From: Escherichia coli
GTDB lineage: Bacteria; Pseudomonadota; Gammaproteobacteria; Enterobacterales; Enterobacteriaceae
Assembly (NCBI RefSeq): GCF_030013205.1
Contig: NZ_CP122648.1
Reading direction: 5' to 3' (one strand)
Length of the DNA: 64,000 nucleotides
In this document: piece after piece, positions 1 to 64,000 of the stretch
Position numbering within the stretch: position 1 is the first letter of the stretch
Layout of the letters: each line of letters begins with the position of its first letter
Position numbers and translations under genes: made by a program
The notes under the pieces: model-generated
Databases searched by the model: none
What the model was told of the DNA's origin: nothing
What the model saw: the letters and a program-made list of their open reading frames with translations, nothing else

Positions 1-1
1 G

Positions 2-1717
2 TACCGCGACCTGCGCGATGGCGATCATTACGCCACGCTGAACACGGCTCAGAAGAAAGCGGTTGATAACGCACTGCGCGACTTCGAACTCTCTGGCATC
101 GGTCTGCCGAAAGAGAAACAGCAGCGTTACGGTGAGATTGCCACTCGTCTTTCCGAGCTGGGCAACCAGTACAGCAACAACGTTCTCGACGCGACAATGG
201 GCTGGACCAAACTCGTTACCGACGAAGCGGAACTGGCGGGGATGCCCGAAAGCGCGCTGGCTGCGGCAAAAGCCCTGGCTGAAGCGAAAGAGCTGGAAGG
301 TTATTTGCTGACGCTGGATATCCCAAGCTACCTGCCGGTAATGACCTACTGCGACAACCAGGCTCTGCGCGAAGAGATGTATCGTGCTTACAGCACCCGC
401 GCTTCCGATCAAGGCCCGAACGCCGGAAAGTGGGACAACAGCAAGGTGATGGAAGAGATCCTCGCGCTGCGTCACGAACTGGCGCAACTGCTGGGTTTTG
501 AAAACTACGCCTTTAAATCCCTTGCCACTAAAATGGCAGAAAATCCGCAGCAGGTGCTTGATTTCTTAACCGATCTGGCAAAACGCGCGCGTCCGCAAGG
601 TGAAAAAGAGCTGGCGCAACTGCGTGCCTTCGCTAAAGCCGAATTTGGCGTGGATGAGTTGCAGCCGTGGGATATCGCGTACTACAGCGAAAAACAAAAA
701 CAGCACCTCTACAGCATCAGTGACGAACAACTGCGTCCGTACTTCCCGGAAAACAAAGCGGTTAACGGCTTGTTTGAAGTGGTGAAACGTATTTACGGCA
801 TCACCGCTAAAGAGCGTAAAGATGTTGATGTCTGGCATCCGGATGTACGTTTCTTCGAACTGTATGACGAGAACAACGAACTGCGCGGCAGCTTCTACCT
901 CGACCTGTATGCCCGTGAAAACAAGCGCGGCGGGGCGTGGATGGATGACTGTGTAGGCCAGATGCGTAAAGCCGACGGTTCGCTGCAAAAACCGGTCGCG
1001 TATCTGACCTGTAACTTCAACCGCCCGGTAAATGGTAAACCGGCGCTGTTTACCCATGACGAAGTGATCACCCTGTTCCACGAGTTCGGTCACGGCCTGC
1101 ACCATATGCTGACCCGCATTGAAACTGCTGGTGTATCTGGTATCAGCGGGGTGCCGTGGGATGCGGTCGAACTGCCGAGCCAGTTTATGGAAAACTGGTG
1201 CTGGGAGCCTGAGGCGCTGGCGTTTATCTCCGGTCACTATGAAACCGGCGAACCGCTGCCGAAGGAGCTGCTGGATAAAATGCTGGCGGCTAAGAACTAC
1301 CAGGCGGCGCTGTTTATTCTGCGCCAGCTGGAGTTCGGCCTGTTTGATTTCCGCCTCCATGCCGAGTTCCGCCCGGATCAGGGAGCGAAAATCCTCGAAA
1401 CTCTGGCAGAAATCAAGAAACTGGTTGCCGTAGTACCGTCTCCATCCTGGGGCCGTTTCCCGCACGCTTTCAGCCATATTTTCGCCGGTGGTTATGCCGC
1501 AGGTTACTACAGCTACCTGTGGGCCGACGTGCTGGCGGCAGATGCCTTCTCGCGCTTTGAGGAAGAGGGCATTTTCAACCGTGAAACCGGACAGTCGTTC
1601 CTCGACAACATTCTGAGCCGTGGCGGTTCAGAAGAGCCGATGGATCTGTTCAAACGCTTCCGTGGTCGTGAACCGCAGCTGGATGCGATGCTGGAGCATT
1701 ACGGCATTAAGGGCTGA
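2..1717 (+). CDS. prlC: oligopeptidase A (M3 zinc metallopeptidase), N-terminus lies before window start
   Basis: Frame open from window start to TGA at 1715-1717; HEFGHGLHH zinc-binding motif; translated sequence and downstream synteny match E. coli PrlC as recalled. Confidence 0.93.
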
Positions 1718-1724
1718 TCATTCA

Positions 1725-2477
1725 GTGAAAATCTGCTTAATTGATGAAACAGGCACCGGAGACGGTGCCTTATCTGTTCTGGCGACCCGCTGGGGGCTGG
1801 AACATGATGAAGACAACCTGATGGCGCTGGTATTAACGCCGGAGCATCTGGAACTGCGCAAGCGTGATGAGCCAAAACTTGGCGGCATCTTTGTTGATTT
1901 TGTTGGCGGGGCGATGGCGCACCGTCGCAAATTCGGCGGCGGACGTGGGGAGGCAGTGGCGAAAGCGGTGGGTATTAAAGGCGATTATTTGCCAGACGTG
2001 GTGGACGCTACCGCAGGGCTGGGGCGCGATGCCTTTGTGCTGGCTTCGGTCGGCTGCCGCGTGCGGATGCTGGAGCGTAATCCGGTGGTTGCTGCATTGC
2101 TCGACGACGGCCTGGCGCGTGGTTATGCGGATGCGGAAATCGGCGGCTGGTTGCAGGAGCGGTTGCAGTTAATTCACGCTTCCAGCCTGACGGCGCTGAC
2201 CGATATTACTCCGCGCCCGCAGGTGGTCTATCTCGATCCGATGTTCCCGCATAAGCAGAAAAGCGCGTTGGTGAAAAAAGAGATGCGAGTCTTTCAGTCG
2301 CTGGTGGGGCCGGATCTTGATGCCGATGGATTGCTGGAGCCTGCACGCTTGCTGGCGACCAAACGCGTGGTGGTAAAGCGCCCGGACTACGCGCCGCCGC
2401 TGGCGAATGTCGCCACGCCAAACGCGGTAGTGACCAAAGGGCATCGCTTTGATATTTATGCCGGAACGCCGGTGTAA
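1725..2477 (+). CDS. rsmJ: 16S rRNA m2G1516 methyltransferase RsmJ
   Basis: 250-codon frame from GTG at 1725 ([10 protein letters not shown]...), 8 nt after the prlC stop; the ORF-track 285-aa version overlaps prlC and is rejected; matches RsmJ/YhiQ as recalled. Confidence 0.88.
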
Positions 2478-2483
2478 AAGTAA

Positions 2484-2511
2484 AGCAGGGTAGCGTTATC
2501 GCTACCCTGCT
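2484..2511. terminator. bidirectional hairpin terminator between convergent rsmJ and dtpB
   Basis: Inverted repeat agcagggtagcg/ttat/cgctaccctgct directly after both stop codons, T-rich on the minus-strand side. Confidence 0.6.
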
Positions 2512-2525
2512 TTCTGCAAGAATAA

Positions 2526-3995
2526 TTAATGGCTTTCGGGCGTCGCAATCATTCGTTTCAGCCACGGCACCATCAGCAGCATCACCACCGCAACGCCCAG
2601 CGTAACCAGGCCAATCTTACCAAACACGTTGGTATAGACGGGCAACGTCTCAAGTGGATCGGTAATGTTGTCTGGTACTGCGGTAAATGTTGCCACATAG
2701 CCGCCCAGCAAGAACGCGGCAGCCTGTGTCAGGAACCACATCCCGAGAATAAAGCCCATCAAATGCTGCGGCACCAGGGCAGCAATCATCGCCAGGCCAA
2801 GGGCGCTAATAAACAGTTCACCTAAGCTCTGGAATAAGTACACCAGCACGATAAACCATGGCGATGTCAGTCCTTGTGCATCAGCAAACCACATTCCCGC
2901 AGCGGCGGCTGTAAGAAAGCCCAGCGAGCACATAAACATGCCGAGAGTAAATTTCATCGGCATCGAGAGGTCTTTGCCTTTGTTACCCAGATGCGTGTAA
3001 ATGCCTGCCAGTATTGGGCTGGCGAGTACCACCCAGAACGGGTTAAGCGCCTGGAAGCTGACAGGGTTGATGGAAAAGCCGAGAATTTCATGATGCACGT
3101 TGTTGATGGCAAAGAAGTTCAGCGACGTTGGCATCTGGGCGTAGAGAATGTAAAACACCACCGCTTCGAGCATCAGGACAAAGGCGACAAACATTTTATT
3201 GCGCCCGGTTTTATCCAGCTTGAATGCCTGACGAAAGAAAATGATGGTGACGACGATGGAGAGAACAATCAGCACCAGATTGGCGACTTCTACGTTGTGC
3301 ATCAGCCATGCACAGACGAAGATCATCACCACGCTGCCAAGTAACACGTACAACAGTTTGCTGAAGCTCATCGGCCGGAAGTCGGGTTCAGAACCAATGT
3401 CTTTTACCATTCCGCGACAGGCGATGTAAACCAATAGCGCGATAATTAATCCCGCACCGCACAGGTTGTAGGTGACTGAATAGCCGAATCTATCAGCGAT
3501 CACAGGGGCCAGCGATAACGCTATCAACGAGCCGATGTTGATCGACATATAGAACAGGGTAAATGCGCCATCAAGCCGCGGATCTTTCGGCGGATAGCAC
3601 TTCGAAAGCAAGCTGGCTGGGTTAGCTTTAAACAGGCCGTTACCGACAGCGATAGTCCCCAGGGCGATGAAAATCAGGTCAGGCTTAAGTAGCGACAGGC
3701 CGGTCATGAAGTAGCCAATCGCCAGCACAAGTGCTCCGAGGACAATGGTGCGTTTGGTCCCCAGCAGGTGGTCGCCGACATAGCCGCCAATGGAAATGAG
3801 GCCATAGACCAGCGCAGCAAAAGCACCAAAAGTGACAAAAGCCTGTTCTTGCGAGAATCCAAGCTGCTTAACGAAGAAAACCGCCAGTACGCCCTGCACG
3901 CCGTAGTAGCCGAATCGCTCCCATAACTCGACAAAAAAGATCATGAAAAATGGGCGAGGTTGCTGCAGCATCCCCATGGGTGTTGTTGTATTCAT
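2526..3995 (-). CDS. dtpB: dipeptide/tripeptide:H+ permease (POT family)
   Basis: 489-aa ORF, strongly hydrophobic multi-TM protein, full-length match to DtpB/YhiP as recalled. Confidence 0.92.
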
Positions 3996-4264
3996 ATTTA
4001 TTAACCTTCCAATACCATCCTGAAAAGTATGAACGCGTAAGGGATAACGCGCGAAAAAGTTTACATCTGTCAGAGATTCTTAATATTGATGCGGTGAATA
4101 GATTAATACACTATTACAACAGAAAATAACCAGCTGATCACACTAATGATGGAAAATATGATGGTGTTAAATGTTGTATTGGCAGGGGATTTTGATTGCG
4201 TACGCAGACCGTAGGCCAGATAAGGTGTTTACGCTGCAAGGTAACAAGGCGCGCCAAAAAGCAA

Positions 4265-4286
4265 AACGCCCGCATATGCGGGCGTT
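4265..4286 (-). terminator. rho-independent terminator of uspA
   Basis: Perfect palindrome aacgcccgcatatgcgggcgtt 25 nt downstream of the uspA stop, followed on the minus strand by ttgcttttt. Confidence 0.7.
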
Positions 4287-4310
4287 CAGGAACACGTCGT
4301 AGAGGGAAGA

Positions 4311-4745
4311 TTATTCTTCTTCGTCGCGCAGCGGAACAATCAGCATATCAACGTGAACGGTGTTGATCAGCTGACGTGCGGAAGACATCAGTTTGCTCCA
4401 GAAGTCCTGGTGGTGACCACAAACCACCAGATCCATATCGTATTTCTTGATTGCATCGACCAGAACCTGGCCCAGATCGCCGCTGCCGCTCAGGGTTTCA
4501 GTGATTGGGTAGCCTGCATTAGTGGAAAGCTCGGTCAGCGCATGATGTGTCTCTTCAGAGATGCGTTTCTGCATATCACCCAGATTCACATCAATAAGCC
4601 CGGTGTATAGGTCAGAGTAGTTTACATCTACGTGGATCAGAGAAACTTTCGCATTATAGGGGCGAGCCATAGAGACTGCTTTCTCTACCAGAACTTTGCT
4701 TTCCGGGGAGAGATCGACCGCGATGAGAATGTGTTTATAAGCCAT
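4311..4745 (-). CDS. uspA: universal stress protein A
   Basis: 144-aa [20 protein letters not shown]..., matches UspA as recalled. Confidence 0.95.
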
Positions 4746-5135
4746 AGTGTTACTCCTTCCATAAAGTTGTCGATGACTGGCCAGCTAGCGTTTCTTGTGC
4801 CGTTACGTCACCCGCGTCCTGCGAACTACGTGCGCGGGGCTAACCCAGCCGTAAAGATTCAGTGTTAAGACCATCCTTACCTTATAGCGACCCGGATGAT
4901 CCGTCAATCCGCCTTACTTACTCGTTAGATAAACAAATTTTCGACATGAATATATTGATAGTGGTTAACCTTCTGGAAAAAAAACAACCTGATCTCCTAC
5001 ACTATCTATAGAGCCGCTCGGATGTTGGTCACCACAAAAGCGGTTTCTCCAGGACCTGGTGTTAACTGATTGGCAGCGTATCGGGAGCGGTAGCCCCGGG
5101 GTGGAACTCCGCGGGCAGGTCGCCGGGGAGGAGGT

Positions 5136-5471
5136 ATGATAAGCACCGTCGCATTATTTTGGGCTTTATGTGTCGTTTGCATTGTTAACATGGCGCGCTA
5201 TTTCTCATCACTACGCGCGTTGTTAGTGGTACTGCGTAACTGCGATCCATTGCTCTATCAATATGTTGATGGAGGGGGCTTTTTTACCTCACATGGCCAA
5301 CCCAACAAACAGGTGCGTCTCGTTTGGTATATCTATGCCCAACGTTATCGCGATCATCACGATGATGAGTTTATTCGCCGCTGTGAGCGGGTGCGTCGGC
5401 AGTTTATTCTGACCAGCGCATTGTGTGGTCTGGTGGTGGTCAGTCTGATTGCATTGATGATTTGGCATTAA
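5136..5471 (+). CDS. uspB: universal stress protein B (small membrane protein)
   Basis: 111-aa ORF with two hydrophobic segments, divergent from uspA; matches UspB as recalled. Confidence 0.9.
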
Positions 5472-5500
5472 GCAATTCAGCAAAAATAACGCATAAAAAA

Positions 5501-5530
5501 AGCGGGCCAGTAAACTGACCCGCTCGTTTT
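5501..5530. terminator. bidirectional terminator between convergent uspB and pitA
   Basis: Imperfect hairpin agcgggccag...ctgacccgct flanked by A-run upstream and cgttttgg downstream. Confidence 0.55.
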
Positions 5531-5541
5531 GGTGCGTGCGA

Positions 5542-7041
5542 TTACAGGAACTGCAAGGAGAGCCAGTAAAGCCCGCCGGAAAGCAGTACCGCAGCCGGAA
5601 GGGTAAACACCCAGGCCATCAGAATACTGGTCACGGTTTTACGCTGTAAGCCGCCGCCATCTACCACCATCGTCCCCGCGACAGAAGAGGAGAGTACGTG
5701 GGTAGTGGAAACCGGCATCCCGGTATAACTCGCCAGGCCGATAGACACTGCCGCAGTCATCTGGGCAGACATCCCCTGAGCGTAGGTCATGCCTTTCTTA
5801 CCGATTTTCTCACCGATAGTCGTTGCCACACGACGCCAGCCAATCATCGTACCGATACCTAACGCCAGCGCGACCGCCATGATGATCCACACCGGTGCAT
5901 ACTCGATGGTGCTAAGCATGTCAGACTTCAGTTTCTTCAACAGGCGCTGATCGTCAGCACTCACGCCAGGCATCTTCACCACTTTGTCGATAGTGTCAGA
6001 AACGCACAGCATAATGCGGCGCATCTGGCTACGTTGATCAAGCGACAGCTTATCGTAGCTTTCCACATCGGTAGTCAACATGCCTTTCAGGCGGTTGAGC
6101 GCGTTAATGGTATTCGACGGATGGCAATGGAACTCCGCAGGTTGCGTTGCGCCAGCTTCCGGAGCCGGTACTAACTGATCAGCACCGGTAGCCTGTTTCA
6201 GCAGCGCAGGGTGCTGCTCAAAGTAAGCTTCCACGTTGTTGATGGCATCACGGGTACGGGTGATTTCGTAGCCAGTGGCATTCATGTTCACCACGAAGCC
6301 TGCTGGTGCGACGCCAATCAATACCAACATAACCAGACCAATGCCTTTCTGACCATCGTTCGCGCCGTGCGAAAACGCCACGCCGATAGCGGAAAGGATC
6401 AGCGCAATACGCGTCCAGAACGGCGGCTTTTTCTTGCCGTCTTTCTTTTCACGCTCCGCTGGGGTCAGGTGGATACGGGCGCGTTTCTTGGTGCCGCTCC
6501 AGTAGCGACGCAGCAAGAAAATCAGACCGCCAGCAAACACCAGGCCGACAATAGGGGAAACGATCAGAGAACCGAAAATACTTAATACTTTCGGGATATT
6601 GAGTGCATCCACCACTGACGTCCCGGTCATCAACGCATTGGTTAAACCAATCCCGATGATCGCGCCAATCAGCGTATGAGAGCTGGATGCAGGTAAACCA
6701 AAGTACCAGGTACCCAGGTTCCAGATAATCGCCGCCAGCAACATAGAGAACACCATGGCAAGGCCATGAGACGATCCCATATTAAGCAGCAGATCCGTCG
6801 GCAGCATATGCACAATGGCATAGGCAACACTCAGACCACCCAGCAAAACACCCAAAAAGTTGAACACCGCCGCCATAACCACGGCGAGCTGAGAACGCAT
6901 CGCGCGGGTATAGATAACGGTTGCCACGGCGTTGGCTGTGTCATGGAAACCATTGATGGCTTCGTAGAACAGCACAAAAGCCAGTGCAAGCAATAATAAC
7001 AGCCCGGTATGCAAATCCAGGCCAGCAAACAAATGTAGCAT
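5542..7041 (-). CDS. pitA: low-affinity inorganic phosphate:metal transporter
   Basis: 499-aa polytopic membrane ORF, PiT-family GANDGQK motif, full-length match to PitA as recalled. Confidence 0.93.
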
Positions 7042-7272
7042 AGGACGTTACGCCATTTTGAGGACATGAACGCGGCGCATTATCAGTGACTTTCGCGGCG
7101 CGGGCAAAGTGAAATATAGACTTTTTTTGATTTGCCTCCTGTATGGATTTCACTCAAAAAATAATTATCTTATATAATTCAGGTAAATACTTCCTTTTAG
7201 TAATATTGATGCTGGTGCGACCACTGAGGAATCTTTACAATTCACGCCCGTTTTTTCTTAGAGGAGCGCAAC

Positions 7273-8475
7273 GTGGAAAGGTTTGATGCCATTATTATAG
7301 GCGCTGGTGCGGCGGGTATGTTCTGTTCTGCGCTGGCAGGTCAGGCAGGACGCCGGGTTCTGCTGATCGATAATGGTAAAAAACCAGGGCGCAAAATCCT
7401 CATGTCTGGCGGTGGGCGCTGCAACTTTACCAATCTTTATGTCGAACCGGGCGCTTATCTGAGCCAGAATCCGCATTTTTGTAAGTCTGCACTCGCGCGT
7501 TTTACCCAGTGGGATTTCATTGATCTGGTCAATAAACACGGCATCGCCTGGCACGAGAAAACGTTAGGGCAACTCTTCTGCGATGACTCCGCTCAGCAGA
7601 TTGTCGACATGCTGGTGGATGAGTGCGAGAAGGGCAATGTGACCTTCAGATTGCGTAGCGAAGTGCTGAGCGTGGAGAAGGATGATACAGGCTTCACGCT
7701 TGAACTGAACGGCATGACTGTCGGTTGCGAAAAGCTGGTCATCGCGACCGGTGGGCTGTCAATGCCAGGGCTGGGCGCGTCGCCGTTTGGTTATAAGATT
7801 GCCGAACAATTTGGCCTCAACGTGCTGCCGACCCGCGCGGGCCTGGTGCCATTCACTCTGCATAAACCGTTGCTCGAAGAGTTACAGGTGCTGGCGGGCG
7901 TGGCGGTGCCTTCCGTGATTACCGCTGAAAACGGCACCGTTTTCCGTGAGAACTTACTCTTCACCCACCGCGGCTTATCTGGACCGGCGGTGTTGCAAAT
8001 TTCCAGCTACTGGCAACCGGGTGAATTTGTCAGTATCAATCTGCTACCGGATGTGGACCTCGAAACCTTCCTGAATGAGCAGCGTAATGCACATCCGAAT
8101 CAGAGCCTGAAAAACACACTGGCGGTTCATCTACCGAAGCGGTTGGTTGAACGTTTACAACAACTCGGGCAAATCCCGGATGTCTCGCTAAAACAGCTCA
8201 ACGTACGTGACCAACAGGCACTGATTAGCACATTGACCGACTGGCGCGTACAACCCAACGGCACTGAAGGCTATCGCACTGCCGAAGTGACGCTCGGCGG
8301 CGTGGACACCAACGAACTCTCTTCACGGACGATGGAAGCGCGCAAAGTGCCTGGGCTGTACTTCATCGGCGAAGTGATGGACGTCACCGGTTGGCTGGGG
8401 GGCTATAACTTCCAGTGGGCGTGGTCGAGTGCGTGGGCTTGTGCGCAGGATTTGGTCGAAGCGAAGTCGTCCTGA
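7273..8475 (+). CDS. yhiN: FAD-dependent oxidoreductase, HI0933/BaiN-like family
   Basis: 400-aa ORF with N-terminal dinucleotide-binding GxGxxG (IIGAGAAG); matches YhiN as recalled. Confidence 0.88.
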   Translation: MERFDAIIIGAGAAGMFCSALAGQAGRRVLLIDNGKKPGRKILMSGGGRCNFTNLYVEPGAYLSQNPHFCKSALARFTQWDFIDLVNKHGIAWHEKTLGQLFCDDSAQQIVDMLVDECEKGNVTFRLRSEVLSVEKDDTGFTLELNGMTVGCEKLVIATGGLSMPGLGASPFGYKIAEQFGLNVLPTRAGLVPFTLHKPLLEELQVLAGVAVPSVITAENGTVFRENLLFTHRGLSGPAVLQISSYWQPGEFVSINLLPDVDLETFLNEQRNAHPNQSLKNTLAVHLPKRLVERLQQLGQIPDVSLKQLNVRDQQALISTLTDWRVQPNGTEGYRTAEVTLGGVDTNELSSRTMEARKVPGLYFIGEVMDVTGWLGGYNFQWAWSSAWACAQDLVEAKSS

Positions 8476-8736
8476 CCTATTATCTAAAGATGAAAATTAT
8501 TAGGGTCGCATTAAAAATGAGCTAATTTTGATAGTGGTTATCTTGTGATTATTTTCTAATGAGCCTGTGAACTGAAACCCTCCAGGCTTAATATAAGGTG
8601 GAAGGAAAGGTGATTAAAACTCCCCCAGTGGCCAGATCTTTATAAAATATGAACAGGTTGAAAAAATCAGCAACTTTGCTGTTTTTTTATACTTAACCAC
8701 TATGCATTAATTCTGCGTTATTTCATGATACCTGAG

Positions 8737-8774
8737 AAAAACCAGCGTTACGCAAATAATCAACGCTGGTTTTA
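8737..8774 (-). terminator. hairpin terminator downstream of yhiM
   Basis: Stem aaaaccagcgtt ... aacgctggtttt with T-run on the minus strand, about 20 nt past the yhiM stop. Confidence 0.55.
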
Positions 8775-8789
8775 TCCGGTACGTTGCAA

Positions 8790-9842
8790 TTATTTTTTAG
8801 CAGAACCCGCTTCTAATATTGAAACGATTGAGAACAACGTAAAGCATACCGCTCCCAAACCGACCAGAACCCGCGAAGGAATAAAATACCCTATGTCGGT
8901 CTGCGCCATTTCTGCAAGAAACGATGCCAGGAAAAGGCAAAACAGGCAGGTGAAGACGGGAATCATCGGTATTCTGTTGGCTAACGAACAGGTACGTCTC
9001 CAGACCAGTGCCAGTAGCCAGACTTTTGAGAATATGCTGTAACAGATCATTCCGAGGCAAATGAGGATAATGCCGGGAGCCAGTCGGGCGCTTGCATCGG
9101 AGCTGACTAAGACGTATATGCCCTGCAGCACCGTGATTGAGCCGAGAATAATAACCCAATAACACCACAGCCAGTGCTCTTTGGATGAGAACGTATTACG
9201 TGTTTGATGGACGATTGTGGCAACAAGACCAATTAGACAGGCACAGATTGCGGTTAACCCAAGCAATACGTGACCGGCGACATAATGTGGAGTTATGTCG
9301 GCACTACGTAACAGCGTAATAGACCAAATGAAACCGAGCAGGGTGAGTAAAACGGGAACGGCAATGAGGCAATTACCGATTAATGACGAATAAGCCTGTA
9401 CCGGTGTTCCATCGCTCTTGCTCCCTGCTGCGTTTTTGGGAATGAGCAGAAAGTGACCGGATGACGCTGCCACTGTCGATACACAGGCGGCAATCATACC
9501 AACGCCAAAAATAACATGGCCGGCAACAAACTCGTCTGCCATCACATCATTGCCTGCTAACAGTGCCCAACCCCATATCATGGTGATAATTGACCCCGCA
9601 TAGCCAATAATGGGGAACAATGTATTGTAAAACGTATTAACGCCGCGCGTGAGCTGCGAAATGATAATAAATGCGGTAGTGAATAATGCCAGGCATATGG
9701 CTGCCAGAGAAATCAGCACATGACCCGCGACGAAATACTCACTTTGCCCAGAACTTTCCAGCACAAAGCCACCTAACGCGATACAAATTAAGCCCATAAT
9801 TAAAGGGATTAATTTGAAAAGCCACCCGATATATATGTTCAC
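8790..9842 (-). CDS. yhiM: inner membrane protein YhiM (DUF2776, acid-resistance associated)
   Basis: 350-codon frame from GTG at 9842 (VNIYIGW...) preceded by AGGAG; repeated VAGHV motifs in a multi-TM protein; the ORF-track 383-aa N-terminal extension is rejected. Confidence 0.85.
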   Translation of the reverse strand: MNIYIGWLFKLIPLIMGLICIALGGFVLESSGQSEYFVAGHVLISLAAICLALFTTAFIIISQLTRGVNTFYNTLFPIIGYAGSIITMIWGWALLAGNDVMADEFVAGHVIFGVGMIAACVSTVAASSGHFLLIPKNAAGSKSDGTPVQAYSSLIGNCLIAVPVLLTLLGFIWSITLLRSADITPHYVAGHVLLGLTAICACLIGLVATIVHQTRNTFSSKEHWLWCYWVIILGSITVLQGIYVLVSSDASARLAPGIILICLGMICYSIFSKVWLLALVWRRTCSLANRIPMIPVFTCLFCLFLASFLAEMAQTDIGYFIPSRVLVGLGAVCFTLFSIVSILEAGSAKK

Positions 9843-10140
9843 TTTAAACTCCTCAGGTATCCCTGCTAATATTGAAATGTGCATTAATGATAATTTCAGC
9901 CTGTTAATACAATGACGAGATATCATTAAAGACAAATGCATAGCATAACTATAGCGGGATTTACTTTGCAGAGCGCTACTTTTCAGCGTTCAAAAGGCCA
10001 TGGTAAATAAATATTTATCCTAAGATTAATTCTTATTCTGTTGTTTTTTACAATTATCTTCCAGGGAGGGATTCTTTTTCATTATTTGGTAAAAGACCGG
10101 ATGGTATCGGTGCTTAAAATCATCGAACATATAAGTATTA

Positions 10141-11813
10141 TTGCTTTGTATCATCGTAAAAATGTCTTTCAGACATGTGTCATTTATTTTGTCACTAACA
10201 AGTCAAAAATATCACGGGTTATTTATGAAAGTATTTCACAATATATTTAAGCACTTCTCTTCAAACCATCAAGATAAGCATTCAGATAAAGTTAACAGTC
10301 ATCAACACCATGGCAATGTTGATAAAAAACATCGTTCAAAGATAGTTGAAATTGATAAGCTGGATAAACATTCGCAAATAGATAACGATTTTGGCCTGCA
10401 TATCATCTATTTCCTGCAACATGGCTGCTGGAACGTAACTGAACATAGTCCTCAGATAGAAAAACTGTGGTTTTACAATAGTGAGCCATCTATAGATATT
10501 AAAGAATATAATGGTTTCGCCGATAATACTACTGACACGTTTATCTTTACAATTATACCAGACAATAACCATGTGATAAAATTATCGTCTCCCATTACCG
10601 TTACGATTGAGCGTAAGGACGGTTATTATTTTATTAATTTCTCCGGGGATAAATCAGACATAATTTATAAAGTTGATGGGTTTTCTATCATACCTGAAAA
10701 TTTTTTTACTCTTCTTAGCGGTAATTTTAAAGCTGACTGGCGTTGGGCTGTCTCTAAAGAGACGTTTACTAAGGAAAAGTTTGATAGCTATGTTGAATCT
10801 GTTTTTTCAAAAATAGACTTTTATAAACAGTGTGGTGTGATTAACCCAAAAAATCCCAACACGGCTTATTTTGGCGATACAGATGGAAGAGTGGGCGCTG
10901 TACTTTATGCATTGCTCGTTTCAGGGCATATAGGCATCAGGGGAGAGGGGGGAGTTTATTATGTCAATTATTAAAACACGAAGACATGGCGTCATTCGCA
11001 TATGAAAATAAAAAATTGAAAAAACTCTTCACTTTATTAGATACGAGAGACATGATCTTGAATGAGTTGCATCAACATGTTTTTTTAAAAGGCGATGCGA
11101 TTACCCCTTGTATCTTCCTTGGGGATCATACAGGCGATAGATTTAGTACTATTTTTGGTGATAAATATATCCTTACTTTGCTAAATTCTATGCGAAATAT
11201 GGAGGGTAATAAAGATAGTCGTATAAATAAAAATGTTGTCGTTCTGGCTGGAAATCATGAAATCAATTTTAATGGTAACTATAGTGCACGACTAGCAAAT
11301 CATAAACTCTCTTCCGGTGATACATATGACTTAATTAAAACGCTCGATGTTTGTAATTATGACTCAGAAACGAAAGTTTTAACCAGTCATCACGGAATAA
11401 TAAGAAATGAAGAAAATGAATGTTATTGTCTAGGTGCTTTGCAGGTTCCATTTAATCAGATGAAAGACCCAATTGATCCTGAGGAATTAGCAAATATATT
11501 TAATAAAAAACATAAACAACACATGGATGATCGTCTTATCCATCTAATTAGAAGCAATGCTATAGCATCCACACCTGTATATGACAATTATTTTAATAAC
11601 ACTACTGCTTTCAGACCAAAACCTGAAGATATCTTCAAATGTGGACAGACGCTCAAAAAAAGTAAACAGAAATATGGCCATTATGGATTAGGGGTAGATC
11701 AGCATCAAAAAATTGATAATTATACCATGGGGCTAAATTCCTGGAAGATAGCACCTAACGAACGTGGTGATAAAAAAGGTGTCCCAGGGCTTAGTTGTTT
11801 TCAATCTCATTAA
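10141..11813 (+). pseudogene. yhiL: yhiL, DUF4049-family paralog of yhiJ, split by a frameshift into two ORFs (10141..10974 and 10986..11813)
   Basis: The two adjacent ORFs are in different frames and together align to the C-terminal two thirds of the 540-aa yhiJ product (AYFGDTDGRVGAVLYAL; CIFLGDHTGDRFS...VVLAGNHEINFNGNY); AT-rich; likely native start is ATG 10225. Confidence 0.75.
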
Positions 11814-12074
11814 AACTCCATGAATACGGTGGTATATCTTTTTAATCCTGCCAGTATTTCATAGTTTTTCTTAATCGATTGTAGAGGCATGTTCTGATGA
11901 CGCCTCTACAATCTTTAGGGACTTTCTCTACTATGAGATAAGAAATTTCATATTATGCTTTAAGGCTGAATGATTTGTGCAAAATATAATTATTTTTCCA
12001 TCGAACATGAGGTGTTTGTCATAAGATTAAATGATAACTATGTATTCCTCGCGGTGAATTGTATGAGGTAAAAG

Positions 12075-22219: not shown

Positions 22220-23380
22220 CTAAATCAGTAAGTTGGCAGCATCACCTGTTATAGCCATTAGATCCTTATTTGAATTAAGGTTCGTTGGTGCTGTTAGCAC
22301 TGTATCCATTTTTAACTTACCATTAGTTCCTCGCCCCCACCACGTCCATAGCGTGTCAGGTCCTATTACATTTGTATGTAACTCTTTAGCTAATTGGCTA
22401 GCAAATGAATTTTGTCCTTTACCTGTATTACAAGAAAATAACCAAACTGTCATCCCATCTTTATAATTCCCATCAAATTTAATTAGATATGCTAGATCTT
22501 TAGCTGTCATGATACTGCGCGTTGCGGATTCAATAGATGTGGGGGTACCATGCCCCCCGATTGTGAAAACGCCTGGGATATTAATCTCATCAGCTACAGA
22601 ATGGATAAGATCACTTTCGGGGTATAAATTTATATCAACCAAACCTTGCGGATCTACATTTATGACCGGATTCAACGGATACTGATAAAAATTCCATCCC
22701 CCCTTCAGCCCAATCGGATCCTGAGTGATATACCGCCCCTGCAGCGGGTCATAATAGCGGTGGCGGTTGTAATACAGGCCGGACTCCTCATCATACTGCT
22801 GACCCGGCAGGCGGATGAGCTGCTGCAGCTGGTGCGGGTTCTCTTCATTCAGCAGGTTGCCCCACTCATCGTATTCTGCGTACCACGCTGTTGCCCCTTC
22901 CGTGCTGACAAGCGCCAGCGGCAGGCCGCGATGGTCGCAGTGGTACAGGTGGATTTTTCGCGCCGGCGTGTACACCGGGTCCATCTGGTTTTGTATCTGC
23001 TCCACCGTCAGGCCGCACGATGCCAGCCAGCGGCGGCTTTCCTCACTCACCCGGTCAGCCAGGATTTCACTTTCCAGCCGGTCGAGCATCTGCACCAGCA
23101 CCGGCGGGAACACCATACTGCCACCGTCTTCACCGCCGGACTGCTGAAGGGCATCCGCCAGGCTGCGGCGCTGCGTTTTCGCCAGCTCACCGGTGGCGGT
23201 TTCGACCCTGATGAGTGGCGTGAAGCTCCCCGGCTGATAAACCGTCTGGATGCGGGTTCTGTCGTTCTGTATCGTGGTCAGCCGGTCGCCGTCCCAGCCG
23301 TACCAGGTCACTTCCGGTTTCCGTGACAGCGACATCCAGCCCGTCAGGTCCCGTTCACGCCGCCACACCCGTTTTGCCAC
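22220..23380 (-). pseudogene. rhsB: rhsB 3' portion: conserved core end (DPxGL motif) plus C-terminal toxin domain interrupted by IS1
   Basis: 386-aa frame with [13 protein letters not shown]...NVDPQGL then a variable C-terminal domain; the last 8 codons (GDAANLLI) are IS1-derived. Confidence 0.85.
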
Positions 23381-26364
23381 CCTGCGGCCCAGCGGGTTTC
23401 AACCAGCGGCTCTGCATATTGTGTCCGCGTGTAGTGCACCAGCCGGTGCCGGCTGTCGTAATGGTACCGGTGAGTCCGCTCATCATCCGTGCGGATAACC
23501 CCTTCCGGGATGAGGTCGGTTTTCTCCGTCAGCCTGCCGTGACGGTCATACCGGTAAAGATAGTGCGCGTCACGGGCGATACGGTTATCCGGCCACATGC
23601 TGAGGGTGCTGTCCGGGTGCAGCTCCGGGTCGGGCAGGCGGTTGCCCGCCGGGTCCGTGGCATACGGGATGCGGATATCCAGATTCGCTGCGGTGGTGTG
23701 GACGCCGGTCAGCCTGCCGGTGTCGCTGTAGCTGTAACTCCGGGTCTGGCGCGGGCTGCTGATGCGGATGAGTTCGCCGTTGTCGTTCCAGGTGTAATCG
23801 CGGTCATACTGCAGGCTGTTCAGGTGCTGGCTCTGTAACTGCCCGGCAGGGGTGTAAGCGGTGGTGAGTTCATAACGGCCGAAGCTGCGCAGCGTTTCCC
23901 GGTGCAGGCGGTCGCGGGTGTACTCCACCAGCGGTGTGTCGCCGAGTTTCATGCCTGACAGCCAGCCGCTGCCGTAGGTCAGCCATTCCACGGCGGGCAG
24001 GCTGTCCGGTATACAGCGGTTCGCCAGTCCCTGCGTGTTGTAAGCGTGTCTGGTTTCATGCTGCCAGAGCAGTGCTTCCGTCTGCGGATGATGCACCGTC
24101 TGGCGCTCACCGGTCAGGCGGCCTTTCTCATCATACCCGTAATGCACCGTCACCCGGTGGCCTTCGCTGAGATGGCTGATGCCTGTCAGCCAGCCGCGTT
24201 CGTCATACTGCCACTGCTCTGCAGGTTCACCCTTCACGGTGCGGTGAGTGAGGCGGTCTGCTTCGTCATAGTGCCAGTGGGTGACCAGCCCCTCATCCTC
24301 GCTGCGGATAAGTTTACCGGTCAGGTCGTGGTGATAACGCTGTGTGCGGCCGTCAAAGCCGGTTTCCTGTATCAGCCGGTCGAGTACATCGTAACGGAAG
24401 GTGGTGTGGCTGCCGTTTTCACTGGTCAGGCGGATGACCCGTCCGGCAGCATCGTATTCCATACTGCGCGTCAGACCGCCCTGTGTGGTACGGATGGCCT
24501 TTCCCCACGCATCGTACTGTGTCCCGTTTCTGCTGCCGTCCGGGGCAATGACGGCGGTCAGGTCACCGGCGGCGTTGTATTCATACCGCGTTTCATGGCC
24601 CTGCGTGTCTTTCACCGCAATTAACTGTCCACGGCTGTCGTATGCGCGGTACTGACTCAGCCCTTCCTCGCGGTGCACCGCCGTCACCTGACCAAAACGG
24701 TCATGGTCATAACGGGTTACATAACCGGAACAGTCAGTGACGGTCAGCAACTGACCGTAACGGCTCCATGTCATGGTTTTCCGGCTGCCGGTGGCATCTT
24801 CCGTTGCGCAGGGTAAGTCACTGTGTGGATTATCATAACGGTAGCGGGTGATATCGCCGTTGTGTGCGGTTTCCTGAATCAGACGGCCGGATTCATCATA
24901 TTTGCGGCGCAACTCCAGCCCGTCAGTCCCGGTGGCTGACGTTAACTGGTTGTGGTGGTTATAGTAAAATGCCGATGCCCTGCCATCCGGTGTGGTGATG
25001 CGCGTGATGAGTCCCGTCACCACATCCGGGCTGTACTCAGTCGTCCGGCCTGCGGCATCCGTCTGTGCCTTAAGCCCGCCCACCGCGTCAAACTGACTCT
25101 GCGTGACGCTGCCGTCCGCGTGTTCCTTTTTCACCACCCGCTTCAGCCCGCCTTCGCCCTGCGTGTGCAGCACTTCACGGCGGTCCAGACTGTCGGTGAT
25201 GGTGATGCGGTCTTTCTCATACTGATACGTGTAGCTTAAGCCTGCCGGGTTTAGCTGTTCTGTCACCCGCCCGTCGCTGTCGTAACGGTAACGGATTTCC
25301 GGCCGGCCCGTGTGACGGTGCGCCACCATCCGGCCCCGGTATTTATCATCGTAAGTAAAGCTGCGCACCTGTGTATTGCTGCGGTCATACACCGCCGCCA
25401 GTTCGCCGCGTGGCGTCCAGCCATAGCGCACCAGCGGCGCGGCAGGTAAATTCTCCGGGTATTCCGGGTCGTGCGTCAGCCACACGGCAGACAGACGGAT
25501 GCCGTTGTCCCGGCCATATTCGGTGTAACCCGGCAGGGTATCAGGAAAAGCGGACGGTTCCGTCCCGCCGGAAGAGGCCTGCTGCCGGGCTTCTTCTGCC
25601 CGCTGCGCCTGCGTGGTCAGTACCAGCCGGAAGTGACGCCCGGCACCATCCGTCACGCCGGTGATTTCGCCGCTGAATTCGCCGCCAGCCTCACGGTGAA
25701 ACGTCTGTGTGCGCCCGAAGCGGTCCACCAGCCCGGTCAGTACCCGGTACGGCGGCAGCGGCGCGGGCAGCACCTCATCCGCTTCCGGCACCCGCTCACA
25801 CCAGCCGAGCAGCCACCACGGCCCCTGCGGACTGTTTGTCGCCAGATAACGATGCGGACTTAAGCGGAGTTCTTCCGGCAGCGCCTGCCAGAGTGCGGCC
25901 AGCCGGTGACCTTCATCCAGTTTCAGGACACCGCCACGCACCAGCCAGAGTGATTCGCTGCGGCTGTAACCGTCCTCACCGGGAAACAGGTGCTCAAAAT
26001 ACAGGCTTCTGCCGCCGTTATCACTGAGTATCAGTGTGTTATCGCGCAGCTGTAAGCGGATATCCGCAGGCATTTTCCAGCCGGGGCCTAGGCTTCCCAC
26101 CGGCGCGGGCGTTTTTGTCCGGTAACTGCTGTAGGTGCGGGAGAGGATGAACGGCAGCGGGCCGGGCAGTGCAAGGTCTGTCTCGCCGGGAAGGACCTTC
26201 GCACCGAGCAGCGGATTGACCGGATGGCCGGACGTCACCCCGCCGGGGCACACCGAACAGGCCACGCCGGTGGGGGCACCAATACGTACCCCGGCTGAAC
26301 CCTGGACAATGCTACCGCCATACTGCGTCATGTCGCCCTGACGCGCCGCCGGTTTTCCGCTCAT
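23344..26364 (-). pseudogene. rhsB: rhsB core (YD-repeat protein), separated from its 3' part by a frameshift
   Basis: 1006-aa [20 protein letters not shown]... with many YD repeats; ends 37 nt inside the next ORF in another frame. Confidence 0.88.
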
Positions 26365-26566
26365 CGTAAAATCCTTTTCTATTATTTTAATGACAGTATC
26401 TTCATACGAAAAAGCGAAGAAAAACTTGTGGTCACAATGAATTGAAGATTTTTAGGAATATATTTAGAACGTTACAAAAGAGAAGGTTCGGATAGGGTAT
26501 TTAGAGAGGAATCAGGTGTGCTAGTGGCCCTTTGTTGATCGTTCACCAAAGGACCCAATAATAGGC

Positions 26567-29369
<2,803 letters not shown>

Positions 29370-29373
<4 letters not shown>

Positions 29374-30314
29374 GCGTGGGCTCCTTCATGACGACGAATG
29401 CGCGGGTCCAGCGCGGCGTTGAGCAAATCGACAATCAAATTACAGACCACAAAAACCACCACCATCATCAGCGTAAAGCACTGGATCACCGGATAGTCAC
29501 GGTTAAAAATCGCCGACACCGCATAGCGCCCGACGCCCGGCCAGGCAAAGATGTTTTCGATAATCATCGTCCCGCCAATCAGTTCGCCAATGTGCATCCC
29601 CACGGCGGTGATCATCGGCAGCGAGGCATTGCGCAGAATATGACGACGCTCGGTTTGTTTGTCATTCAGGCCGCGTAGCCGCGCCCAGGTGACGTGACGC
29701 TGACCGGCGACGTCCAGCATACTGGCGCGCAGCAGCCGCGCGTTAATCGCCAGCGACATAAAGGCAATGGAAACCGCAGGCAAAATGATGTGCTGCCAGC
29801 CGCCGTAGCCCATCGCGGGTAGCCATTGCAGATATACCGAAAACGCCATCACCAGCAAAAACGCCAGCCAGAAGTTGGGCATCGACACGCCGAGAAACGC
29901 GATGAAACGTACGGCGAAATCCGGCAGACGATCGCGATGGCGCGCCGCCCAGATACCGAGCGGTACGGAAGTGAGCAGAATTAACACCAGCGCGGCACCT
30001 GCAAGTTCCAGCGTGGCGGGCAGGAAGTTCAGCATATCGTCCAGCACCGGGCGTTGGCTGGCGAATGAGATACCAAAGTCAAGATGCAGCGCCTTCCACA
30101 ACCAGGTGCCGTACTGGACATACAGCGGCTGATCCAGCCCCAGCATGGTGCGTGTAGAGGCCAGCATCTCCGGCGTCGGCGGCAGGTTAGACAGACGCAA
30201 ATAATCAAGCGCCGGGTCGCCGGTGCCGAGGCGCAGCATCAGAAAAATGATCACCGAGGCGGCGAGCACCATCGGGATCAGCAGCAGAAAGCGGCGTAAT
30301 ACGTAACGCAACAT
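29370..30314 (-). CDS. nikB: nickel ABC transporter permease
   Basis: 314-aa hydrophobic ORF. Confidence 0.93.
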
Positions 30315-31888
30315 TAAGGTTTCACCGGTTTAATCTGTTCGAACGGAATTTCGGTGGCGATCGGCGCGTAGGGGATGTTACCCAGCTCCGGTTTTGATAC
30401 CACCATCATTGAGATGTAACTGATAGGCAGATAAACCGCCTCGTCATGCAGACGGGTCAGAATGTCGCGATACAGCGCCTGACGTTGCGTTTCGTCATGG
30501 GTTGCCAGCACTTCGCCGATCTCTTTATCAATCAGCGGCTTGTCGGCTAATCCTTGCTGTGCCTGGAAATCAGCGTGCGACGGTACGCGCATTGAACTCA
30601 GGAAGGCGTGTGGATCGTATGGCGCGCCCCAGGTGCGATGGAAAATCATGCCAAAACGACCGTCGCGCTGACGAGCATAGATACTGCTCTCTTCTTCGCC
30701 AACCAGTGAGACATCTGCGCCAATCTGGCGCATATCAGCCTGAATGATTTCCGCCATCGATTTGCTTAACGCATCGGTGCCGATGAACGACAGTTCAATG
30801 CGCAGCGGCTGACCATTTTTCTCGCGGATGTCTTTGCCCGCAGGAAGCGTCCAACCGGCTTTTTCCAGCAACGCTTTCGCTTTCTGCGGATCGTACTGGC
30901 GCGGTTTCAGGCCGAGGTTGGCGTAGGGCACAGAAGGAGCAAACAGGGTGTCGGCGACCTGCTGGGTGCCATACAACGCGTTATCAATCAGCGATTTTTT
31001 GTTTACCGCGTAATTAAGAGCTTCACGTACGGCCAGCTCGTTGGTGGGGGCTTTGGCGGTATTGAGCGCCAGCATCACGGTTTCGATCGGCTGTGACAGT
31101 TGGGTGTGGTAAGCCGGGTTCTGGCTAAAGCGGGCGAAGGTATCGAGCGGTAATAACCCTTCGTTTCCGTACAGCAGGTCGATATCGCCAGTTTCAAACG
31201 CCACCGCGCGGGTAGTCGGGTCCGGGATCACGTTAAAGGTGATCTTTTTAATCGCCGGCTTTTCGCCCCAGTAGTTTTCGTTACGGACGAAGACATCGTA
31301 CTGATTCAGTTTCGATTCCTGCAAAATCCACGGCCCGGTGCCAATTGGCGCTTTAATCCCGTTCATGGTTTCATGGTTTTTAAACTGCGAGGGGGCGATA
31401 AAACGGAAAGGGCGCGGCAGGGCCAGTTCTTGCAGGAAAGGATAGTAGGCGCTTTTCAGGGTGATTTGCAGCTCTGTTTTACTGAGTGCTTTGACATCAA
31501 CAATCTGGTTTGCCAGCTCCAGCCAGGCGTGACGTTGACGGTTATCGAGCACTGCGCGGAAGTTTTCTGCCGCCGCCTCTGCATCAAACGATTCGCCGTT
31601 GGAGAATTTCACGTCATCACGCAGGGTGAAGGTCCAGGTTTTACCATCTTCTGAATGAGTCCAGCTTTTTGCCAGCCACGGGATCACCGAACCGTCTGCC
31701 TGATATTTCACCAATGGTTCATAAACCATGCTCTGGGCGAACATCTGGTTAGGCGTGTAAAGGTGCGGGTTTAGTGGCCCGACATTCACCGGCCAGGCGG
31801 TGGTGATTTCATCTGGTGCAGCGGCATGGACGATAAAAGACGCACAAGCCAGCAGCGCAAATAGAGTGCGGCGGAGTGTAGAGAACAT
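30314..31888 (-). CDS. nikA: periplasmic nickel-binding protein
   Basis: 524-aa ORF with N-terminal signal peptide, family 5 solute-binding protein. Confidence 0.93.
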
Positions 31889-31925
31889 GGTAACCCCAAT
31901 GGATTAAAATAGATGGCGGAAATAA

Positions 31926-31953
31926 GTATGACGATTTTAAGTATTCGTCATAC
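31926..31953. promoter_or_regulatory. NikR operator GTATGA-N16-TCATAC in the nikA promoter
   Basis: Perfect dyad gtatga cgattttaagtattcg tcatac about 40 bp upstream of the nikA start; this is the established NikR recognition pattern. Confidence 0.85.
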
Positions 31954-31998
31954 TGATAACCTGTTCTGGATCAAAAGATGGACAGTCGGGTGGGCGGA

Positions 31999-32586
31999 TC
32001 AGTTAACTGAATCGATCCATTGCACACTGTCGGCGGTGAGCGTAAAGGGGGTAGGGGTGCAGATCGCCAGGCTTAAATTTTCTAGCTGACAATGGCTGAC
32101 TGACAGCGAGGAGTTATAGGTGCTGTCTACGCTGACGATTTGCCAGGCGCTGCCGCCACGCTGTTTAACGATGGCTTCTTTGCGCGTCCAGATGCGCCAG
32201 AACATTTCCAGTTGCTGATCAGGATGCACGGCGTCCATCTCAGCGTGTTCCCCGAGGCTGAACACGGCGTTCGCCAGCCAGCGCCAGTTGGCGCGCGGGC
32301 GAATCACTTCGATATCGCAGCCGACTTCGCCTTCATCGCTCAACAGCAGAGCGATATCGTCACCGCTATGGCTTAAGTTGAACCATAGCGGCGTTTCCGG
32401 CGCGAATGCCGGTTTGCCTTGTTCGCCATAGATGATCTCCGGTAGCGGGGAAAGCGTGTGCGAAAGTAATGCACGCCCCGCCAGCCAGCGTTCGCGTCGT
32501 GGACCTTGCGGTGCTTGCTCGCGTAAACCTGGTGGCAGTGGAGCTGCGCTTAAGGTCGAAACTTTCCCCAGAACTATCCGATACAT
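31999..32586 (-). CDS. acpT: 4'-phosphopantetheinyl transferase
   Basis: 195-aa ORF matching AcpT as recalled. Confidence 0.88.
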   Translation of the reverse strand: MYRIVLGKVSTLSAAPLPPGLREQAPQGPRRERWLAGRALLSHTLSPLPEIIYGEQGKPAFAPETPLWFNLSHSGDDIALLLSDEGEVGCDIEVIRPRANWRWLANAVFSLGEHAEMDAVHPDQQLEMFWRIWTRKEAIVKQRGGSAWQIVSVDSTYNSSLSVSHCQLENLSLAICTPTPFTLTADSVQWIDSVN

Positions 32587-32640
32587 ATCAGGGCCAACGT
32601 ATAATGGAAAATGAAAGTGCGTATCGTATCACTTGTCGCC

Positions 32641-33690
32641 TCATCCCGGTAACCGACTTTTCGGTCTGCCTGGCCCCAGTAAAATCGCCAGTTTGCTACC
32701 GCCTTTCGTAGTTTCCATCCAGATTTTACACACGCTGGTTAATGGCACCGAAAGTAGCATCCCTACCGGGCCGAGCAGCCATCCCCAAATTAACAATGAA
32801 AGAAATACCACCATGGTGGACATCCCCAGGCGATGGCCCATCATCCGTGGCTCTAAAATATTGCCGATGACCATATGGACCACTAAAAACAATGCGCCGA
32901 CCAGAATACATTCGTAAATACCATTAAACAGCAGTACCTGAATCATTGGCGGTACGGCGGAAATTACCGCGCCGATATTGGGCACGTAGTTGAGCAAAAA
33001 CGCCAGTACTGCCCACATCAGCGCAAACTGCACCCCCATCAGCTCCAGCCCCAGCCAGACGATAACGCCTGTCCATAAACTTAGCAGTGTTTTCAATGCC
33101 AGATAATGCGAAACGCCTTTAAGTGCGCGGTGTAGTCCGGTGATGTGAATTTGTGGATTATTCAACGCGAAACGCATTTTGTAAGGGACGTGGCGCACTT
33201 CAAACAGCATAAAAACTACGGTCATCACTAGCAAAAGCACGCTCGCCATTGCCCCGGAAAGCCCGGTCATTAGCGCCGTGGTGAAGGTAACCACTTTTTC
33301 CGAGTCCATCCGCTGCAGTATTCGCTCCGGCGACATATGCAAATTAAGAAAAGGCAACATCTCCTGCAATTTAAAAAGTTTGCGCGTCAGCTCCTTATTA
33401 AACTTCGGCAGCATAGAGATAAATTCGTTAAACGATGCCGCCAGTACGCCGACCAGCGCGGTGAGTGCGATCAGCATCACCACAACCACAATCGTAATGG
33501 CAACGGGGCGTTGTACCCCCCGACGAATAAACCAGGTGACGAGCGGGTTGAGAACGATGGCAAAAAACAGCGCCAGTAATAGCTGCACAATGATATCTGC
33601 CGCTGCGTGAATGCCCGCGAGGATCACTACCAGCGAGGCCAGCTTGAGCAGAATGTGCATGCCCGTTTTATCGGGTTGAGGGGTTTCCAT
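32641..33690 (-). CDS. yhhT: AI-2E/UPF0118 family transporter
   Basis: 349-codon frame from METPQPDKTGMH...; multi-TM; the ORF-track 376-aa extension is rejected. Confidence 0.85.
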   Translation of the reverse strand: METPQPDKTGMHILLKLASLVVILAGIHAAADIIVQLLLALFFAIVLNPLVTWFIRRGVQRPVAITIVVVVMLIALTALVGVLAASFNEFISMLPKFNKELTRKLFKLQEMLPFLNLHMSPERILQRMDSEKVVTFTTALMTGLSGAMASVLLLVMTVVFMLFEVRHVPYKMRFALNNPQIHITGLHRALKGVSHYLALKTLLSLWTGVIVWLGLELMGVQFALMWAVLAFLLNYVPNIGAVISAVPPMIQVLLFNGIYECILVGALFLVVHMVIGNILEPRMMGHRLGMSTMVVFLSLLIWGWLLGPVGMLLSVPLTSVCKIWMETTKGGSKLAILLGPGRPKSRLPG

Positions 33691-33809
33691 TGGGGCTTCC
33701 TTGTGACTTTTTGTATTAAGTGTAGCGGGAGTCACGCCAGCAATATTCTGATTCTTACTGCTGATTTTCACGTCAGCACGTGGTAAAAATGAAACACTGT
33801 TGTAAAAAT

Positions 33810-35027
33810 GTGGTGATCCTCATGCCCGAACCCGCGCTAAACGGATTGCGCCTGAATTTGCGCATTGTCTCCATTGTCATGTTTAACTTCGCCAGCTACC
33901 TCACCATCGGGTTGCCGCTCGCTGTATTACCGGGCTATGTCCATGATGTGATGGGCTTTAGCGCTTTCTGGGCAGGATTGGTTATCAGCCTGCAATATTT
34001 CGCCACCTTGCTGAGCCGCCCTCATGCCGGACGTTACGCCGATTTGCTGGGACCCAAAAAGATTGTCGTCTTCGGTTTATGCGGCTGCTTTTTGAGCGGT
34101 CTGGGATATCTGACGGCAGGATTAACCGCCAGTCTGCCCGTCATCAGCCTGTTATTACTTTGCCTGGGACGCGTCATCCTTGGGATTGGGCAAAGTTTTG
34201 CCGGAACGGGATCGACCCTGTGGGGCGTTGGCGTGGTTGGCTCGCTGCATATCGGGCGGGTGATTTCGTGGAACGGCATTGTCACTTACGGGGCGATGGC
34301 GATGGGTGCGCCGTTAGGTGTCGTGTTTTATCACTGGGGCGGCTTGCAGGCGTTATCGTTAATCATTATGGGCGTGGCGCTGGTGGCCATTTTGTTGGCG
34401 ATCCCGCGTCCGACGGTAAAAGCCAGTAAAGGCAAACCGCTGCCGTTTCGCGCGGTGCTTGGGCGCGTCTGGCTGTACGGTATGGCGCTGGCACTGGCTT
34501 CCGCCGGATTTGGCGTCATCGCCACCTTTATCACGCTGTTTTATGACGCTAAAGGTTGGGACGGTGCGGCTTTCGCGTTGACGCTGTTTAGCTGTGCGTT
34601 TGTCGGTACGCGTTTGTTATTCCCTAATGGTATTAACCGTATCGGCGGCTTAAACGTGGCGATGATTTGCTTTAGCGTTGAGATAATCGGCCTGCTACTG
34701 GTTGGCGTGGCGACTATGCCGTGGATGGCGAAAATCGGCGTCTTACTCGCGGGGGCAGGGTTTTCGCTGGTGTTCCCGGCATTGGGCGTAGTGGCGGTAA
34801 AAGCGGTTCCGCAGCAAAATCAGGGGGCGGCGCTGGCAACTTACACCGTATTTATGGATTTATCGCTTGGCGTGACCGGACCACTGGCTGGGCTGGTGAT
34901 GAGCTGGGCGGGCGTACCGGTGATTTATCTGGCGGCGGCGGGACTGGTCGCAATCGCGTTATTACTGACGTGGCGATTAAAAAAACGGCCTCCGGAACAC
35001 GTCCCTGAGGCCGCCTCATCATCTTAA
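33810..35027 (+). CDS. yhhS: MFS transporter
   Basis: 12-TM-like ORF; start is uncertain between GTG 33810, ATG 33822 and ATG 33780. Confidence 0.85.
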   Translation: MVILMPEPALNGLRLNLRIVSIVMFNFASYLTIGLPLAVLPGYVHDVMGFSAFWAGLVISLQYFATLLSRPHAGRYADLLGPKKIVVFGLCGCFLSGLGYLTAGLTASLPVISLLLLCLGRVILGIGQSFAGTGSTLWGVGVVGSLHIGRVISWNGIVTYGAMAMGAPLGVVFYHWGGLQALSLIIMGVALVAILLAIPRPTVKASKGKPLPFRAVLGRVWLYGMALALASAGFGVIATFITLFYDAKGWDGAAFALTLFSCAFVGTRLLFPNGINRIGGLNVAMICFSVEIIGLLLVGVATMPWMAKIGVLLAGAGFSLVFPALGVVAVKAVPQQNQGAALATYTVFMDLSLGVTGPLAGLVMSWAGVPVIYLAAAGLVAIALLLTWRLKKRPPEHVPEAASSS

Positions 35028-35030
35028 AAC

Positions 35031-35588
35031 TTACTGAATAACCAGCGTATTAATGATGTTTTCTGCGGTGGTCTGCGCTTTTTGCTGATCGTCAGCGGGC
35101 AGCGTAATTTGCATGGTCAGCAGTTGATTACCTACGTTACCCAGAATAACGGAAGAGTACGCCGTCTGGCCTTTCGCGGAGATAATGCTGTCTAACTGCT
35201 GCATTTTGTGACCTTTCAGCTCAATGGCTTTATTGGTCACCACTTGCAGCTGCGGATCGCGGCTACGTTGCTGATCTTCCAGACGCTTCGCCAGCACTGC
35301 CAGATCTTCTTTCGGATCATCGCCCATGATGACGATGACTGCTTTTTGCCCGGTGGCGTCGGACCAGACATGCATGTTATTAGCCTGCGTTCCCAGCTTA
35401 CCGCTCTGGTCGGTCATATCCGCTGGCAGCGAGAAACTTAACTTGCCATCAAGCAGGTTGACGGGATTCCCGGTAGCGTTACTTTCCGCGACCGAACCCT
35501 GCGCCGTAGCGTTAGTGTCTTTATCATCACAGGCCGCAAGCCCCATAACCAGCAGGCCAATTCCGACATATTTAACCAGATTGCGCAT
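35031..35588 (-). CDS. dcrB: periplasmic lipoprotein DcrB
   Basis: 185-codon frame [20 protein letters not shown] with lipobox LAAC; convergent with yhhS. Confidence 0.88.
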
Positions 35589-35660
35589 TGACTTCTTCCT
35601 TTCGATAAACGGCCATAACGGCTCATTCATCCATCTTATCACAACTCTGATAACGAACCT

Positions 35661-36326
35661 TTAACTCGCCTGCAAAGCGTTGATTTCGGATTTATCTGCC
35701 AGTCTTTTCAACAGCATATTGAGTAATACGCCATACATTGGCAGGAAGAAAACGATACTGATTAACACTTTGAAACAGTAATCGACCAGCGCGATTTCCA
35801 TCCAGTGTTCAGCCATAAAGGCATCCGGGCTACGCCAGAAGGCTATGAAGAAGAAGGCCAGCGTGTCGCTGACGTTACCAAACAGGGTGGAAGCCGTCGG
35901 TGCCAGCCACCAGCGACGACTCTGACGCAGGCGGTTAAAAACGTGCACGTCGAGGATTTGCCCCAGCGCGTAGGCCATGAAACTGGCGGTGGCGATACGG
36001 GCGACAAACAGGTTGAAGTGGGCGAGTGCGCCGAATCCCTGCCATGACCCCATATAAAACAGCGATGAGATGACGTAGGAGATCAGCAATGCGGGGATCA
36101 TTACCGCAAAAATGATACGACGAGCCAGCGGCGCGCCAAAAATACGCACGGTCAGGTCAGTAGCGAGAAAGATAAACGGAAAGCTAAATGCGCCCCAGGT
36201 GGTATGGAAACCAAAAATGGAGACGGGAAGCTGAACCAGATAGTTACTGGAGGTGATCACCAGCAGATGAAATAACGACAACCAGAACAACGCCTTATAG
36301 CGTTGAGTTTGCGAGAAAACGTTCAT
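35661..36326 (-). CDS. yhhQ: queuosine-precursor transporter
   Basis: 221-aa hydrophobic ORF matching YhhQ as recalled. Confidence 0.88.
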   Translation of the reverse strand: MNVFSQTQRYKALFWLSLFHLLVITSSNYLVQLPVSIFGFHTTWGAFSFPFIFLATDLTVRIFGAPLARRIIFAVMIPALLISYVISSLFYMGSWQGFGALAHFNLFVARIATASFMAYALGQILDVHVFNRLRQSRRWWLAPTASTLFGNVSDTLAFFFIAFWRSPDAFMAEHWMEIALVDYCFKVLISIVFFLPMYGVLLNMLLKRLADKSEINALQAS

Positions 36327-36546
36327 ATTGTACCTTTTTGATTAACCATTGGGGTGAGGGAACCCAATACGTACGACACGTCTGTTACCTTAACATAATA
36401 ACGTGCTTACCCTTTTTTCGAGCCGCCGCATGATACTGCTTTACGTTGACAATGCAATGGTTAATTTTCACGCAATCGTTAACCTGGTTTGCTTACGGAC
36501 TCACAGGGCGTAAACTAGCGCCGTTTTTTTATGTGATGAGAAGAAA

Positions 36547-36792
36547 ATGACCGATCTCTTTTCCAGCCCTGACCACACACTCGACGCACTTGGCCTGCGC
36601 TGCCCGGAACCGGTGATGATGGTGCGCAAAACCGTGCGCAATATGCAGCCTGGCGAAACGTTGCTGATTATCGCCGACGATCCGGCCACTACCCGCGATA
36701 TTCCTGGGTTTTGTACCTTTATGGAACACGAACTGGTTGCTAAAGAGACGGATGGACTGCCTTATCGTTATTTGATTCGCAAAGGCGGTTGA
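36547..36792 (+). CDS. tusA: sulfur carrier protein TusA
   Basis: 81-aa ORF with conserved CPEP motif ([10 protein letters not shown]). Confidence 0.93.
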
Positions 36793-36812
36793 TGGGGGCT
36801 GATTGGCTTCGA

Positions 36813-36853
36813 TGCCGCCTTTTCCCCTCACCCTAACCCTCTCCCCAGAGGAG
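36813..36853. repeat. GC-rich palindromic intergenic repeat unit (possibly boxC family; name uncertain)
   Basis: cccctcaccctaaccctctccccagaggagcgaggggaccgatcg; near-identical units recur at 55990..56035 and inverted at about 56100..56140. Confidence 0.6.
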
Positions 36854-36893
36854 CGAGGGGACCGATCGCGCTCAATGTTGCGATCGGTTTGCC

Positions 36894-39092
36894 TTATCTC
36901 CTGCGCAACAATCTTAACGCATTCGCTGTTACCAGCACCGTCGCACCCGTATCTGCCAGCACTGCCAGCCACAGCCCGGTCATTCCTAATAGCGTGGTGA
37001 CGAGGAAAACGCCTTTCAGCCCCAGCGCGATAGTGATGTTCTGGCGGATATTGGCGTGAGTGGCGCGTGCCAGTTCAATCATTTGCACCAGGCCGCGCAG
37101 GTGGTTATGGGTTAATGCTGCGTCGGCGGTTTCCAGGGCCACGTCTGTGCCACTGCCCATTGCAATCCCAATAGCGGCGGCTTTCATCGCTGGCGCGTCG
37201 TTAATACCATCACCGACCATCGCCAGCGGCGCATGTTGATTCAGCTCGGTCACCGCTTTGACTTTATCTTCCGGCAACAGGCCCGCTTTAAATTCCAGCC
37301 CCAGTTCCCCGGCAATTGCCGCCGCTGCGCGTGGATTATCGCCGGTGAGGATCACTCCTTTAACCCCCAGCGCGTTAAGTTCACTGATAGCAGTTGCAGC
37401 ATCGGCGCGCAGGGTATCCTGCAATGCAATTACGCCAAGCACGTCATCGTTACGCACTACCAGCACTACCGTTTGCCCGGCGCTTTCCAGTTCATTAATC
37501 AAACCAGCAAATGCAACAGCCGGATGTTTTCCGGCAGCGCATATCAACACGCGCTCACCGTTAACCTGCGCTTCAATGCCAGACCCAACCAGCGCCCGCT
37601 GTGATTCGGCGGCGGGAATGGCGAGTTCAGCAACCTGTGCTTCGCGTACGATGGCTTGCGCCAGTGGATGCGTCGCGCCTTGCTCGACCGCCGCTGCCAG
37701 TGTCAGCAGTTCAGATTCACTAATACCCGTTGCCGGATGAATCGCGGTAACGCGCGGTTTACCGACGGTCAGCGTACCGGTTTTATCAAACGCCACCTGG
37801 GTAACACGACCTAGTTGTTCCAGCGCCGCACCGCCTTTAATCAACGCCCCACGACGCGCTGCTGCTGCCAGCCCGGAGGTAATCGCCGCAGGCGTTGAGA
37901 TAACTAACGCACACGGGCAACCAATCAGCAGCAGCGTCAGCCCTTTATAAATCCACTCTTGCCAGCTGGCGGCAAACAGCAGCGGCGGCACCAGCGTTAC
38001 CAGCAGGGCGACGGCCATAATCGCGGGCGTGTAGATACGGCTGAAACGGTCGATAAACCGCTCAATGGGGGCGCGGCGCTCTTCGGCTTCTTCGATCAGT
38101 TTCAGAATCCGGTCAATGGCGCTGGCACCCGGTTCTGACAGCACTTCCAGCGTTACCAGACGGTCTACGCTGGTGGCACCAGCAGGGACTTTATCGCCCG
38201 TTGCGCGCTCCACCGGAATGGATTCGCCGGTCAGGGCGCTTTCATCAAAACTGGCAAACGGTGAGAGCAGTTTACCGTCGGCAGGCAAACGTCCACCTGC
38301 GGCGACTTCAATCACATCGCCAGGGCGCAGGCTGTTAATCGCCACCTCTTCCCGCTCACCGTTACGCAGGCGCGTGGCGGTTTCTGGTTTCAGCGCCATT
38401 AACGCGCTGACCCCTTGACGTGCGCGGCTGGCGGCCCAGCCTTCCAGTCGTTCACCAATCAAAAACAGCAGCAACACCATCGCAGCTTCAGCCGTTGCGC
38501 CAATAAACAGCGCACCAATAGCGGCTATGCTCATTAAGGTTTCAATGGCGAAGTAACTGCCGGATTTGATCAGCCGTAATGCCTGACGAGCAATTGGGTA
38601 CAGCCCAACCAGCGTGGTCGCGATAAACGCCAGTTGACCGAACGGATGATTAAACTGCTCCAGCCCCCAACTGATTGCCATCATCACGATAAGCGCAATC
38701 AGCGGCAAATTCTCTTTCAGGCGTGATGCTTGCGGTTCGTCGGCGGCCTGTTCATCGCGCAGGGAATAGCCCGCTTTTTGCACCGCAGATTCAACCTGGG
38801 CACGGATGTCATTGTCGGCATCGACCACCAGTTTTTCGGTGGCGAACAGTACCTGCACCTGATTCACGCCTGCAAGCTGGCGCACGGCATTTTCTACCTT
38901 GCGCGCACAGGCGGCGCAGTCCATGCCGCTGACTTTCCAGCTATAGCGGGTGCCGGAGACGTTTTCAGAGAGCGTTGGCGTGCTGGAACATGCGCCGTCG
39001 CAGCAACAGTTGTTGGCGTTCTGTGCCGTGGTTAGCGGTTTGAACGCAGCAAAGTGAGGGGCTTTCTTGCCGTGATTGTCAGGAGTCGACAT
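36894..39092 (-). CDS. zntA: Zn/Cd/Pb-exporting P1B-type ATPase
   Basis: 732-aa ORF; N-terminal metal-binding GMDCAAC, CPC transmembrane motif, DKTGT phosphorylation motif. Confidence 0.95.
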   Translation of the reverse strand: MSTPDNHGKKAPHFAAFKPLTTAQNANNCCCDGACSSTPTLSENVSGTRYSWKVSGMDCAACARKVENAVRQLAGVNQVQVLFATEKLVVDADNDIRAQVESAVQKAGYSLRDEQAADEPQASRLKENLPLIALIVMMAISWGLEQFNHPFGQLAFIATTLVGLYPIARQALRLIKSGSYFAIETLMSIAAIGALFIGATAEAAMVLLLFLIGERLEGWAASRARQGVSALMALKPETATRLRNGEREEVAINSLRPGDVIEVAAGGRLPADGKLLSPFASFDESALTGESIPVERATGDKVPAGATSVDRLVTLEVLSEPGASAIDRILKLIEEAEERRAPIERFIDRFSRIYTPAIMAVALLVTLVPPLLFAASWQEWIYKGLTLLLIGCPCALVISTPAAITSGLAAAARRGALIKGGAALEQLGRVTQVAFDKTGTLTVGKPRVTAIHPATGISESELLTLAAAVEQGATHPLAQAIVREAQVAELAIPAAESQRALVGSGIEAQVNGERVLICAAGKHPAVAFAGLINELESAGQTVVLVVRNDDVLGVIALQDTLRADAATAISELNALGVKGVILTGDNPRAAAAIAGELGLEFKAGLLPEDKVKAVTELNQHAPLAMVGDGINDAPAMKAAAIGIAMGSGTDVALETADAALTHNHLRGLVQMIELARATHANIRQNITIALGLKGVFLVTTLLGMTGLWLAVLADTGATVLVTANALRLLRRR

Positions 39093-39134
39093 GGCATCCT
39101 CCGGTTAAGTTTTTTCTCATTAACCGAAGGATAC

Positions 39135-39156
39135 ACTCTGGAGTCGACTCCAGAGT
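39135..39156 (-). promoter_or_regulatory. ZntR (MerR-type) operator within the zntA promoter
   Basis: Perfect 22-bp palindrome actctggagtcgactccagagt between a TTGACT -35 and a TATCCT -10 separated by 20 bp on the minus strand. Confidence 0.8.
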
Positions 39157-39165
39157 CAAGTTTTA

Positions 39166-39792
39166 TCAGAGATACAGCGAGCGGACGATCAGGAAGTGAC
39201 CGGCAAAGTAGCAGGCCGCAGCAATCGCGTTATCCGCACGGAAGCGTCGGCGATAGTGGCTCCCCAGCCAGACAAAGTTACTGATAAACAGCAACGAAGC
39301 GCCAACAAACGCAGAGAGCGCCGGAGCGGTCGGACGGAAGAACCACAGTTCACCTGCCAGCCACACCATCACCAGCGTCATGCCGATAAACGTGCAGATA
39401 GGCCAACGGTACTCTTCCAGCCGCGTCCAGATAATCGCCAGTAACAGCGCCCCCAGAACCAGCAACACCAGTGGCAGAGGCCAGAAGAAAGAGAGCGTCA
39501 TCTGACTGGCGAAATAGATGGAGTACAGCAGGTGCGAGAGGAAAAACGCGCCGATGGCGTACATCAGACGTTGACGTGGCAACAGGGTTAGCGCATCGCC
39601 CAGCAGTGAGGCGCACAGCCCCGCCAGCACCAGATAGCTAATGGCGTCGAACATCGGCGCTTGCCAGGCCAGTAACAGCAGGAGAAGAAGGGTTAACGGT
39701 TTAAACACCCAGCGTTGCCAGGTTGGCCCACGATACGATGCATCCACAGATAGCCATGCGGAAAGACAGACAGCGATAAACGACCAAAGCAT
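39166..39792 (-). CDS. yhhN: YhhN/TMEM86-family membrane protein
   Basis: 208-aa hydrophobic ORF matching YhhN as recalled. Confidence 0.85.
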
Positions 39793-39932
39793 CTTAGTTC
39801 CTTGAATTCGTTATTTTTTCGTAAGCGGAATGCCTACGGTCTTGCTTCCAGTTTAGTGGCGAGGGTGGACGGATGACAACACCATAACTGGCAGGGTATG
39901 CTTAATTCCGCATTTTCCGATGAGGGATAAAG

Positions 39933-40292
39933 ATGAGCAAACCACCTCTTTTCTTTATTGTTATCATTGGCTTAATCATCGTCGCCGCATCGTTTCGTTT
40001 TATGCAACAACGACGGGAAAAAGCTGATAATGATATGGCTCCGCTCCAGCAAAAGCTGGTGGTGGTGAGCAACAAGCGGGAAAAACCGATTAACGATCGC
40101 CGTTCGCGCCAGCAGGAAGTAACTCCGGCAGGCACCAGTATGCGCTATGAGGCAAGCTTCAAACCGCAAAGCGGAGGAATGGAGCAGACGTTTCGCCTCG
40201 ACGCCCAGCAGTACCACGCCCTGACAGTGGGCGATAAAGGTACGCTGAGCTATAAAGGAACGCGCTTTGTCAGCTTTGTTGGCGAACAATAA
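39933..40292 (+). CDS. yhhM: DUF2500-family protein
   Basis: 119-aa ORF with N-terminal TM segment. Confidence 0.82.
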   Translation: MSKPPLFFIVIIGLIIVAASFRFMQQRREKADNDMAPLQQKLVVVSNKREKPINDRRSRQQEVTPAGTSMRYEASFKPQSGGMEQTFRLDAQQYHALTVGDKGTLSYKGTRFVSFVGEQ

Positions 40293-40294
40293 GG

Positions 40295-40567
40295 TTATTT
40301 TTTAACTTTAAATTTCTTCTGCCAGACCAGCAGTTCAAACACGCCGAAAAGGAAAATCCGCACCTTTTCGGCGGTGGTCATCTGCGGGCCATCTTTCGGT
40401 AAAGTGGATTTCAATAGCGCCAGCTGCATACCATGCATCAGCACGGTAAAAATCAGCGCCACGTTAACGAAAATATTCAGCGGACGTGGGAAGGGATGCA
40501 CCAGGTTGAGGATTAAAAATCCCCAAACACAGAGCATTAACAAACGACCAATATTAATCAGCATCAC
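40295..40567 (-). CDS. yhhL: DUF1145-family small membrane protein
   Basis: 90-aa hydrophobic ORF; its start overlaps the rsmD stop. Confidence 0.8.
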   Translation of the reverse strand: MMLINIGRLLMLCVWGFLILNLVHPFPRPLNIFVNVALIFTVLMHGMQLALLKSTLPKDGPQMTTAEKVRIFLFGVFELLVWQKKFKVKK

Positions 40568-41150
40568 TTTCTCCTTGTGCTTCGCGTTGATACAGCCGAT
40601 AAGCTACCTGACCCGCCACTTTTTCCCGATGTAATGACCAGTTCGCCGGAACGGTGGGCAGACCGTTTTCGACTTCGCTTTCGACATAAATCAGGGCTTC
40701 GTCAGCCAGCCAGCCGTTATCTTCCAGTAAATTTATCGTCTCTTCTAACAAGCCACGGCGGAACGGTGGATCGACAAACACGATATTATGCGGTGTGCCT
40801 TTTTGCGCCAGGAATGACATCGCGTTGCTGTTCACCACGCGTGCATTGCCTGCTTTTAGTGTCGCCAGATTCTTAATTAACTGCTGAGAAACCGCGCGAT
40901 CCATCTCAATCAACGTGGCCCCCGCAGCGTAGCGCGATAACGCTTCCAGCCCCAGCGCGCCGCTCCCGGCGAAGCAATCCAGACATTGGGCGTCAACAAT
41001 GACCGGAGCCAGCCAGTTAAACAACGTTTCGCGTACGCGGTCGGTGGTGGGGCGCAGACCTGGGCTATCAGGAACCGGGAGTTTACGGCCTCGCCACTGC
41101 CCGCCAATAATGCGGATTTGGCCGCTGCCGGAATGATTCGGTTTTTTCAT
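40554..41150 (-). CDS. rsmD: 16S rRNA m2G966 methyltransferase
   Basis: 198-aa ORF with SAM-binding motif (LDCFAGSGALG) and DPPF motif. Confidence 0.92.
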   Translation of the reverse strand: MKKPNHSGSGQIRIIGGQWRGRKLPVPDSPGLRPTTDRVRETLFNWLAPVIVDAQCLDCFAGSGALGLEALSRYAAGATLIEMDRAVSQQLIKNLATLKAGNARVVNSNAMSFLAQKGTPHNIVFVDPPFRRGLLEETINLLEDNGWLADEALIYVESEVENGLPTVPANWSLHREKVAGQVAYRLYQREAQGESDAD

Positions 41151-41299
41151 GATAAATTGCTCAATCCGCCAGATAACACATACTTGCAGGCGGTGATGTG
41201 AATTAAGTTAAGTGATAGACTATTTCATCATTTTTTTAGCTGCTATGTACATAGCGTTAACGCTGTGCCATGAAGCAACAGCGAGGAGTGTAGTCGCAA

Positions 41300-42796
41300 A
41301 TGGCGAAAGAAAAAAAACGTGGCTTTTTTTCCTGGCTGGGCTTTGGTCAAAAAGAGCAGCCCCCGGGAAAAGAGACAGAAGTTCAGAATGAACAACCGGT
41401 TGTAGAAGAAATCGTTCCGGCGCAAGAGCCTGCGAAGGCTTCTGAACACGCCGTTGAAGAGCAGCCGCAGGCGCATACTGAGGCCGAGGCGGAAACTTTT
41501 GCTGCCGACGTTGTGGAAGTCACTGAACAGGTTGCTGAAAGTGAAAAAGCGCAGCCTGAAGCGGAAGTCGTTGCACAGCCGGAACCGGTCGTAGAAGAAA
41601 CGCCGGAGCCAGTGGCTATCGAGCGTGAAGAGCTGCCGTTGCCGGAAGACGTCAACGCCGAAGAGGTTTCGCCAGAAGAGTGGCAGGCCGAAGCGGAAAC
41701 CGTAGAGATTGTCGAAGCGGCGGAAGAAGAAGCGGCTAAAGAAGAAATCACCGATGAAGAGCTGGAAGCACAGGCGCTGGCTGCCGAAGCAGCAGAAGAG
41801 GCGGTGATGGTGGTTCCTCCGGCAGAAGAAGAGCAGCCGGTGGAAGAAATCGCTCAGGAGCAGGAAAAACCGACCAAAGAAGGTTTCTTCGCGCGCCTGA
41901 AACGCAGCCTGTTAAAAACCAAAGAAAATCTCGGTTCCGGATTTATCAGCCTGTTCCGCGGTAAAAAAATCGACGATGATCTGTTTGAGGAGCTGGAAGA
42001 GCAGCTGTTGATCGCCGATGTGGGCGTGGAAACCACACGTAAAATTATCACCAATCTGACGGAAGGCGCATCCCGCAAGCAGCTTCGTGATGCCGAGGCG
42101 CTCTATGGCCTGCTGAAAGAAGAGATGGGTGAGATTCTGGCGAAAGTCGATGAGCCGCTGAATGTTGAAGGCAAAGCGCCGTTTGTGATCCTGATGGTGG
42201 GCGTCAACGGTGTGGGTAAAACCACGACGATTGGTAAGCTGGCACGTCAGTTTGAGCAGCAGGGTAAATCGGTGATGCTGGCGGCGGGCGATACTTTCCG
42301 TGCAGCAGCGGTTGAGCAGCTTCAGGTCTGGGGTCAGCGCAACAATATTCCGGTGATTGCCCAGCATACCGGGGCGGATTCCGCCTCTGTTATCTTCGAC
42401 GCCATTCAGGCAGCTAAAGCGCGTAATATCGACGTCCTGATTGCCGATACCGCCGGACGCCTGCAGAACAAATCGCACCTGATGGAAGAGTTGAAGAAAA
42501 TCGTCCGCGTGATGAAGAAACTCGACGTTGAAGCGCCGCATGAAGTTATGCTGACTATCGATGCCAGCACCGGGCAGAACGCGGTAAGCCAGGCCAAACT
42601 GTTCCATGAAGCCGTTGGTTTAACCGGCATCACGCTAACGAAACTGGACGGCACGGCGAAAGGCGGGGTAATTTTCTCGGTGGCTGACCAGTTTGGTATC
42701 CCTATCCGCTACATTGGTGTCGGCGAACGTATTGAGGATTTGCGTCCGTTTAAGGCGGACGACTTTATAGAGGCACTTTTTGCCCGAGAGGATTAA
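41300..42796 (+). CDS. ftsY: signal recognition particle receptor FtsY
   Basis: 498-aa ORF: acidic low-complexity N-terminal domain followed by NG GTPase domain (GVNGVGKTTT, DTAGR, TKLD). Confidence 0.95.
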   Translation: MAKEKKRGFFSWLGFGQKEQPPGKETEVQNEQPVVEEIVPAQEPAKASEHAVEEQPQAHTEAEAETFAADVVEVTEQVAESEKAQPEAEVVAQPEPVVEETPEPVAIEREELPLPEDVNAEEVSPEEWQAEAETVEIVEAAEEEAAKEEITDEELEAQALAAEAAEEAVMVVPPAEEEQPVEEIAQEQEKPTKEGFFARLKRSLLKTKENLGSGFISLFRGKKIDDDLFEELEEQLLIADVGVETTRKIITNLTEGASRKQLRDAEALYGLLKEEMGEILAKVDEPLNVEGKAPFVILMVGVNGVGKTTTIGKLARQFEQQGKSVMLAAGDTFRAAAVEQLQVWGQRNNIPVIAQHTGADSASVIFDAIQAAKARNIDVLIADTAGRLQNKSHLMEELKKIVRVMKKLDVEAPHEVMLTIDASTGQNAVSQAKLFHEAVGLTGITLTKLDGTAKGGVIFSVADQFGIPIRYIGVGERIEDLRPFKADDFIEALFARED

Positions 42797-42798
42797 CA

Positions 42799-43467
42799 AT
42801 GATTCGCTTTGAACATGTCAGCAAGGCTTATCTCGGTGGGAGACAGGCGCTGCAGGGCGTTACGTTCCATATGCAGCCGGGTGAGATGGCGTTTCTGACC
42901 GGTCATTCCGGCGCAGGGAAAAGTACCCTCCTGAAGCTGATCTGTGGGATTGAGCGGCCCAGCGCCGGGAAAATCTGGTTTAGCGGCCATGACATCACGC
43001 GTCTGAAAAACCGTGAAGTTCCGTTTCTGCGCCGCCAGATTGGCATGATTTTCCAGGATCACCATCTACTGATGGACCGTACTGTCTATGATAACGTGGC
43101 GATCCCGCTGATTATCGCCGGTGCCAGCGGTGACGATATTCGTCGTCGTGTATCGGCGGCGCTGGATAAAGTCGGGCTACTGGACAAAGCGAAGAACTTC
43201 CCTATTCAGCTTTCGGGCGGTGAACAACAACGTGTTGGCATTGCCCGCGCGGTGGTGAACAAGCCCGCGGTACTGCTGGCGGACGAACCAACTGGTAACC
43301 TGGACGACGCGTTGTCGGAAGGCATTTTACGTCTGTTTGAAGAGTTTAACCGCGTTGGGGTAACCGTATTGATGGCAACGCACGACATCAACCTGATTTC
43401 GCGGCGTTCCTATCGCATGCTCACCCTGAGCGATGGTCACTTGCATGGAGGCGTGGGCCATGAATAA
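42799..43467 (+). CDS. ftsE: cell division ABC ATPase FtsE
   Basis: 222-aa ORF with Walker [10 protein letters not shown] and LSGGEQQR. Confidence 0.95.
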
Positions 43468-44518
43468 GCGCGATGCAATCAATCATATTCGGCAGTTTGG
43501 CGGGCGTCTGGATCGCTTCCGTAAATCGGTCGGCGGCTCTGGCGACGGCGGTCGTAACGCGCCGAAACGCGCGAAATCCTCGCCAAAACCGGTAAATCGC
43601 AAAACCAACGTTTTCAACGAACAGGTGCGCTATGCCTTCCACGGCGCATTGCAGGATCTGAAAAGCAAACCGTTCGCCACGTTTTTAACGGTGATGGTTA
43701 TCGCCATCTCCCTGACGCTGCCCAGCGTCTGTTATATGGTGTACAAAAACGTTAACCAGGCGGCGACGCAATATTATCCGTCACCGCAAATCACTGTTTA
43801 CTTGCAAAAAACGCTGGACGATGACGCCGCAGCAGGCGTGGTGGCACAGTTGCAGGCCGAGCAAGGCGTGGAGAAAGTGAATTATCTTTCTCGTGAAGAC
43901 GCACTGGGCGAGTTCCGTAACTGGTCTGGTTTTGGTGGTGCGCTGGATATGCTGGAAGAAAACCCGCTTCCGGCAGTGGCGGTGGTGATCCCGAAACTCG
44001 ATTTTCAGGGGACAGAATCACTGAATACGCTGCGTGATCGTATCACCCAGATCAACGGCATTGACGAAGTGCGGATGGATGACAGCTGGTTTGCCCGTCT
44101 GGCGGCGTTAACCGGGCTGGTCGGGCGCGTTTCCGCGATGATCGGCGTGTTGATGGTGGCAGCAGTGTTTCTCGTCATCGGCAACAGTGTGCGTCTGAGC
44201 ATCTTTGCTCGCCGTGACTCCATTAACGTGCAGAAACTGATTGGTGCGACGGATGGTTTCATCCTGCGCCCGTTCCTGTACGGAGGCGCATTGCTGGGAT
44301 TTTCTGGCGCATTGCTGTCATTAATTTTGTCAGAAATTCTGGTACTGCGTTTGTCATCGGCGGTTGCGGAAGTGGCACAGGTTTTCGGAACAAAGTTTGA
44401 TATCAATGGCTTATCGTTCGATGAATGCCTGCTGTTGCTGCTGGTATGCTCGATGATTGGCTGGGTGGCAGCGTGGCTTGCCACGGTACAACATTTACGC
44501 CACTTTACGCCTGAATAA
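43460..44518 (+). CDS. ftsX: cell division ABC permease-like protein FtsX
   Basis: 352-codon frame [13 protein letters not shown]... overlapping the ftsE stop; the ORF-track start at 43433 is rejected. Confidence 0.92.
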
Positions 44519-44642
44519 TAAAAGCGTGTTATACTCTTTCCCTGCAATGGGTTCCGTAGCAGGGAAAGAGACCCCGTTGTCTCTTCCCGGTATTTCATCT
44601 CTATGTCACATTTTGTGCGTAATTTATTCACAGCGTTGCATT

Positions 44643-44669
44643 GAACTTGTGGATAAAATCACTGTCTGA
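44643..44669 (+). promoter_or_regulatory. candidate sigma-E promoter of rpoH (P3-like)
   Basis: GAACTT then 16 nt then TCTGA, matching the sigma-E -35/-10 pattern, about 95 nt upstream of the rpoH start. Confidence 0.55.
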
Positions 44670-44762
44670 TAAAACAGTGAATGATAACCTCGTTGCTCTT
44701 AAGCTCTGGCACAGTTGTTGCTACCACTGAAGCGCCAGAAGATATCGATTGAGAGGATTTGA

Positions 44763-45617
44763 ATGACTGACAAAATGCAAAGTTTAGCTTTAGCCCCAGT
44801 TGGCAACCTGGATTCCTACATCCGGGCAGCTAACGCGTGGCCGATGTTGTCGGCTGACGAGGAGCGGGCGCTGGCTGAAAAGCTGCATTACCATGGCGAT
44901 CTGGAAGCAGCTAAAACGCTGATCCTGTCTCACCTGCGGTTTGTTGTTCATATTGCTCGTAATTATGCGGGCTATGGCCTGCCACAGGCGGATTTGATTC
45001 AGGAAGGTAACATCGGCCTGATGAAAGCAGTGCGCCGTTTTAACCCGGAAGTGGGTGTGCGCCTGGTCTCCTTCGCCGTCCACTGGATCAAAGCAGAGAT
45101 CCACGAATACGTTCTGCGTAACTGGCGTATCGTCAAAGTTGCGACCACCAAAGCGCAGCGCAAACTGTTCTTCAACCTGCGTAAAACCAAGCAGCGTCTG
45201 GGCTGGTTTAATCAGGATGAAGTTGAAATGGTGGCCCGTGAACTAGGCGTAACCAGCAAAGACGTACGTGAGATGGAGTCGCGTATGGCGGCACAGGACA
45301 TGACCTTTGACCTGTCTTCCGACGACGATTCCGACAGCCAGCCGATGGCTCCGGTGCTCTATCTGCAGGATAAATCATCTAACTTTGCTGACGGCATCGA
45401 AGATGATAACTGGGAAGAGCAGGCGGCAAACCGTCTGACCGACGCGATGCAAGGTCTGGACGAGCGTAGCCAGGATATCATCCGCGCGCGCTGGCTGGAT
45501 GAAGACAACAAGTCCACGTTGCAGGAACTGGCTGACCGTTACGGTGTTTCCGCTGAGCGTGTGCGCCAGCTGGAAAAGAACGCGATGAAAAAACTTCGCG
45601 CTGCCATTGAAGCGTAA
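44763..45617 (+). CDS. rpoH: RNA polymerase sigma-32 heat-shock factor
   Basis: 284-aa ORF with sigma-70-family regions 2 and 4; matches RpoH as recalled. Confidence 0.96.
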
Positions 45618-45636
45618 TTTCCGCTACTCAGCAGAG

Positions 45637-45670
45637 AACCCTGGATGAGAATCCGGGGTTTTTGTTTTTT
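45637..45670 (+). terminator. rho-independent terminator of rpoH
   Basis: Hairpin aaccctgg/atgagaat/ccggggtt followed by tttttgtttttt. Confidence 0.75.
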
Positions 45671-45888
45671 GGGCCTCTGCAATAATCAGTTTCCCCCTCC
45701 GGCAAAACGCCAATCCCCACGCAGATTGTTAATAAACTGTCAAAATAGCTATTCCAATATCATAAAAATCGGGTATGTTTTAGCAGAGTATGCTGCTAAA
45801 GCACGGGTAGTCATGCATAAAACGAAATAAAGTGCTGAACAACAACATCACAACACACGTAATAACCAGAAGAATGGGGATTCTCAGG

Positions 45889-46992
45889 ATGAATATAAAG
45901 GGTAAAGCGTTACTGGCAGGATGTATCGCGCTGGCATTCAGCAATATGGCTCTGGCAGAAGATATTAAAGTTGCAGTCGTGGGCGCGATGTCTGGTCCGG
46001 TGGCCCAGTACGGTGACCAGGAGTTCACTGGCGCAGAGCAGGCAGTAGCGGATATCAATGCTAAAGGCGGCATTAAAGGCAACAAACTGCAAATCGTAAA
46101 ATATGACGATGCCTGTGACCCGAAACAGGCGGTTGCGGTGGCGAACAAAGTCGTTAACGACGGCATTAAATATGTGATTGGTCACCTCTGTTCTTCATCA
46201 ACGCAGCCAGCGTCAGACATCTATGAAGATGAAGGCATTTTAATGATCACCCCAGCGGCAACCGCGCCGGAGCTGACCGCCCGTGGCTATCAGCTGATCC
46301 TGCGCACTACCGGCCTGGACTCCGACCAGGGGCCGACGGCGGCGAAATATATTCTTGAGAAAGTGAAACCGCAGCGTATTGCTATCGTCCACGACAAACA
46401 GCAGTACGGCGAAGGTCTGGCGCGTGCGGTGCAGGACGGCCTGAAGAAAGGCAATGCTAACGTGGTGTTCTTTGATGGTATCACCGCTGGGGAAAAAGAT
46501 TTCTCAACGCTGGTGGCGCGTCTGAAAAAAGAGAATATCGACTTCGTTTACTACGGCGGTTATCACCCGGAAATGGGGCAAATCCTGCGTCAGGCACGCG
46601 CGGCAGGGCTGAAAACTCAGTTTATGGGGCCGGAAGGCGTGGCTAACGTCTCGCTGTCTAACATTGCGGGTGAATCAGCGGAAGGACTGCTGGTGACCAA
46701 GCCGAAGAACTACGATCAGGTTCCGGCGAACAAACCCATTGTTGATGCGATCAAAGCGAAAAAACAGGACCCAAGCGGCGCATTCGTCTGGACCACCTAC
46801 GCCGCGCTGCAATCTTTGCAGGCGGGTCTGAATCAGTCTGACGATCCGGCTGAAATCGCCAAATACCTGAAAGCGAACTCCGTGGATACGGTGATGGGGC
46901 CGCTGACCTGGGATGAGAAAGGCGATCTGAAAGGCTTTGAGTTCGGCGTATTTGACTGGCACGCCAACGGCACGGCGACCGATGCGAAGTAA
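45889..46992 (+). CDS. livJ: periplasmic Leu/Ile/Val-binding protein
   Basis: 367-codon frame [18 protein letters not shown]... with signal peptide; the ORF-track upstream extension is rejected. Confidence 0.93.
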
Positions 46993-47065
46993 TCATTAAT
47001 CGGCAACTTTGGGTTGCCGCCAAATTGCTAATATCGAGTACGTTGCTTCATGCCGGATGCGGCGT

Positions 47066-47822
<757 letters not shown>

Positions 47823-47926
47823 ATCAGCATACTTGTCCTTAGCCTTCTGCAGTGACAGCTGGTAGTACAGCGTGCTTCTGGCCAGCCCTGCAGCCTTTAA
47901 CAGGTCAGACTGGCAGTGTCCGCACC

Positions 47927-48457
47927 TCAGGCTCCGGATGACTTTCGTTTTTTCTCCAGCTCCTGGCGCTTTTTTTCCAGGAGATGCTCCTGCATGGCTT
48001 TCAGATATGCATTTTCTGCGCGAAGATAACGCAGCTCATTCTTCATCTCTTCCGGCGTCATGTTTGCCTCGTTTTCATGGGTATCATCAGAACGGGTCAT
48101 GCTTTTCTCCTTCCTGCGCCTGATAAAGGCCTCATTACCAGATTTGCGGTAGCCTTTTATCCAGTTTTTAACCGTGTTGTGGCTGGGAATGTTAAACCGG
48201 GCAGCTACCCGGGGTAGAGACTCAGAATGCCCGAGAGCATAAAGAACCACGCAAAGTTTATCTTCAGGAGAATAGCTACGCTTGTGTCTGCAATCCAGTG
48301 CCCGAGGACCGTGAAGAAGAAAAAGATTAATCCAGTGTGAGAGGCTGGTGTGAGAAAGTTGAAAGAGTTTTGCCGTAGAAATGATGCCTGCATGACCGGC
48401 CAGGTAATGATTTACAGCGGCAAGTTTTACTTCAAATGAATGTTTCATAAACTGCAC
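47927..48457 (-). CDS. insJ: IS150 orfA (InsJ), helix-turn-helix protein
   Basis: 176-aa ORF (alternative start 48448) matching InsJ as recalled. Confidence 0.9.
   Translation of the reverse strand: MQFMKHSFEVKLAAVNHYLAGHAGIISTAKLFQLSHTSLSHWINLFLLHGPRALDCRHKRSYSPEDKLCVVLYALGHSESLPRVAARFNIPSHNTVKNWIKGYRKSGNEAFIRRRKEKSMTRSDDTHENEANMTPEEMKNELRYLRAENAYLKAMQEHLLEKKRQELEKKRKSSGA
47969..47977 (-). promoter_or_regulatory. programmed -1 ribosomal frameshift site A-AAA-AAG of IS150
   Basis: Heptamer in the orfA frame (ctg gaa aaa aag cgc); shifting -1 here joins orfA to the orfB frame, which reads directly into MKQLIASIF... Confidence 0.7.
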
Positions 48458-48500
48458 CTTCAGATGTCAGATTGTGTCCAACATTTGGGGTGCAGTTCAG

Positions 48501-48600
48501 TAAACGCCTTATCCGGCCTACAAGATCCAAAGAAATCAGTAGATTGCAACACACGTTGTAGGCCTGATAAGCGTAGCGCATCAGGCAATTTCTCGTTGGT
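48501..48600. repeat. REP/BIME cluster (right half of the IS150-interrupted REP plus a second unit)
   Basis: acgccttatccggcctac ... gtaggcctgataagcgtagcgcatcaggc. Confidence 0.8.
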
Positions 48601-48627
48601 CATCACTTTGGAAATCAAACTTTACGA

Positions 48628-49011
48628 TTAACGCTTCTCCCAGCCGTCCTGTTGTGCCGTAAACCCCAATGCCTGCATAAACGCCGTCATCACGCCGCGA
48701 TCTTCCACGCCAGCATCCACCATCCACCAATATGAAACGCCAGGATTGTTACGCAAAACCTCTTCCAGCAGATATTGCCCCACACCGCGACGGCGGGTGA
48801 CTTCCCTCACACGCAGGGAATCCAGTGCCCCCTCGGTGCCGCTTAAGGTTACCCGCACGGCCGCGAGAAGGCGCTCGTTAAAACGCGCGGCGTAGATACG
48901 GTGGTTATCGTCAACCTGTAAAGAGGAAGGGGAATACTCCGGCCAGATCTTTTGCAGGTCAATCCGGTCCTGGTCGCTAAAGTTTTCTAATCGAATGATG
49001 GTCAGCTTCAT
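48628..49011 (-). CDS. panM: PanD maturation factor (GNAT-like)
   Basis: 127-aa ORF matching PanM/YhhK as recalled. Confidence 0.88.
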   Translation of the reverse strand: MKLTIIRLENFSDQDRIDLQKIWPEYSPSSLQVDDNHRIYAARFNERLLAAVRVTLSGTEGALDSLRVREVTRRRGVGQYLLEEVLRNNPGVSYWWMVDAGVEDRGVMTAFMQALGFTAQQDGWEKR

Positions 49012-49434
49012 GGGGAACCCGTGTAAATCACAAAAGTGGAACCAGTGTAGCGAAATAATTTAATCGGAGGCTTTCTCTTTTTTATTTCTTTTGGCAGGTG
49101 ATTAATTTTTTAACAGCAATAATTACAAAGTTAAAACATTATAGAATGAAAAATACCCAGCATAATCCCCTGAATGATAGTGAATTATTCCGCCCTTTAT
49201 GCCGTTATTTTATGCTGACAACGGCGCTTTTTTCTGTTTATCTATCAATAAATTCAGAATATTATCTGTTCTTAATCGACTGAAAAATAGGGATTTTAAT
49301 CGCTATCATCACAAAATACTGCGCTAAACCCTTAATCAGACAGGCAAAAACAGTGCAGTATAAAAAAAGAACAGTCTGATTTGTTAACACATAAGAACAA
49401 AGCAACACAACATCACGAATGGGGATTTTTGACT

Positions 49435-50544
49435 ATGAAACGGAATGCGAAAACTATCATCGCAGGGATGATTGCACTGGCAATTTCACACACCGCTATG
49501 GCTGATGATATTAAAGTCGCCGTTGTCGGCGCGATGTCCGGCCCGATTGCCCAGTGGGGCGATATGGAATTTAACGGCGCGCGTCAGGCGATTAAAGACA
49601 TTAATGCCAAAGGGGGAATTAAAGGCGATAAGCTGGTTGGCGTGGAATATGACGACGCCTGCGACCCGAAACAAGCCGTTGCGGTCGCCAACAAAATCGT
49701 TAACGACGGCATTAAATACGTTATTGGGCACCTGTGTTCCTCCTCTACCCAACCTGCATCAGATATCTATGAAGACGAAGGTATTCTGATGATCTCGCCG
49801 GGAGCGACCAACCCGGAGCTGACCCAACGCGGTTATCAACACATCATGCGTACTGCCGGGCTGGACTCTTCCCAGGGGCCAACGGCGGCAAAATACATTC
49901 TTGAGACGGTGAAGCCCCAGCGCATCGCCATCATTCACGACAAACAACAGTATGGCGAAGGGCTGGCACGTTCGGTGCAGGACGGGCTGAAAGCGGCTAA
50001 CGCCAACGTCGTCTTCTTCGACGGCATTACCGCTGGAGAGAAAGATTTTTCCGCGCTGATCGCCCGCCTGAAAAAAGAAAACATCGACTTCGTTTACTAC
50101 GGTGGTTACTACCCGGAAATGGGGCAGATGCTGCGCCAGGCCCGTTCTGTCGGCCTGAAAACCCAATTTATGGGGCCGGAAGGTGTGGGTAATGCGTCGC
50201 TGTCGAACATTGCTGGCGATGCTGCCGAAGGCATGTTGGTCACTATGCCAAAACGCTATGACCAGGATCCGGCAAACCAGGGCATCGTTGATGCGCTGAA
50301 AGCAGACAAGAAAGATCCGTCCGGGCCTTATGTCTGGATCACTTATGCGGCGGTGCAATCTCTGGCGACTGCCCTTGAGCGTACCGGCAGCGATGAGCCG
50401 CTGGCGCTGGTGAAAGATTTAAAAGCTAACGGTGCAAACACCGTGATTGGGCCGCTGAACTGGGATGAAAAAGGCGATCTTAAGGGATTTGATTTTGGTG
50501 TCTTCCAGTGGCACGCCGACGGTTCATCCACGGCAGCCAAGTGA
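49435..50544 (+). CDS. livK: periplasmic leucine-specific binding protein
   Basis: 369-codon frame [23 protein letters not shown]...; paralog of livJ. Confidence 0.93.
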
Positions 50545-50591
50545 TCATCCCACCGCCCGTGAAATGCGGGCGGGTTTAGAAAGGTTACCTT

Positions 50592-51518
50592 ATGTCTGAG
50601 CAGTTTTTGTATTTCTTGCAGCAGATGTTTAACGGCGTCACGCTGGGCAGTACCTACGCGCTGATAGCCATCGGCTACACCATGGTTTACGGCATTATCG
50701 GCATGATCAACTTCGCCCACGGCGAGGTTTATATGATTGGTAGCTATGTCTCCTTTATGATCATCGCCGCACTGATGATGATGGGCATTGATACCGGCTG
50801 GCTGCTGGTGGCGGCGGGATTCGTCGGCGCAATCGTCATCGCCAGCGCCTACGGCTGGAGTATCGAACGGGTGGCCTATCGCCCGGTGCGTAACTCTAAG
50901 CGCCTGATTGCGCTTATTTCCGCAATCGGCATGTCTATCTTCCTGCAAAACTACGTCAGCCTGACCGAAGGTTCGCGCGACGTGGCGCTGCCCAGTCTGT
51001 TTAACGGTCAGTGGGTGGTGGGGCATAGCGAAAACTTCTCTGCCTCTATTACCACCATGCAGGCGGTGATATGGATTGTTACTTTCCTCGCCATGCTGGC
51101 GCTGACGATTTTCATTCGTTATTCCCGCATGGGGCGCGCCTGCCGTGCCTGCGCCGAAGATCTGAAAATGGCTAGCCTGCTTGGCATTAACACCGACCGG
51201 GTGATTGCGCTGACCTTTGTGATTGGCGCGGCGATGGCGGCGGTGGCGGGCGTGCTGCTCGGTCAGTTCTACGGCGTCATTAACCCCTATATCGGCTTTA
51301 TGGCCGGGATGAAAGCCTTTACCGCTGCGGTGCTCGGTGGGATTGGCAGCATTCCGGGAGCGATGATTGGCGGCCTGATTCTGGGGATTGCGGAGGCGCT
51401 CTCTTCTGCCTATCTGAGTACGGAATATAAAGATGTGGTCTCATTCGCCCTGCTGATTCTGGTGTTGCTGGTGATGCCGACCGGTATTCTGGGTCGCCCG
51501 GAGGTAGAGAAAGTATGA
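50592..51518 (+). CDS. livH: branched-chain amino acid ABC permease
   Basis: 308-aa hydrophobic ORF. Confidence 0.93.
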
Positions 51519-52792
51519 AACCGATGCATATTGCAATGGCGCTGCTCTCTGCCGCGATGTTCTTTGTGCTGGCGGGCGTCTTTATGGGCGTGCAACTGGA
51601 GCTGGATGGCACCAAACTGGTGGTCGACACGGCTTCAGACATCCGTTGGCAGTGGGTGTTTATCGGCACGGCGGTGGTCTTTTTCTTCCAGATTTTGCGA
51701 CCTGCTTTCCAGAAAGGGCTGAAAAGCGTTTCCGGGCCGAAGTTTATTCTGCCAGCGATTGATGGCTCCACGGTGAAGCAAAAGCTGTTTCTCGTGGCGC
51801 TGCTGGTGCTTGCGGTGGCGTGGCCGTTTATGGTGTCGCGTGGGACGGTGGATATCGCCACTCTGACCATGATCTACATTATTCTCGGTCTCGGGTTGAA
51901 CGTGGTTGTTGGTCTTTCTGGTCTGCTGGTGCTGGGGTACGGCGGCTTTTACGCCATCGGCGCTTACACTTTTGCGCTGCTCAATCACTATTACGGTTTG
52001 GGCTTCTGGACCTGTCTGCCGATTGCCGGGTTAATGGCGGCGGCGGCGGGCTTCCTGCTCGGCTTCCCGGTGTTGCGTCTGCGCGGTGACTATCTGGCGA
52101 TCGTTACCCTCGGTTTCGGCGAAATTGTGCGCATATTGCTGCTCAATAACACCGAAATTACCGGCGGACCGAACGGTATCAGTCAGATCCCGAAACCGAC
52201 GCTCTTCGGACTCGAGTTCAGCCGTACCGCCCGTGAAGGCGGCTGGGACACGTTCAGTAATTTCTTTGGCCTGAAATACGATCCCTCCGATCGCGTTATC
52301 TTCCTGTACCTGGTGGCGTTGCTGCTAGTGGTGTTAAGCCTGTTTGTCATTAACCGCCTGCTGCGGATGCCGCTGGGGCGTGCGTGGGAAGCGTTGCGTG
52401 AAGATGAAATCGCTTGTCGTTCGCTGGGCTTAAGCCCGCGTCGTATCAAGCTGACTGCCTTTACCATCAGCGCTGCGTTTGCCGGTTTTGCCGGAACGCT
52501 GTTTGCTGCGCGCCAGGGCTTTGTCAGCCCTGAATCCTTCACTTTTGCCGAATCGGCGTTTGTGCTGGCGATAGTGGTGCTCGGCGGTATGGGCTCGCAA
52601 TTTGCAGTGATTCTGGCGGCAGTTCTGCTGGTGGTGTCGCGCGAATTGATGCGCGACTTTAACGAATACAGCATGTTAATGCTCGGTGGTTTGATGGTGC
52701 TGATGATGATCTGGCGTCCGCAGGGCTTGCTGCCCATGACGCGCCCGCAACTCAAGCTGAAAAACGGCGCAGCGAAAGGAGAGCAGGCATGA
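51515..52792 (+). CDS. livM: branched-chain amino acid ABC permease
   Basis: 425-aa hydrophobic ORF, 4-nt overlap with livH. Confidence 0.93.
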
Positions 52793-53556
52793 GTCAGCCA
52801 TTATTATCTGTTAACGGCCTGATGATGCGCTTCGGCGGCCTGCTGGCGGTGAACAACGTCAATCTTGAACTGTACCCGCAGGAGATCGTCTCGTTAATCG
52901 GCCCTAACGGTGCCGGAAAAACCACGGTCTTCAACTGCCTGACCGGATTCTATAAACCCACCGGCGGCACCATTTTACTGCGCGATCAGCATCTGGAAGG
53001 TTTGCCGGGGCAGCAAATTGCCCGCATGGGCGTGGTGCGAACCTTCCAGCATGTGCGTCTGTTCCGTGAAATGACGGTGATTGAAAACCTGCTGGTGGCG
53101 CAGCATCAGCAACTGAAAACCGGGCTGTTCTCTGGCCTGTTGAAAACGCCTTCTTTCCGTCGCGCCCAGAGCGAAGCGCTCGACCGCGCCGCTACCTGGC
53201 TTGAGCGCATTGGTTTGCTGGAACATGCCAACCGTCAGGCGAGTAACTTGGCCTATGGTGACCAGCGTCGTCTGGAGATTGCCCGCTGCATGGTGACGCA
53301 GCCGGAGATTTTAATGCTCGACGAACCTGCGGCAGGTCTTAACCCGAAAGAGACGAAAGAGCTGGATGAGCTGATTGCCGAACTGCGCAATCATCACAAC
53401 ACCACTATCTTGTTAATTGAACACGATATGAAGCTGGTGATGGGAATTTCGGACCGAATTTACGTGGTCAATCAGGGGACGCCACTGGCAAACGGTACGC
53501 CGGAGCAAATCCGTAATAACCCGGACGTGATCCGTGCCTATTTAGGTGAGGCATAA
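52789..53556 (+). CDS. livG: branched-chain amino acid ABC ATPase
   Basis: 255-aa ORF with Walker [10 protein letters not shown]. Confidence 0.93.
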
Positions 53557-53557
53557 G

Positions 53558-54271
53558 ATGGAAAAAGTCATGTTGTCCTTTGACAAAGTCAGCGCCCACT
53601 ACGGCAAAATCCAGGCGCTGCATGAGGTGAGCCTGCATATCAATCAGGGCGAGATTGTCACCCTTATTGGCGCGAACGGGGCGGGGAAAACCACCTTGCT
53701 CGGCACGTTATGCGGCGATCCGCGCGCCACCAGCGGGCGAATTGTGTTTGATGATAAAGACATTACCGACTGGCAGACGGCGAAAATCATGCGCGAAGCG
53801 GTAGCGATTGTCCCGGAAGGGCGTCGCGTCTTCTCGCGGATGACGGTGGAAGAGAACCTCGCGATGGGCGGCTTTTTTGCCGAACGCGACCAGTTCCAGG
53901 AGCGCATAAAGTGGGTGTATGAACTGTTTCCACGTCTGCATGAGCGCCGTGTTCAGCGGGCAGGCACCATGTCCGGCGGTGAGCAGCAGATGCTGGCGAT
54001 TGGTCGCGCGCTGATGAGCAACCCGCGTTTATTGTTGCTTGATGAGCCATCGCTCGGTCTTGCGCCGATTATCATCCAGCAAATTTTCGACACCATCGAG
54101 CAGCTGCGCGAGCAGGGGATGACTATCTTCCTCGTTGAGCAGAACGCCAACCAGGCGCTGAAGCTCGCTGATCGCGGCTACGTTCTGGAAAACGGTCATG
54201 TGGTGCTCTCCGATACCGGCGACGCGCTGCTGGCAAATGAAGCGGTGAGAAGTGCGTATTTAGGCGGGTAA
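53558..54271 (+). CDS. livF: branched-chain amino acid ABC ATPase
   Basis: 237-codon frame MEKVMLSFDK... with Walker A GANGAGKTT. Confidence 0.92.
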   Translation: MEKVMLSFDKVSAHYGKIQALHEVSLHINQGEIVTLIGANGAGKTTLLGTLCGDPRATSGRIVFDDKDITDWQTAKIMREAVAIVPEGRRVFSRMTVEENLAMGGFFAERDQFQERIKWVYELFPRLHERRVQRAGTMSGGEQQMLAIGRALMSNPRLLLLDEPSLGLAPIIIQQIFDTIEQLREQGMTIFLVEQNANQALKLADRGYVLENGHVVLSDTGDALLANEAVRSAYLGG

Positions 54272-54299
54272 TAACACGTTGATTGATAAGGAGTCAAAA

Positions 54300-54440
<141 letters not shown>

Positions 54441-54531
54441 TGAGCAATCTGTAGAGTTTGATTCAGACCTTCTATTTTTCCCGCTTATCCGTGCCCCATC
54501 TCCCATTTTCCCTCACCCACGCCGTCACCGC

Positions 54532-54550
54532 CTTGTCATCTTTCTGACAC
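54532..54550 (+). promoter_or_regulatory. candidate PhoB binding site (pho box) in the ugpB promoter
   Basis: cttgtcat cttt ctgacac resembles two CTGTCAT direct repeats with 4-nt spacing, about 120 bp upstream of ugpB. Confidence 0.5.
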
Positions 54551-54668
54551 CTTACTATCTTACAAATGTAACAAAAAAGTTATTTTTCTGTAATTCGAGC
54601 ATGTCATGTTACCCCGCGAGCATAAAAAGCGTGAATTCGCGCATTCGGTACAACAAGAGAGATAAACG

Positions 54669-55985
54669 ATGAAACCGTTACATTATACAGCTTCAGCACT
54701 GGCGCTCGGACTGGCGTTAATGGGGAATGCACAGGCAGTGACGACCATTCCGTTCTGGCATTCTATGGAAGGGGAACTGGGTAAAGAGGTGGATTCTCTG
54801 GCCCAACGTTTTAACGCCGAAAACCCGGATTACAAAATTGTACCGACCTATAAAGGCAACTACGAACAGAATTTAAGCGCGGGGATTGCCGCATTTCGTA
54901 CCGGCAACGCGCCTGCTATTTTGCAGGTTTATGAAGTTGGCACCGCCACCATGATGGCGTCGAAAGCCATTAAACCGGTGTATGACGTGTTTAAAGAGGC
55001 GGGGATTCAGTTCGATGAGTCGCAGTTTGTGCCGACGGTTTCAGGCTATTACTCCGACAGCAAAACCGGCCACTTACTCTCCCAGCCGTTCAATAGCTCG
55101 ACTCCTGTTCTCTATTACAACAAAGACGCCTTCAAGAAAGCGGGGTTAGACCCGGAACAGCCGCCGAAAACTTGGCAGGATCTGGCGGACTATGCCGCAA
55201 AACTGAAAGCCTCCGGCATGAAGTGCGGCTACGCCAGCGGCTGGCAGGGCTGGATCCAACTGGAAAACTTTAGCGCCTGGAACGGTCTGCCGTTTGCCAG
55301 CAAAAACAACGGCTTTGACGGCACGGACGCGGTGCTGGAGTTCAACAAGCCGGAGCAGGTGAAACACATCGCCATGCTCGAAGATATGAACAAGAAGGGC
55401 GACTTCAGCTACGTCGGTCGTAAGGATGAATCCACCGAGAAGTTCTATAACGGTGATTGCGCGATGACCACCGCCTCTTCTGGTTCTCTTGCCAATATTC
55501 GTGAGTACGCCAAATTCAACTACGGCGTAGGTATGATGCCTTACGACGCCGATGCGAAAGATGCGCCACAAAACGCCATTATCGGCGGAGCCAGCCTGTG
55601 GGTGATGCAGGGCAAAGATAAAGAAACGTATACCGGCGTGGCGAAGTTTCTCGACTTCCTCGCGAAGCCAGAAAACGCTGCCGAGTGGCATCAGAAAACT
55701 GGTTATCTGCCAATCACCAAAGCGGCGTATGACCTGACCCGTGAGCAGGGTTTTTATGAGAAAAACCCAGGGGCGGATACCGCGACGCGTCAGATGCTGA
55801 ATAAGCCGCCGTTACCGTTCACCAAAGGGCTGCGTCTGGGCAACATGCCGCAGATCCGCGTGATTGTGGATGAAGAGCTGGAGAGCGTGTGGACCGGTAA
55901 GAAGACACCGCAGCAGGCGCTGGATACCGCCGTTGAGCGTGGGAACCAGTTACTGCGCCGCTTTGAGCAGTCTACGAAGTCTTAA
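54669..55985 (+). CDS. ugpB: periplasmic sn-glycerol-3-phosphate-binding protein
   Basis: 438-aa ORF with signal peptide. Confidence 0.93.
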
Positions 55986-55989
55986 TTCT

Positions 55990-56140
55990 CTTACCCTCAC
56001 CCTAACCCTCTCCCAAAGGGAGAGGGGACCGATCGGCGTGGTATCCAGGTGCCGTGTCGGTTTGCAACTTCGCTCGGTGGGAAAGTATGCACCGCCTTTC
56101 TCCCTCGCCCCTCTGGGGAGAGGGCCGGGGTGAGGGGAAC
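55990..56140. repeat. inverted pair of GC-rich palindromic repeat units in the ugpB-ugpA spacer
   Basis: ccctcaccctaaccctctcccaaagggagagggg at the left and ctccctcgcccctctggggagagggccggggtgagggg inverted at the right, about 65 bp apart; same unit as 36813..36853. Confidence 0.65.
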
Positions 56141-56160
56141 ACAACACGAAGAGTTTAACT

Positions 56161-57048
56161 ATGTCATCATCCCGTCCGGTGTTCCGCTCGCGCTGGCTGC
56201 CCTATTTGCTGGTCGCGCCGCAGCTCATCATCACCGTTATCTTTTTTATCTGGCCTGCGGGCGAAGCGTTGTGGTACTCGCTGCAAAGCGTCGATCCGTT
56301 TGGTTTCTCCAGCCAGTTTGTCGGCCTGGATAACTTCGTCGCGCTGTTTCATGACAGCTACTATCTCGACTCCTTCTGGACGACGATAAAATTCAGCACC
56401 TTTGTTACCGTCAGCGGTTTGCTGGTGTCGCTGTTCTTCGCGGCGCTGGTGGAGTACATCGTGCGCGGCAGCCGTTTCTATCAAACCTTGATGCTGCTGC
56501 CGTATGCCGTGGCTCCCGCCGTTGCCGCCGTATTGTGGATCTTCCTGTTTAACCCTGGTCGCGGGCTGATCACCCATTTTCTCGCTGAGTTCGGCTACGA
56601 CTGGAACCACGCGCAAAACAGCGGTCAGGCGATGTTTCTGGTGGTGTTTGCCTCGGTGTGGAAGCAAATCAGCTACAACTTTCTGTTCTTCTATGCCGCG
56701 CTGCAATCCATTCCCCGTTCGTTGATCGAAGCCGCAGCCATCGACGGTGCAGGGCCGATTCGCCGCTTCTTTAAAATTGCTCTACCGCTTATCGCTCCGG
56801 TGAGTTTCTTCCTGCTGGTGGTGAACCTGGTGTACGCCTTCTTCGATACCTTCCCGGTGATCGACGCCGCCACGTCCGGCGGGCCGGTTCAGGCCACCAC
56901 GACGCTGATTTATAAGATCTACCGCGAAGGCTTTACCGGACTGGATCTGGCTTCGTCTGCCGCGCAGTCGGTGGTGTTGATGTTCCTCGTCATCGTGCTG
57001 ACGGTGGTGCAGTTCCGCTATGTTGAAAGCAAGGTGCGTTACCAATGA
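56161..57048 (+). CDS. ugpA: glycerol-3-phosphate ABC permease
   Basis: 295-aa hydrophobic ORF. Confidence 0.93.
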
Positions 57049-57890
57049 TTGAGAACCGTCCGTGGCTGACGATATTCAGCCATACCATGCTGATCCTCGG
57101 GATCGCGGTGATCCTCTTCCCGCTGTACGTGGCGTTTGTCGCGGCGACGCTGGATAAACAGGCCGTCTACGCCGCGCCGATGACGCTCATCCCCGGCCCA
57201 CATCTGCTGGAAAACATCCATAACATCTGGGTGAACGGGGTAGGCACGAATAGTGCGCCTTTCTGGCGGATGTTGCTTAACAGCTTTGTGATGGCGTTCA
57301 GCATTACGCTCGGCAAAATTACCGTCTCGATGCTCTCGGCATTTGCCATTGTCTGGTTTCGTTTTCCGCTGCGTAACCTCTTCTTCTGGATGATTTTTAT
57401 TACTCTGATGTTGCCGGTTGAAGTGCGTATCTTCCCGACGGTGGAAGTCATCGCCAACCTGAAGATGCTCGACAGCTACGCCGGTTTAACGCTGCCGCTG
57501 ATGGCCTCGGCGACCGCCACGTTTCTTTTCCGCCAGTTCTTTATGACGCTGCCGGATGAGCTGGTGGAAGCGGCGCGGATCGACGGTGCGTCACCAATGC
57601 GCTTCTTTTGCGACATCGTTTTTCCGCTCTCCAAAACTAATCTGGCGGCGCTGTTTGTGATCACCTTTATTTACGGCTGGAACCAGTATTTGTGGCCGTT
57701 GTTGATTATTACCGACGTGGATCTCGGCACCACCGTGGCAGGGATTAAAGGGATGATCGCCACAGGCGAAGGCACAACGGAATGGAACTCGGTGATGGCG
57801 GCGATGTTGTTAACCCTGATCCCACCAGTAGTGATTGTTTTAGTGATGCAGCGTGCCTTCGTGCGCGGCCTGGTCGATAGTGAGAAATAA
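57045..57890 (+). CDS. ugpE: glycerol-3-phosphate ABC permease
   Basis: 281-aa hydrophobic ORF, 4-nt overlap with ugpA. Confidence 0.93.
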
Positions 57891-57891
57891 G

Positions 57892-58962
57892 ATGGCAGGA
57901 CTGAAATTACAGGCAGTAACCAAAAGCTGGGATGGCAAAACCCAGGTCATTAAACCGCTGACCCTTGATGTGGCGGATGGCGAATTTATCGTGATGGTCG
58001 GGCCGTCTGGCTGCGGGAAATCGACGTTATTGCGAATGGTGGCCGGACTGGAGCGGGTAACGACGGGCGATATCTGGATCGACCGCAAGCGTGTCACCGA
58101 AATGGAGCCGAAAGATCGCGGGATTGCGATGGTGTTCCAGAACTACGCGCTCTATCCGCATATGAGCGTAGAGGAGAACATGGCGTGGGGGCTGAAAATT
58201 CGCGGCATGGGCAAGCAACAAATTGCCGAACGTGTTAAAGAAGCGGCGCGCATTCTGGAGCTGGACGGCCTGCTTAAGCGCCGCCCGCGTGAGCTATCTG
58301 GCGGTCAGCGTCAGCGTGTGGCGATGGGGCGTGCGATTGTGCGTGAGCCGGCAGTGTTCCTGTTTGATGAGCCGCTCTCTAACCTCGATGCCAAGTTGCG
58401 CGTACAGATGCGTCTTGAACTGCAACAGCTGCACCGTCGCCTGAAAACGACTTCACTCTACGTTACTCACGATCAGGTTGAGGCGATGACGCTCGCCCAG
58501 CGAGTAATGGTGATGAACGGCGGCGTTGCCGAACAGATTGGCACGCCAGTTGAAGTCTACGAAAAGCCCGCCAGCCTGTTTGTGGCGAGTTTTATTGGCA
58601 GTCCGGCGATGAATCTGCTGACAGGCCGCGTGAATAATGAAGGCACGCATTTTGAACTGGACGGCGGTATCGTGCTACCGCTAAACGGTGGCTACCGTCA
58701 GTATGCCGGGCGTAAAATGACTCTCGGCATTCGCCCGGAACATATTGCGCTAAGCTCGCAGGCAGAAGGCGGCGTACCGCTGGTGATGGACACGCTGGAG
58801 ATCCTCGGCGCAGATAACCTGGCGCACGGACGCTGGGGCGAACAGAAGCTGGTGGTGCGACTGGCGCATCAGGAGCGCCCGACGGCAGGCAGCACGCTGT
58901 GGCTGCATCTGCCGGAAAATCAGCTGCATCTTTTTGATGGTGAAACAGGACAACGAGTATGA
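57892..58962 (+). CDS. ugpC: glycerol-3-phosphate ABC ATPase
   Basis: 356-codon frame [11 protein letters not shown]... with Walker [10 protein letters not shown]. Confidence 0.93.
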
Positions 58963-59702
58963 GTAACTGGCCTTATCCCCGCATCGTCGCTCATCGTGGC
59001 GGCGGTAAGCTGGCCCCGGAGAACACCCTGGCAGCAATCGACGTCGGGGCAAAATACGGTCATAAGATGATCGAATTTGACGCGAAGTTATCGAAAGATG
59101 GCGAGATCTTCCTGCTCCATGACGACAATCTTGAACGCACCAGCAACGGCTGGGGCGTCGCGGGCGATCTGAACTGGCAGGATTTACTGCGCGTGGATGC
59201 AGGCAGTTGGTACAGCAAAGCGTTTAAAGGTGAGCCGCTACCGTTGCTTTCGCAGGTGGCGGAACGCTGTCGCGAACACGGGATGATGGCGAATATCGAA
59301 ATCAAACCCACCACTGGCACCGGGCCATTAACGGGCAAAATGGTGGCGCTGGCGGCACGCGAACTGTGGGCCGGAATGACGCCGCCGCTGCTGTCATCGT
59401 TTGAGATTGATGCTTTAGAAGCCGCGCAACAAGCAGTACCAGAACTGCCGCGCGGTTTATTGCTTGATGAGTGGCGCGACGACTGGCGAGAACTGACCGC
59501 GCGGCTGGGCTGCGTCTCTATTCATCTCAATCATAAGTTGCTCGATAAAGCGCGAGTGATGCAGTTGAAAGACGCCGGATTACGGATTCTGGTTTATACC
59601 GTCAATAAACCCCAGCGCGCGGCAGAGTTGCTGCGCTGGGGCGTGGATTGCATCTGTACCGATGCGATTGATGTGATTGGTCCGAACTTTACGGCCCAAT
59701 AG
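58959..59702 (+). CDS. ugpQ: glycerophosphodiester phosphodiesterase
   Basis: 247-aa ORF matching UgpQ as recalled. Confidence 0.93.
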
Positions 59703-60129
59703 TTTTCAACGGTATATCAGGCTGCGGCGTGCCGGGCTGATTCAGCATGTCGCCGTTTCTCCTCTCCGGCAACATATGCTGCTGATTCAACGAACTATCC
59801 GGATTACGGTTGCTGTTTAACATCCCGCCATTGGTGTTGGGCAGCATTTGCTGCCGGGCGGGATTTCGCTCCCCCGGCTGTGACTGCAACACCCGCTGAG
59901 AATTATTGTTTATCTGGTTTTCTAAATGCTGTTGTTGCAGCTGCGTTTGCGTTTTCAGTTGCTGATTCAGCATCCCTTTTTGCTGGATTTGCTGCGTTTG
60001 CATTTGGGTTTGCATCCGCTGCTGGCTGGGGATCTGATATCCCGGCTGGTTGGGGTTGTTCAGAGTATTAATGGGCTGTGCAAAGCCGACAAACGGCAGG
60101 AGTGCCGTAAGAATCAGAAGTCGTTTCAT
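59689..60129 (-). CDS. yhhA: Q-rich secreted protein (DUF2756)
   Basis: 146-aa ORF with signal peptide and Gln/Asn-rich low-complexity repeats; 3' end overlaps ugpQ by 14 nt. Confidence 0.85.
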
Positions 60130-60248
60130 CGCGTATCCTCCTCTGAAGATATCCTTTAAGTTTACTCGCTTCCCGGCAAAACGATGATTAATTCAGAGTT
60201 ATATACCAGGCTTAGCTGGGGTTGCCCCTTAATCTCTGGAGAATAACG

Positions 60249-64000: not shown

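Follow-up and report, generated by a model that had tools for sequence, protein, structure and literature searches.

The window, a stretch of 64,000 nucleotides from Escherichia coli, carries yhiL as two open reading frames (ORFs) that are not in the same frame. The question is whether this arrangement represents two genes, one gene broken by a mutation, or one gene that appears broken only in the assembly. The window is a chromosomal region of a porcine ETEC clone of E. coli, and the segment around the locus has the order prlC-rsmJ-dtpB-uspA-uspB-pitA-yhiN-yhiM-yhiL-yhiJ-yhiY-yhiI-rbbA (gene names taken over from the annotation of near-identical RefSeq records).

Gene layout and position of the lesion

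A first-pass annotation had described yhiL as divided between two frames, with both halves colinear with the neighboring paralogue yhiJ. The ORF listing gives the same coordinates: a plus-strand ORF at 10141..10974, which ends in ...GEGGVYYVNY*, is followed by a plus-strand ORF at 10986..11813 in a different frame. Colinearity is borne out by BLASTP, in which residues 174-270 of the first ORF match YhiJ residues 131-227 (E=9e-19) and residues 11-252 of the second match YhiJ residues 258-487 (E=8e-50). The identity between YhiL and YhiJ is about 30-37%, and yhiJ itself is intact, as had been noted. The start codon of yhiL is likely the ATG at 10225, which is the PGAP start; the N-terminus read from it (MKVF...) is kept in a distant orthologue. 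The TTG at 10141 is merely the limit of the longest possible ORF. The features of the locus are listed in Table 1.

Table 1. Coordinates of yhiL, its reading frames, domains and motifs, and of the paralogue yhiJ in the window
Feature	Position	Strand	Basis or remark
yhiL pseudogene (DUF6860 + DUF4049 protein)	10225..11813	+	1589 nt; intact allele 1590 nt
5' reading frame of yhiL	10225..10974	+	242 residues in the native frame; GVYYVNY (7 residues) out of frame before the stop
N-terminal domain DUF6860 (PF21661) of yhiL	10342..10716	+	aa 40-164; Pfam E=3e-82
Motif I of yhiL, GDTDG (aa 217-221)	10873..10887	+	invariant columns in family alignment
Lesion of yhiL, G6 tract	10947..10952	+	alignment with intact alleles
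Premature TAA stop of yhiL, due to the frameshift	10972..10974	+	ORF list and sequence
3' reading frame of yhiL, 275 codons	10986..11813	+	starts at internal Met255 of the intact protein; rest of DUF4049
Motif II of yhiL, GDHTGDR (aa 300-306)	11121..11141	+	nearly invariant alignment columns
Motif III of yhiL, GNHE (aa 343-346)	11250..11261	+	alignment; sub-threshold Metallophos match over the region
yhiJ, intact paralogue, 540 aa, DUF4049	12075..13697	+	Pfam E=1e-177

The position of the lesion should be noted, since the indel had originally been placed at 10960-10990. Alignment to intact yhiL alleles locates it in the G tract, 10-20 nt upstream of that span; the span contains just the resulting stop and the gap before the Met codon at 10986. 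The site reads GGGGGG (G6) in the window, and alignment to alleles with GGGGTGG puts the absent base between 10950 and 10951. The intact allele of LP-26-E1-261 (529 aa, 99.9% identical) reads GAGGGGTGGAG, and the window, with one base fewer, reads GAGGGGGGAG. The frame is lost after Gly242, and the break lies at codon 243.

The view that a single indel broke the gene was upheld, as the re-addition of 1 nt gives a 529-aa ORF. With a G re-added to the tract, the ORF is equal to WP_063118527.1 of the sister strains K_EC180 and ETEC4075; with a T re-added, residue 243 (W) is the sole difference from other alleles. Since the repaired protein is identical to that of the sister strains, no further decay is seen. 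The two sister strains carry GGGGGGG (G7) at the site, which encodes Gly at position 243 (W243G) in frame and leaves the CDS intact. Over 50 kb, 1 substitution separates K_EC180 (Korea, swine) from the window, and 4 substitutions separate ETEC4075 (Belgium, from the same project as the G6 strains) from it. Most related alleles, in hundreds of genomes, have GGGGTGG (Trp243) within one 529-aa ORF.

The immediate event would most simply be a contraction from G7 to G6, because the strains closest to the window, only 1 and 4 substitutions per 50 kb away, carry GGGGGGG. Deletion of the T was considered as the lesion and set aside for the same reason: the true sister strains carry G7, so G7 to G6 is more likely. 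Judged from the alleles, a different order, in which the T allele first gave G6 by deletion of the T and G7 then arose by a frame-restoring insertion, would take an equal number of events.

The frameshift is not newly recognized. PGAP calls the CDS "DUF4049 domain-containing protein, frameshifted" in NZ_CP122719.1 (strain ETEC1748), which is identical over the 1901-nt query, so the lesion is flagged in RefSeq, and yhiL of K-12 is likewise annotated as a pseudogene.

Single-ORF orthologues and the predicted phosphatase domain

A two-ORF arrangement in intact orthologues would have indicated a two-gene architecture, and it was found in none of them. The gene is a single CDS of 529-537 aa in ten sampled E. 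coli genomes (LP-26-E1-261, ECSC054, H1, MS1685, EDL933, XH990, UTAK-8, RM13514, ETEC4075, and K_EC180). In the Escherichia-like genome GCA_051322105.1, a single 527-aa ORF with DUF6860 and DUF4049 is followed by a 540-aa yhiJ. The synteny is the same there (uspB-pitA-yhiN ... yhiY-yhiI), and the flanking genes are 88-93% identical to those of the window. A single 527-aa ORF in so distant an Escherichia genome argues against a two-gene architecture. The intact alleles, namely WP_063118527.1 (K_EC180 and ETEC4075), WP_000862327.1 (LP-26-E1-261), and the 536/537-aa forms (H1 and EDL933), have DUF6860 and DUF4049 as in the window. The nearest of them share 99.9% nucleotide identity with the window and are equal in length but for one base. 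Whereas intact alleles encode a continuous protein of 529-537 aa, the window allele ends after residue 249.

In intact YhiL, Pfam places DUF6860 at aa 40-164 and DUF4049 at aa 210-526. The L002 protein, the closest product of a T allele and one residue off the repaired window protein, scores above the gathering cut-off for both PF13258 (E=1.3e-154) and PF21661 (E=8.5e-82). Both fragments of the window also score above the gathering cut-off for the YhiJ/YhiL family (PF13258). The 5' fragment contains the complete DUF6860 and only profile positions 2-35 of the 333 in DUF4049, and the 3' fragment covers positions 67-333 (E=7e-127). A break at the boundary between the two domains was ruled out, as codon 243 is located 33 residues into DUF4049.

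The conserved residues of DUF4049 suggest a catalytic role for the domain. In the family alignment, G217-D-T-D-G221 is invariant, and G300-D-x-T-G-D-R306 and A342-G-x-H345-E346 are nearly invariant, as are H389 and H486. The third motif is GNHE in YhiL and YhiJ and GDHE in a distant homologue. The metallophosphoesterase signature of WipA is DXH / GDXXDR / GNHE (PMC5454105). Compared with it, YhiL retains GNHE, while its motif I is DXD, without the His, and its motif II (GDHTGDR) is one residue longer. Profile scores are all below threshold: 20.7 bits for Pfam Metallophos (PF00149; cut-off 21.5), 14.2 for WipA_Phos (PF21663; cut-off 27, E=0.031), and 16.6 for NCBIfam T4SS_Wip (cut-off 300, E=0.0033).

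A two-sheet beta-sandwich phosphoesterase fold is present in the AlphaFold model of YhiL, whose mean pLDDT is 52.8 (about 75 in the C-terminal domain and below 40 in the N-terminal domain). The alignment behind the model has 10 rows only and the N-terminal domain is unmodelled, because a search of 1.84 billion representatives gave few matches (50), mostly fragments. In the model, a helical hairpin (residues 242-285) lies between motifs I and II, and the frameshift occurs at its first residue. The predicted hairpin resembles an insertion in WipA. Taking motifs and model together, DUF4049 is most likely a PPP-type metallophosphatase domain like those of WipA and WipB. These Legionella pneumophila effectors are PPP-fold phosphatases (PDB 5n6x, 5nny), to which YhiL is 17-18% identical. 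Unlike them, YhiL has its own N-terminal DUF6860 domain and shows no sign of secretion; its HMM scores fall far under the family cut-offs, and the DXD in place of DXH in motif I is a further difference.

The search for diverse homologues gave only near-identical E. coli sequences, and a scan of GTDB genomes with the family alignment matched 52 pattern sites, of which 0 were confirmed. PDB searches with the single sequence and with a profile returned only weak matches to phage gp5 and ORF904, which we regard as noise. Judging by the sequences recovered, the YhiJ/YhiL (DUF4049) family looks tiny and very fast-evolving, and almost confined to Escherichia-type sequences. A literature search on DUF4049 and on the ETEC strain names found nothing, and in the literature found for yhiL and yhiJ the genes appear only as neighbors or as H-NS/promoter-island sites. 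The loss of yhiL matters little by itself, and the predicted phosphatase family is the by-product of more interest.

The domain positions allow the effect of the lesion to be proposed. Translation from the ATG at 10225 would exit the native frame after Gly242, add seven foreign residues, and terminate at the premature stop. The 5' product would retain DUF6860, but of DUF4049 no more than its first strand with motif I (GDTDG); motif II (GDHTGDR), motif III (GNHE), and the conserved histidines that follow would lie in the other frame. With motif I alone on the 5' product and the rest in the 3' frame, neither would form a complete metal site. If DUF4049 is a phosphatase, no complete metal center could be built from either fragment, and the gene would be functionally dead.

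Distribution of the tract and alternative explanations

The distribution of the alleles is narrow. By exact 81-mer matching against 5,426 complete E. coli genomes, G6 was found in 10, all pig ETEC isolates of one Belgian project, and G7 in 5, from four projects. An uninterrupted G tract is thus found in only 15 of the 5,426 genomes, and all other sampled alleles are interrupted (GGGGTGG or GGGTTGG); among the matches listed, other closely related alleles have GGGGTGG. Nine porcine ETEC chromosomes match positions 10000-11900 of the window (1901 nt) at 100% identity, and a tenth differs by one SNP. The window is not from ETEC1748, which differs from it by a rearrangement beyond about 26 kb and by two homopolymers, but from another of the G6 strains. 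This narrow distribution suggests that the frameshift is extremely young, and the G6 allele could help to identify a single Belgian subclade of porcine ETEC.

We therefore consider that yhiL in the window is probably a very recent, lineage-specific pseudogene that arose by a one-base contraction of the G tract. In the proposed history, a T-to-G substitution in the pig-associated clone would have turned the widespread GGGGTGG (Trp243) into GGGGGGG, which keeps the frame and encodes Gly243; slippage during replication would then have shortened GGGGGGG to GGGGGG.

This history presupposes that the base call is correct, and we judge it likely that G6 is a genuine mutation in the DNA of the isolates. 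The competing explanation is that the isolates carry G7 (or GGGGTGG) and that the consensus sequence is one base short in the homopolymer, so that the frameshift is false. Several observations are in keeping with such an error. G6 is confined to ten assemblies of one project, whereas G7 comes from four independent projects. No other G/C homopolymer in 50 kb is as long as the yhiL tract, the sole G/C run of at least 7. Between the window and K_EC180, the four indels in 50 kb are all changes in homopolymer length, against one SNP, a pattern also typical of sequencing error; the other indel differences among these near-identical genomes likewise lie in homopolymers (T9/T8, A7/A8, C5/C4, and T7/T8). 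Other suspect frameshifts are found in ordinary genes of assemblies from the same project, namely livJ in ETEC4075 and lyxK in ETEC1748. However, G6 is agreed on by ten separate assemblies, some of them set apart by SNPs and a large rearrangement associated with RHS and IS1, and ETEC4075 was called as G7 within the same Belgian project. The total lengths of the project's near-duplicate assemblies are just 5 nt apart (5,067,014 versus 5,067,019 and 5,142,642 versus 5,142,647); a difference of 5 nt in 5 Mb suggests little random indel noise. The error would have to be systematic and yet spare ETEC4075, and an artefact thus seems unlikely. The case of yhiL indicates that homopolymer frameshifts in assemblies of a single project call for read-level confirmation.

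If the base call is accepted, the G tract might still be read as a switch. The change of Trp243 to Gly in the pig-adapted clone could have made a stable yhiL into a newborn phase-variable locus, with G6 as the OFF phase. We hold this to be very unlikely; were it true, the switched gene would be a fast-evolving, predicted WipA/WipB-like phosphatase and not a dead gene. Reversible switching, in which the tract made by W243G is slippage-prone and G7 (ON) and G6 (OFF) interconvert to make yhiL phase-variable, is highly improbable. Both tract lengths do occur, in 10 and 5 genomes, among genomes 1-4 substitutions per 50 kb apart, and a reversion from G6 to G7 and a change from G7 to G6 are equally parsimonious. 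However, six or seven G's are short for high-frequency switching, and a tract that a T interrupts in almost every other E. coli is not the long, evolutionarily maintained tract of such loci. The uniformity of G6 in all ten isolates of the subclade also looks like one fixed event. What yhiL shares with homopolymer-slippage pseudogenes and contingency loci is that a single-base change of a tract in the ORF switches the frame. Compared with contingency loci, its tract is short (6-7 nt), new, restricted to one clone, and unconserved, pointing to a one-off loss and not to an evolved switch.

A split or recoded gene, in which both ORFs together supply the function of YhiL, either because translation restarts at the ATG at 10986 or by -1 slippage on G_GGG_GGA, is barely credible. 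The zero-frame G GGG GGA (10947-10953) formally fits X_XXY_YYZ, with a -1 shift giving the full-length W243G protein, and the ATG is just 11 nt after the stop. However, neither the orthologues examined nor the sister strains have the two-ORF form, inspection of the sequence before 10986 shows no AGGAGG-type Shine-Dalgarno, and the break leaves motif I on one side and motifs II and III on the other within one compact domain. Programmed -1 ribosomal frameshifting was specifically rejected, as the 87 nt downstream of the heptamer have no stimulatory RNA structure (MFE -7.3 kcal/mol, z=0.03 against shuffles) and the orthologues are in-frame single ORFs.

Constraint and repeated loss of yhiL in E. 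coli

Relaxed selection or decay following duplication had been offered as the background of the frameshift, and relaxed selection is supported by the data. The dN/dS ratio (Nei-Gojobori), calculated for yhiL from intact alleles, is mostly 0.5-1.0, and several independent knock-outs are seen. The ratios are 0.15-0.21 (about 0.17) for yhiJ, 0.04-0.08 for yhiN, and 0.03-0.07 for yhiM. Decay right after duplication is not consistent with the ages of the two events, since the duplication that gave YhiL and YhiJ is old and the loss of yhiL is very recent and limited to one clone.

Nucleotide divergence between yhiL alleles within E. coli reaches 11%, and 25% close to the 3' end, and the flanks are 95-99% identical. 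The GC content of the yhiL-yhiJ block is 32-38%, compared with 55-59% in the flanks. In K-12, the yhiL-yhiM and yhiJ-yhiL intergenic regions are reported to be H-NS-associated, and "promoter islands" have been described at yhiL (PMC3946193, PMC3661553).

The gene is weakly constrained and has been lost repeatedly by E. coli lineages, as the following cases support. A nonsense mutation at codon 42 is found as an exact 81-mer in 184 genomes. Strain 2014C-3097 has a frameshift and an internal stop, IS2 and IS1 are annotated beneath split yhiL matches in two genomes, and in strain HH45 the yhiL-yhiJ pair is deleted to a 296-nt remnant. No megablast match to the region was obtained in 1,231 of the 5,426 genomes. 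The loss in the window would be tolerated because the gene is weakly constrained, AT-rich, and repeatedly lost in E. coli. It is an ordinary, strain-level loss of a dispensable gene.

The closest counterpart is yhiL of K-12, a pseudogene ("YhiJ/YhiL family protein, frameshifted") at the same locus (yhiM-yhiL-yhiJ-yhiY-yhiI), with yhiJ intact in both. In K-12, one A is lost from an A8 tract to give A7, and the tract is interrupted in other alleles (AAAATGAA or AAAATAAA). The K-12 lesion is independent of that in the window: it lies at about nt 1193 of the gene, as opposed to about nt 727, and the two alleles are 89% identical. It is also widespread, with its exact 81-mer present in 1,008 genomes, compared with 10 for the lesion of the window. 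Common to the two would be a 1-nt homopolymer contraction (A8 to A7 and G7 to G6) in a tract made by substitution of the interrupting base. The two alleles may thus form a parallel two-step case, in which a homopolymer first arises by substitution and slippage within it subsequently inactivates the gene.

Frameshift of yhiL in K-12

The frameshift of yhiL in K-12 is a contraction from A8 to A7 at about nucleotide 1193 of the gene. In other yhiL alleles the site of the A8 tract is interrupted and reads AAAATGAA or AAAATAAA. The K-12 gene shares this pattern with the yhiL of the window: a substitution probably created a homopolymer, and slippage then disrupted the gene. The exact K-12-type 81-mer is present in 1,008 of the 5,426 complete E. 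coli genomes.

Divergence, loss and fusion of the paralogues

Both yhiL and yhiJ show unusually rapid evolution. Within E. coli, the identity of yhiL alleles is only 88–94%, falling to 75% near the 3' end, and the flanks in the same comparison are 95–99% identical. Between the window and the Escherichia-like genome (L020), protein identity is only 51% for YhiL and 57% for YhiJ, and the DNA of the flanks is 88–93% identical. Just one distant DUF4049 homologue of full length was found, P0139 (720 aa, 35% identity), in which GDHE replaces the GNHE motif and an N-terminal region of approximately 320 residues is rich in Ser, Pro and Ala and apparently disordered.

In some E. coli the entire pair is reduced to a DUF4049 remnant; in strain HH45 this remnant measures 296 nt and lies between yhiM and yhiY. 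A megablast match to the yhiL region is absent in 1,231 of the 5,426 complete genomes. P0122 is a chimera of 430 aa, in which the N-terminal part of YhiL (through residue ~262) is joined to the C-terminal part of YhiJ. A deletion that joined yhiL to yhiJ is its apparent origin. In the lineage concerned, genes for a fimbrial usher/chaperone, an EAL protein and an omptin are found upstream of it in place of yhiN/yhiM.

Homopolymer indels and other features of the window

Nearly all indels between near-identical genomes are differences in homopolymer length (T9/T8, A7/A8, C5/C4 and T7/T8), and livJ appears "frameshifted" in ETEC4075 through a GG/GGG difference. Either the tracts are hypermutable or at least one public record contains assembly errors.

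The window also contains a decayed Rhs region at ~19177-26364, the span given below for each of its parts, and an IS1397 copy. From about 25.7–26.4 kb on, the arrangement in strain ETEC1748 departs from that of the window, and the selAB/yia genes adjoin there, not nik.

Coordinates of the features described
Feature	Location	Remark
yhiL and yhiJ	window 10225-13697	
K-12 yhiL frameshift	L004:4378-4458	
Pair in Escherichia-like genome	L020:4061-7623	
Pair remnant, HH45	L019:5843-7685	
P0122 YhiL-YhiJ chimera	L022:6001-7293	also in L023, L024
P0139	L013:1071-3233	3.3-kb contig, run ERR10017540
Indel-difference sites	window 19050, 20241, 22334, 36523, 46944	near-identical genomes
ISAs1 transposase fragment	window ~19177-26364	Rhs region
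Imm57 immunity gene	window ~19177-26364	Rhs region; frameshifted
RHS core fragment	window ~19177-26364	Rhs region
yibG	window ~19177-26364	Rhs region
IS1 copy	window ~19177-26364	Rhs region
RHS core gene, 4.1 kb	window ~19177-26364	Rhs region; frameshifted
IS1397 copy (IS3-family)	window ~47100-48450	between livJ and panM, this clone

Follow-up and report, generated by a model that had tools for sequence, protein, structure and literature searches.

The rhsB locus and its gene layout

In the window, that is, the whole 64,000-nt stretch of Escherichia coli DNA analyzed here, an rhs gene lies on the minus strand, where it is flanked by nikR and yhhJ and broken into two ORFs. ORF1 (23344..26364, minus strand) starts with ATG and encodes 1006 aa, that is, a typical E. 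coli Rhs N-terminus followed by YD repeats. ORF2 (22220..23380, minus strand) starts with GTG, encodes 386 aa in a frame different from that of ORF1, and shares with it an overlap of 37 nt (23344..23380). Pfam searches assigned DUF6531 and ten RHS repeats to ORF1 and PF03527, "RHS," to ORF2. The latter contains DPIGL and, after 17 residues, DPQGL, and then continues as a tail devoid of repeats. A preliminary description of this DNA had reported both ORFs and had assigned to the second one the rest of the core with its DPxGL motif, and this was confirmed by translation and by Pfam. The order nikABCDE-nikR / rhs / yhhJ-rbbA was found in strains K_EC180, CFSAN018748, and K-12 alike. This is the position of rhsB and, by synteny, the locus is rhsB.

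Two intact genes at the same position were available for comparison. The rhsB gene of the swine strain CFSAN018748 (WP_107235553.1, 1409 aa), a close relative, has the same locus, the same tip, the same yibG-like gene, and the same degenerate array as the window, with 98.7% identity over the gene. Unlike the window copy, it bears neither the deletion nor the IS1 described below, and no better stand-in for the functional ancestral allele was available. K-12 rhsB (b3482, YP_026224.1) lies, like the window copy, between nikR and yhhJ, and its core is 95.7% identical over 3,714 nt. Homology with K-12 ends at nt 3714, which is exactly the core/tip (DPxGL) boundary. In contrast to the window copy with its deletion and IS1, K-12 rhsB is intact (1411 aa), and it carries another toxin tip and another immunity gene (yhhH).

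The native coding part of rhsB in the window comprises codons 1-989 (23398..26364, minus strand), with the N-terminal PAAR-containing region, DUF6531, and the YD/RHS repeats. It is followed by the out-of-frame tail of ORF1 (23344..23397, minus strand), made of 17 missense codons and a TGA stop (23344..23346). Translation and alignment placed the rest of the Rhs core, out of frame with ORF1, at 22640..23395 (minus strand). It includes the RHS-associated core, or aspartyl-protease plug (22640..22873, minus strand), which contains DPIGL (22706..22720) and DPQGL (22640..22654); TIGR03696 matches aa 1170-1247 of the intact allele. The architecture of an Rhs toxin gene could thus be recognized, with two DPxGL motifs 17 residues apart (22640..22720), then a 162-aa tip, and then the yibG-like gene. 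The intact allele belongs to the NCBIfam family NF041261 RHS_core, against which it scored 2619 bits for a cut-off of 2000. In the window, however, no single frame runs through shell, protease plug, and tip, and for this reason rhsB here is, judging from its reading frames, a pseudogene of the Rhs family rather than a functional Rhs toxin gene. As a matter of fact, PGAP/RefSeq labels the K_EC180 copy "RHS element core protein; frameshifted," and the order given after rhsB in that genome is IS1, a partial "hypothetical protein," yibG (Sel1 repeat), an orphan Rhs fragment, an Imm57 pseudogene, and a truncated ISAs1.

The first 131 of the 162 codons of the C-terminal toxin tip occupy 22247..22639 (minus strand). 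The tip is of the yibJ type and carries conserved His30 and Cys70. Searches with the 162-aa tip returned no Pfam or NCBIfam match at E<=1 or 0.1, and no hit in a PDB sequence search. The AlphaFold2 model, built from a 4-sequence alignment, reached a pLDDT of 61, and Foldseek found nothing significant for this pLDDT 61 model in the PDB (best E-value 0.027, TM about 0.3). Homologs were limited to E. coli and to a few Salmonella proteins, at 44-50% identity. In this family, His30 and Cys70 are invariant and lie in a beta-alpha-beta-alpha core, and our hunch is that such a His/Cys pair might belong to a thiol hydrolase or peptidase. Orphan copies of the tip carry the label "DUF8616" in some RefSeq records. 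The tip of the window and its Sel1-repeat partner (PGAP name yibG) are of the type of the orphan yibJ-yibG module at the K-12 rhsA locus; going by annotation names, K-12 yibJ is presumably of the same tip type. The difference is that the tip is an orphan fragment in K-12 and is fused to a full-length rhsB core in the window. In strain CUPS04, the same tip/yibG/Imm57 array is again an orphan, downstream of rhsA-yibA.

The yibG-like Sel1-repeat gene (20896..21363, minus strand; PGAP name yibG) is intact and encodes 155 aa with a weak Sel1/TPR match. From its place directly after the toxin tip, it is the presumed cognate immunity gene. A literature search on yibG/yibJ found no functional study. 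In strain EC556, PGAP annotates yibG (6944-7410 in the extracted locus, equivalent to 20896..21363 of the window, where the gene is intact) as frameshifted: the EC556 immunity gene may also be decaying, or there may be a homopolymer sequencing error at this place.

Further downstream, the PGAP annotation of the near-identical K_EC180 record delineates a degenerate array (19177..20862, minus strand). It is composed, on the same strand, of an orphan Rhs tip fragment with an internal stop (20644..20862), an Imm57 immunity pseudogene with a frameshift and a stop (19750..20272), and a truncated ISAs1/H-repeat transposase (19177..19575). Since the same decay is seen in CFSAN018748, the decay of the array is older than the two rhsB lesions. 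According to the K_EC180 annotation, the other window sequence up to 49360 consists of ordinary chromosomal backbone that extends from prlC to panM and further. Two adjacent DUF4049 paralogs are annotated there between yhiM and yhiI (about 10225..13700), and a copy of IS1397 (IS3 family) between livJ and panM (about 47100..48450).

The 16-nt deletion and the IS1 insertion

A BLAST alignment of the window with the intact syntenic allele of CFSAN018748 contained exactly one 16-nt gap. The preliminary description had suspected a deletion of roughly 16 nt and had proposed an alignment with K-12 rhsB as a check; this alignment returned the same 16-nt gap, so the size is exactly 16 nt in both comparisons. 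The missing bases are AGCCGCTATCTTTACG, which code for S-R-Y-L-Y and provide the first base of D. The codons earlier thought to be lost were those for YLYDP: Y-L-Y is indeed gone, D has lost its first base only, and the P codon is retained. The junction lies at 23397..23398 on the minus strand, in the context GTTGAA/ACCCGCTGG (the slash marks the junction), and intact alleles carry GAAAGCCGCTATCTTTACGACCC at the equivalent site. The intact reading is GTT GAA AGC CGC TAT CTT TAC GAC CCG CTG GGC (V E S R Y L Y D P L G), and that of the window is GTT GAA ACC CGC TGG GCC. This position is 17 nt outside 23344..23380, the interval in which the lesion had first been placed and which turned out to be the ORF overlap only. 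The lesion had also been described as lying just before the core end. It is upstream of that end, but the wording was loose, since 258 codons (774 nt) separate the deletion from DPQGL, and the deletion is ~79% along the core. It comes after codon 989 of 1409, and 17 wrong codons and then TGA follow.

The flanks of the junction offer a clue to its origin. They contain an imperfect 7-nt direct repeat, AGCCGCT/ACCCGCT, with 6 of 7 positions alike, and exact microhomology at the junction amounts to 1 nt (A) only. We considered a clean microhomology-mediated deletion and rejected it, as only 1 nt is shared at the junction and the flanking repeat is imperfect. Slipped mispairing at AGCCGCT/ACCCGCT would be a plausible way to lose the 16 nt; because of the 1-nt identity and of the imperfect repeat, this mechanism is one that we infer.

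The second lesion is an IS1 element of 768 bp (21479..22246, minus strand), with canonical ends GGTGATGCTGCCAACTTACTGAT... and ...GGAGTCATTACC. Size (~768 bp), both inverted repeats, and an 8-bp target duplication (8-9 bp being usual) all identify it as IS1, and PGAP annotates it in K_EC180 as "IS1 family transposase; programmed frameshift." The duplicated target site reads CTATAACA on the minus strand and is found at 22247..22254 (copy 1) and at 21471..21478 (copy 2). The element sits after codon 131 of the 162-codon tip, and its left inverted repeat adds 8 foreign codons (GDAANLLI) and a stop, which ends ORF2 at 22220. On the other side of IS1, the displaced 3' end of rhsB, that is, the last 31 tip codons (TKDLGNWITYGPSGHPISNMQGTPEKPSDIR) and the stop, is found at 21375..21470 (minus strand), where PGAP annotates a partial "hypothetical protein." A scan for promoters and terminators around IS1 and yibG found nothing beyond the range of shuffled sequence.

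We then repaired the gene in silico by restoring the 16 nt and by removing IS1 together with one copy of the duplication. This gave an uninterrupted ORF of 1409 codons, whose protein shows 18 residue differences from CFSAN018748 RhsB. The clean ORF indicated that the window copy carries exactly two lesions, and it upheld the earlier view that rhsB is, with a real IS1, doubly inactivated. As both lesions were read from direct comparison with intact alleles, chance is not at issue.

IS1 has also been found close to this tip in other strains. The rhsA locus of CUPS04 has an independent IS1 10 bp downstream of the window's site (~22237), in the same tip sequence; it lies at position 3070 of the extracted locus, with the left flank ...GCTATAACAACAAAAGACC, and the tip is there an orphan module after rhsA-yibA. 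Strains H71-H73, H77, and H92-H96 also have IS1 within a few hundred bp of the tip module. The AT-rich stretch of the tip appears to be a small target hotspot for IS1.

Carriers of the two lesions and copying of the deletion into rhsC

A 1-kb query across the deletion site matched 3,900 of the 5,426 complete E. coli genomes, a consequence of the multi-copy nature of Rhs cores, which were matched at 6-7 places per genome. Matches at 100% were restricted to 17 genomes, all from swine, and the next-best hits spanned 1017 nt for a query of 1001 nt. With a 120-nt probe for the deletion junction, exactly 17 of the 5,426 complete genomes were retrieved, with 3 matching places per record, of which rhsB and rhsC were compared here. 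The carriers are K_EC180 (Korea), EC556, EC571, and EC581 (Japan), the O139:H1 strains W13-16 and P15-25, and a series of ETEC isolates. A 120-nt probe for the IS1/rhs junction matched these 17 genomes too, each time ungapped and in a single piece, and none of the 17 carriers sampled had just one of the deletion and IS1. An 18th carrier is GCA_900450405.1, an independent assembly in which the same two ORFs and IS1 lie on a 5.04-Mb contig, and the exact 1006-aa product has been deposited from it as a CDS (STL82383.1). Incidentally, two single-base differences were noticed between the window and K_EC180. One is in a five-G run of the toxin tip (22334..22338), which is one base shorter in K_EC180 and identical in the window and CFSAN018748; K_EC180 may have a third lesion here, unless the missing base is a sequencing error in that genome. 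The other is in an A-run near 19080.

In EC556, the deletion was present in both rhsB and rhsC, and the best match to the junction was at the ybfA-linked rhsC. The junction lies at position 6051 of the extracted rhsC locus and at position 4900 of the extracted rhsB locus, both equivalent to the step from 23397 to 23398 in the window. From the deletion site of the query to the rhsC-specific tip, the deleted rhsC version measures 1550 nt, and it was found only in EC556, EC571, and EC581. The intact version, of 1566 nt, was present in CFSAN018748 and in the remaining 14 carriers, and rhsC of K_EC180 is an intact CDS.

A six-way alignment of the cores gave more information on EC556. At nine diagnostic sites (columns 3108-3472), its rhsC has the rhsB allele, together with the deletion, and it is back to rhsC alleles from column 3494; the rhsB-type SNPs that accompany the deletion in rhsC extend over at least 505 nt. 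Conversely, EC556 rhsB has an rhsC-type patch (22 sites) at its 5' end (columns 60-666), as well as an additional in-frame deletion of 12 nt, as seen in columns 60-691 of the core alignment. A third allele type makes up a further patch of EC556 rhsC, in columns 906-1462. On the basis of these allele patterns, there are several conversion events among the cores, and a non-reciprocal gene conversion from rhsB to rhsC is well supported as the event that spread the frameshift into a previously intact toxin gene. Exchange between rhs repeats belongs to their history as "rearrangement hot spots," and a study in Salmonella describes recombination between main and orphan rhs that activates an orphan toxin (PMC3967940). 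The present case resembles the Salmonella one in that homologous exchange takes place between rhs cores of one genome, here as non-reciprocal rhsB/rhsC patches; unlike what is described there, the exchange here passes an inactivating frameshift to a second full-length gene.

The transfer to rhsC proves independently that the deletion is present in real DNA, and the recurrence across laboratories and platforms of a 16-nt loss lying outside homopolymers leads to the same reading, namely, that the deletion is a real mutation and not an assembly error. An assembly or sequencing artefact in a gene continuous in the real genome, which the preliminary description had named as its possible refutation, has practically no chance left: multi-copy Rhs cores are able to mislead assemblers, and single-base homopolymer differences do exist between the window and K_EC180, but the deletion recurs unchanged in GCA_900450405.1 and in 17 complete genomes, which come from several laboratories and countries, and its presence in a second paralog of three isolates, within linked rhsB-type SNPs, fits recombination of real DNA.

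Consequences for the toxin and origin of its loss

In Photorhabdus Rhs1, a C-terminal aspartyl-protease plug closes the shell, and the catalytic Asp belongs to the second DPxGL (PMC8636562). The DPxGL motifs of Rhs1 are spaced by 17 residues, and blocking cleavage lowers toxicity (PMC8636562). More generally, Rhs sequences diverge right after DPxGL into the toxin tip, and the immunity gene comes next (PMC3150448). We conclude that rhsB of this swine-associated E. coli clone was almost certainly made a pseudogene by two independent and real mutations, that is, the 16-nt deletion and IS1. The deletion after codon 989 shifts the frame, so that translation would end after 17 wrong codons. The predicted 1006-aa product would keep the N-terminal region and most YD repeats, and would be devoid of the last ~258 shell residues, of the aspartyl-protease plug, of both DPxGL motifs, and of the whole toxin tip. 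With the shell end, plug, motifs, and toxin all missing, such a product is expected to be unable to encapsulate, cleave, and deliver. As for IS1, it transposed into the toxin tip, with duplication of an 8-bp target, and detached the last 31 codons. Judging from published Rhs structures and mutants, each lesion should by itself abolish toxin delivery. With rhsB broken and the presumed immunity gene yibG intact, the weapon would be lost and the shield kept.

Might the split be tolerated, with a working toxin made either by ribosomal frameshifting at the junction or by translation of ORF2 alone? The 37-nt overlap of the ORFs and the GTG at 23380 that opens ORF2 would be compatible with it, yet we consider it hardly credible. 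Recovery of the frame would need a -1 shift at GTT GAA ACC, and no X XXY YYZ slippery heptamer of the kind used in programmed frameshifting was found at the junction (GTT GAA ACC CGC). No Shine-Dalgarno sequence stands at a proper distance from the GTG at 23380, as the upstream ...GGGCCGCAGG abuts the codon. Furthermore, the C-terminal fragment alone would be missing the secretion region at the N-terminus as well as most of the shell, and IS1 anyway removed the last 31 tip codons, including residues that are invariant in the family.

Another possibility starts from the event seen in rhsC. Since the Rhs cores are nearly identical to one another, the frameshift can be passed to other paralogs by gene conversion, and an intact core could in principle be copied back in the same way. 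The 16-nt deletion might then act as a transferable "off" allele, by which Rhs toxins are silenced, and possibly re-armed, in concert. Such an adaptive and reversible Rhs switch is speculation, and we regard it as very unlikely. No repaired core was found among the 17 genomes that carry the IS1 marker.

A further explanation accepts both lesions as real and holds that the loss was selected, as an adaptive disarmament that saves costs or avoids self- or kin-intoxication, with immunity kept as a "cheater" strategy. Two hits in one gene next to an intact yibG-like gene would fit with this, and so would the fact that the same frameshift also knocked out rhsC in the Japanese sub-lineage. However, a second hit is also expected under neutral decay, once the first one has killed the gene. 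In addition, all carriers form one clone and hence represent a single evolutionary event, which counts against selected loss, and the annotated frameshift in EC556 yibG goes against a sustained selection for immunity. Selected loss is therefore unlikely.

Our preferred reading is that rhsB underwent ordinary lineage-specific gene decay. The public annotation in RefSeq already flags the gene as frameshifted. K-12 rhsE is likewise an annotated Rhs pseudogene. Truncations, frameshifts, and IS insertions are common in polymorphic-toxin genes, with the immunity genes being retained (PMC3150448). Compared with other Rhs pseudogenes and IS-disrupted toxin modules, the window shows no difference in kind, and what it has of its own is a lineage-specific pair of lesions.

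For annotation, this means that the clone should count as having no functional RhsB toxin, and that ORF1 and ORF2 are not two genes, although they are so counted in one public deposit (STL82383.1). Together, the deletion and the IS1 junction make a convenient marker by which the lineage of this swine ETEC/STEC clone can be recognized. The sole mildly notable result is the spread to rhsC by gene conversion in one sub-lineage. In this case, the concerted evolution of Rhs cores has worked on an allele with loss of function, and this bears on the speed at which the competition-toxin arsenal of a strain can erode.

Follow-up and report, generated by a model that had tools for sequence, protein, structure and literature searches.

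Our analysis identifies the GC-rich repeat unit between tusA and zntA in a 64,000-nt stretch of an Escherichia coli genome (contig NZ_CP122648.1 of assembly GCF_030013205.1; hereafter the window) as a copy of the BoxC element that has already been catalogued, and the feature is therefore not new. The copy lies within the 3′ untranslated region (UTR) of tusA, where it probably has a REP-like role at the RNA level, at the 3′ end of the mRNA. BoxC is a GC-rich intergenic repeat of E. coli and its relatives among the Enterobacteriaceae, without a demonstrated cellular function. It is reportedly treated in work by Bergler/Bachellier in the 1990s and by Hoyne and Maher in 2000-2002. Hoyne and Maher came upon the repeat anew and called it the PIT (potential intrastrand triplex) element, and Holder et al. 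2015 (PMC4666352) gave it the further name TMECO.

The unit sits where a sequence-only reading of the window had placed it in relation to the genes, in the 101-nt spacer between the stop of tusA at 36792 (coding sequence 36547..36792, plus strand, 81 aa) and the stop of the convergent zntA at 36894 (36894..39092, minus strand, 732 aa), both genes being taken from the list of open reading frames and the MG1655 annotation. The spacer is 100% identical to that of many E. coli strains. The quoted 45-nt unit has a single exact occurrence in the window, on the plus strand at 36824-36868; the range of 36813-36853 that the earlier reading had given for it was wrong, lying 11-15 nt too far to the left. 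Within the unit the BoxC core, of type A, occupies 36824..36859 on the minus strand, which reads CCCTCGCTCCTCTGGGGAGAGGGTTAGGGTGAGGGG from 36859 to 36824. This core matches TMECO no. 16 at 35 of 36 positions and aligns with 25 other copies of the family. TMECO no. 16 is the type A element with one mismatch at MG1655 3,608,684-3,608,719, CCCTCGCCCCTCTGGGGAGAGGGTTAGGGTGAGGGG (Holder et al. 2015 Table 1, PMC4666352). The zntA and tusA genes of MG1655 (NC_000913.3) end at 3,608,649 and 3,608,751, so that the distances to the stops are the same for TMECO no. 16 and for the window unit, 35 nt on the zntA side and 32 nt on the tusA side, and the two spacers are 97% identical over 131 nt including the flanks. 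The matching core, the equal distances and the alignment of the spacers together establish the window unit as the ortholog of TMECO no. 16, and the name boxC, tentatively put forward from the letters of the window, was the right one.

The core has the three-block anatomy of its family. Read on the minus strand, a C-arm, CCCTCGCTCC (36859-36850), is followed by a first loop, TCT (36849-36847), a first G-rich arm, G1, GGGGAGAGGG (36846-36837), a second loop, TTA (36836-36834), and a second G-rich arm, G2, GGGTGAGGGG (36833-36824). The tusA transcript corresponds to the C-rich strand of the element. We aligned the 23 copies of MG1655, which come from 18 sites, with the three copies of the window, and in this alignment of 26 copies, with the window copy in register, the core columns are at least 90% conserved and the conserved block is longer than the 36-nt triplex motif. 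On the zntA side it takes in a family flank, GAGCGCGATCGGTC (36860..36873, minus strand), with a consensus of approximately GnGCnC(3-4 nt)GGTC ahead of the CCCTC of the core; on the tusA side the flank AAAAGGCGGCATCG (36810..36823, minus strand) is partly conserved and follows a looser consensus of approximately AAcAGGCcnGCAc. Both consensus flanks are common to the type A copies. Copies of type B carry a CCG second loop and a TTTTCT 5′ flank, and inverted pairs of types A and B are found in the ugpB-ugpA spacer of the window as well as at five sites in MG1655.

The family is dispersed and almost universal in the species, with matches to a 55-nt query in 5,425 of 5,426 complete E. coli genomes, where the number of matching places runs from 1 to 32 per genome with a median of 18, and the unit is thus far from unique to the two loci at which it had been noticed in the window. 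Enterobacter asburiae has approximately 143 copies. A search of 36793-36893 for the REP consensus palindrome, (T)GCCGGATG...CATCCGGC(A), found no REP-like sequence. Genuine REPs, which we see in the tusA-zntA alleles of strains CRE287 and 2016C-3878, in the ugp spacer of K-12 and in the spacers of Citrobacter and Klebsiella, are unrelated in sequence to BoxC, which together with the copy number bears out the earlier view of a dispersed repeat family distinct from REP. The 23 copies catalogued in MG1655 (Holder et al. 2015 Table 1, PMC4666352) occupy 18 intergenic sites, seven of them between convergent genes, nine between tandem genes and two between divergent genes; 16 of the 18 lie downstream of at least one gene, and most BoxC copies are thus transcribed downstream of a gene.

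The other two copies in the window form an inverted pair in the ugpB-ugpA spacer. The first, found by core search and motif match, is of type A with perfect arms and a strict TMECO motif (55994..56026, minus strand); the second is of type B, with the CCG second loop (56102..56136, plus strand). The 21-nt core CCTCACCCTAACCCTCTCCCC recurs at 55995 on the plus strand with one mismatch and at 56115 on the minus strand with three, and 100 shuffles of the window yielded no match at all. Over the 45-nt unit the identity amounts to 40/45 with two 1-nt gaps for the type A copy and 36/45 for the type B copy; these figures clearly place all three in the same family, and the description of the tusA-zntA unit as nearly identical to those at ugpB-ugpA was overstated. 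The inverted pair (55986-56160) is itself a minority allele: a 701-nt query across it is covered to at least 80% in only 317 of 5,426 E. coli genomes. The K-12-type ugpB-ugpA spacer is shorter and has a REP instead of the BoxC pair, which accounts for the lack of a ugp copy in Holder's MG1655 catalogue.

The window also contains repeats of other kinds. A 66-nt direct repeat, ATGAACTGA.C.CCAAAACCTGGACAGTTTCAGTTAACCGGC..., is present at 19077-19142 and 47067-47132, 28 kb apart and with 97% identity, and one copy begins at the end of a REP-like sequence (19030-19077). Two inverted arms of 101 nt, 48500-48600 and 54319-54419, lie 5.7 kb apart with 83% complementarity; they contain the REP-like TAAACGCCTTATCCGGCCTAC and resemble repeats of the BIME type. 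Longer direct repeats, 45876-46996 and 49422-50548, are approximately 71-73% identical at a spacing of 3,546 nt, which is consistent with paralogous genes, presumably the genes upstream of the ugp operon for binding proteins of the livJ/livK type.

Alignment of the tusA-zntA copy with MG1655 reveals a C-to-T change in the C-arm at 36852 (minus strand; the plus strand has A where MG1655 has G). The strict TMECO motif is CCCTCNCCC-N3-6-GGGNGAGGG-N3-GGGNGAGGG, and the C-block of the window copy, CCCTCGCTC, has T at its position 8, so that this copy falls outside the pattern. As a regular expression the strict motif has two matches in the window, both of them ugp copies, and it also matches the MG1655 ortholog; the window copy is thus a mutated form of a motif-positive locus. 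In the G-rich strand, which is the zntA sense, the T forms a T.G (in RNA, U.G) pair, while in the tusA-sense strand the change produces a C.A mismatch. The predicted folding energy of the BoxC hairpin is accordingly -14.9 kcal/mol with the T allele against -18.5 kcal/mol with the C allele in the tusA sense, and -21.7 against -23.5 kcal/mol in the zntA sense. An exact 55-mer with T is present in 2,645 records and its counterpart with C in 1,843, which makes the pattern-breaking T allele the commonest among sequenced E. coli. That the commonest allele weakens the tusA-sense hairpin counts against a role of the element in RNA.

The 3′ end of the tusA mRNA lies at a second structure that adjoins the element. 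A perfect 9-bp hairpin, ACCGATCGC-(10 nt)-GCGATCGGT, is predicted at 36861..36888 on the plus strand, with an RNA folding energy of -18.1 kcal/mol (z = -4.1), and the predicted structure of either strand includes it; a U-rich tail, TTTGCCTTAT(C), follows it directly at 36889..36898 (plus strand) and overlaps the last codons of zntA. The left (5′) arm of this hairpin is the conserved BoxC flank and its right arm is specific to the tusA-zntA locus. In a transcript of zntA this hairpin would come first and the G-rich strand of BoxC after it. Expression of zntA is weak in the absence of metal induction, and the lack of a listed end for it therefore says little. No zntA-sense 3′ end is listed in Supplementary Data 3 and 4 of PMC10687069, the same tables in which TRS analysis of RNAtag-seq places the tusA 3′ terminus of MG1655 at 3,608,646 on the minus strand, with adjusted p-values of 7e-32, 5e-60 and 3e-24 in three libraries, the label 'Distant primary' and a 3′ UTR of 106 nt. 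Transferred to the window, the terminus falls at 36897, which gives a 3′ UTR of approximately 105-106 nt and lies 9 nt past the stem of the hairpin, after the tail UUUGCCUUAU, and 38 nt beyond the BoxC core. The core is therefore inside the tusA 3′ UTR and the RNA ends at the second hairpin: at this locus the core is a passenger, and only its flank joins the end-forming hairpin, as one of the two arms. Catalogued, and lying in a 3′ UTR beside the hairpin at which the transcript ends, the copy is thus ordinary. Among the 3′ ends listed from the Term-seq of Adams et al. 2021 none falls in the spacer, the genes being weakly expressed.

From these observations we propose a model in which tusA RNA would read through the BoxC core and end 9 nt past the adjoining hairpin and its tail, and in which the two adjacent GC-rich stem-loops would define and protect the 3′ end of the mRNA in the manner of REPs. 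The means could be weak intrinsic termination at the second hairpin, stalling of a 3′-to-5′ exonuclease, or both, and zntA would probably be served in the same way from the opposite side. The position of the tusA end is mapped in MG1655; that the hairpins cause it, whether it originates by termination or by trimming, and that zntA is affected at all are what we infer from it. The reading of the element itself as a bidirectional terminator or stabilizer, made from the sequence of the window, divides accordingly. A true bidirectional intrinsic terminator was considered and rejected, since no U-tract follows the BoxC hairpin on either strand and PIT elements had neither promoter nor terminator activity in the reporter assays of an earlier study, as related by Holder et al. 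(PMC4666352). A stabilizer-like role is plausible for the family, as RNA 3′ ends lie 7-12 nt past BoxC hairpins elsewhere. As to the suggestion that the 3′ ends of both transcripts be examined, the MG1655 data supply that of tusA and list none for zntA.

It is also conceivable that the element is inert, a selfish or passively spread repeat that has come to rest in a tolerant convergent spacer, with the neighboring hairpin alone setting the tusA 3′ end. We regard such a neutral relic as unlikely. It would accord with the presence and absence of the core among E. coli strains and related species with no obvious consequence, with the negative reporter assays, with the destabilizing substitution in the commonest allele and with the distance from the core to the tusA end, and the genes that neighbor the copies have no bias of functional class or orientation (Hoyne and Maher; Holder et al., PMC4666352). 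An inert repeat would fit less well with the extreme sequence conservation among some 18-30 copies per genome and across genera, with an end-forming hairpin that takes one of its arms from the BoxC flank, or with the recurring RNA 3′ ends, whose distance from the hairpin is reproducible at several of the other copies.

These recurring ends, present at some eight other copies, came from looking up the genes that flank MG1655 copies in the Supplementary Data of PMC10687069. In the tables of that study, RNAs that carry the C-rich strand have 3′ ends a short way past the core at hrpB (+7), alx (+8), pstA (+10), frlR (+11) and aaeR (+12), and hemB, likewise a C-strand RNA, has ends at +4 and +17. 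Among RNAs that carry the G-rich strand, those of tldD (3,390,499) and ppiC (3,959,463) end 8 nt past the hairpin formed by the C-arm and G1, and tldD has a further end at 3,390,482, +12 nt past the core (PMC10687069). The element between aaeR and tldD thus marks the ends of both convergent transcripts. The adk and gcvP RNAs end at canonical terminators of their own, and that of gntP ends approximately 65 nt past the core at a REP-like sequence, with no end at the BoxC element in any of the three. By a rough estimate, the chance expectation in stretches as short as these is far below one terminus, given a few thousand termini over 9.3 million strand positions. A spacing of +7 to +12 is expected where a 3′-to-5′ exonuclease stalls at a stable stem, and equally from termination. 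Given that the reporters were negative and a U-tract is lacking, the better reading is that the RNA is trimmed as far as a protective hairpin, as happens with REP. In the literature searched, no paper linked BoxC to RNA 3′ ends and no follow-up work on TMECO was found.

The 5′ ends reported at the same elements have a bearing on a further explanation. Inside the 5′ arms of four BoxC copies the dRNA-seq data record a 'TSS', at 164,551, 3,239,603, 497,850 and 3,608,702, the last of which corresponds to window position 36841 (PMC10687069 Supplementary Data 4); three of the four lie directly after CCCT. Taken at face value, the one at 36841 would start an RNA of approximately 57 nt that runs from inside BoxC to the tusA terminator at 36897, and the region would then encode an internal promoter or a regulatory small RNA derived from the 3′ UTR. 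The start precedes the tusA 3′ end by no more than 150 nt, the 3′ UTR has approximately twice the read density of the tusA coding sequence (PMC10687069), the fragment folds at -26.1 kcal/mol (z = -3.3), and Rfam gives a weak match to the Hfq-regulated small RNA Hrs13. We nevertheless consider a small RNA of this kind very improbable. The promoter scan found no sigma-70-like promoter in the region, tusA is not an outlier for over-representation of its 3′ UTR (PMC10687069), and the Hrs13 match scores 19.7 bits, far below the gathering score of 52. Across the tusA-zntA and ugp spacers the Rfam search returned sub-threshold matches only (Hrs13, whalefall-1 at 17.7 bits and others) and no curated RNA family. 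An internal promoter is unlikely because the 'TSS' recurs at the equivalent position in the hairpin arm of the other copies and no promoter hexamers accompany it; the same recurrence suggests that these are probably 5′ ends that resist exonuclease under the protection of the structure and were mis-scored as start sites.

Taken together, the ends on either side suggest a wider role for the family, which we advance tentatively and with somewhat less than even confidence: BoxC, hitherto seen as functionless or as a triplex 'instability' motif of DNA, may act mainly at the RNA level, as a second REP-like class of stem-loops that define and stabilize 3′ ends independently of orientation, with discrete 3′ ends 7-12 nt beyond them on both strands and protected 5′ ends in the 5′ arm, the tusA-zntA copy forming one half of a composite, bidirectional 3′-end module. 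A role in RNA at tusA-zntA gains support from other genera, in which the same spacer holds REPs or BoxC-type hairpins.

At least 5,148 of the 5,426 E. coli genomes share the 101-nt arrangement found here. In strain CRE287 a longer flank and three REPs come after the BoxC, and strain 2016C-3878 is without the core, retaining GGACCGATCGCGCTCAAT..GCGGCTTGCAACCGGTTTG followed by REPs and an open reading frame for a hypothetical protein of 102 aa; the GTDB representative of E. coli has no BoxC in a tusA-zntA spacer of 815 nt. In a scan of TusA loci covering 80 species, E. albertii proved to have only a truncated core, accompanied by the long flank, a REP and the small open reading frame just mentioned, and a Pseudocitrobacter MAG to have type A in full, likewise with that flank. 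Enterobacter species have either a type B copy 13-26 nt past the tusA stop or remnants that consist of the hairpin only; REPs occupy the spacer in Citrobacter, Klebsiella, Kluyvera and Lelliottia, and Pantoea and Kosakonia have hardly any spacer. The common E. coli allele corresponds to the long, ancestral form of the flank minus 7 nt (GCTTGCA), with the segment of REP and open reading frame also absent, and it was the loss of GCTTGCA that created the perfect 9-bp stem. Signs of mobile-element insertion, namely a target-site duplication and a clean empty site, were sought by comparing 2016C-3878 with the filled alleles, which differ by a ragged replacement (GGCTAGC) and not by a clean excision. 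The natural alleles without a core, in 2016C-3878 and the GTDB representative, indicate that the core is dispensable, which speaks against a role in RNA.

The 102-aa hypothetical protein of these alleles is hydrophobic (WP_000385055.1, at 548-856 of the 2016C-3878 locus sequence), and its reading frame lies with REPs between tusA and zntA in E. albertii and the GTDB E. coli representative as well, the latter having a second small open reading frame downstream of tusA. The segment that carries the 102-aa frame is absent from most E. coli genomes.

Variation of this kind would also be expected if the element acted in DNA, as Holder et al. 2015 (PMC4666352) have proposed. The G-rich strand would then fold into an intrastrand purine-motif triplex, with the C-arm and G1 as the duplex and G2 as the third strand, which would transiently stall replication or repair and destabilize the spacer. 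Oligonucleotides of the consensus types indeed form very stable triplexes in vitro, with a Tm of 70-82 °C, by CD and NMR, and TMECO loci vary more between strains than control sites do (PMC4666352). The polymorphism of the tusA-zntA locus, with the extra REPs of CRE287, the deleted core of 2016C-3878, the 815-nt spacer of the GTDB representative and the truncated core of E. albertii, agrees with that variability, without implying that the element caused it, and the restriction of the ugpB-ugpA pair to a minority of genomes points the same way. Against this, in vivo DMS footprinting does not support stable formation of the triplex, the oligonucleotides form a duplex when the complementary strand is supplied, and an earlier study found replication and conjugation unaffected in vivo (all per PMC4666352). 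The prevalence of the 101-nt arrangement argues that the site is not strikingly unstable, and spacers that contain REPs are variable too, so that variability need not stem from a triplex. The T allele, moreover, adds a T.G pair as a second mismatch in the duplex arm, which by inference should lower the stability of the triplex. On balance we judge action at the DNA level to be quite unlikely, and favor the REP-like role in RNA.

For annotation, the consequence is a label for the spacer that names both the BoxC/TMECO copy and the tusA 3′-end hairpin, which matters little for a family known since the early 1990s. Combining the repeat catalogue with public maps of 3′ ends suggests something broader, that BoxC hairpins mark the ends of mRNAs in both orientations. 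If true, this would give an 'orphan' element a REP-like role in RNA, and could explain why its copies accumulate behind genes.

A comparison with known systems highlights what is particular to the locus. The unit resembles the published BoxC/PIT/TMECO elements in its succession of C-arm, G-arm and G-arm blocks, its TTA second loop and its type A sequence with one G.A mismatch, and in being intergenic and multi-copy, with inverted A+B pairs that also occur in the ugpB-ugpA spacer of the window. It differs in the extra C-to-T change of its C-arm, which makes it 'TMECO mutated' in the terms of Holder et al., and the 9-bp hairpin and U-rich tail are specific to the locus and lie outside the family. 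With intrinsic terminators the adjoining hairpin shares a strong stem (9-12 bp, -18 kcal/mol), the UUUGCCUUAU that follows and an RNA end at +9 nt, which is the usual distance. It departs from them in an interrupted U-tract, whose longest run of U is 3, and in its loop of 10 nt; the promoter and terminator scan called nothing in the spacer, and a simple terminator scan passes over this hairpin because its loop exceeds 8 nt. The BoxC core departs further, lacking a U-tract in both directions and having tested negative in the published PIT reporters. The resemblance to Hrs13 (Rfam RF02631) extends over the full model at 36811-36894 on the plus strand, with two hairpins of which the second reads CCGAnCGC...GCGnTCGGUUU; at E = 0.012-0.035 and a score well under the gathering value the region is not a member of that family, and the likeness is mostly that of a terminator-like hairpin.

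The closest parallel is with the REP/BIME sequences. The two families differ in that BoxC has no sequence similarity to REP, contains a third G-rich block that confers an asymmetry of the strands which REP lacks, and numbers approximately 20 copies against several hundred for REP; no transposase (RAYT) is known to be associated with BoxC. REPs protect upstream mRNA from 3′-to-5′ exonucleases. Like them, BoxC is GC-rich, imperfectly palindromic and intergenic, is concentrated at the 3′ ends of genes and between convergent genes, is transcribed, and forms stem-loops that coincide with the 3′ ends of mRNAs, and it is REPs that fill the same tusA-zntA spacer in Citrobacter, Klebsiella, Kluyvera and some E. 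coli alleles.

Follow-up and report, generated by a model that had tools for sequence, protein, structure and literature searches.

A BoxC-type inverted pair in the ugpB-ugpA spacer of a minority of Escherichia coli genomes, and its possible role in protecting the ugpB message

Introduction

What occupies the gap between ugpB and ugpA in this Escherichia coli genome, and could it matter to the mRNA that runs through it? The ugp operon is a phosphate-scavenging transporter operon of E. coli, and in the DNA studied here (the window, a stretch of 64,000 nucleotides of contig NZ_CP122648.1) a BoxC pair lies in the ugpB-ugpA gap. The REP hairpins between malE and malF represent an established mRNA-stabilising mechanism, in which the upstream binding-protein cistron is protected. 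A preliminary description of the window had proposed that a pair of palindromic units in the ugp spacer could act in the same position. Binding-protein cistrons in ABC transporter operons are also known to be stabilised by 3' protective structures (PMC5927463).

BoxC (Bachellier et al.; Hoyne and Maher 2000, 2002; Holder et al. 2015, PMC4666352) is a GC-rich palindromic enterobacterial repeat, which was later re-described as PIT (potential intrastrand triplex) and then as TMECO (PMC4666352), and which also appears in the list of PMC2267715. A unit of 34-37 nt consists of three blocks of 9-10 nt in the order CCCTC(T/G)CCC, loop, GGGAGAGGG, 3-nt loop, GGGTGAGGG; units with TTA in the second loop are called type A and those with CCG type B, and inverted pairs always join an A to a B (PMC4666352). 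Strain MG1655 has 23 units, with two inverted units at each of five sites (PMC4666352). The authors of that work saw no sign of a general regulatory role for the TMECO elements, and found no association with transposons, phages or plasmids.

Results

The spacer and its neighbourhood

The following genes and intervals define the locus.

54669-55985, plus strand: ugpB, periplasmic sn-glycerol-3-phosphate binding protein, TAA stop at 55983-55985 (open reading frame list; RefSeq annotation of identical genomes)
55986-56160, plus strand: ugpB-ugpA intercistronic spacer, 175 bp, the minority 'BoxC allele'
56161-57048, plus strand: ugpA, permease gene (open reading frame list; RefSeq)

Since ugpB ends at 55985 and ugpA starts at 56161, positions 55986-56160 are exactly the 175-bp intercistronic spacer. 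Downstream of ugpA the ugpE, ugpC and ugpQ genes are intact. The segment 55700-56450 is 100% identical to that of CFSAN018748 and of a group of swine ETEC/O139:H1 genomes, and the RefSeq annotation of the identical genomes places no feature between ugpB and ugpA. The small open reading frames that run across the spacer were rejected as artefacts of the repeats (RefSeq annotates none). A gathering-mode Rfam scan of the whole window gave no meaningful family at the spacer, and the K-12 REP allele likewise gave none; the only match of the spacer in an evalue-mode scan of 54000-58000, Whalefall-1 (17.7 bits, E = 0.46), was taken as chance. Neither the units nor the pair is represented by an Rfam family.

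Elsewhere in the window, between livJ and panM (approx. 47050-48500), about 1.4 kb is absent from E. coli O104:H4. Two minus-strand open reading frames lie there, one of 176 aa that encodes HTH transposase domains and another of 240 aa that encodes an rve integrase core, and the layout read from them is that of a putative IS3-family insertion sequence.

Two BoxC units of different subtype form the inverted pair

Three units of the family and the centre of the spacer pair were delimited as follows.

55994-56027, minus strand: left BoxC/PIT/TMECO unit, type A of Table 1 in PMC4666352 (TTA loop in the minus-strand reading), core without mismatch
56028-56101, plus strand: central variable region of the composite, opening with the conserved extension GACCGATCGGCG and closing with CACCGCCTTTCT
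56102-56137, plus strand: right BoxC/PIT/TMECO unit, type B with one mismatched triplet (CCG loop), core without mismatch
36824-36859 (to 36871 with the extension), minus strand: solo BoxC/TMECO type A unit in the convergent tusA-zntA gap, corresponding to K-12 TMECO 16

On the mRNA strand, the left unit is read as Y1 (55994-56002), TAA, Y2 (56006-56014), AAA and R2 (56018-56027), that is CCCTCACCC-TAA-CCCTCTCCC-AAA-GGGAGAGGGG. The right unit consists of Y2' (56102-56111), TCT, R2 (56115-56124), CCG and R1 (56127-56137), that is CCCTCGCCCC-TCT-GGGGAGAGGG-CCG-GGGTGAGGGG; its type, 'B mm', is that of K-12 TMECO 18, from which a single loop base differs. The 21-nt core GGGAGAGGG-NNN-GGGTGAGGG was found with 0 mismatches at both spacer units and at one more site of the window, as against 0.02 in shuffled sequences, thus the pair is real and non-random. 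The block symmetry that a purine-motif triplex requires is present in the units.

The inverted arms of the pair extend over 42 nt with 71% complementarity, including a perfect outer block of 9-10 bp, and the composite of the two units covers 144 of the 175 nt of the spacer. The whole composite, arms and centre together, is homologous to TMECO 17+18 between lldD and trmL of K-12 (71% over 146 nt). The blocks CCCTCACCC and GGGTGAGGG are outermost in the ugp pair, an arrangement shared by only one of the five K-12 pairs, again the lldD-trmL one (Table 1 coordinates, PMC4666352). The extension of the central region is common to the solo unit at 36824-36871 and to the K-12 lldD-trmL pair. In the tusA-zntA gap, the solo unit carries an extension, GACCGATCG, identical to that of the left ugp unit.

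With TTA on the minus strand at the left and CCG at the right, the spacer pair follows the A+B pairing rule of PMC4666352. Judged from its letters, the occupant of the spacer is almost certainly an inverted BoxC (PIT, TMECO) pair, one unit of type A and one of type B, with the outermost blocks facing outward. The preliminary description had recognised a repeat of about 35 bp in two opposite orientations, each copy a local hairpin, and this part holds; the distance between the units is 74-75 nt rather than about 65, the pair leaves part of the spacer unfilled, and the supposed two copies of one unit are two catalogued subtypes, distinguished as A and B by their TTA and CCG loops. Neither the membership in the known BoxC/PIT/TMECO family nor the status of a minority allele had been noticed. 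That the unit is repeated across the genome was borne out, the spacer query matching each genome at a median of 3 places and at most 8, beside the 23 copies counted in MG1655 (PMC4666352).

The unit family and the pair architecture are already known, and the novelty lies in the locus, in the position inside an operon and in the fact that the pair alternates with a REP pair, both within E. coli and among the Enterobacteriaceae. Compared with the K-12 BoxC/TMECO catalogue, the three-block sequence, the subtypes A and B, the inverted A+B pair and the intergenic site are alike. The ugp locus, however, is absent from the catalogue, the 74-nt centre of its pair is long, and the pair lies inside an operon, while only TMECO 19 is listed mid-operon in K-12. 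According to our own count from Table S2 of PMC4666352, 16 of 18 K-12 BoxC loci are 3' of a gene, seven being between convergent genes and only two between divergent ones, and the unit is nearer to the upstream stop than to the downstream start codon in eight of the nine co-directional cases. One K-12 BoxC in the same table lies inside pstSCAB-phoU, 19 nt after pstA.

A large RNA domain is predicted between the two cistrons

Two features of the predicted transcript are needed here.

55994-56137, plus strand: predicted RNA domain of 144 nt, closed by a G+C-rich outer Y1:R1 stem of 10 bp (55994-56003 with 56127-56136)
56148-56153, plus strand: probable Shine-Dalgarno sequence of ugpA, GAAGAG, 7 nt before the ATG at 56161 and outside the hairpin, read from the sequence

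The spacer RNA was predicted to fold with -84.4 kcal/mol (z = -4.65), and none of 200 shuffled sequences folded as well; a second fold gave -83.9 kcal/mol (z = -4.2). Eight nt separate the domain from the ugpB stop, and 23 nt lie between its end and the ugpA ATG. The large composite stem-loop that had been suggested is strongly predicted, its outer stem (55994-56002 with 56128-56136) having a pairing probability of 0.99-1.0. The interior can be drawn in two nearly isoenergetic ways, either as one long hairpin (-83.9 kcal/mol) or as two local hairpins and central stems inside the outer stem (-82.9 kcal/mol). The local hairpins amount to -16.8 to -18.4 kcal/mol for the left unit and -15.7 kcal/mol for the right one.

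A comparison of 11 composites (10 taxa or loci) shows an outer helix that is 100% paired throughout, in which one A-U has become U-A by compensatory change and one wobble is present. The single compensatory pair is probably one event. Since the family is so conserved, covariation is minimal, and selection on the RNA and maintenance of the palindrome are inseparable in it. Among the E. coli carriers of the BoxC allele four substitutions were found, which fall in a loop or in the centre or produce a G-U pair.

A terminator scan of 55700-56400 returned 0 sites with a hairpin and a U-run, AACACAACACG being what follows the stem, and a scan for sigma-70-like promoters at the spacer found none. Without a terminator-like U-run, read-through into ugpA is expected. 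The mean unpaired probability of the ugpA Shine-Dalgarno sequence is 0.53, versus 0.41 in the K-12 allele, so it is about half accessible in both. Sequestering of this site by a 5-bp CUCUU:AAGAG helix between the ugpB stop region and the Shine-Dalgarno sequence was considered and rejected; the helix is present in the minimum free energy structure but it is unstable in longer context, and inspection by eye showed no conservation of it among other BoxC alleles.

In most E. coli strains the site is occupied by a REP pair

The BoxC-type spacer was found in 317 of 5426 complete E. coli genomes (about 6%). In the remaining 94%, K-12 included, the region is 79 bp shorter and contains a REP pair. The K-12 spacer, of 97 bp, is non-homologous to the BoxC allele from the base after the stop to the ATG, and it consists of two inverted REPs, TGTCGGATGCGTTTCGCTTATCTGACC and GTAGGCCGGATAAGCGAAGCGCATCCGGCA, the second of which resembles the REP of the window at 54398-54432. 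Its hairpin was calculated at -50 kcal/mol (z = -6.66), beginning about 10 nt after the stop and ending 21 nt before the ATG. Both E. coli alleles therefore have the same layout, namely stop, 8-11 nt, a long hairpin, 21-23 nt and ATG, and the earlier proposal that the spacer pair sits in a REP-type position is supported by the true REP pair found there in K-12 and 94% of the species.

The REP consensus (GCCGGATG...CATCCGGC stem, GTAGGCC tail) was not found anywhere in 55986-56160. On the other side of ugpB, the livF-ugpB gap (54332-54432) holds two inverted REPs, TGCCTGATGCGCTGCGCTTATCAGGCCTAC and GTAGGCCGGATAAGGCGTTTACGCCGCATCCGGCA. Weak, sub-threshold Rfam matches to naRNA4 (REP-type) and ES036 appeared only at 54315-54438. 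The same strain thus has REPs beside ugpB and a BoxC pair after it.

Each of the 316-317 carriers in RefSeq has the 175-bp form, altered by a few substitutions at most. The GenBank strain E. coli E69 has a 221-bp BoxC form with a centre longer by 46 nt; this form is absent from the 5426 RefSeq complete genomes. Centre length also varies among taxa. The REP allele is found in E. albertii too, which makes REP the probable older state at ugpB-ugpA in Escherichia.

Over more than 20 kb, the window diverges from K-12 and O104:H4 by 2-5%, and no block stands out as locally divergent. This even divergence speaks against a short foreign import around the spacer, and places the allele in a generally diverged lineage. 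An excess of differences was seen only at the end of ugpB, where the final 45 nt (55940-55985) have 6-7 differences from K-12 against a background of about 3%, among them GAG-CAG-TCT where K-12 has GAG-AAA-TCG (Lys to Gln); the Gln codon is found in Klebsiella, Enterobacter and related genera. As a post hoc reading of the letters, these differences may have been left by a very short recombination tract that carried the spacer in. Across genera, variants of the coding flanks showed no association with allele type.

The ugpB-ugpA spacers of other enterobacteria

A UgpB scan with one genome per species gave 80 loci, from which 78 spacers were extracted, and with that of the window 79 were analysed. 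BoxC pairs or BoxC-type long hairpins occur in Pseudocitrobacter, Superficieibacter, Phytobacter, Klebsiella oxytoca, an Enterobacter MAG, Pluralibacter, Kluyvera, Leclercia and one more Enterobacteriaceae isolate. REP pairs are present in K-12-like E. coli, E. albertii, Salmonella, Citrobacter, other Klebsiella and Enterobacter, and Lelliottia. Other repeats or unique hairpins, sometimes with a T-run behind them, were seen in Pectobacterium, Serratia, Yersinia, Erwinia and others. Within one genus, unrelated repeat families occupy the spacer in at least five cases (Escherichia, Klebsiella, Pseudocitrobacter, Superficieibacter and Leclercia).

Folding the 79 spacers as RNA gave a median z of -4.1 relative to dinucleotide shuffles, with values under -2 for 82% of them; in 72 spacers the 15 nt that follow the ugpB stop contain the start of a helix of 5 bp or longer. 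Thus the constant element is a strong structure just after ugpB, while the sequence family that supplies the structure is variable.

Some spacers show how the elements combine. In Lelliottia sp. WAP21 (L025) and in a Leclercia adecarboxylata MAG (L034) one BoxC unit is nested in a REP pair, flanked on either side by about 20 additional nt, and in the former the second REP is without its left half; the sequences suggest that BoxC units insert independently. In Superficieibacter electus (L010) and Kluyvera (L026) the centre of the composite is internally duplicated and contains a degenerate third unit, in spacers of 308 and 218 bp, respectively, and from such sequences the BoxC composite appears modular and expandable. 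Three spacers of Serratia and Ewingella (L067, L072 and L080) have in common a different repeat of approx. 130-150 bp (…GGCTACTGCGCTTCGCCAGTCTGGGATTGGGCAGTGCTCG…), which looks like a separate MITE-like family in the same slot.

Discussion

We regard a BoxC pair with a barrier role favouring ugpB as the best overall explanation of the locus, and on the present analysis give it about an even chance of being right. The pair would be transcribed within the ugpBAECQ mRNA and would fold into the 144-nt domain. After an endonucleolytic cleavage downstream, 3'-to-5' exonucleases would halt at the base of the stem; the ugpB segment would in consequence outlive ugpAEC, and more binding protein than membrane components would be made. 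As the stem has no U-run, transcription would go on into ugpA, the ribosome-binding site of which would stay outside the stem. In this way the BoxC pair would do the work of the REP pair found at this place in most E. coli. This exonuclease-barrier mechanism, taken by itself, is put forward with a little less than even confidence. Among the papers searched, there were no transcript, decay or protein data on ugp or on the BoxC allele and no paper linking ugpB to REP, and broader searches on ugpB with REP or stem-loops and on processing of the pst operon brought nothing relevant.

The identical architecture of the REP allele, the conservation of structure independently of repeat family, and the placement of BoxC throughout its family support a barrier role. 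Against it stands the consideration that excess predicted structure in the spacers is equally expected from parked palindromic repeats. The minimal covariation also counts against it, as do the earlier functional tests of PIT elements, in which transcription was unaffected, and the view in PMC4666352 that the elements have no general regulatory role. The presence of two alleles in one species fits functional equivalence and irrelevance equally well.

Comparison with known systems points to likenesses and differences. The ugp pair resembles the REP/BIME elements of malE-malF and of the K-12 ugp spacer in its position 3' of an ABC binding-protein gene, in its spacing and in being a GC-rich hairpin without a U-run, but it has no sequence similarity to REP, and it is roughly twice as long and by prediction more stable. 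With the structures described by Dar and Sorek (2018, PMC5927463) it shares a stable predicted fold at the 3' boundary of a cistron that should be needed in excess; most of those structures, however, are unique sequences lying within the downstream coding sequence, and ugp is not among the operons reported. The MITEs (ERIC/IRU, NEMIS/Correia, RUP) are similar in length (about 145 bp), in their imperfect terminal inverted repeats, in the long RNA hairpin and co-transcription, and also in presence/absence variation and nested insertions, whereas BoxC has no known partner transposase and no association with mobile elements (PMC4666352). Target-site duplications were not visible at the ugp or the lldD-trmL junctions, where the comparison allele is a differently filled site and not a clean empty one.

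It is quite possible, if not what we would expect, that what is parked in this permissive site is a neutral or selfish repeat, that the gap tolerates any palindrome, and that there is no selected role in ugp. The turnover of the spacer among unrelated repeat families, even within a genus, and the nesting of a BoxC unit in a REP pair in L025 and L034 are explained by parking, and REPs are found in the adjoining livF-ugpB gap as well; BoxC loci are variable among E. coli strains and no function has been found for them (PMC4666352). Parking explains less well that taxa in which no repeat is recognisable keep a unique hairpin just after ugpB (Pectobacterium, Atlantibacter, Pluralibacter gergoviae, Shimwellia and Entomohabitans). 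It also leaves aside that only one of the 79 spacers is as short as 30 nt and that the spacing from stop to hairpin to ATG is equal in both E. coli alleles.

An action at the DNA level, in which single-stranded units form intrastrand triplexes or cruciforms, stall replication and make the locus a rearrangement hotspot without any part being played by the RNA, seems improbable. Triplex formation by TMECO oligonucleotides and a block to DNA polymerase by PIT elements have been seen in vitro, and the TM/BoxC loci are unusually variable and more rearranged among E. coli strains (PMC4666352). The DNA fold of the spacer is also exceptional (-41.3 kcal/mol, z = -4.29), and the locus is polymorphic, with REP, 175-bp BoxC and 221-bp BoxC alleles. 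In vivo footprinting, however, was negative for the triplex, and double-stranded TMECO stays duplex (PMC4666352). The carriers in RefSeq share the single 175-bp form, so the locus is stable within the lineage, and instability as a property of the element would not explain why a hairpin is retained at ugp.

It is very improbable that the hairpin, rather than stabilising the message, lowers ugpB translation by stalling the terminating ribosome or partially terminates transcription: its base is 8 nt from the ugpB stop, REPs less than 16 nt from a stop are reported to lower translation (Liang et al. 2015, as cited in PMC12306157), and a hairpin with a T-run is present in the spacers L039, L041, L044 and that of Pectobacterium, but less binding protein would be contrary to the usual stoichiometry of ABC importers, the BoxC stem lacks a U-run, earlier tests of PIT elements gave neither promoter nor terminator activity nor an effect on RNA polymerase (as related in PMC4666352, where no test of mRNA stability is mentioned), and both effects are compatible with a barrier role, not exclusive of it.

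Returning to the BoxC pair as a protective structure, a wider reading would be that selection keeps a strong hairpin after ugpB while the filler is repeatedly replaced, by REP, BoxC, MITE-like or unique sequences, the BoxC pair being a working stabilising or decoupling element. This is a tentative proposal, which we consider rather unlikely to hold in full. If it is true, it would give the first physiological role to BoxC/PIT, which has been functionless on record since the 1990s.

The BoxC/PIT/TMECO elements are conserved and widespread, and the published links concern only triplex formation in vitro and variability among strains. At ugpB-ugpA, E. coli provides a natural allele swap at one locus, 94% REP against 6% BoxC. 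Since a BoxC pair is found at a REP-type site, where it alternates with a real REP pair in one species, a clean test is possible. If BoxC proves unlike REP, the locus would be one more parked repeat. If BoxC acts like REP, this would be the first answer to what BoxC is for, and intercistronic hairpin slots would become a recognisable feature of operons.

Follow-up and report, generated by a model that had tools for sequence, protein, structure and literature searches.

Convergent ugpQ and yhhA of Escherichia coli share their last 14 nucleotides in an ordinary tail-to-tail overlap, with a candidate yhhA terminator hairpin inside ugpQ

Bidirectional terminators between convergent genes were reportedly described by Ju et al. 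in 2019 by means of SEnd-seq. Collision-driven termination of convergent pairs has likewise been documented in E. coli (bioRxiv 10.1101/2022.10.23.513370). At the level of the genes themselves, short convergent overlaps made up 3,035 of the 42,055 overlaps between well-characterised genes found in 338 genomes, and the loss or shift of a stop codon was given as their origin (PMC2478687). At the level of transcripts, the ExcludonFinder work (NAR 2025, PMC12288877) counted as excludons those neighbours whose transcripts, as delimited by RNA-seq, overlapped in 50% or more of 58 MG1655 transcriptomes. Its Table 1 lists 165 convergent excludons of MG1655, the pair yhhA-ugpQ being one of them, and these authors reported that in 146 of the 165 a predicted terminator lies inside the transcription unit of the neighbour and that excludon pairs display higher synteny. 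The double-stranded RNA that such overlaps might form was studied by p19 capture, and, in the parts of that study used here, 3' overlaps generally gave a signal far below that of 5' overlaps (PMC7373196).

The locus considered here lies in a stretch of 64,000 nt from E. coli (contig NZ_CP122648.1), referred to as the window, and the surrounding region corresponds to ugp-yhhA-ggt of E. coli. Its relevant features are the following:

58959..59702, + strand: ugpQ coding sequence (CDS), glycerophosphodiester phosphodiesterase of 247 aa, final gene of the ugpBAECQ operon, TAG stop at 59700-59702 (ORF list, Pfam, RefSeq)
59689..60129, - strand: yhhA CDS, DUF2756 family, 146 aa, Q/N-rich, TAA stop at 59691-59689 (ORF list, Pfam, RefSeq)
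59689..59702, both strands: overlap TTACGGCCCAATAG, 14 nt, with the stops of both genes within it (ORF list and sequence)

Both ORFs are genuine protein-coding genes: residues 12-238 of UgpQ match Pfam GDPD (2.4e-55), residues 1-105 of YhhA match Pfam DUF2756 (1.1e-60), and the N-terminus of YhhA carries a hydrophobic leader that resembles a signal peptide by eye. Read on the + strand, the 14 shared nucleotides give the UgpQ ending (F)TAQ*; read on the - strand, they give the YhhA ending (T)IGP*. The same overlap is found in the RefSeq annotation of a 100%-identical strain and in that of K-12 MG1655 (yhhA 3586943..3587383, ugpQ 3587370..3588113). Of 5426 complete E. coli genomes, 5424 contained the region, and a 36-nt junction probe was identical in 5373 of the 5426 and matched at 95% or more in 41 others, so that the 14-nt overlap is fixed in E. 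coli. As short convergent overlaps are common, the question of whether it exceeds chance hardly applies to the 14 nt themselves. At its other end, ugpQ overlaps ugpC by 4 nt (ATGA, 58959..58962), which leaves it squeezed on either side. A co-directional 4-nt ATGA overlap is the usual arrangement and is associated with translational coupling.

The first-pass annotation of the window had stated that the 3' ends of both genes share these 14 nt, adding that the idea would fall if one stop lay elsewhere owing to a mis-called frame. The ORF list, Pfam, RefSeq and the 5373 identical junctions bear the sharing out, and in neither of the two ORFs, both verified by their domains, does the frame meet an earlier stop. 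The notion that a stop was mis-called, the overlap being an artefact, could draw on the DUF2756 match ending at residue 105 of YhhA and on the variable length of the C-terminal part of this protein across genera (92-172 aa). However, the choice of start codon has no bearing on the position of the stop, the C-terminal sequence PLKTIGP* of YhhA is conserved in Escherichia, Citrobacter, Cedecea and Buttiauxella, and the same 14-nt geometry occurs in Escherichia whittamii, E. albertii, Escherichia sp. E1V33 and two Buttiauxella species. The Pfam domains, the conserved C-terminus and the identical junctions effectively refute a mis-called stop, which was rejected as exceedingly improbable. Because the stop codons overlap, each mRNA extends into the neighbouring gene, as had also been claimed, in agreement with the listing of the pair as a convergent excludon of MG1655 (PMC12288877).

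The history of the junction was approached by a scan for UgpQ with one genome per species, which yielded 80 loci of Enterobacteriaceae, or 81 together with the window. In every one of the 80 loci a yhhA homologue is convergent with, and immediately adjacent to, ugpQ. At one extreme the stops are separated by a 96-nt gap, at the other the genes overlap by 20 nt. An overlap of 4-20 nt is found in 63 of the 81 loci, and the states are distributed as follows:

4-nt overlap, usually TTAA: 36 loci, widespread and the commonest state
7-11-nt overlap: 4 loci, various
14-nt overlap: 8 rows from 7 distinct genomes (locus L001 duplicates the window), Escherichia species and two Buttiauxella
17-nt overlap: 6 loci, Enterobacter, Citrobacter and related genera
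20-nt overlap: 10 loci, Enterobacter, Lelliottia, Citrobacter and related genera
gap of 5-96 nt: 18 loci, Klebsiella, Raoultella and others

A 10-nt indel separates the 14-nt overlap of E. coli from the 4-nt TTAA overlap of Citrobacter youngae, and the YhhA C-terminus PLKTIGP* is common to Escherichia, Citrobacter, Cedecea and Buttiauxella izardii. Among the species with a gap, Pluralibacter, Raoultella, K. oxytoca and K. indica carry a small intergenic palindrome between the stops, whose copies are short and perfect or near-perfect (TGGCCGCCGCCCGGCGGCCA in Pluralibacter), and B. agrestis and Cedecea carry a REP-like element at this place; the inserts lie at about 3240-3300 in loci L018, L026, L027 and L046, at 3241-3338 in L075 and at 3244-3290 in L080. 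We read these sequence comparisons as suggesting a junction under pressure for compactness, at which the exact length of the overlap may drift neutrally. The 14-nt state would have arisen from the 10-nt indel or from stop-codon drift in poorly constrained C-terminal tails, and it would have no function of its own.

Several observations were made alongside. In Cedecea, GCTCAATAA and TTAAGGCCCAATCG border the insert, which looks like the outcome of a 14-nt overlap in an ancestor being split and duplicated. YhhA, encoded at 59692..60129 of the window, varies between 92 and 172 aa among Enterobacteriaceae owing to indels in the Q/N-rich middle of the protein and in its C-terminal part; the E. albertii protein has 122 aa, and the E. 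coli strain NZ_CP028758 aligns in two pieces, with only 66% of the query covered. A 430-kb contig labelled 'Chryseobacterium sp. 18061' (CACSKA010000004.1, locus L062) contains an enterobacterial ugpQ-yhhA locus with a UgpQ 86% identical to that of E. coli, and this assembly is probably mislabelled or contaminated.

As there is no intergenic spacer, the 3'-end signals of each gene would sit in the coding sequence of its neighbour. The strongest candidate for such a signal was found on the yhhA side:

59601..59642, - strand: candidate yhhA intrinsic terminator or 3'-end hairpin, stem GCCCCAGCGC/GCGCUGGGGU (59608..59642), then UUUAUUGAC, within ugpQ codons 215-228

It begins 47 nt past the yhhA stop, in RNA that is untranslated on the yhhA strand, and consists of a GC-rich stem of 10 bp directly followed by UUUAUU. 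The U-tract immediately 3' of the stem (UUUAUUGA, 5 U in 8) is the same in the window and in K-12, where the hairpin lies at 3587430..3587464. The predicted folding energy is -24 to -24.5 kcal/mol (z -3.9 to -4.2), and none of 200 shuffled sequences was as stable. It had been asserted that the overlap leaves no room for independent terminators, which is too strong in view of this candidate inside ugpQ, and also in view of the 146 out of 165 convergent excludons of E. coli with overlapping predicted terminators (PMC12288877); the assertion holds only for intergenic terminators.

Across the 81 species, 88.8% of the stem cells are paired, and a core of 8 bp is kept in about 85-100% of the species. 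Covariation is marginal (3 pairs with double changes), and most of the pairing is forced by the conserved peptide PQR..LRWG. Three stem sites that are synonymously free are unusually conserved, namely P218 (CCC in 72 of 81), R226 (CGC in 69 of 74) and Q219 (CAG in 68 of 74). The usual conserved Pro codon in ugpQ is CCG, whereas P218 is the rare CCC, retained exactly opposite the invariant Trp codon in the stem. The codons of each of the 81 species were then resampled synonymously from its own ugpQ pool. The hairpin on the yhhA strand exceeded its recodings with a mean z of -1.81 (p<=0.05 in 49 of 81; median dG -24.7 versus -16.2), and the fold on the ugpQ strand did so with a mean z of -1.33, reaching significance in 28 of 81. 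In a scan of the entire gene in 16 species, the codon-215 segment was the top outlier of ugpQ (mean z -2.32, below -1.65 in 15 of the 16). A second region of the - strand, at codons 49-71 (59103..59171), was also more stable than its recodings, with a mean z of about -1.7 in 9-11 of the 16 species.

The excess stability showed some relationship with the geometry of the junction, overlapping-gene species averaging a z of -2.08 versus -0.88 for gap species (hand-summed and uncorrected for phylogeny). It was lost, with z near 0, in the K. oxytoca group, K. indica and Raoultella, which carry the intergenic palindrome, and a strong hairpin was kept despite the gap in K. pneumoniae, Cedecea and Buttiauxella agrestis. 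Hairpin and overlap are thus imperfectly linked, and phylogeny confounds the association.

Several features make the element an atypical terminator. The main stem arms are separated by 14 nt, partly closed by a 3-bp inner helix, a distance above the 3-8 nt of the short-loop criterion; a consensus scan for promoters and terminators over 58800..60400 found no terminator at the junction and missed this large-loop hairpin. The U-rich tail requires Lys217, and most species with the 4-nt overlap lack such a tail. A relaxed terminator scan gave 52 hits in the 64-kb window, equivalent to a chance of about 4% of finding one within 100 nt of a given stop, a specificity so low that resemblance to a terminator counts for little by itself. 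In the Term-seq tables published by Adams et al. (PMC7815308), a 3' end internal to yhhA is the sole entry and none falls near MG1655 3587465-3587472, although yhhA was weakly expressed under the conditions used, perhaps too weakly for such an end to show; the hairpin has no 3' end in the TERMITe supplements either, and an Rfam search at a permissive E-value returned only chance-level matches, far below gathering scores. The + strand of the same region folds equally well (-25.4 kcal/mol), and the extra stability might benefit the ugpQ mRNA rather than that of yhhA, the z on the + strand being negative too. The element does not qualify as a bidirectional terminator, since the ugpQ stop comes 58-94 nt after it and the + strand continues with CGUGGAUUG, without a U-tract. 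Judged from its sequence, the hairpin is a fairly well-supported candidate terminator of yhhA.

On the ugpQ side and at the overlap itself, two further structures were considered:

59724..59767 (hairpin proper 59724..59753), + strand: weak candidate ugpQ termination hairpin inside yhhA, GCGGCGUGC...GCAUGUCGC, then CGUUUCUCCUCUCC / CGUUUCUCC
59676..59700, both strands: palindrome ATTGG-N15-CCAAT across the overlap, dG -8.3/-8.2 kcal/mol, z -1.6/-2.0

The former has a dG of -16 to -17 kcal/mol, no better than shuffled sequences (z -0.7 and +0.17), and compared with synonymous recodings it gave a mean z of -1.5 in 16 species and of -1.0, not significant, in the window. A composition test for Rho utilisation sites revealed a single, modest stretch with C in excess of G, 53-130 nt past the ugpQ stop. 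There is no convincing intrinsic terminator for ugpQ, and the candidate is weak. The palindrome folds equally on either strand, is weak and lies in RNA that is translated on both, and it is probably incidental.

With regard to promoters, the consensus scan found no sigma-70 promoter anywhere in 58800..60400. Genomic SELEX located a sigma-28 holoenzyme peak inside ugpQ, at about 59229 of the window, and an RpoS holoenzyme peak in the divergent spacer between ggt and yhhA, at 60130..60249 of the window (PMC5493296). A reproducible Term-seq 3' end, seen in two growth conditions, maps 51 nt inside the yhhA ORF (MG1655 3586994 on the + strand, about 60078 on the - strand of the window) and is not Rho-dependent according to the bicyclomycin ratio (PMC7815308). 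About 25 nt before it, a small hairpin (ACGGCA-CUCC-UGCCGU) is located in the signal-peptide codons of yhhA. This 3' end may represent premature termination or processing of yhhA.

Published expression data bear on the consequences of the overlap. On entry of E. coli O157 Sakai into stationary phase, yhhA rose by a log2 of 2.48 and ugpQ, ugpC and ugpE by a log2 of 2.1 to 2.6, all in the same cluster as rpoS (PMC2241611). In the parts of the RNase III work used here, p19-captured double-stranded RNA from ugpQ rose 4.3-fold, from 8.5 RPM in exponential phase to 36.2 RPM in stationary phase (Table S2), which still leaves ugpQ short of the 100 RPM that the top 13.5% of genes attain and far from the strong clusters; the UgpQ protein was 1.32-fold higher in the rnc-14 mutant, which was not significant (adjusted p 0.65, 0.12 and 0.18), and no yhhA entry was found in those of its supplementary tables that were covered (PMC7373196). 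The ugpQ reads are consistent with duplex formation when ugpQ and yhhA are both on. The first-pass annotation had raised antisense interference as a possibility, which these data hardly favour, as the two genes rise together.

All these observations can be integrated by assuming that the locus is a compact tail-to-tail junction of two unrelated genes that has no spacer in Escherichia, with the 3'-end signals of each located in the coding sequence of the other, and this is the explanation that we regard as probable. According to it, the ribosome would leave at the yhhA stop, and transcription of yhhA would most likely end at, or its RNA be trimmed back to, the hairpin 47-88 nt downstream, which would be written into ugpQ codons 217-228 and kept by the choice of synonymous codons. 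About 100 nt of each yhhA mRNA would in that case lie antisense to the ugpQ 3' end. In the opposite direction, ugpQ transcription would probably read some way into yhhA and, by analogy with the collision model, stop by means of the weak hairpin, of Rho or of collision with converging polymerases. The sense/antisense overlap is, on present evidence, real and of little regulatory consequence.

It might instead be proposed that the pair is a functional convergent excludon, the overlap having been selected so that transcription of one gene represses the other through polymerase collision or through RNase III cleavage of the duplex, in which case the Pho-regulated ugp operon would be coupled to the stationary-phase gene yhhA. 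The pair belongs to the published MG1655 excludome, its convergent adjacency in all 81 species agrees with the higher synteny of excludon pairs (PMC12288877), ugpQ double-stranded RNA increases 4.3-fold in stationary phase (in the parts of PMC7373196 used here), and, with the embedded candidate terminator, any transcription of yhhA would necessarily produce about 100 nt of antisense. However, the co-induction of both genes in one expression cluster on entry into stationary phase (PMC2241611) speaks against mutual repression, as do the modest 36 RPM of ugpQ at a type of overlap that is a poor source of double-stranded RNA and a UgpQ level that did not change significantly in rnc-14 (the last two within the same parts of PMC7373196). 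Neither is the length of the overlap conserved, a gap being present in 18 of the 81 loci, some of them with an intergenic palindrome. Moreover, we know of no functional link between UgpQ and YhhA. Selection for repression was thus considered unlikely.

The same low standing was given to the possibility that the junction has no dedicated element at all, both transcripts ending by Rho or by head-on collision and the hairpin in ugpQ being a by-product of the conserved peptide or serving the ugpQ mRNA or DNA. Such a view can point to the many stem positions fixed by amino acids and the weak covariation, to a + strand fold that is equally stable and also exceeds its recodings, to the unconserved U-tract, to the Term-seq data lacking a 3' end at the hairpin (PMC7815308), and to the documented termination of convergent pairs by collision (bioRxiv 10.1101/2022.10.23.513370). 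Yet the excess stability is larger, and significant in more species, on the yhhA strand, the hairpin segment is the strongest outlier within ugpQ, and the rare Pro codon persists at the very site that pairs with the invariant Trp codon; in addition, the hairpin sits 60 nt before the ugpQ stop, where it cannot shield a full-length ugpQ mRNA. At the other extreme, codons 218-228 could form a selected dual-use element, specifying peptide on one strand and a terminator or 3' stabiliser of yhhA on the other, subject to synonymous selection across Enterobacteriaceae that is relaxed where an intergenic palindrome is present, with the roughly 100 nt of yhhA antisense made in stationary phase tuning UgpQ. 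Taken as a whole, this proposal is speculative and was judged quite improbable.

The ugpQ-yhhA overlap is an ordinary one, already annotated and catalogued, and the main idea of the first-pass annotation coincides with a published listing. It matters little by itself, as it is present in every E. coli annotation and the pair figures in a published list of 165. The mild addition is the likely terminator hairpin of yhhA within the ugpQ coding sequence, which would offer a worked example of a terminator-like hairpin kept in the coding sequence of a neighbour by codon choice and would bear on synonymous-site constraint and on genome recoding or refactoring. The comparative series is also of use, as it shows one junction drifting among a gap with a palindrome, a 4-nt overlap and overlaps of 14-20 nt. 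Finally, the locus calls for caution, because listing as an excludon does not amount to mutual repression, and the expression and RNase III data for yhhA-ugpQ do not indicate repression.

How, then, does this locus compare with the systems described at the outset? The candidate yhhA hairpin shares with intrinsic terminators a GC-rich stem and a U-rich run shortly after a stop, and differs from them in being embedded in the coding sequence of another gene, in its large loop region of 14 nt and in an interrupted U-tract that is absent in many species. As in the bidirectional terminators and the collision model (bioRxiv 10.1101/2022.10.23.513370), there is a convergent pair with overlapping transcripts and a hairpin in the overlap region, but here the strong hairpin precedes the ugpQ stop and cannot terminate ugpQ, so that it would be at most a one-way element. 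Like other convergent excludons, for instance mscL-arfA (PMC10070815), yhhA-ugpQ has transcripts overlapping at their 3' ends and a terminator, here a candidate one, within the unit of the neighbour; it differs from them in its data, which consist of co-induction and a UgpQ level not significantly changed in rnc-14, and in that the overlap takes in coding sequence as well as UTRs. The closest relatives are the short convergent overlapping pairs of prokaryotes, which, like ugpQ and yhhA, are bona fide genes on opposite strands with 3'-terminal bases and stops in common, conserved among close relatives and variable among distant ones (PMC2478687). From these, ugpQ/yhhA differs in nothing essential, its 14 nt simply being longer than the 4-nt form that is commonest in the other Enterobacteriaceae compared here.

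Follow-up and report, generated by a model that had tools for sequence, protein, structure and literature searches.

YhhA of Escherichia coli, a conserved Gln/Asn-rich protein with a signal peptide, a predicted helical core and a repeat-bearing tail

The window analysed here is a 64,000-nucleotide stretch of an Escherichia coli genome (assembly GCF_030013205.1, contig NZ_CP122648.1). A minus-strand open reading frame of 146 amino acids is identical to E. coli yhhA (Table 1). The frame matched the Pfam family DUF2756 (PF10956) over profile positions 1-105 of 105 (E = 1e-60, 202.9 bits against a cut-off of 21) and the NCBIfam equivalog model NF007675 (PRK10350) over positions 1-145 of 145 (E = 2e-79, 264.6 bits against a cut-off of 136). 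Of the 5426 complete E. coli genomes, 5424 carry the gene in their RefSeq annotation, a K-12-type O16:H48 strain among them. The PF10956 match and the RefSeq annotation confirm the name YhhA, which an earlier, sequence-only reading of this DNA had given to the frame. In the window, yhhA lies between ugpQ, which is convergent with it, and ggt, which is divergent, and the same ugpQ-yhhA-ggt placement was found in K-12-type E. coli, Salmonella, Buttiauxella and Enterobacter. This is the position expected of an orthologue, with the end of the ugp operon on one side and the ggt/yhhW region on the other.

Table 1. Features of the yhhA locus, with positions counted along the whole 64,000-nucleotide window
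Feature	Position	Strand	Basis or description
yhhA CDS, DUF2756 family	59689..60129	-	146 codons + TAA, ATG start; ORF list
Convergent overlap of the yhhA and ugpQ CDS ends, 14 nt	59689..59702	.	ORF coordinates; same in K-12
P/N/G-rich tail, aa 85-146	59692..59877	-	Predicted disordered; conserved C-terminal end (IPLKTIGP)
Tail repeat unit 2, aa 116-131	59737..59784	-	Motif scan
Tail repeat unit 1, aa 93-106	59812..59853	-	Motif scan; DNA direct repeats D1/D3/D7, 72-nt spacing
Gln-rich core, aa 34-84, ending in QPG	59878..60030	-	39% Q, 49% Q+N; Pro-free
Conserved Asn/Pro motif of the mature N-terminus, aa 18-33	60031..60078	-	Mean column conservation 0.85
Signal peptide, aa 1-17	60079..60129	-	Predicted SPase I site between A17 and Q18; read from sequence
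Divergent ggt-yhhA control region, 119 bp	60130..60248	.	ggt ATG at 60249
Shine-Dalgarno GAGGAGG	60137..60143	-	7 nt 5' of ATG; read from sequence
Candidate -10 GTAAACTTAA (TAAACT + TAA)	60156..60165	-	Sigma-S-like; putative assignment

Compared with the K-12 allele, 13 of the 14 differences in yhhA are synonymous, which gives a dN/dS of 0.019, while the value for ugpQ is 0.067. Together with the matches to the family models, this ratio rejects an alternative frame or a non-coding artefact; the frame is real, and the different reading frame named earlier as the danger to the Gln/Asn-rich reading was not found. Two plus-strand open reading frames of 63 and 77 amino acids were rejected as mirror images of the CAG/CAA-rich yhhA frame. 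The Rfam search at E ≤ 1 returned only an 18.6-bit chance match within ugpQ, PADLOC detected no defence family, and the best PHROGs hit of YhhA had an E-value of merely 0.049. In E. coli, yhhA is part of the core genome and genuinely encodes a protein; its family, DUF2756, is small and restricted to the Enterobacterales. It is an already known and annotated gene, and the observation of its composition restates a property of the annotated protein.

Judged by the source names of its homologues, the family occurs in Enterobacteriaceae and Erwinia, including genera such as Buttiauxella, Kosakonia, Phytobacter and Yokenella. Short-form homologues lack the tail and keep merely the signal, the motif NPSQQRMQxQM, the Q-rich helix and the motif QRVLxSQPG. 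The Pfam comparison showed no similarity of YhhA to a family besides DUF2756. Likewise, hmmsearch of two family profiles against the PDB gave nothing meaningful, with no sequence match even at E ≤ 10, and Foldseek of the YhhA model against the PDB found no fold relative. The phage-borne homologue P0168 showed weak matches to Rz-like spanins (E = 4e-4), which we attribute to its composition of a signal followed by a polar helix.

The only constant neighbour of yhhA is ugpQ, which faces it in the opposite orientation and does not share its transcript; the convergent order is retained in 11 of 12 contexts. The yhhA/ugpQ pair has been catalogued as an excludon (PMC12288877), and no intrinsic terminator was found within 390 nt 3' of yhhA. 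Together with the 14-nt overlap of the two coding sequences, these features would agree with a locus at which the protein is incidental and an antisense transcript running into ugpQ couples the RpoS and Pho/ugp programmes. We consider this very improbable, as YhhA is abundant in proteomes and the overlap is missing in several relatives, in which the two genes are separated by gaps of 33-114 nt. Moreover, the dN/dS of 0.019 and the conserved residues indicate that selection acts on the YhhA protein itself. An antisense effect could be additional to the role of the protein rather than an alternative to it.

Upstream of yhhA, a spacer of about 120 bp is retained in Salmonella, Buttiauxella, Enterobacter and Enterobacteriaceae bacterium 89. 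The purine-rich GAGG/AGGA core of the Shine-Dalgarno sequence is retained at the orthologous loci, and five genera of Enterobacteriaceae share an unchanged TAAACTTA some 30 nt 5' of the ATG. A scan of the region upstream of yhhA for consensus sigma-70 promoters gave none. A SELEX peak of the RpoS holoenzyme has been reported within the ggt/yhhA spacer (PMC5493296), and yhhA is on a list of RpoS-regulon genes induced upon cold shift. Its induction has also been described on entry into the stationary phase and by several stresses, where the gene sits in a hub together with rpoS, and a LolCDE inhibitor raised its expression 5.6- to 9.9-fold, alongside osmY, katE and elaB. The published regulon lists and the SELEX result indicate that yhhA is expressed as part of the general stress response under RpoS.

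The N-terminus of YhhA has the organisation of a classical Sec signal, with an n-region MKR (K/R), a 13-residue hydrophobic core and then G-F-A before Q-P (G at -3, A at -1). It contains neither a twin-Arg motif nor a lipobox Cys; both these features and the predicted cleavage site were read from the sequence. The residues A17, Q18 and P19 are invariant in 33 orthologues, and distant short-form homologues retain an AxA-type cleavage site. YhhA was among the top 15 proteins of a surface extract of STEC, beside periplasmic proteins (PMC9731836), and proteomes of Salmonella and of ESBL E. coli contained it as well, which makes three proteomic studies in all. The secretion by a signal peptide proposed from the sequence is borne out by the conserved Sec and SPase I features and by the presence of the protein in envelope or surface extracts (PMC9731836), and these features suggest that YhhA is cleaved after A17 and resides in the periplasm.

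A different destination is implied by a preprint (bioRxiv 10.1101/364117) in which YhhA is called an experimentally validated effector of EPEC and conserved S/TQ and QS/T motifs are presented. [quoted passage not shown] The cleavable Sec signal is kept family-wide, the core gene occurs in 5424 of 5426 E. coli genomes as well as in Buttiauxella, Kosakonia, Phytobacter and Yokenella, and yhhA is regulated by RpoS in the manner of housekeeping stress genes, all of which makes this role hardly credible. An effector would be expected to depend on the T3SS for its secretion or translocation, to be confined to strains that have a T3SS and to keep its N-terminal secretion signal uncleaved; the status of a T3SS effector is not supported in view of the Sec signal, the core-gene distribution and the occurrence in non-pathogenic genera.

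The mature protein (aa 18-146, 129 residues) consists of 22.5% Q, 14.0% N, 10.9% P and 6.2% T. Gln and Asn together account for 36.4% (47/129), against a background of about 8.3% in E. coli (binomial P = 6e-19 relative to this background). Among the 84 open reading frames of at least 100 amino acids in the window, YhhA ranks first in Q+N content, with 32% against 17% for the runner-up. Sequence entropy falls to 2.4-2.9 bits per 20-residue window at aa 31-70, compared with 3.1-3.35 bits elsewhere. The mature chain is devoid of Cys, Phe and Trp and has one Tyr as its sole aromatic residue; it contains two His and seven Met (Met enrichment P = 0.07), 6.2% Gly and 12% charged residues, and the precursor has a GRAVY index of -1.05, the mature form one of -1.40. 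The description of YhhA in the sequence-only reading as strongly Gln/Asn-rich, of low complexity and unusual for E. coli agrees with the 47 Q+N of 129 residues, the entropy dip and the first rank among 84 frames, and both peptides quoted there are present, at aa 40-50 and aa 57-67.

Three modules can be distinguished behind the signal peptide. In the Asn/Pro motif, N21, N24, N25, P26 and N27 are invariant among the orthologues, and the AlphaFold2 model shows no regular structure at aa 18-33. AlphaFold2, with a pTM of 0.24 for its model, drew the Gln-rich core as a single long helix that spans aa 34-83 (pLDDT 70-85); the invariant positions of this core are P34, Q37, R38, M43, Q46, Q47, G52, M53, L54, Q56, Q61 and Q65-67. 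The tail consists of 16% P, 14.5% N and 9.7% G, with pLDDT below 50 at aa 87-142. It carries two copies of the pattern QQ(H)MLPxxxNGxML, and the number of repeats differs between species; an E. albertii allele, in which aa 93-116 are deleted, is without unit 1. In unit 2, H118, M119 and L120 are invariant or almost so, and M128-L129 is nearly invariant. The ML dipeptide occurs five times in YhhA against 0.65 expected (P about 1e-4).

Across 33 orthologues from many genera, 25 columns of the alignment are invariant and 35 nearly invariant. The identity between genera reaches 76-85% for aa 18-84 and 58-69% for the tail, compared with 81-87% for UgpQ. The sequence of YhhA is, as judged from the orthologue alignment, under position-specific purifying selection that goes beyond compositional selection alone.

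In the charge-hydropathy analysis the mature protein falls within the disordered range (<H> 0.345, boundary 0.424), and the same was obtained for every segment. An intrinsically disordered domain had been proposed from the composition, and this proposal holds in part. It is supported by the low pLDDT for the tail, aa 85-146, only, and by charge-hydropathy for the whole mature chain; however, the quoted Q-rich stretches lie in the most conserved part, which has many invariant Gln and is predicted to form one long helix. According to the model, the Q-rich segment probably adopts the form of a long polar helix, though perhaps under certain conditions only. In a GS-linked fusion of three copies of aa 31-86, used as a crude surrogate of a multimer, AlphaFold2 gave a mean pLDDT of 36 and a pTM of 0.26. 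The pLDDT of the helix fell below 50 in this construct, so that even the helix is uncertain. Coiled-coil formation was judged by a hydrophobic periodicity of 3.5-3.75 residues along the helix, and in the 3.3-3.9 band the family-averaged hydropathy of aa 34-84 showed no amphipathic or heptad periodicity beyond that of shuffled sequences (P = 0.33). A coiled coil or self-bundle was rejected on the missing periodicity and on the linked-trimer model (pLDDT 36), the latter being negative though not decisive.

The composition alone also recalls prion-like proteins, and YhhA could be imagined as a Q/N-rich protein that forms amyloid or condensates by self-assembly in the periplasm. Michelitsch and Weissman, in their census of Q/N-rich proteins from 2000, reportedly used a criterion of at least 30 Q/N per 80 residues; the best 80-residue window of YhhA (aa 21-100) contains 36, and 11 of the 12 other DUF2756 members checked contain 30-39. 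Self-assembly of this kind is nevertheless quite unlikely. Outside aa 35-84 the chain is interrupted by a proline every 5-13 residues, the single Tyr leaves the protein nearly free of aromatics, the Q-rich core is predicted to be helical and has no heptad or amphipathic periodicity, and prion domains do not usually show such strict conservation by position. The linked-trimer values give no support for self-association, and a survey of bacterial prion-like proteins does not include YhhA in its supplementary lists.

The Met residues bring in another reading, that of a periplasmic sponge for Cu, Ag or Zn or of a sink for methionine oxidation, similar to SilE/PcoE or ZraP. M43, M53 and M119 are invariant in the 33 orthologues, M39, M103, M128 and H118 are nearly so, and M39 and M43 form an i,i+4 pair. 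The distant members P0197 and P0198 match the Metal_resist (ZraP family) model at about 20 bits, below its cut-off of 29.2; CpxP itself scores similarly on this model. On the other hand, when the family profile was compared with ZraP and with Spy by hhalign, the probabilities stayed below 1% (0.3% and 0.2%; the ZraP and Spy sequences used were confirmed by their own Pfam matches), and no PDB sequence matched at E ≤ 10. Two His, seven mature Met (P = 0.07), no Cys and no MxxH/HxxM arrays likewise make such a function improbable, and the literature found contained no report of metal regulation of yhhA. Kinship with ZraP or Spy was rejected, as E. coli YhhA had no match at E ≤ 1, the hhalign probability was below 1% and there was no PDB match.

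The explanation that we tentatively prefer, with a rough probability of 0.45, is that YhhA is a non-enzymatic, hydrophilin- or LEA-like stress protein of the periplasm, linked to RpoS and working by binding; the role is deduced from the features described above. YhhA would be exported by Sec, cleaved after A17 and accumulated under the RpoS response as a soluble periplasmic or envelope-associated protein. The mature chain, devoid of catalytic features, comprises the Asn/Pro motif, a proline-free segment of 50 residues with 39% Gln and the tail. The middle module, conserved like a folded enzyme, would form a long polar helix, perhaps conditionally, while the faster evolving and presumably disordered tail would contribute a variable number of QQ(H)MLPxxxNGxML units and the conserved C-terminal IPLKTIGP. 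By direct binding, with the helix and the short motifs as contacts, YhhA may protect or organise a conserved component of the envelope.

The GRAVY of -1.40, the Gly content of 6.2% and the charge-hydropathy position on the disordered side point to a hydrophilin-like protein. Hydrophilins are reportedly defined, following Garay-Arroyo et al. in 2000, by more than 6% Gly, a hydrophilicity index above 1 and induction by water deficit, and YhhA lies within these composition thresholds (Gly 6.2%, marginal; GRAVY -1.05 and -1.40). The Gly value is barely above the threshold, and the helix is not amphipathic (P = 0.33). No LEA, KGG or other hydrophilin family of Pfam matched YhhA, and no functional experiment or knockout phenotype for yhhA was found in the literature searched.

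The conservation bears on a rival possibility, less probable in our view, in which YhhA is a disordered adaptor or regulator that docks on one conserved periplasmic partner and modulates it in the stationary phase. The position-specific conservation of Gln, Met and Arg exceeds what a non-specific protectant needs and is more in keeping with a specific partner. The 25 invariant and 35 nearly invariant columns, the Q-rich core conserved as much as UgpQ, the conserved C-terminus, the dN/dS of 0.019 and the enrichment of ML-containing motifs (P about 1e-4) all agree with docking. NNPNxPGY, R38/M43, KGML, HML and the C-terminal IPLKTIGP could be the docking motifs, and the partner might be sought among proteases, peptidoglycan enzymes or outer-membrane proteins, for example. 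However, the gene neighbourhood suggests no partner, with cytoplasmic UgpQ as the only constant neighbour, the number of tail repeats varies between species and the short forms lack the tail.

A more specific mechanism, which we regard as doubtful, is that the conserved 39%-Gln segment is disordered when dilute and, under the water loss, acid or crowding of the stationary phase, turns into a long polar helix and enters a reversible assembly held by hydrogen bonds of Gln side chains, which gels or coats the periplasm and envelope proteins, with the ML-repeat tail tuning this process. If true, this would be the first conditional Q/N assembly described for the bacterial periplasm, and YhhA would do in that compartment what LEA/CAHS-type or prion-like protectants do elsewhere.

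yhhA is a core, strongly conserved, stress-induced and abundantly expressed gene of E. coli. The mechanism of a protein that is one-third Gln and Asn would extend the small set of envelope stress protectants, in a compartment that is free of ATP and exposed to drying, acid and osmotic change, and YhhA would allow conserved, non-amyloid roles of Q/N-rich sequences in bacteria to be tested. The present analysis adds the modular anatomy, a conserved and probably helical Q-core with a repeat-bearing tail predicted to be disordered, and the strength of purifying selection, and it rejects the readings of YhhA as an effector, a coiled coil or a ZraP-like protein.

Among known systems, YhhA resembles the hydrophilins and LEA proteins in being small, non-enzymatic, induced by stress or RpoS and predicted to be disordered, with a long helix of low confidence; it differs in being exported and in owing its hydrophilicity to Gln and Asn, with few charges (12%). 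With the prion-like domains of yeast Sup35/Ure2 and of Clostridium botulinum Rho it shares the Q/N content (36/80), low complexity and few charges, but it differs in its periplasmic location, proline-rich flanks, near absence of aromatics and positionally conserved Q-part with its predicted helix. CpxP, Spy and ZraP (LTXXQ, Metal_resist) are also small, Sec-exported, stress-induced, helical and Gln-containing, whereas YhhA has no LTXXQ motifs and is predicted as a helix with a tail, not as a helical hairpin dimer. Asr and SilE/PcoE are disordered periplasmic stress proteins of enterobacteria, Asr being rich in Lys, Ala and His and SilE/PcoE carrying His/Met motifs; YhhA resembles them in size, signal peptide, predicted disorder and stress induction, and its composition differs. 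The curli subunit CsgA is, like YhhA, Sec-exported, RpoS-dependent, Q/N-rich and enterobacterial, but YhhA gave no match to Curlin repeats, is without Gly/Ala/aromatic beta-strand repeats and is predicted to be helical or disordered. Within DUF2756/PRK10350, YhhA is the type member, matches over its full length without difference and occupies the same locus as the annotated yhhA of E. coli, Salmonella, Enterobacter, Buttiauxella and others.

The yhhA reading frame matches the Pfam family DUF2756 over its whole length (E=1e-60) and the NCBIfam equivalog PRK10350 (E=2e-79). Its DNA was found in 5424 of 5426 complete E. coli genomes, chromosomal in every case, and the annotation at this locus is yhhA flanked by ugpQ and ggt. 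The comparison with the K-12-type allele revealed 14 nucleotide differences, of which 13 were synonymous (dN 0.0029, dS 0.153, dN/dS 0.019), and yhhA is more tightly constrained than its overlapping neighbour ugpQ (dN/dS 0.067). The Q/N-rich frame proposed in the sequence-only reading is therefore under selection and real; both peptides quoted there were found in the translation, and the composition had been described correctly. Mass spectrometry has identified YhhA in Salmonella (PMC4265081), in an ESBL E. coli (PMC9927464) and in a STEC surface/envelope extract, where it ranked within the top 15 proteins by abundance (PMC9731836).

For the yhhA and ugpQ alleles of the window (58959-60129), dS relative to the K-12-type alleles is ~0.15-0.16. 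At yhhA, just 272 of the 5424 genomes share 99% or higher identity with the window, which places the window, for this locus, in a minority lineage of E. coli. Two Leu/Ala/Phe-rich open reading frames lie antisense to yhhA; they were rejected as genes, as they mirror the CAG/CAA-rich frame and the pattern of synonymous substitutions does not support them.

Features at the yhhA locus and in related loci (window positions unless a locus or aa, precursor numbering, is given)
Feature	Position	Strand	Description
yhhA ORF	59689-60129	-	ATG to TAA, 146 codons
Ribosome-binding site GAGGAGG	7 nt upstream of yhhA ATG	-	
ugpQ	58959-59702		coding region convergent with yhhA
yhhA/ugpQ overlap	59689-59702		convergent coding overlap, 14 nt
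Second conserved upstream block	60166-60215	- (as viewed)	
Antisense ORFs	59880-60159	+	63 and 77 aa
Region of length events	59773-60036		aa 32-119
YhhA module 1	aa 18-33		Asn/Pro motif, mean conservation 0.85
YhhA module 2	aa 34-84		proline-free, 39% Gln
YhhA module 3	aa 85-146		P/N/G-rich tail, pLDDT <50
P0168 gene (phage/viral loci)	L011 4001-4264; L017 6001-6261; L018 3435-3695		short-form DUF2756 homologue, 87 aa
Erwinia psidii insertion	L009 2680-3750		between ggt and DUF2756 gene

Residues 1-17 show the tripartite (n, h, c) layout of a Sec signal peptide with Gly at -3 and Ala at -1, contain neither a twin-arginine motif nor a lipobox cysteine, and leave a predicted mature protein of 129 aa (Q18-P146). 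The conserved Sec signal conflicts with the proposal that YhhA is a T3SS effector or ATM mimic (bioRxiv 10.1101/364117), a minor alternative that is also at odds with the occurrence of yhhA in strains of K-12 type and in genera that are not pathogenic. A ppApp photoaffinity probe captured just six E. coli proteins, and YhhA was among them (bioRxiv 10.1101/2021.12.15.472736); given the predicted periplasmic location, this was probably non-physiological binding in the lysate.

The mature chain consists of 22.5% Gln, 14.0% Asn, 10.9% Pro and 6.2% Thr, with no Cys, Phe or Trp and with 12% charged residues in all. With roughly 8.3% Q+N taken as the E. coli background, the 47 Q or N among the 129 mature residues give a binomial P of 6e-19. 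The six reading frames of the window hold 84 ORFs of 100 aa or longer, and YhhA ranks first among them in Q+N fraction (32%; runner-up 17%).

Thirty-three orthologues drawn from different genera were aligned; 25 columns are invariant and 35 nearly so. This alignment and the AlphaFold2 model divide YhhA into three modules. Within module 2, P34, Q37, R38, M43, Q46, Q47, G52-M53-L54, Q56, Q61 and Q65-67 are invariant, and AlphaFold2 with this alignment as input predicted one helix at aa 34-83 (pLDDT 70-85; whole model, mean pLDDT 60 and pTM 0.24). In module 3, QQ(H)MLPxxxNGxML occurs twice and the C-terminal end is conserved; five ML dipeptides were counted where 0.65 would be expected (P about 1e-4). 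When E. coli is compared with four other genera, identity over aa 18-84 is 76-85%, similar to the UgpQ enzyme (81-87%), whereas the tail reaches only 58-69%, so the part that looks most low-complexity is the most constrained. Such tight positional conservation would suit a specific adaptor whose motifs dock on one partner, the main rival to the role proposed below; no partner is indicated, and we consider an adaptor rather unlikely.

No amphipathic periodicity was detected in the helix, the best power in the 3.3-3.9-residue band being no better than in shuffles (P=0.33), and a three-copy GS-linked fusion of aa 31-86 folded with a mean pLDDT of 36 and pTM of 0.26. The helix is therefore a marginal prediction, and neither result supports a coiled coil or self-bundle. 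The charge-hydropathy calculation placed every segment on the disordered side. We tentatively read YhhA as disordered or conditionally helical rather than globular; the disorder suggested earlier fits the tail but oversimplifies the Gln-rich core, given the conservation of that core and its predicted helix. A prion-like assembly, to which the density of 36 Q/N per 80 aa might point, is a minor alternative opposed by the proline-rich flanks, the helix prediction and the lack of self-packing.

In the collection searched, in-frame duplications or deletions were found in 33 alleles (96 to 163 aa, most of them from E. coli) whose identity to the window protein is 90% or higher. All events, of 3-50 codons each, are confined to one region and sit at short DNA direct repeats. 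Such variants are rare, as exactly 441 nt were kept in 59 of 60 complete genomes sampled evenly along the ranking. The E. albertii protein has a 24-aa deletion with the loss of one tail repeat, and a Kosakonia protein has one additional tail repeat.

The search of 5.8 billion proteins gave 467 clusters, the named ones belonging to Escherichia, Salmonella, Citrobacter, Enterobacter, Yokenella, Phytobacter, Buttiauxella, Kosakonia and Dryocola. The family is tiny: when 1.84 billion representatives were searched exhaustively with a profile, only 80 matched at E<=1e-3. The weakest real matches are short forms of 87-112 aa, e.g., in Erwinia psidii, which keep the signal peptide, the NPSQQRMQxQM motif, the Gln-rich stretch and QRVLxSQPG and are without the C-terminal tail. 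No second Pfam family common to the members was found. Sub-threshold Metal_resist matches in two distant members would fit a Met/His metal sponge, an oxidation sink or a ZraP relative, a minor alternative refuted by hhalign probabilities below 1%. The phage/prophage gene of the short form P0168 is placed like a moron, flanked by the large-terminase and protease-capsid genes and read from the other strand; the protein occurs in two IMG/VR viral contigs and weakly matches PHROG Rz-like spanins (E=4e-4).

The convergent DUF2756/GDPD arrangement was present in 11 of 12 contexts examined, distant short forms included, the sole exception being a short homologue within a phage terminase/head region. 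The upstream neighbour differs, being ggt, pirin or, in Erwinia psidii, an insertion. The latter comprises a type III effector gene (AvrPphF-ORF-2 family) and a CesT-type chaperone, which shows that the upstream side is a variable insertion point and that the side towards ugpQ is fixed. Because UgpQ is cytoplasmic, the constant synteny is taken as inherited and as no evidence for shared function. No intrinsic terminator was found within 390 nt downstream of yhhA, so transcription of yhhA is expected to continue into ugpQ as antisense RNA. The pair has been named as an excludon (PMC12288877), and an RpoF-holoenzyme SELEX peak lies inside ugpQ (PMC5493296). The minor alternative that the locus acts solely via antisense is refuted by selection on the YhhA protein.

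The ggt-yhhA spacer of 119 bp contains, ~30 nt before the yhhA ATG, a TAAACTTA element that is invariant in five genera and resembles the sigma-S -10 consensus, making it a candidate -10. Upstream of it lies a second block, TAAGCCTGGT...CT..AA.AATCATCGT, common to five Enterobacteriaceae genera, which may represent a regulator site or else the promoter of the divergent ggt gene. In genomic SELEX, the RpoS holoenzyme binds the spacer (PMC5493296). Published lists place the gene among the cold-shift-induced members of the RpoS regulon (PMC4057180) and also give it at stationary-phase entry (PMC2241611), after rapid acid treatment (PMC2270276) and in response to several stresses, where it shares a network hub with rpoS (PMC9501238). 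LolCDE inhibition raised yhhA 5.6- to 9.9-fold, together with osmY, katE and elaB (PMC5105897).

yhhA is an already annotated gene without an assigned function, and nothing about it here is categorically new. The sequence contains no catalytic motif or cysteine, neither sequence nor fold gave structural relatives in the PDB, and no defence-system match was found, so that a physical or binding role remains. Our best reading, with a probability of about 0.45, is that YhhA is an exported, hydrophilin-like stress protein. It would be produced under RpoS control and, by binding an envelope component directly, would protect or organise that component. With a GRAVY of -1.40 and 6.2% Gly, mature YhhA lies within the published thresholds for hydrophilins.
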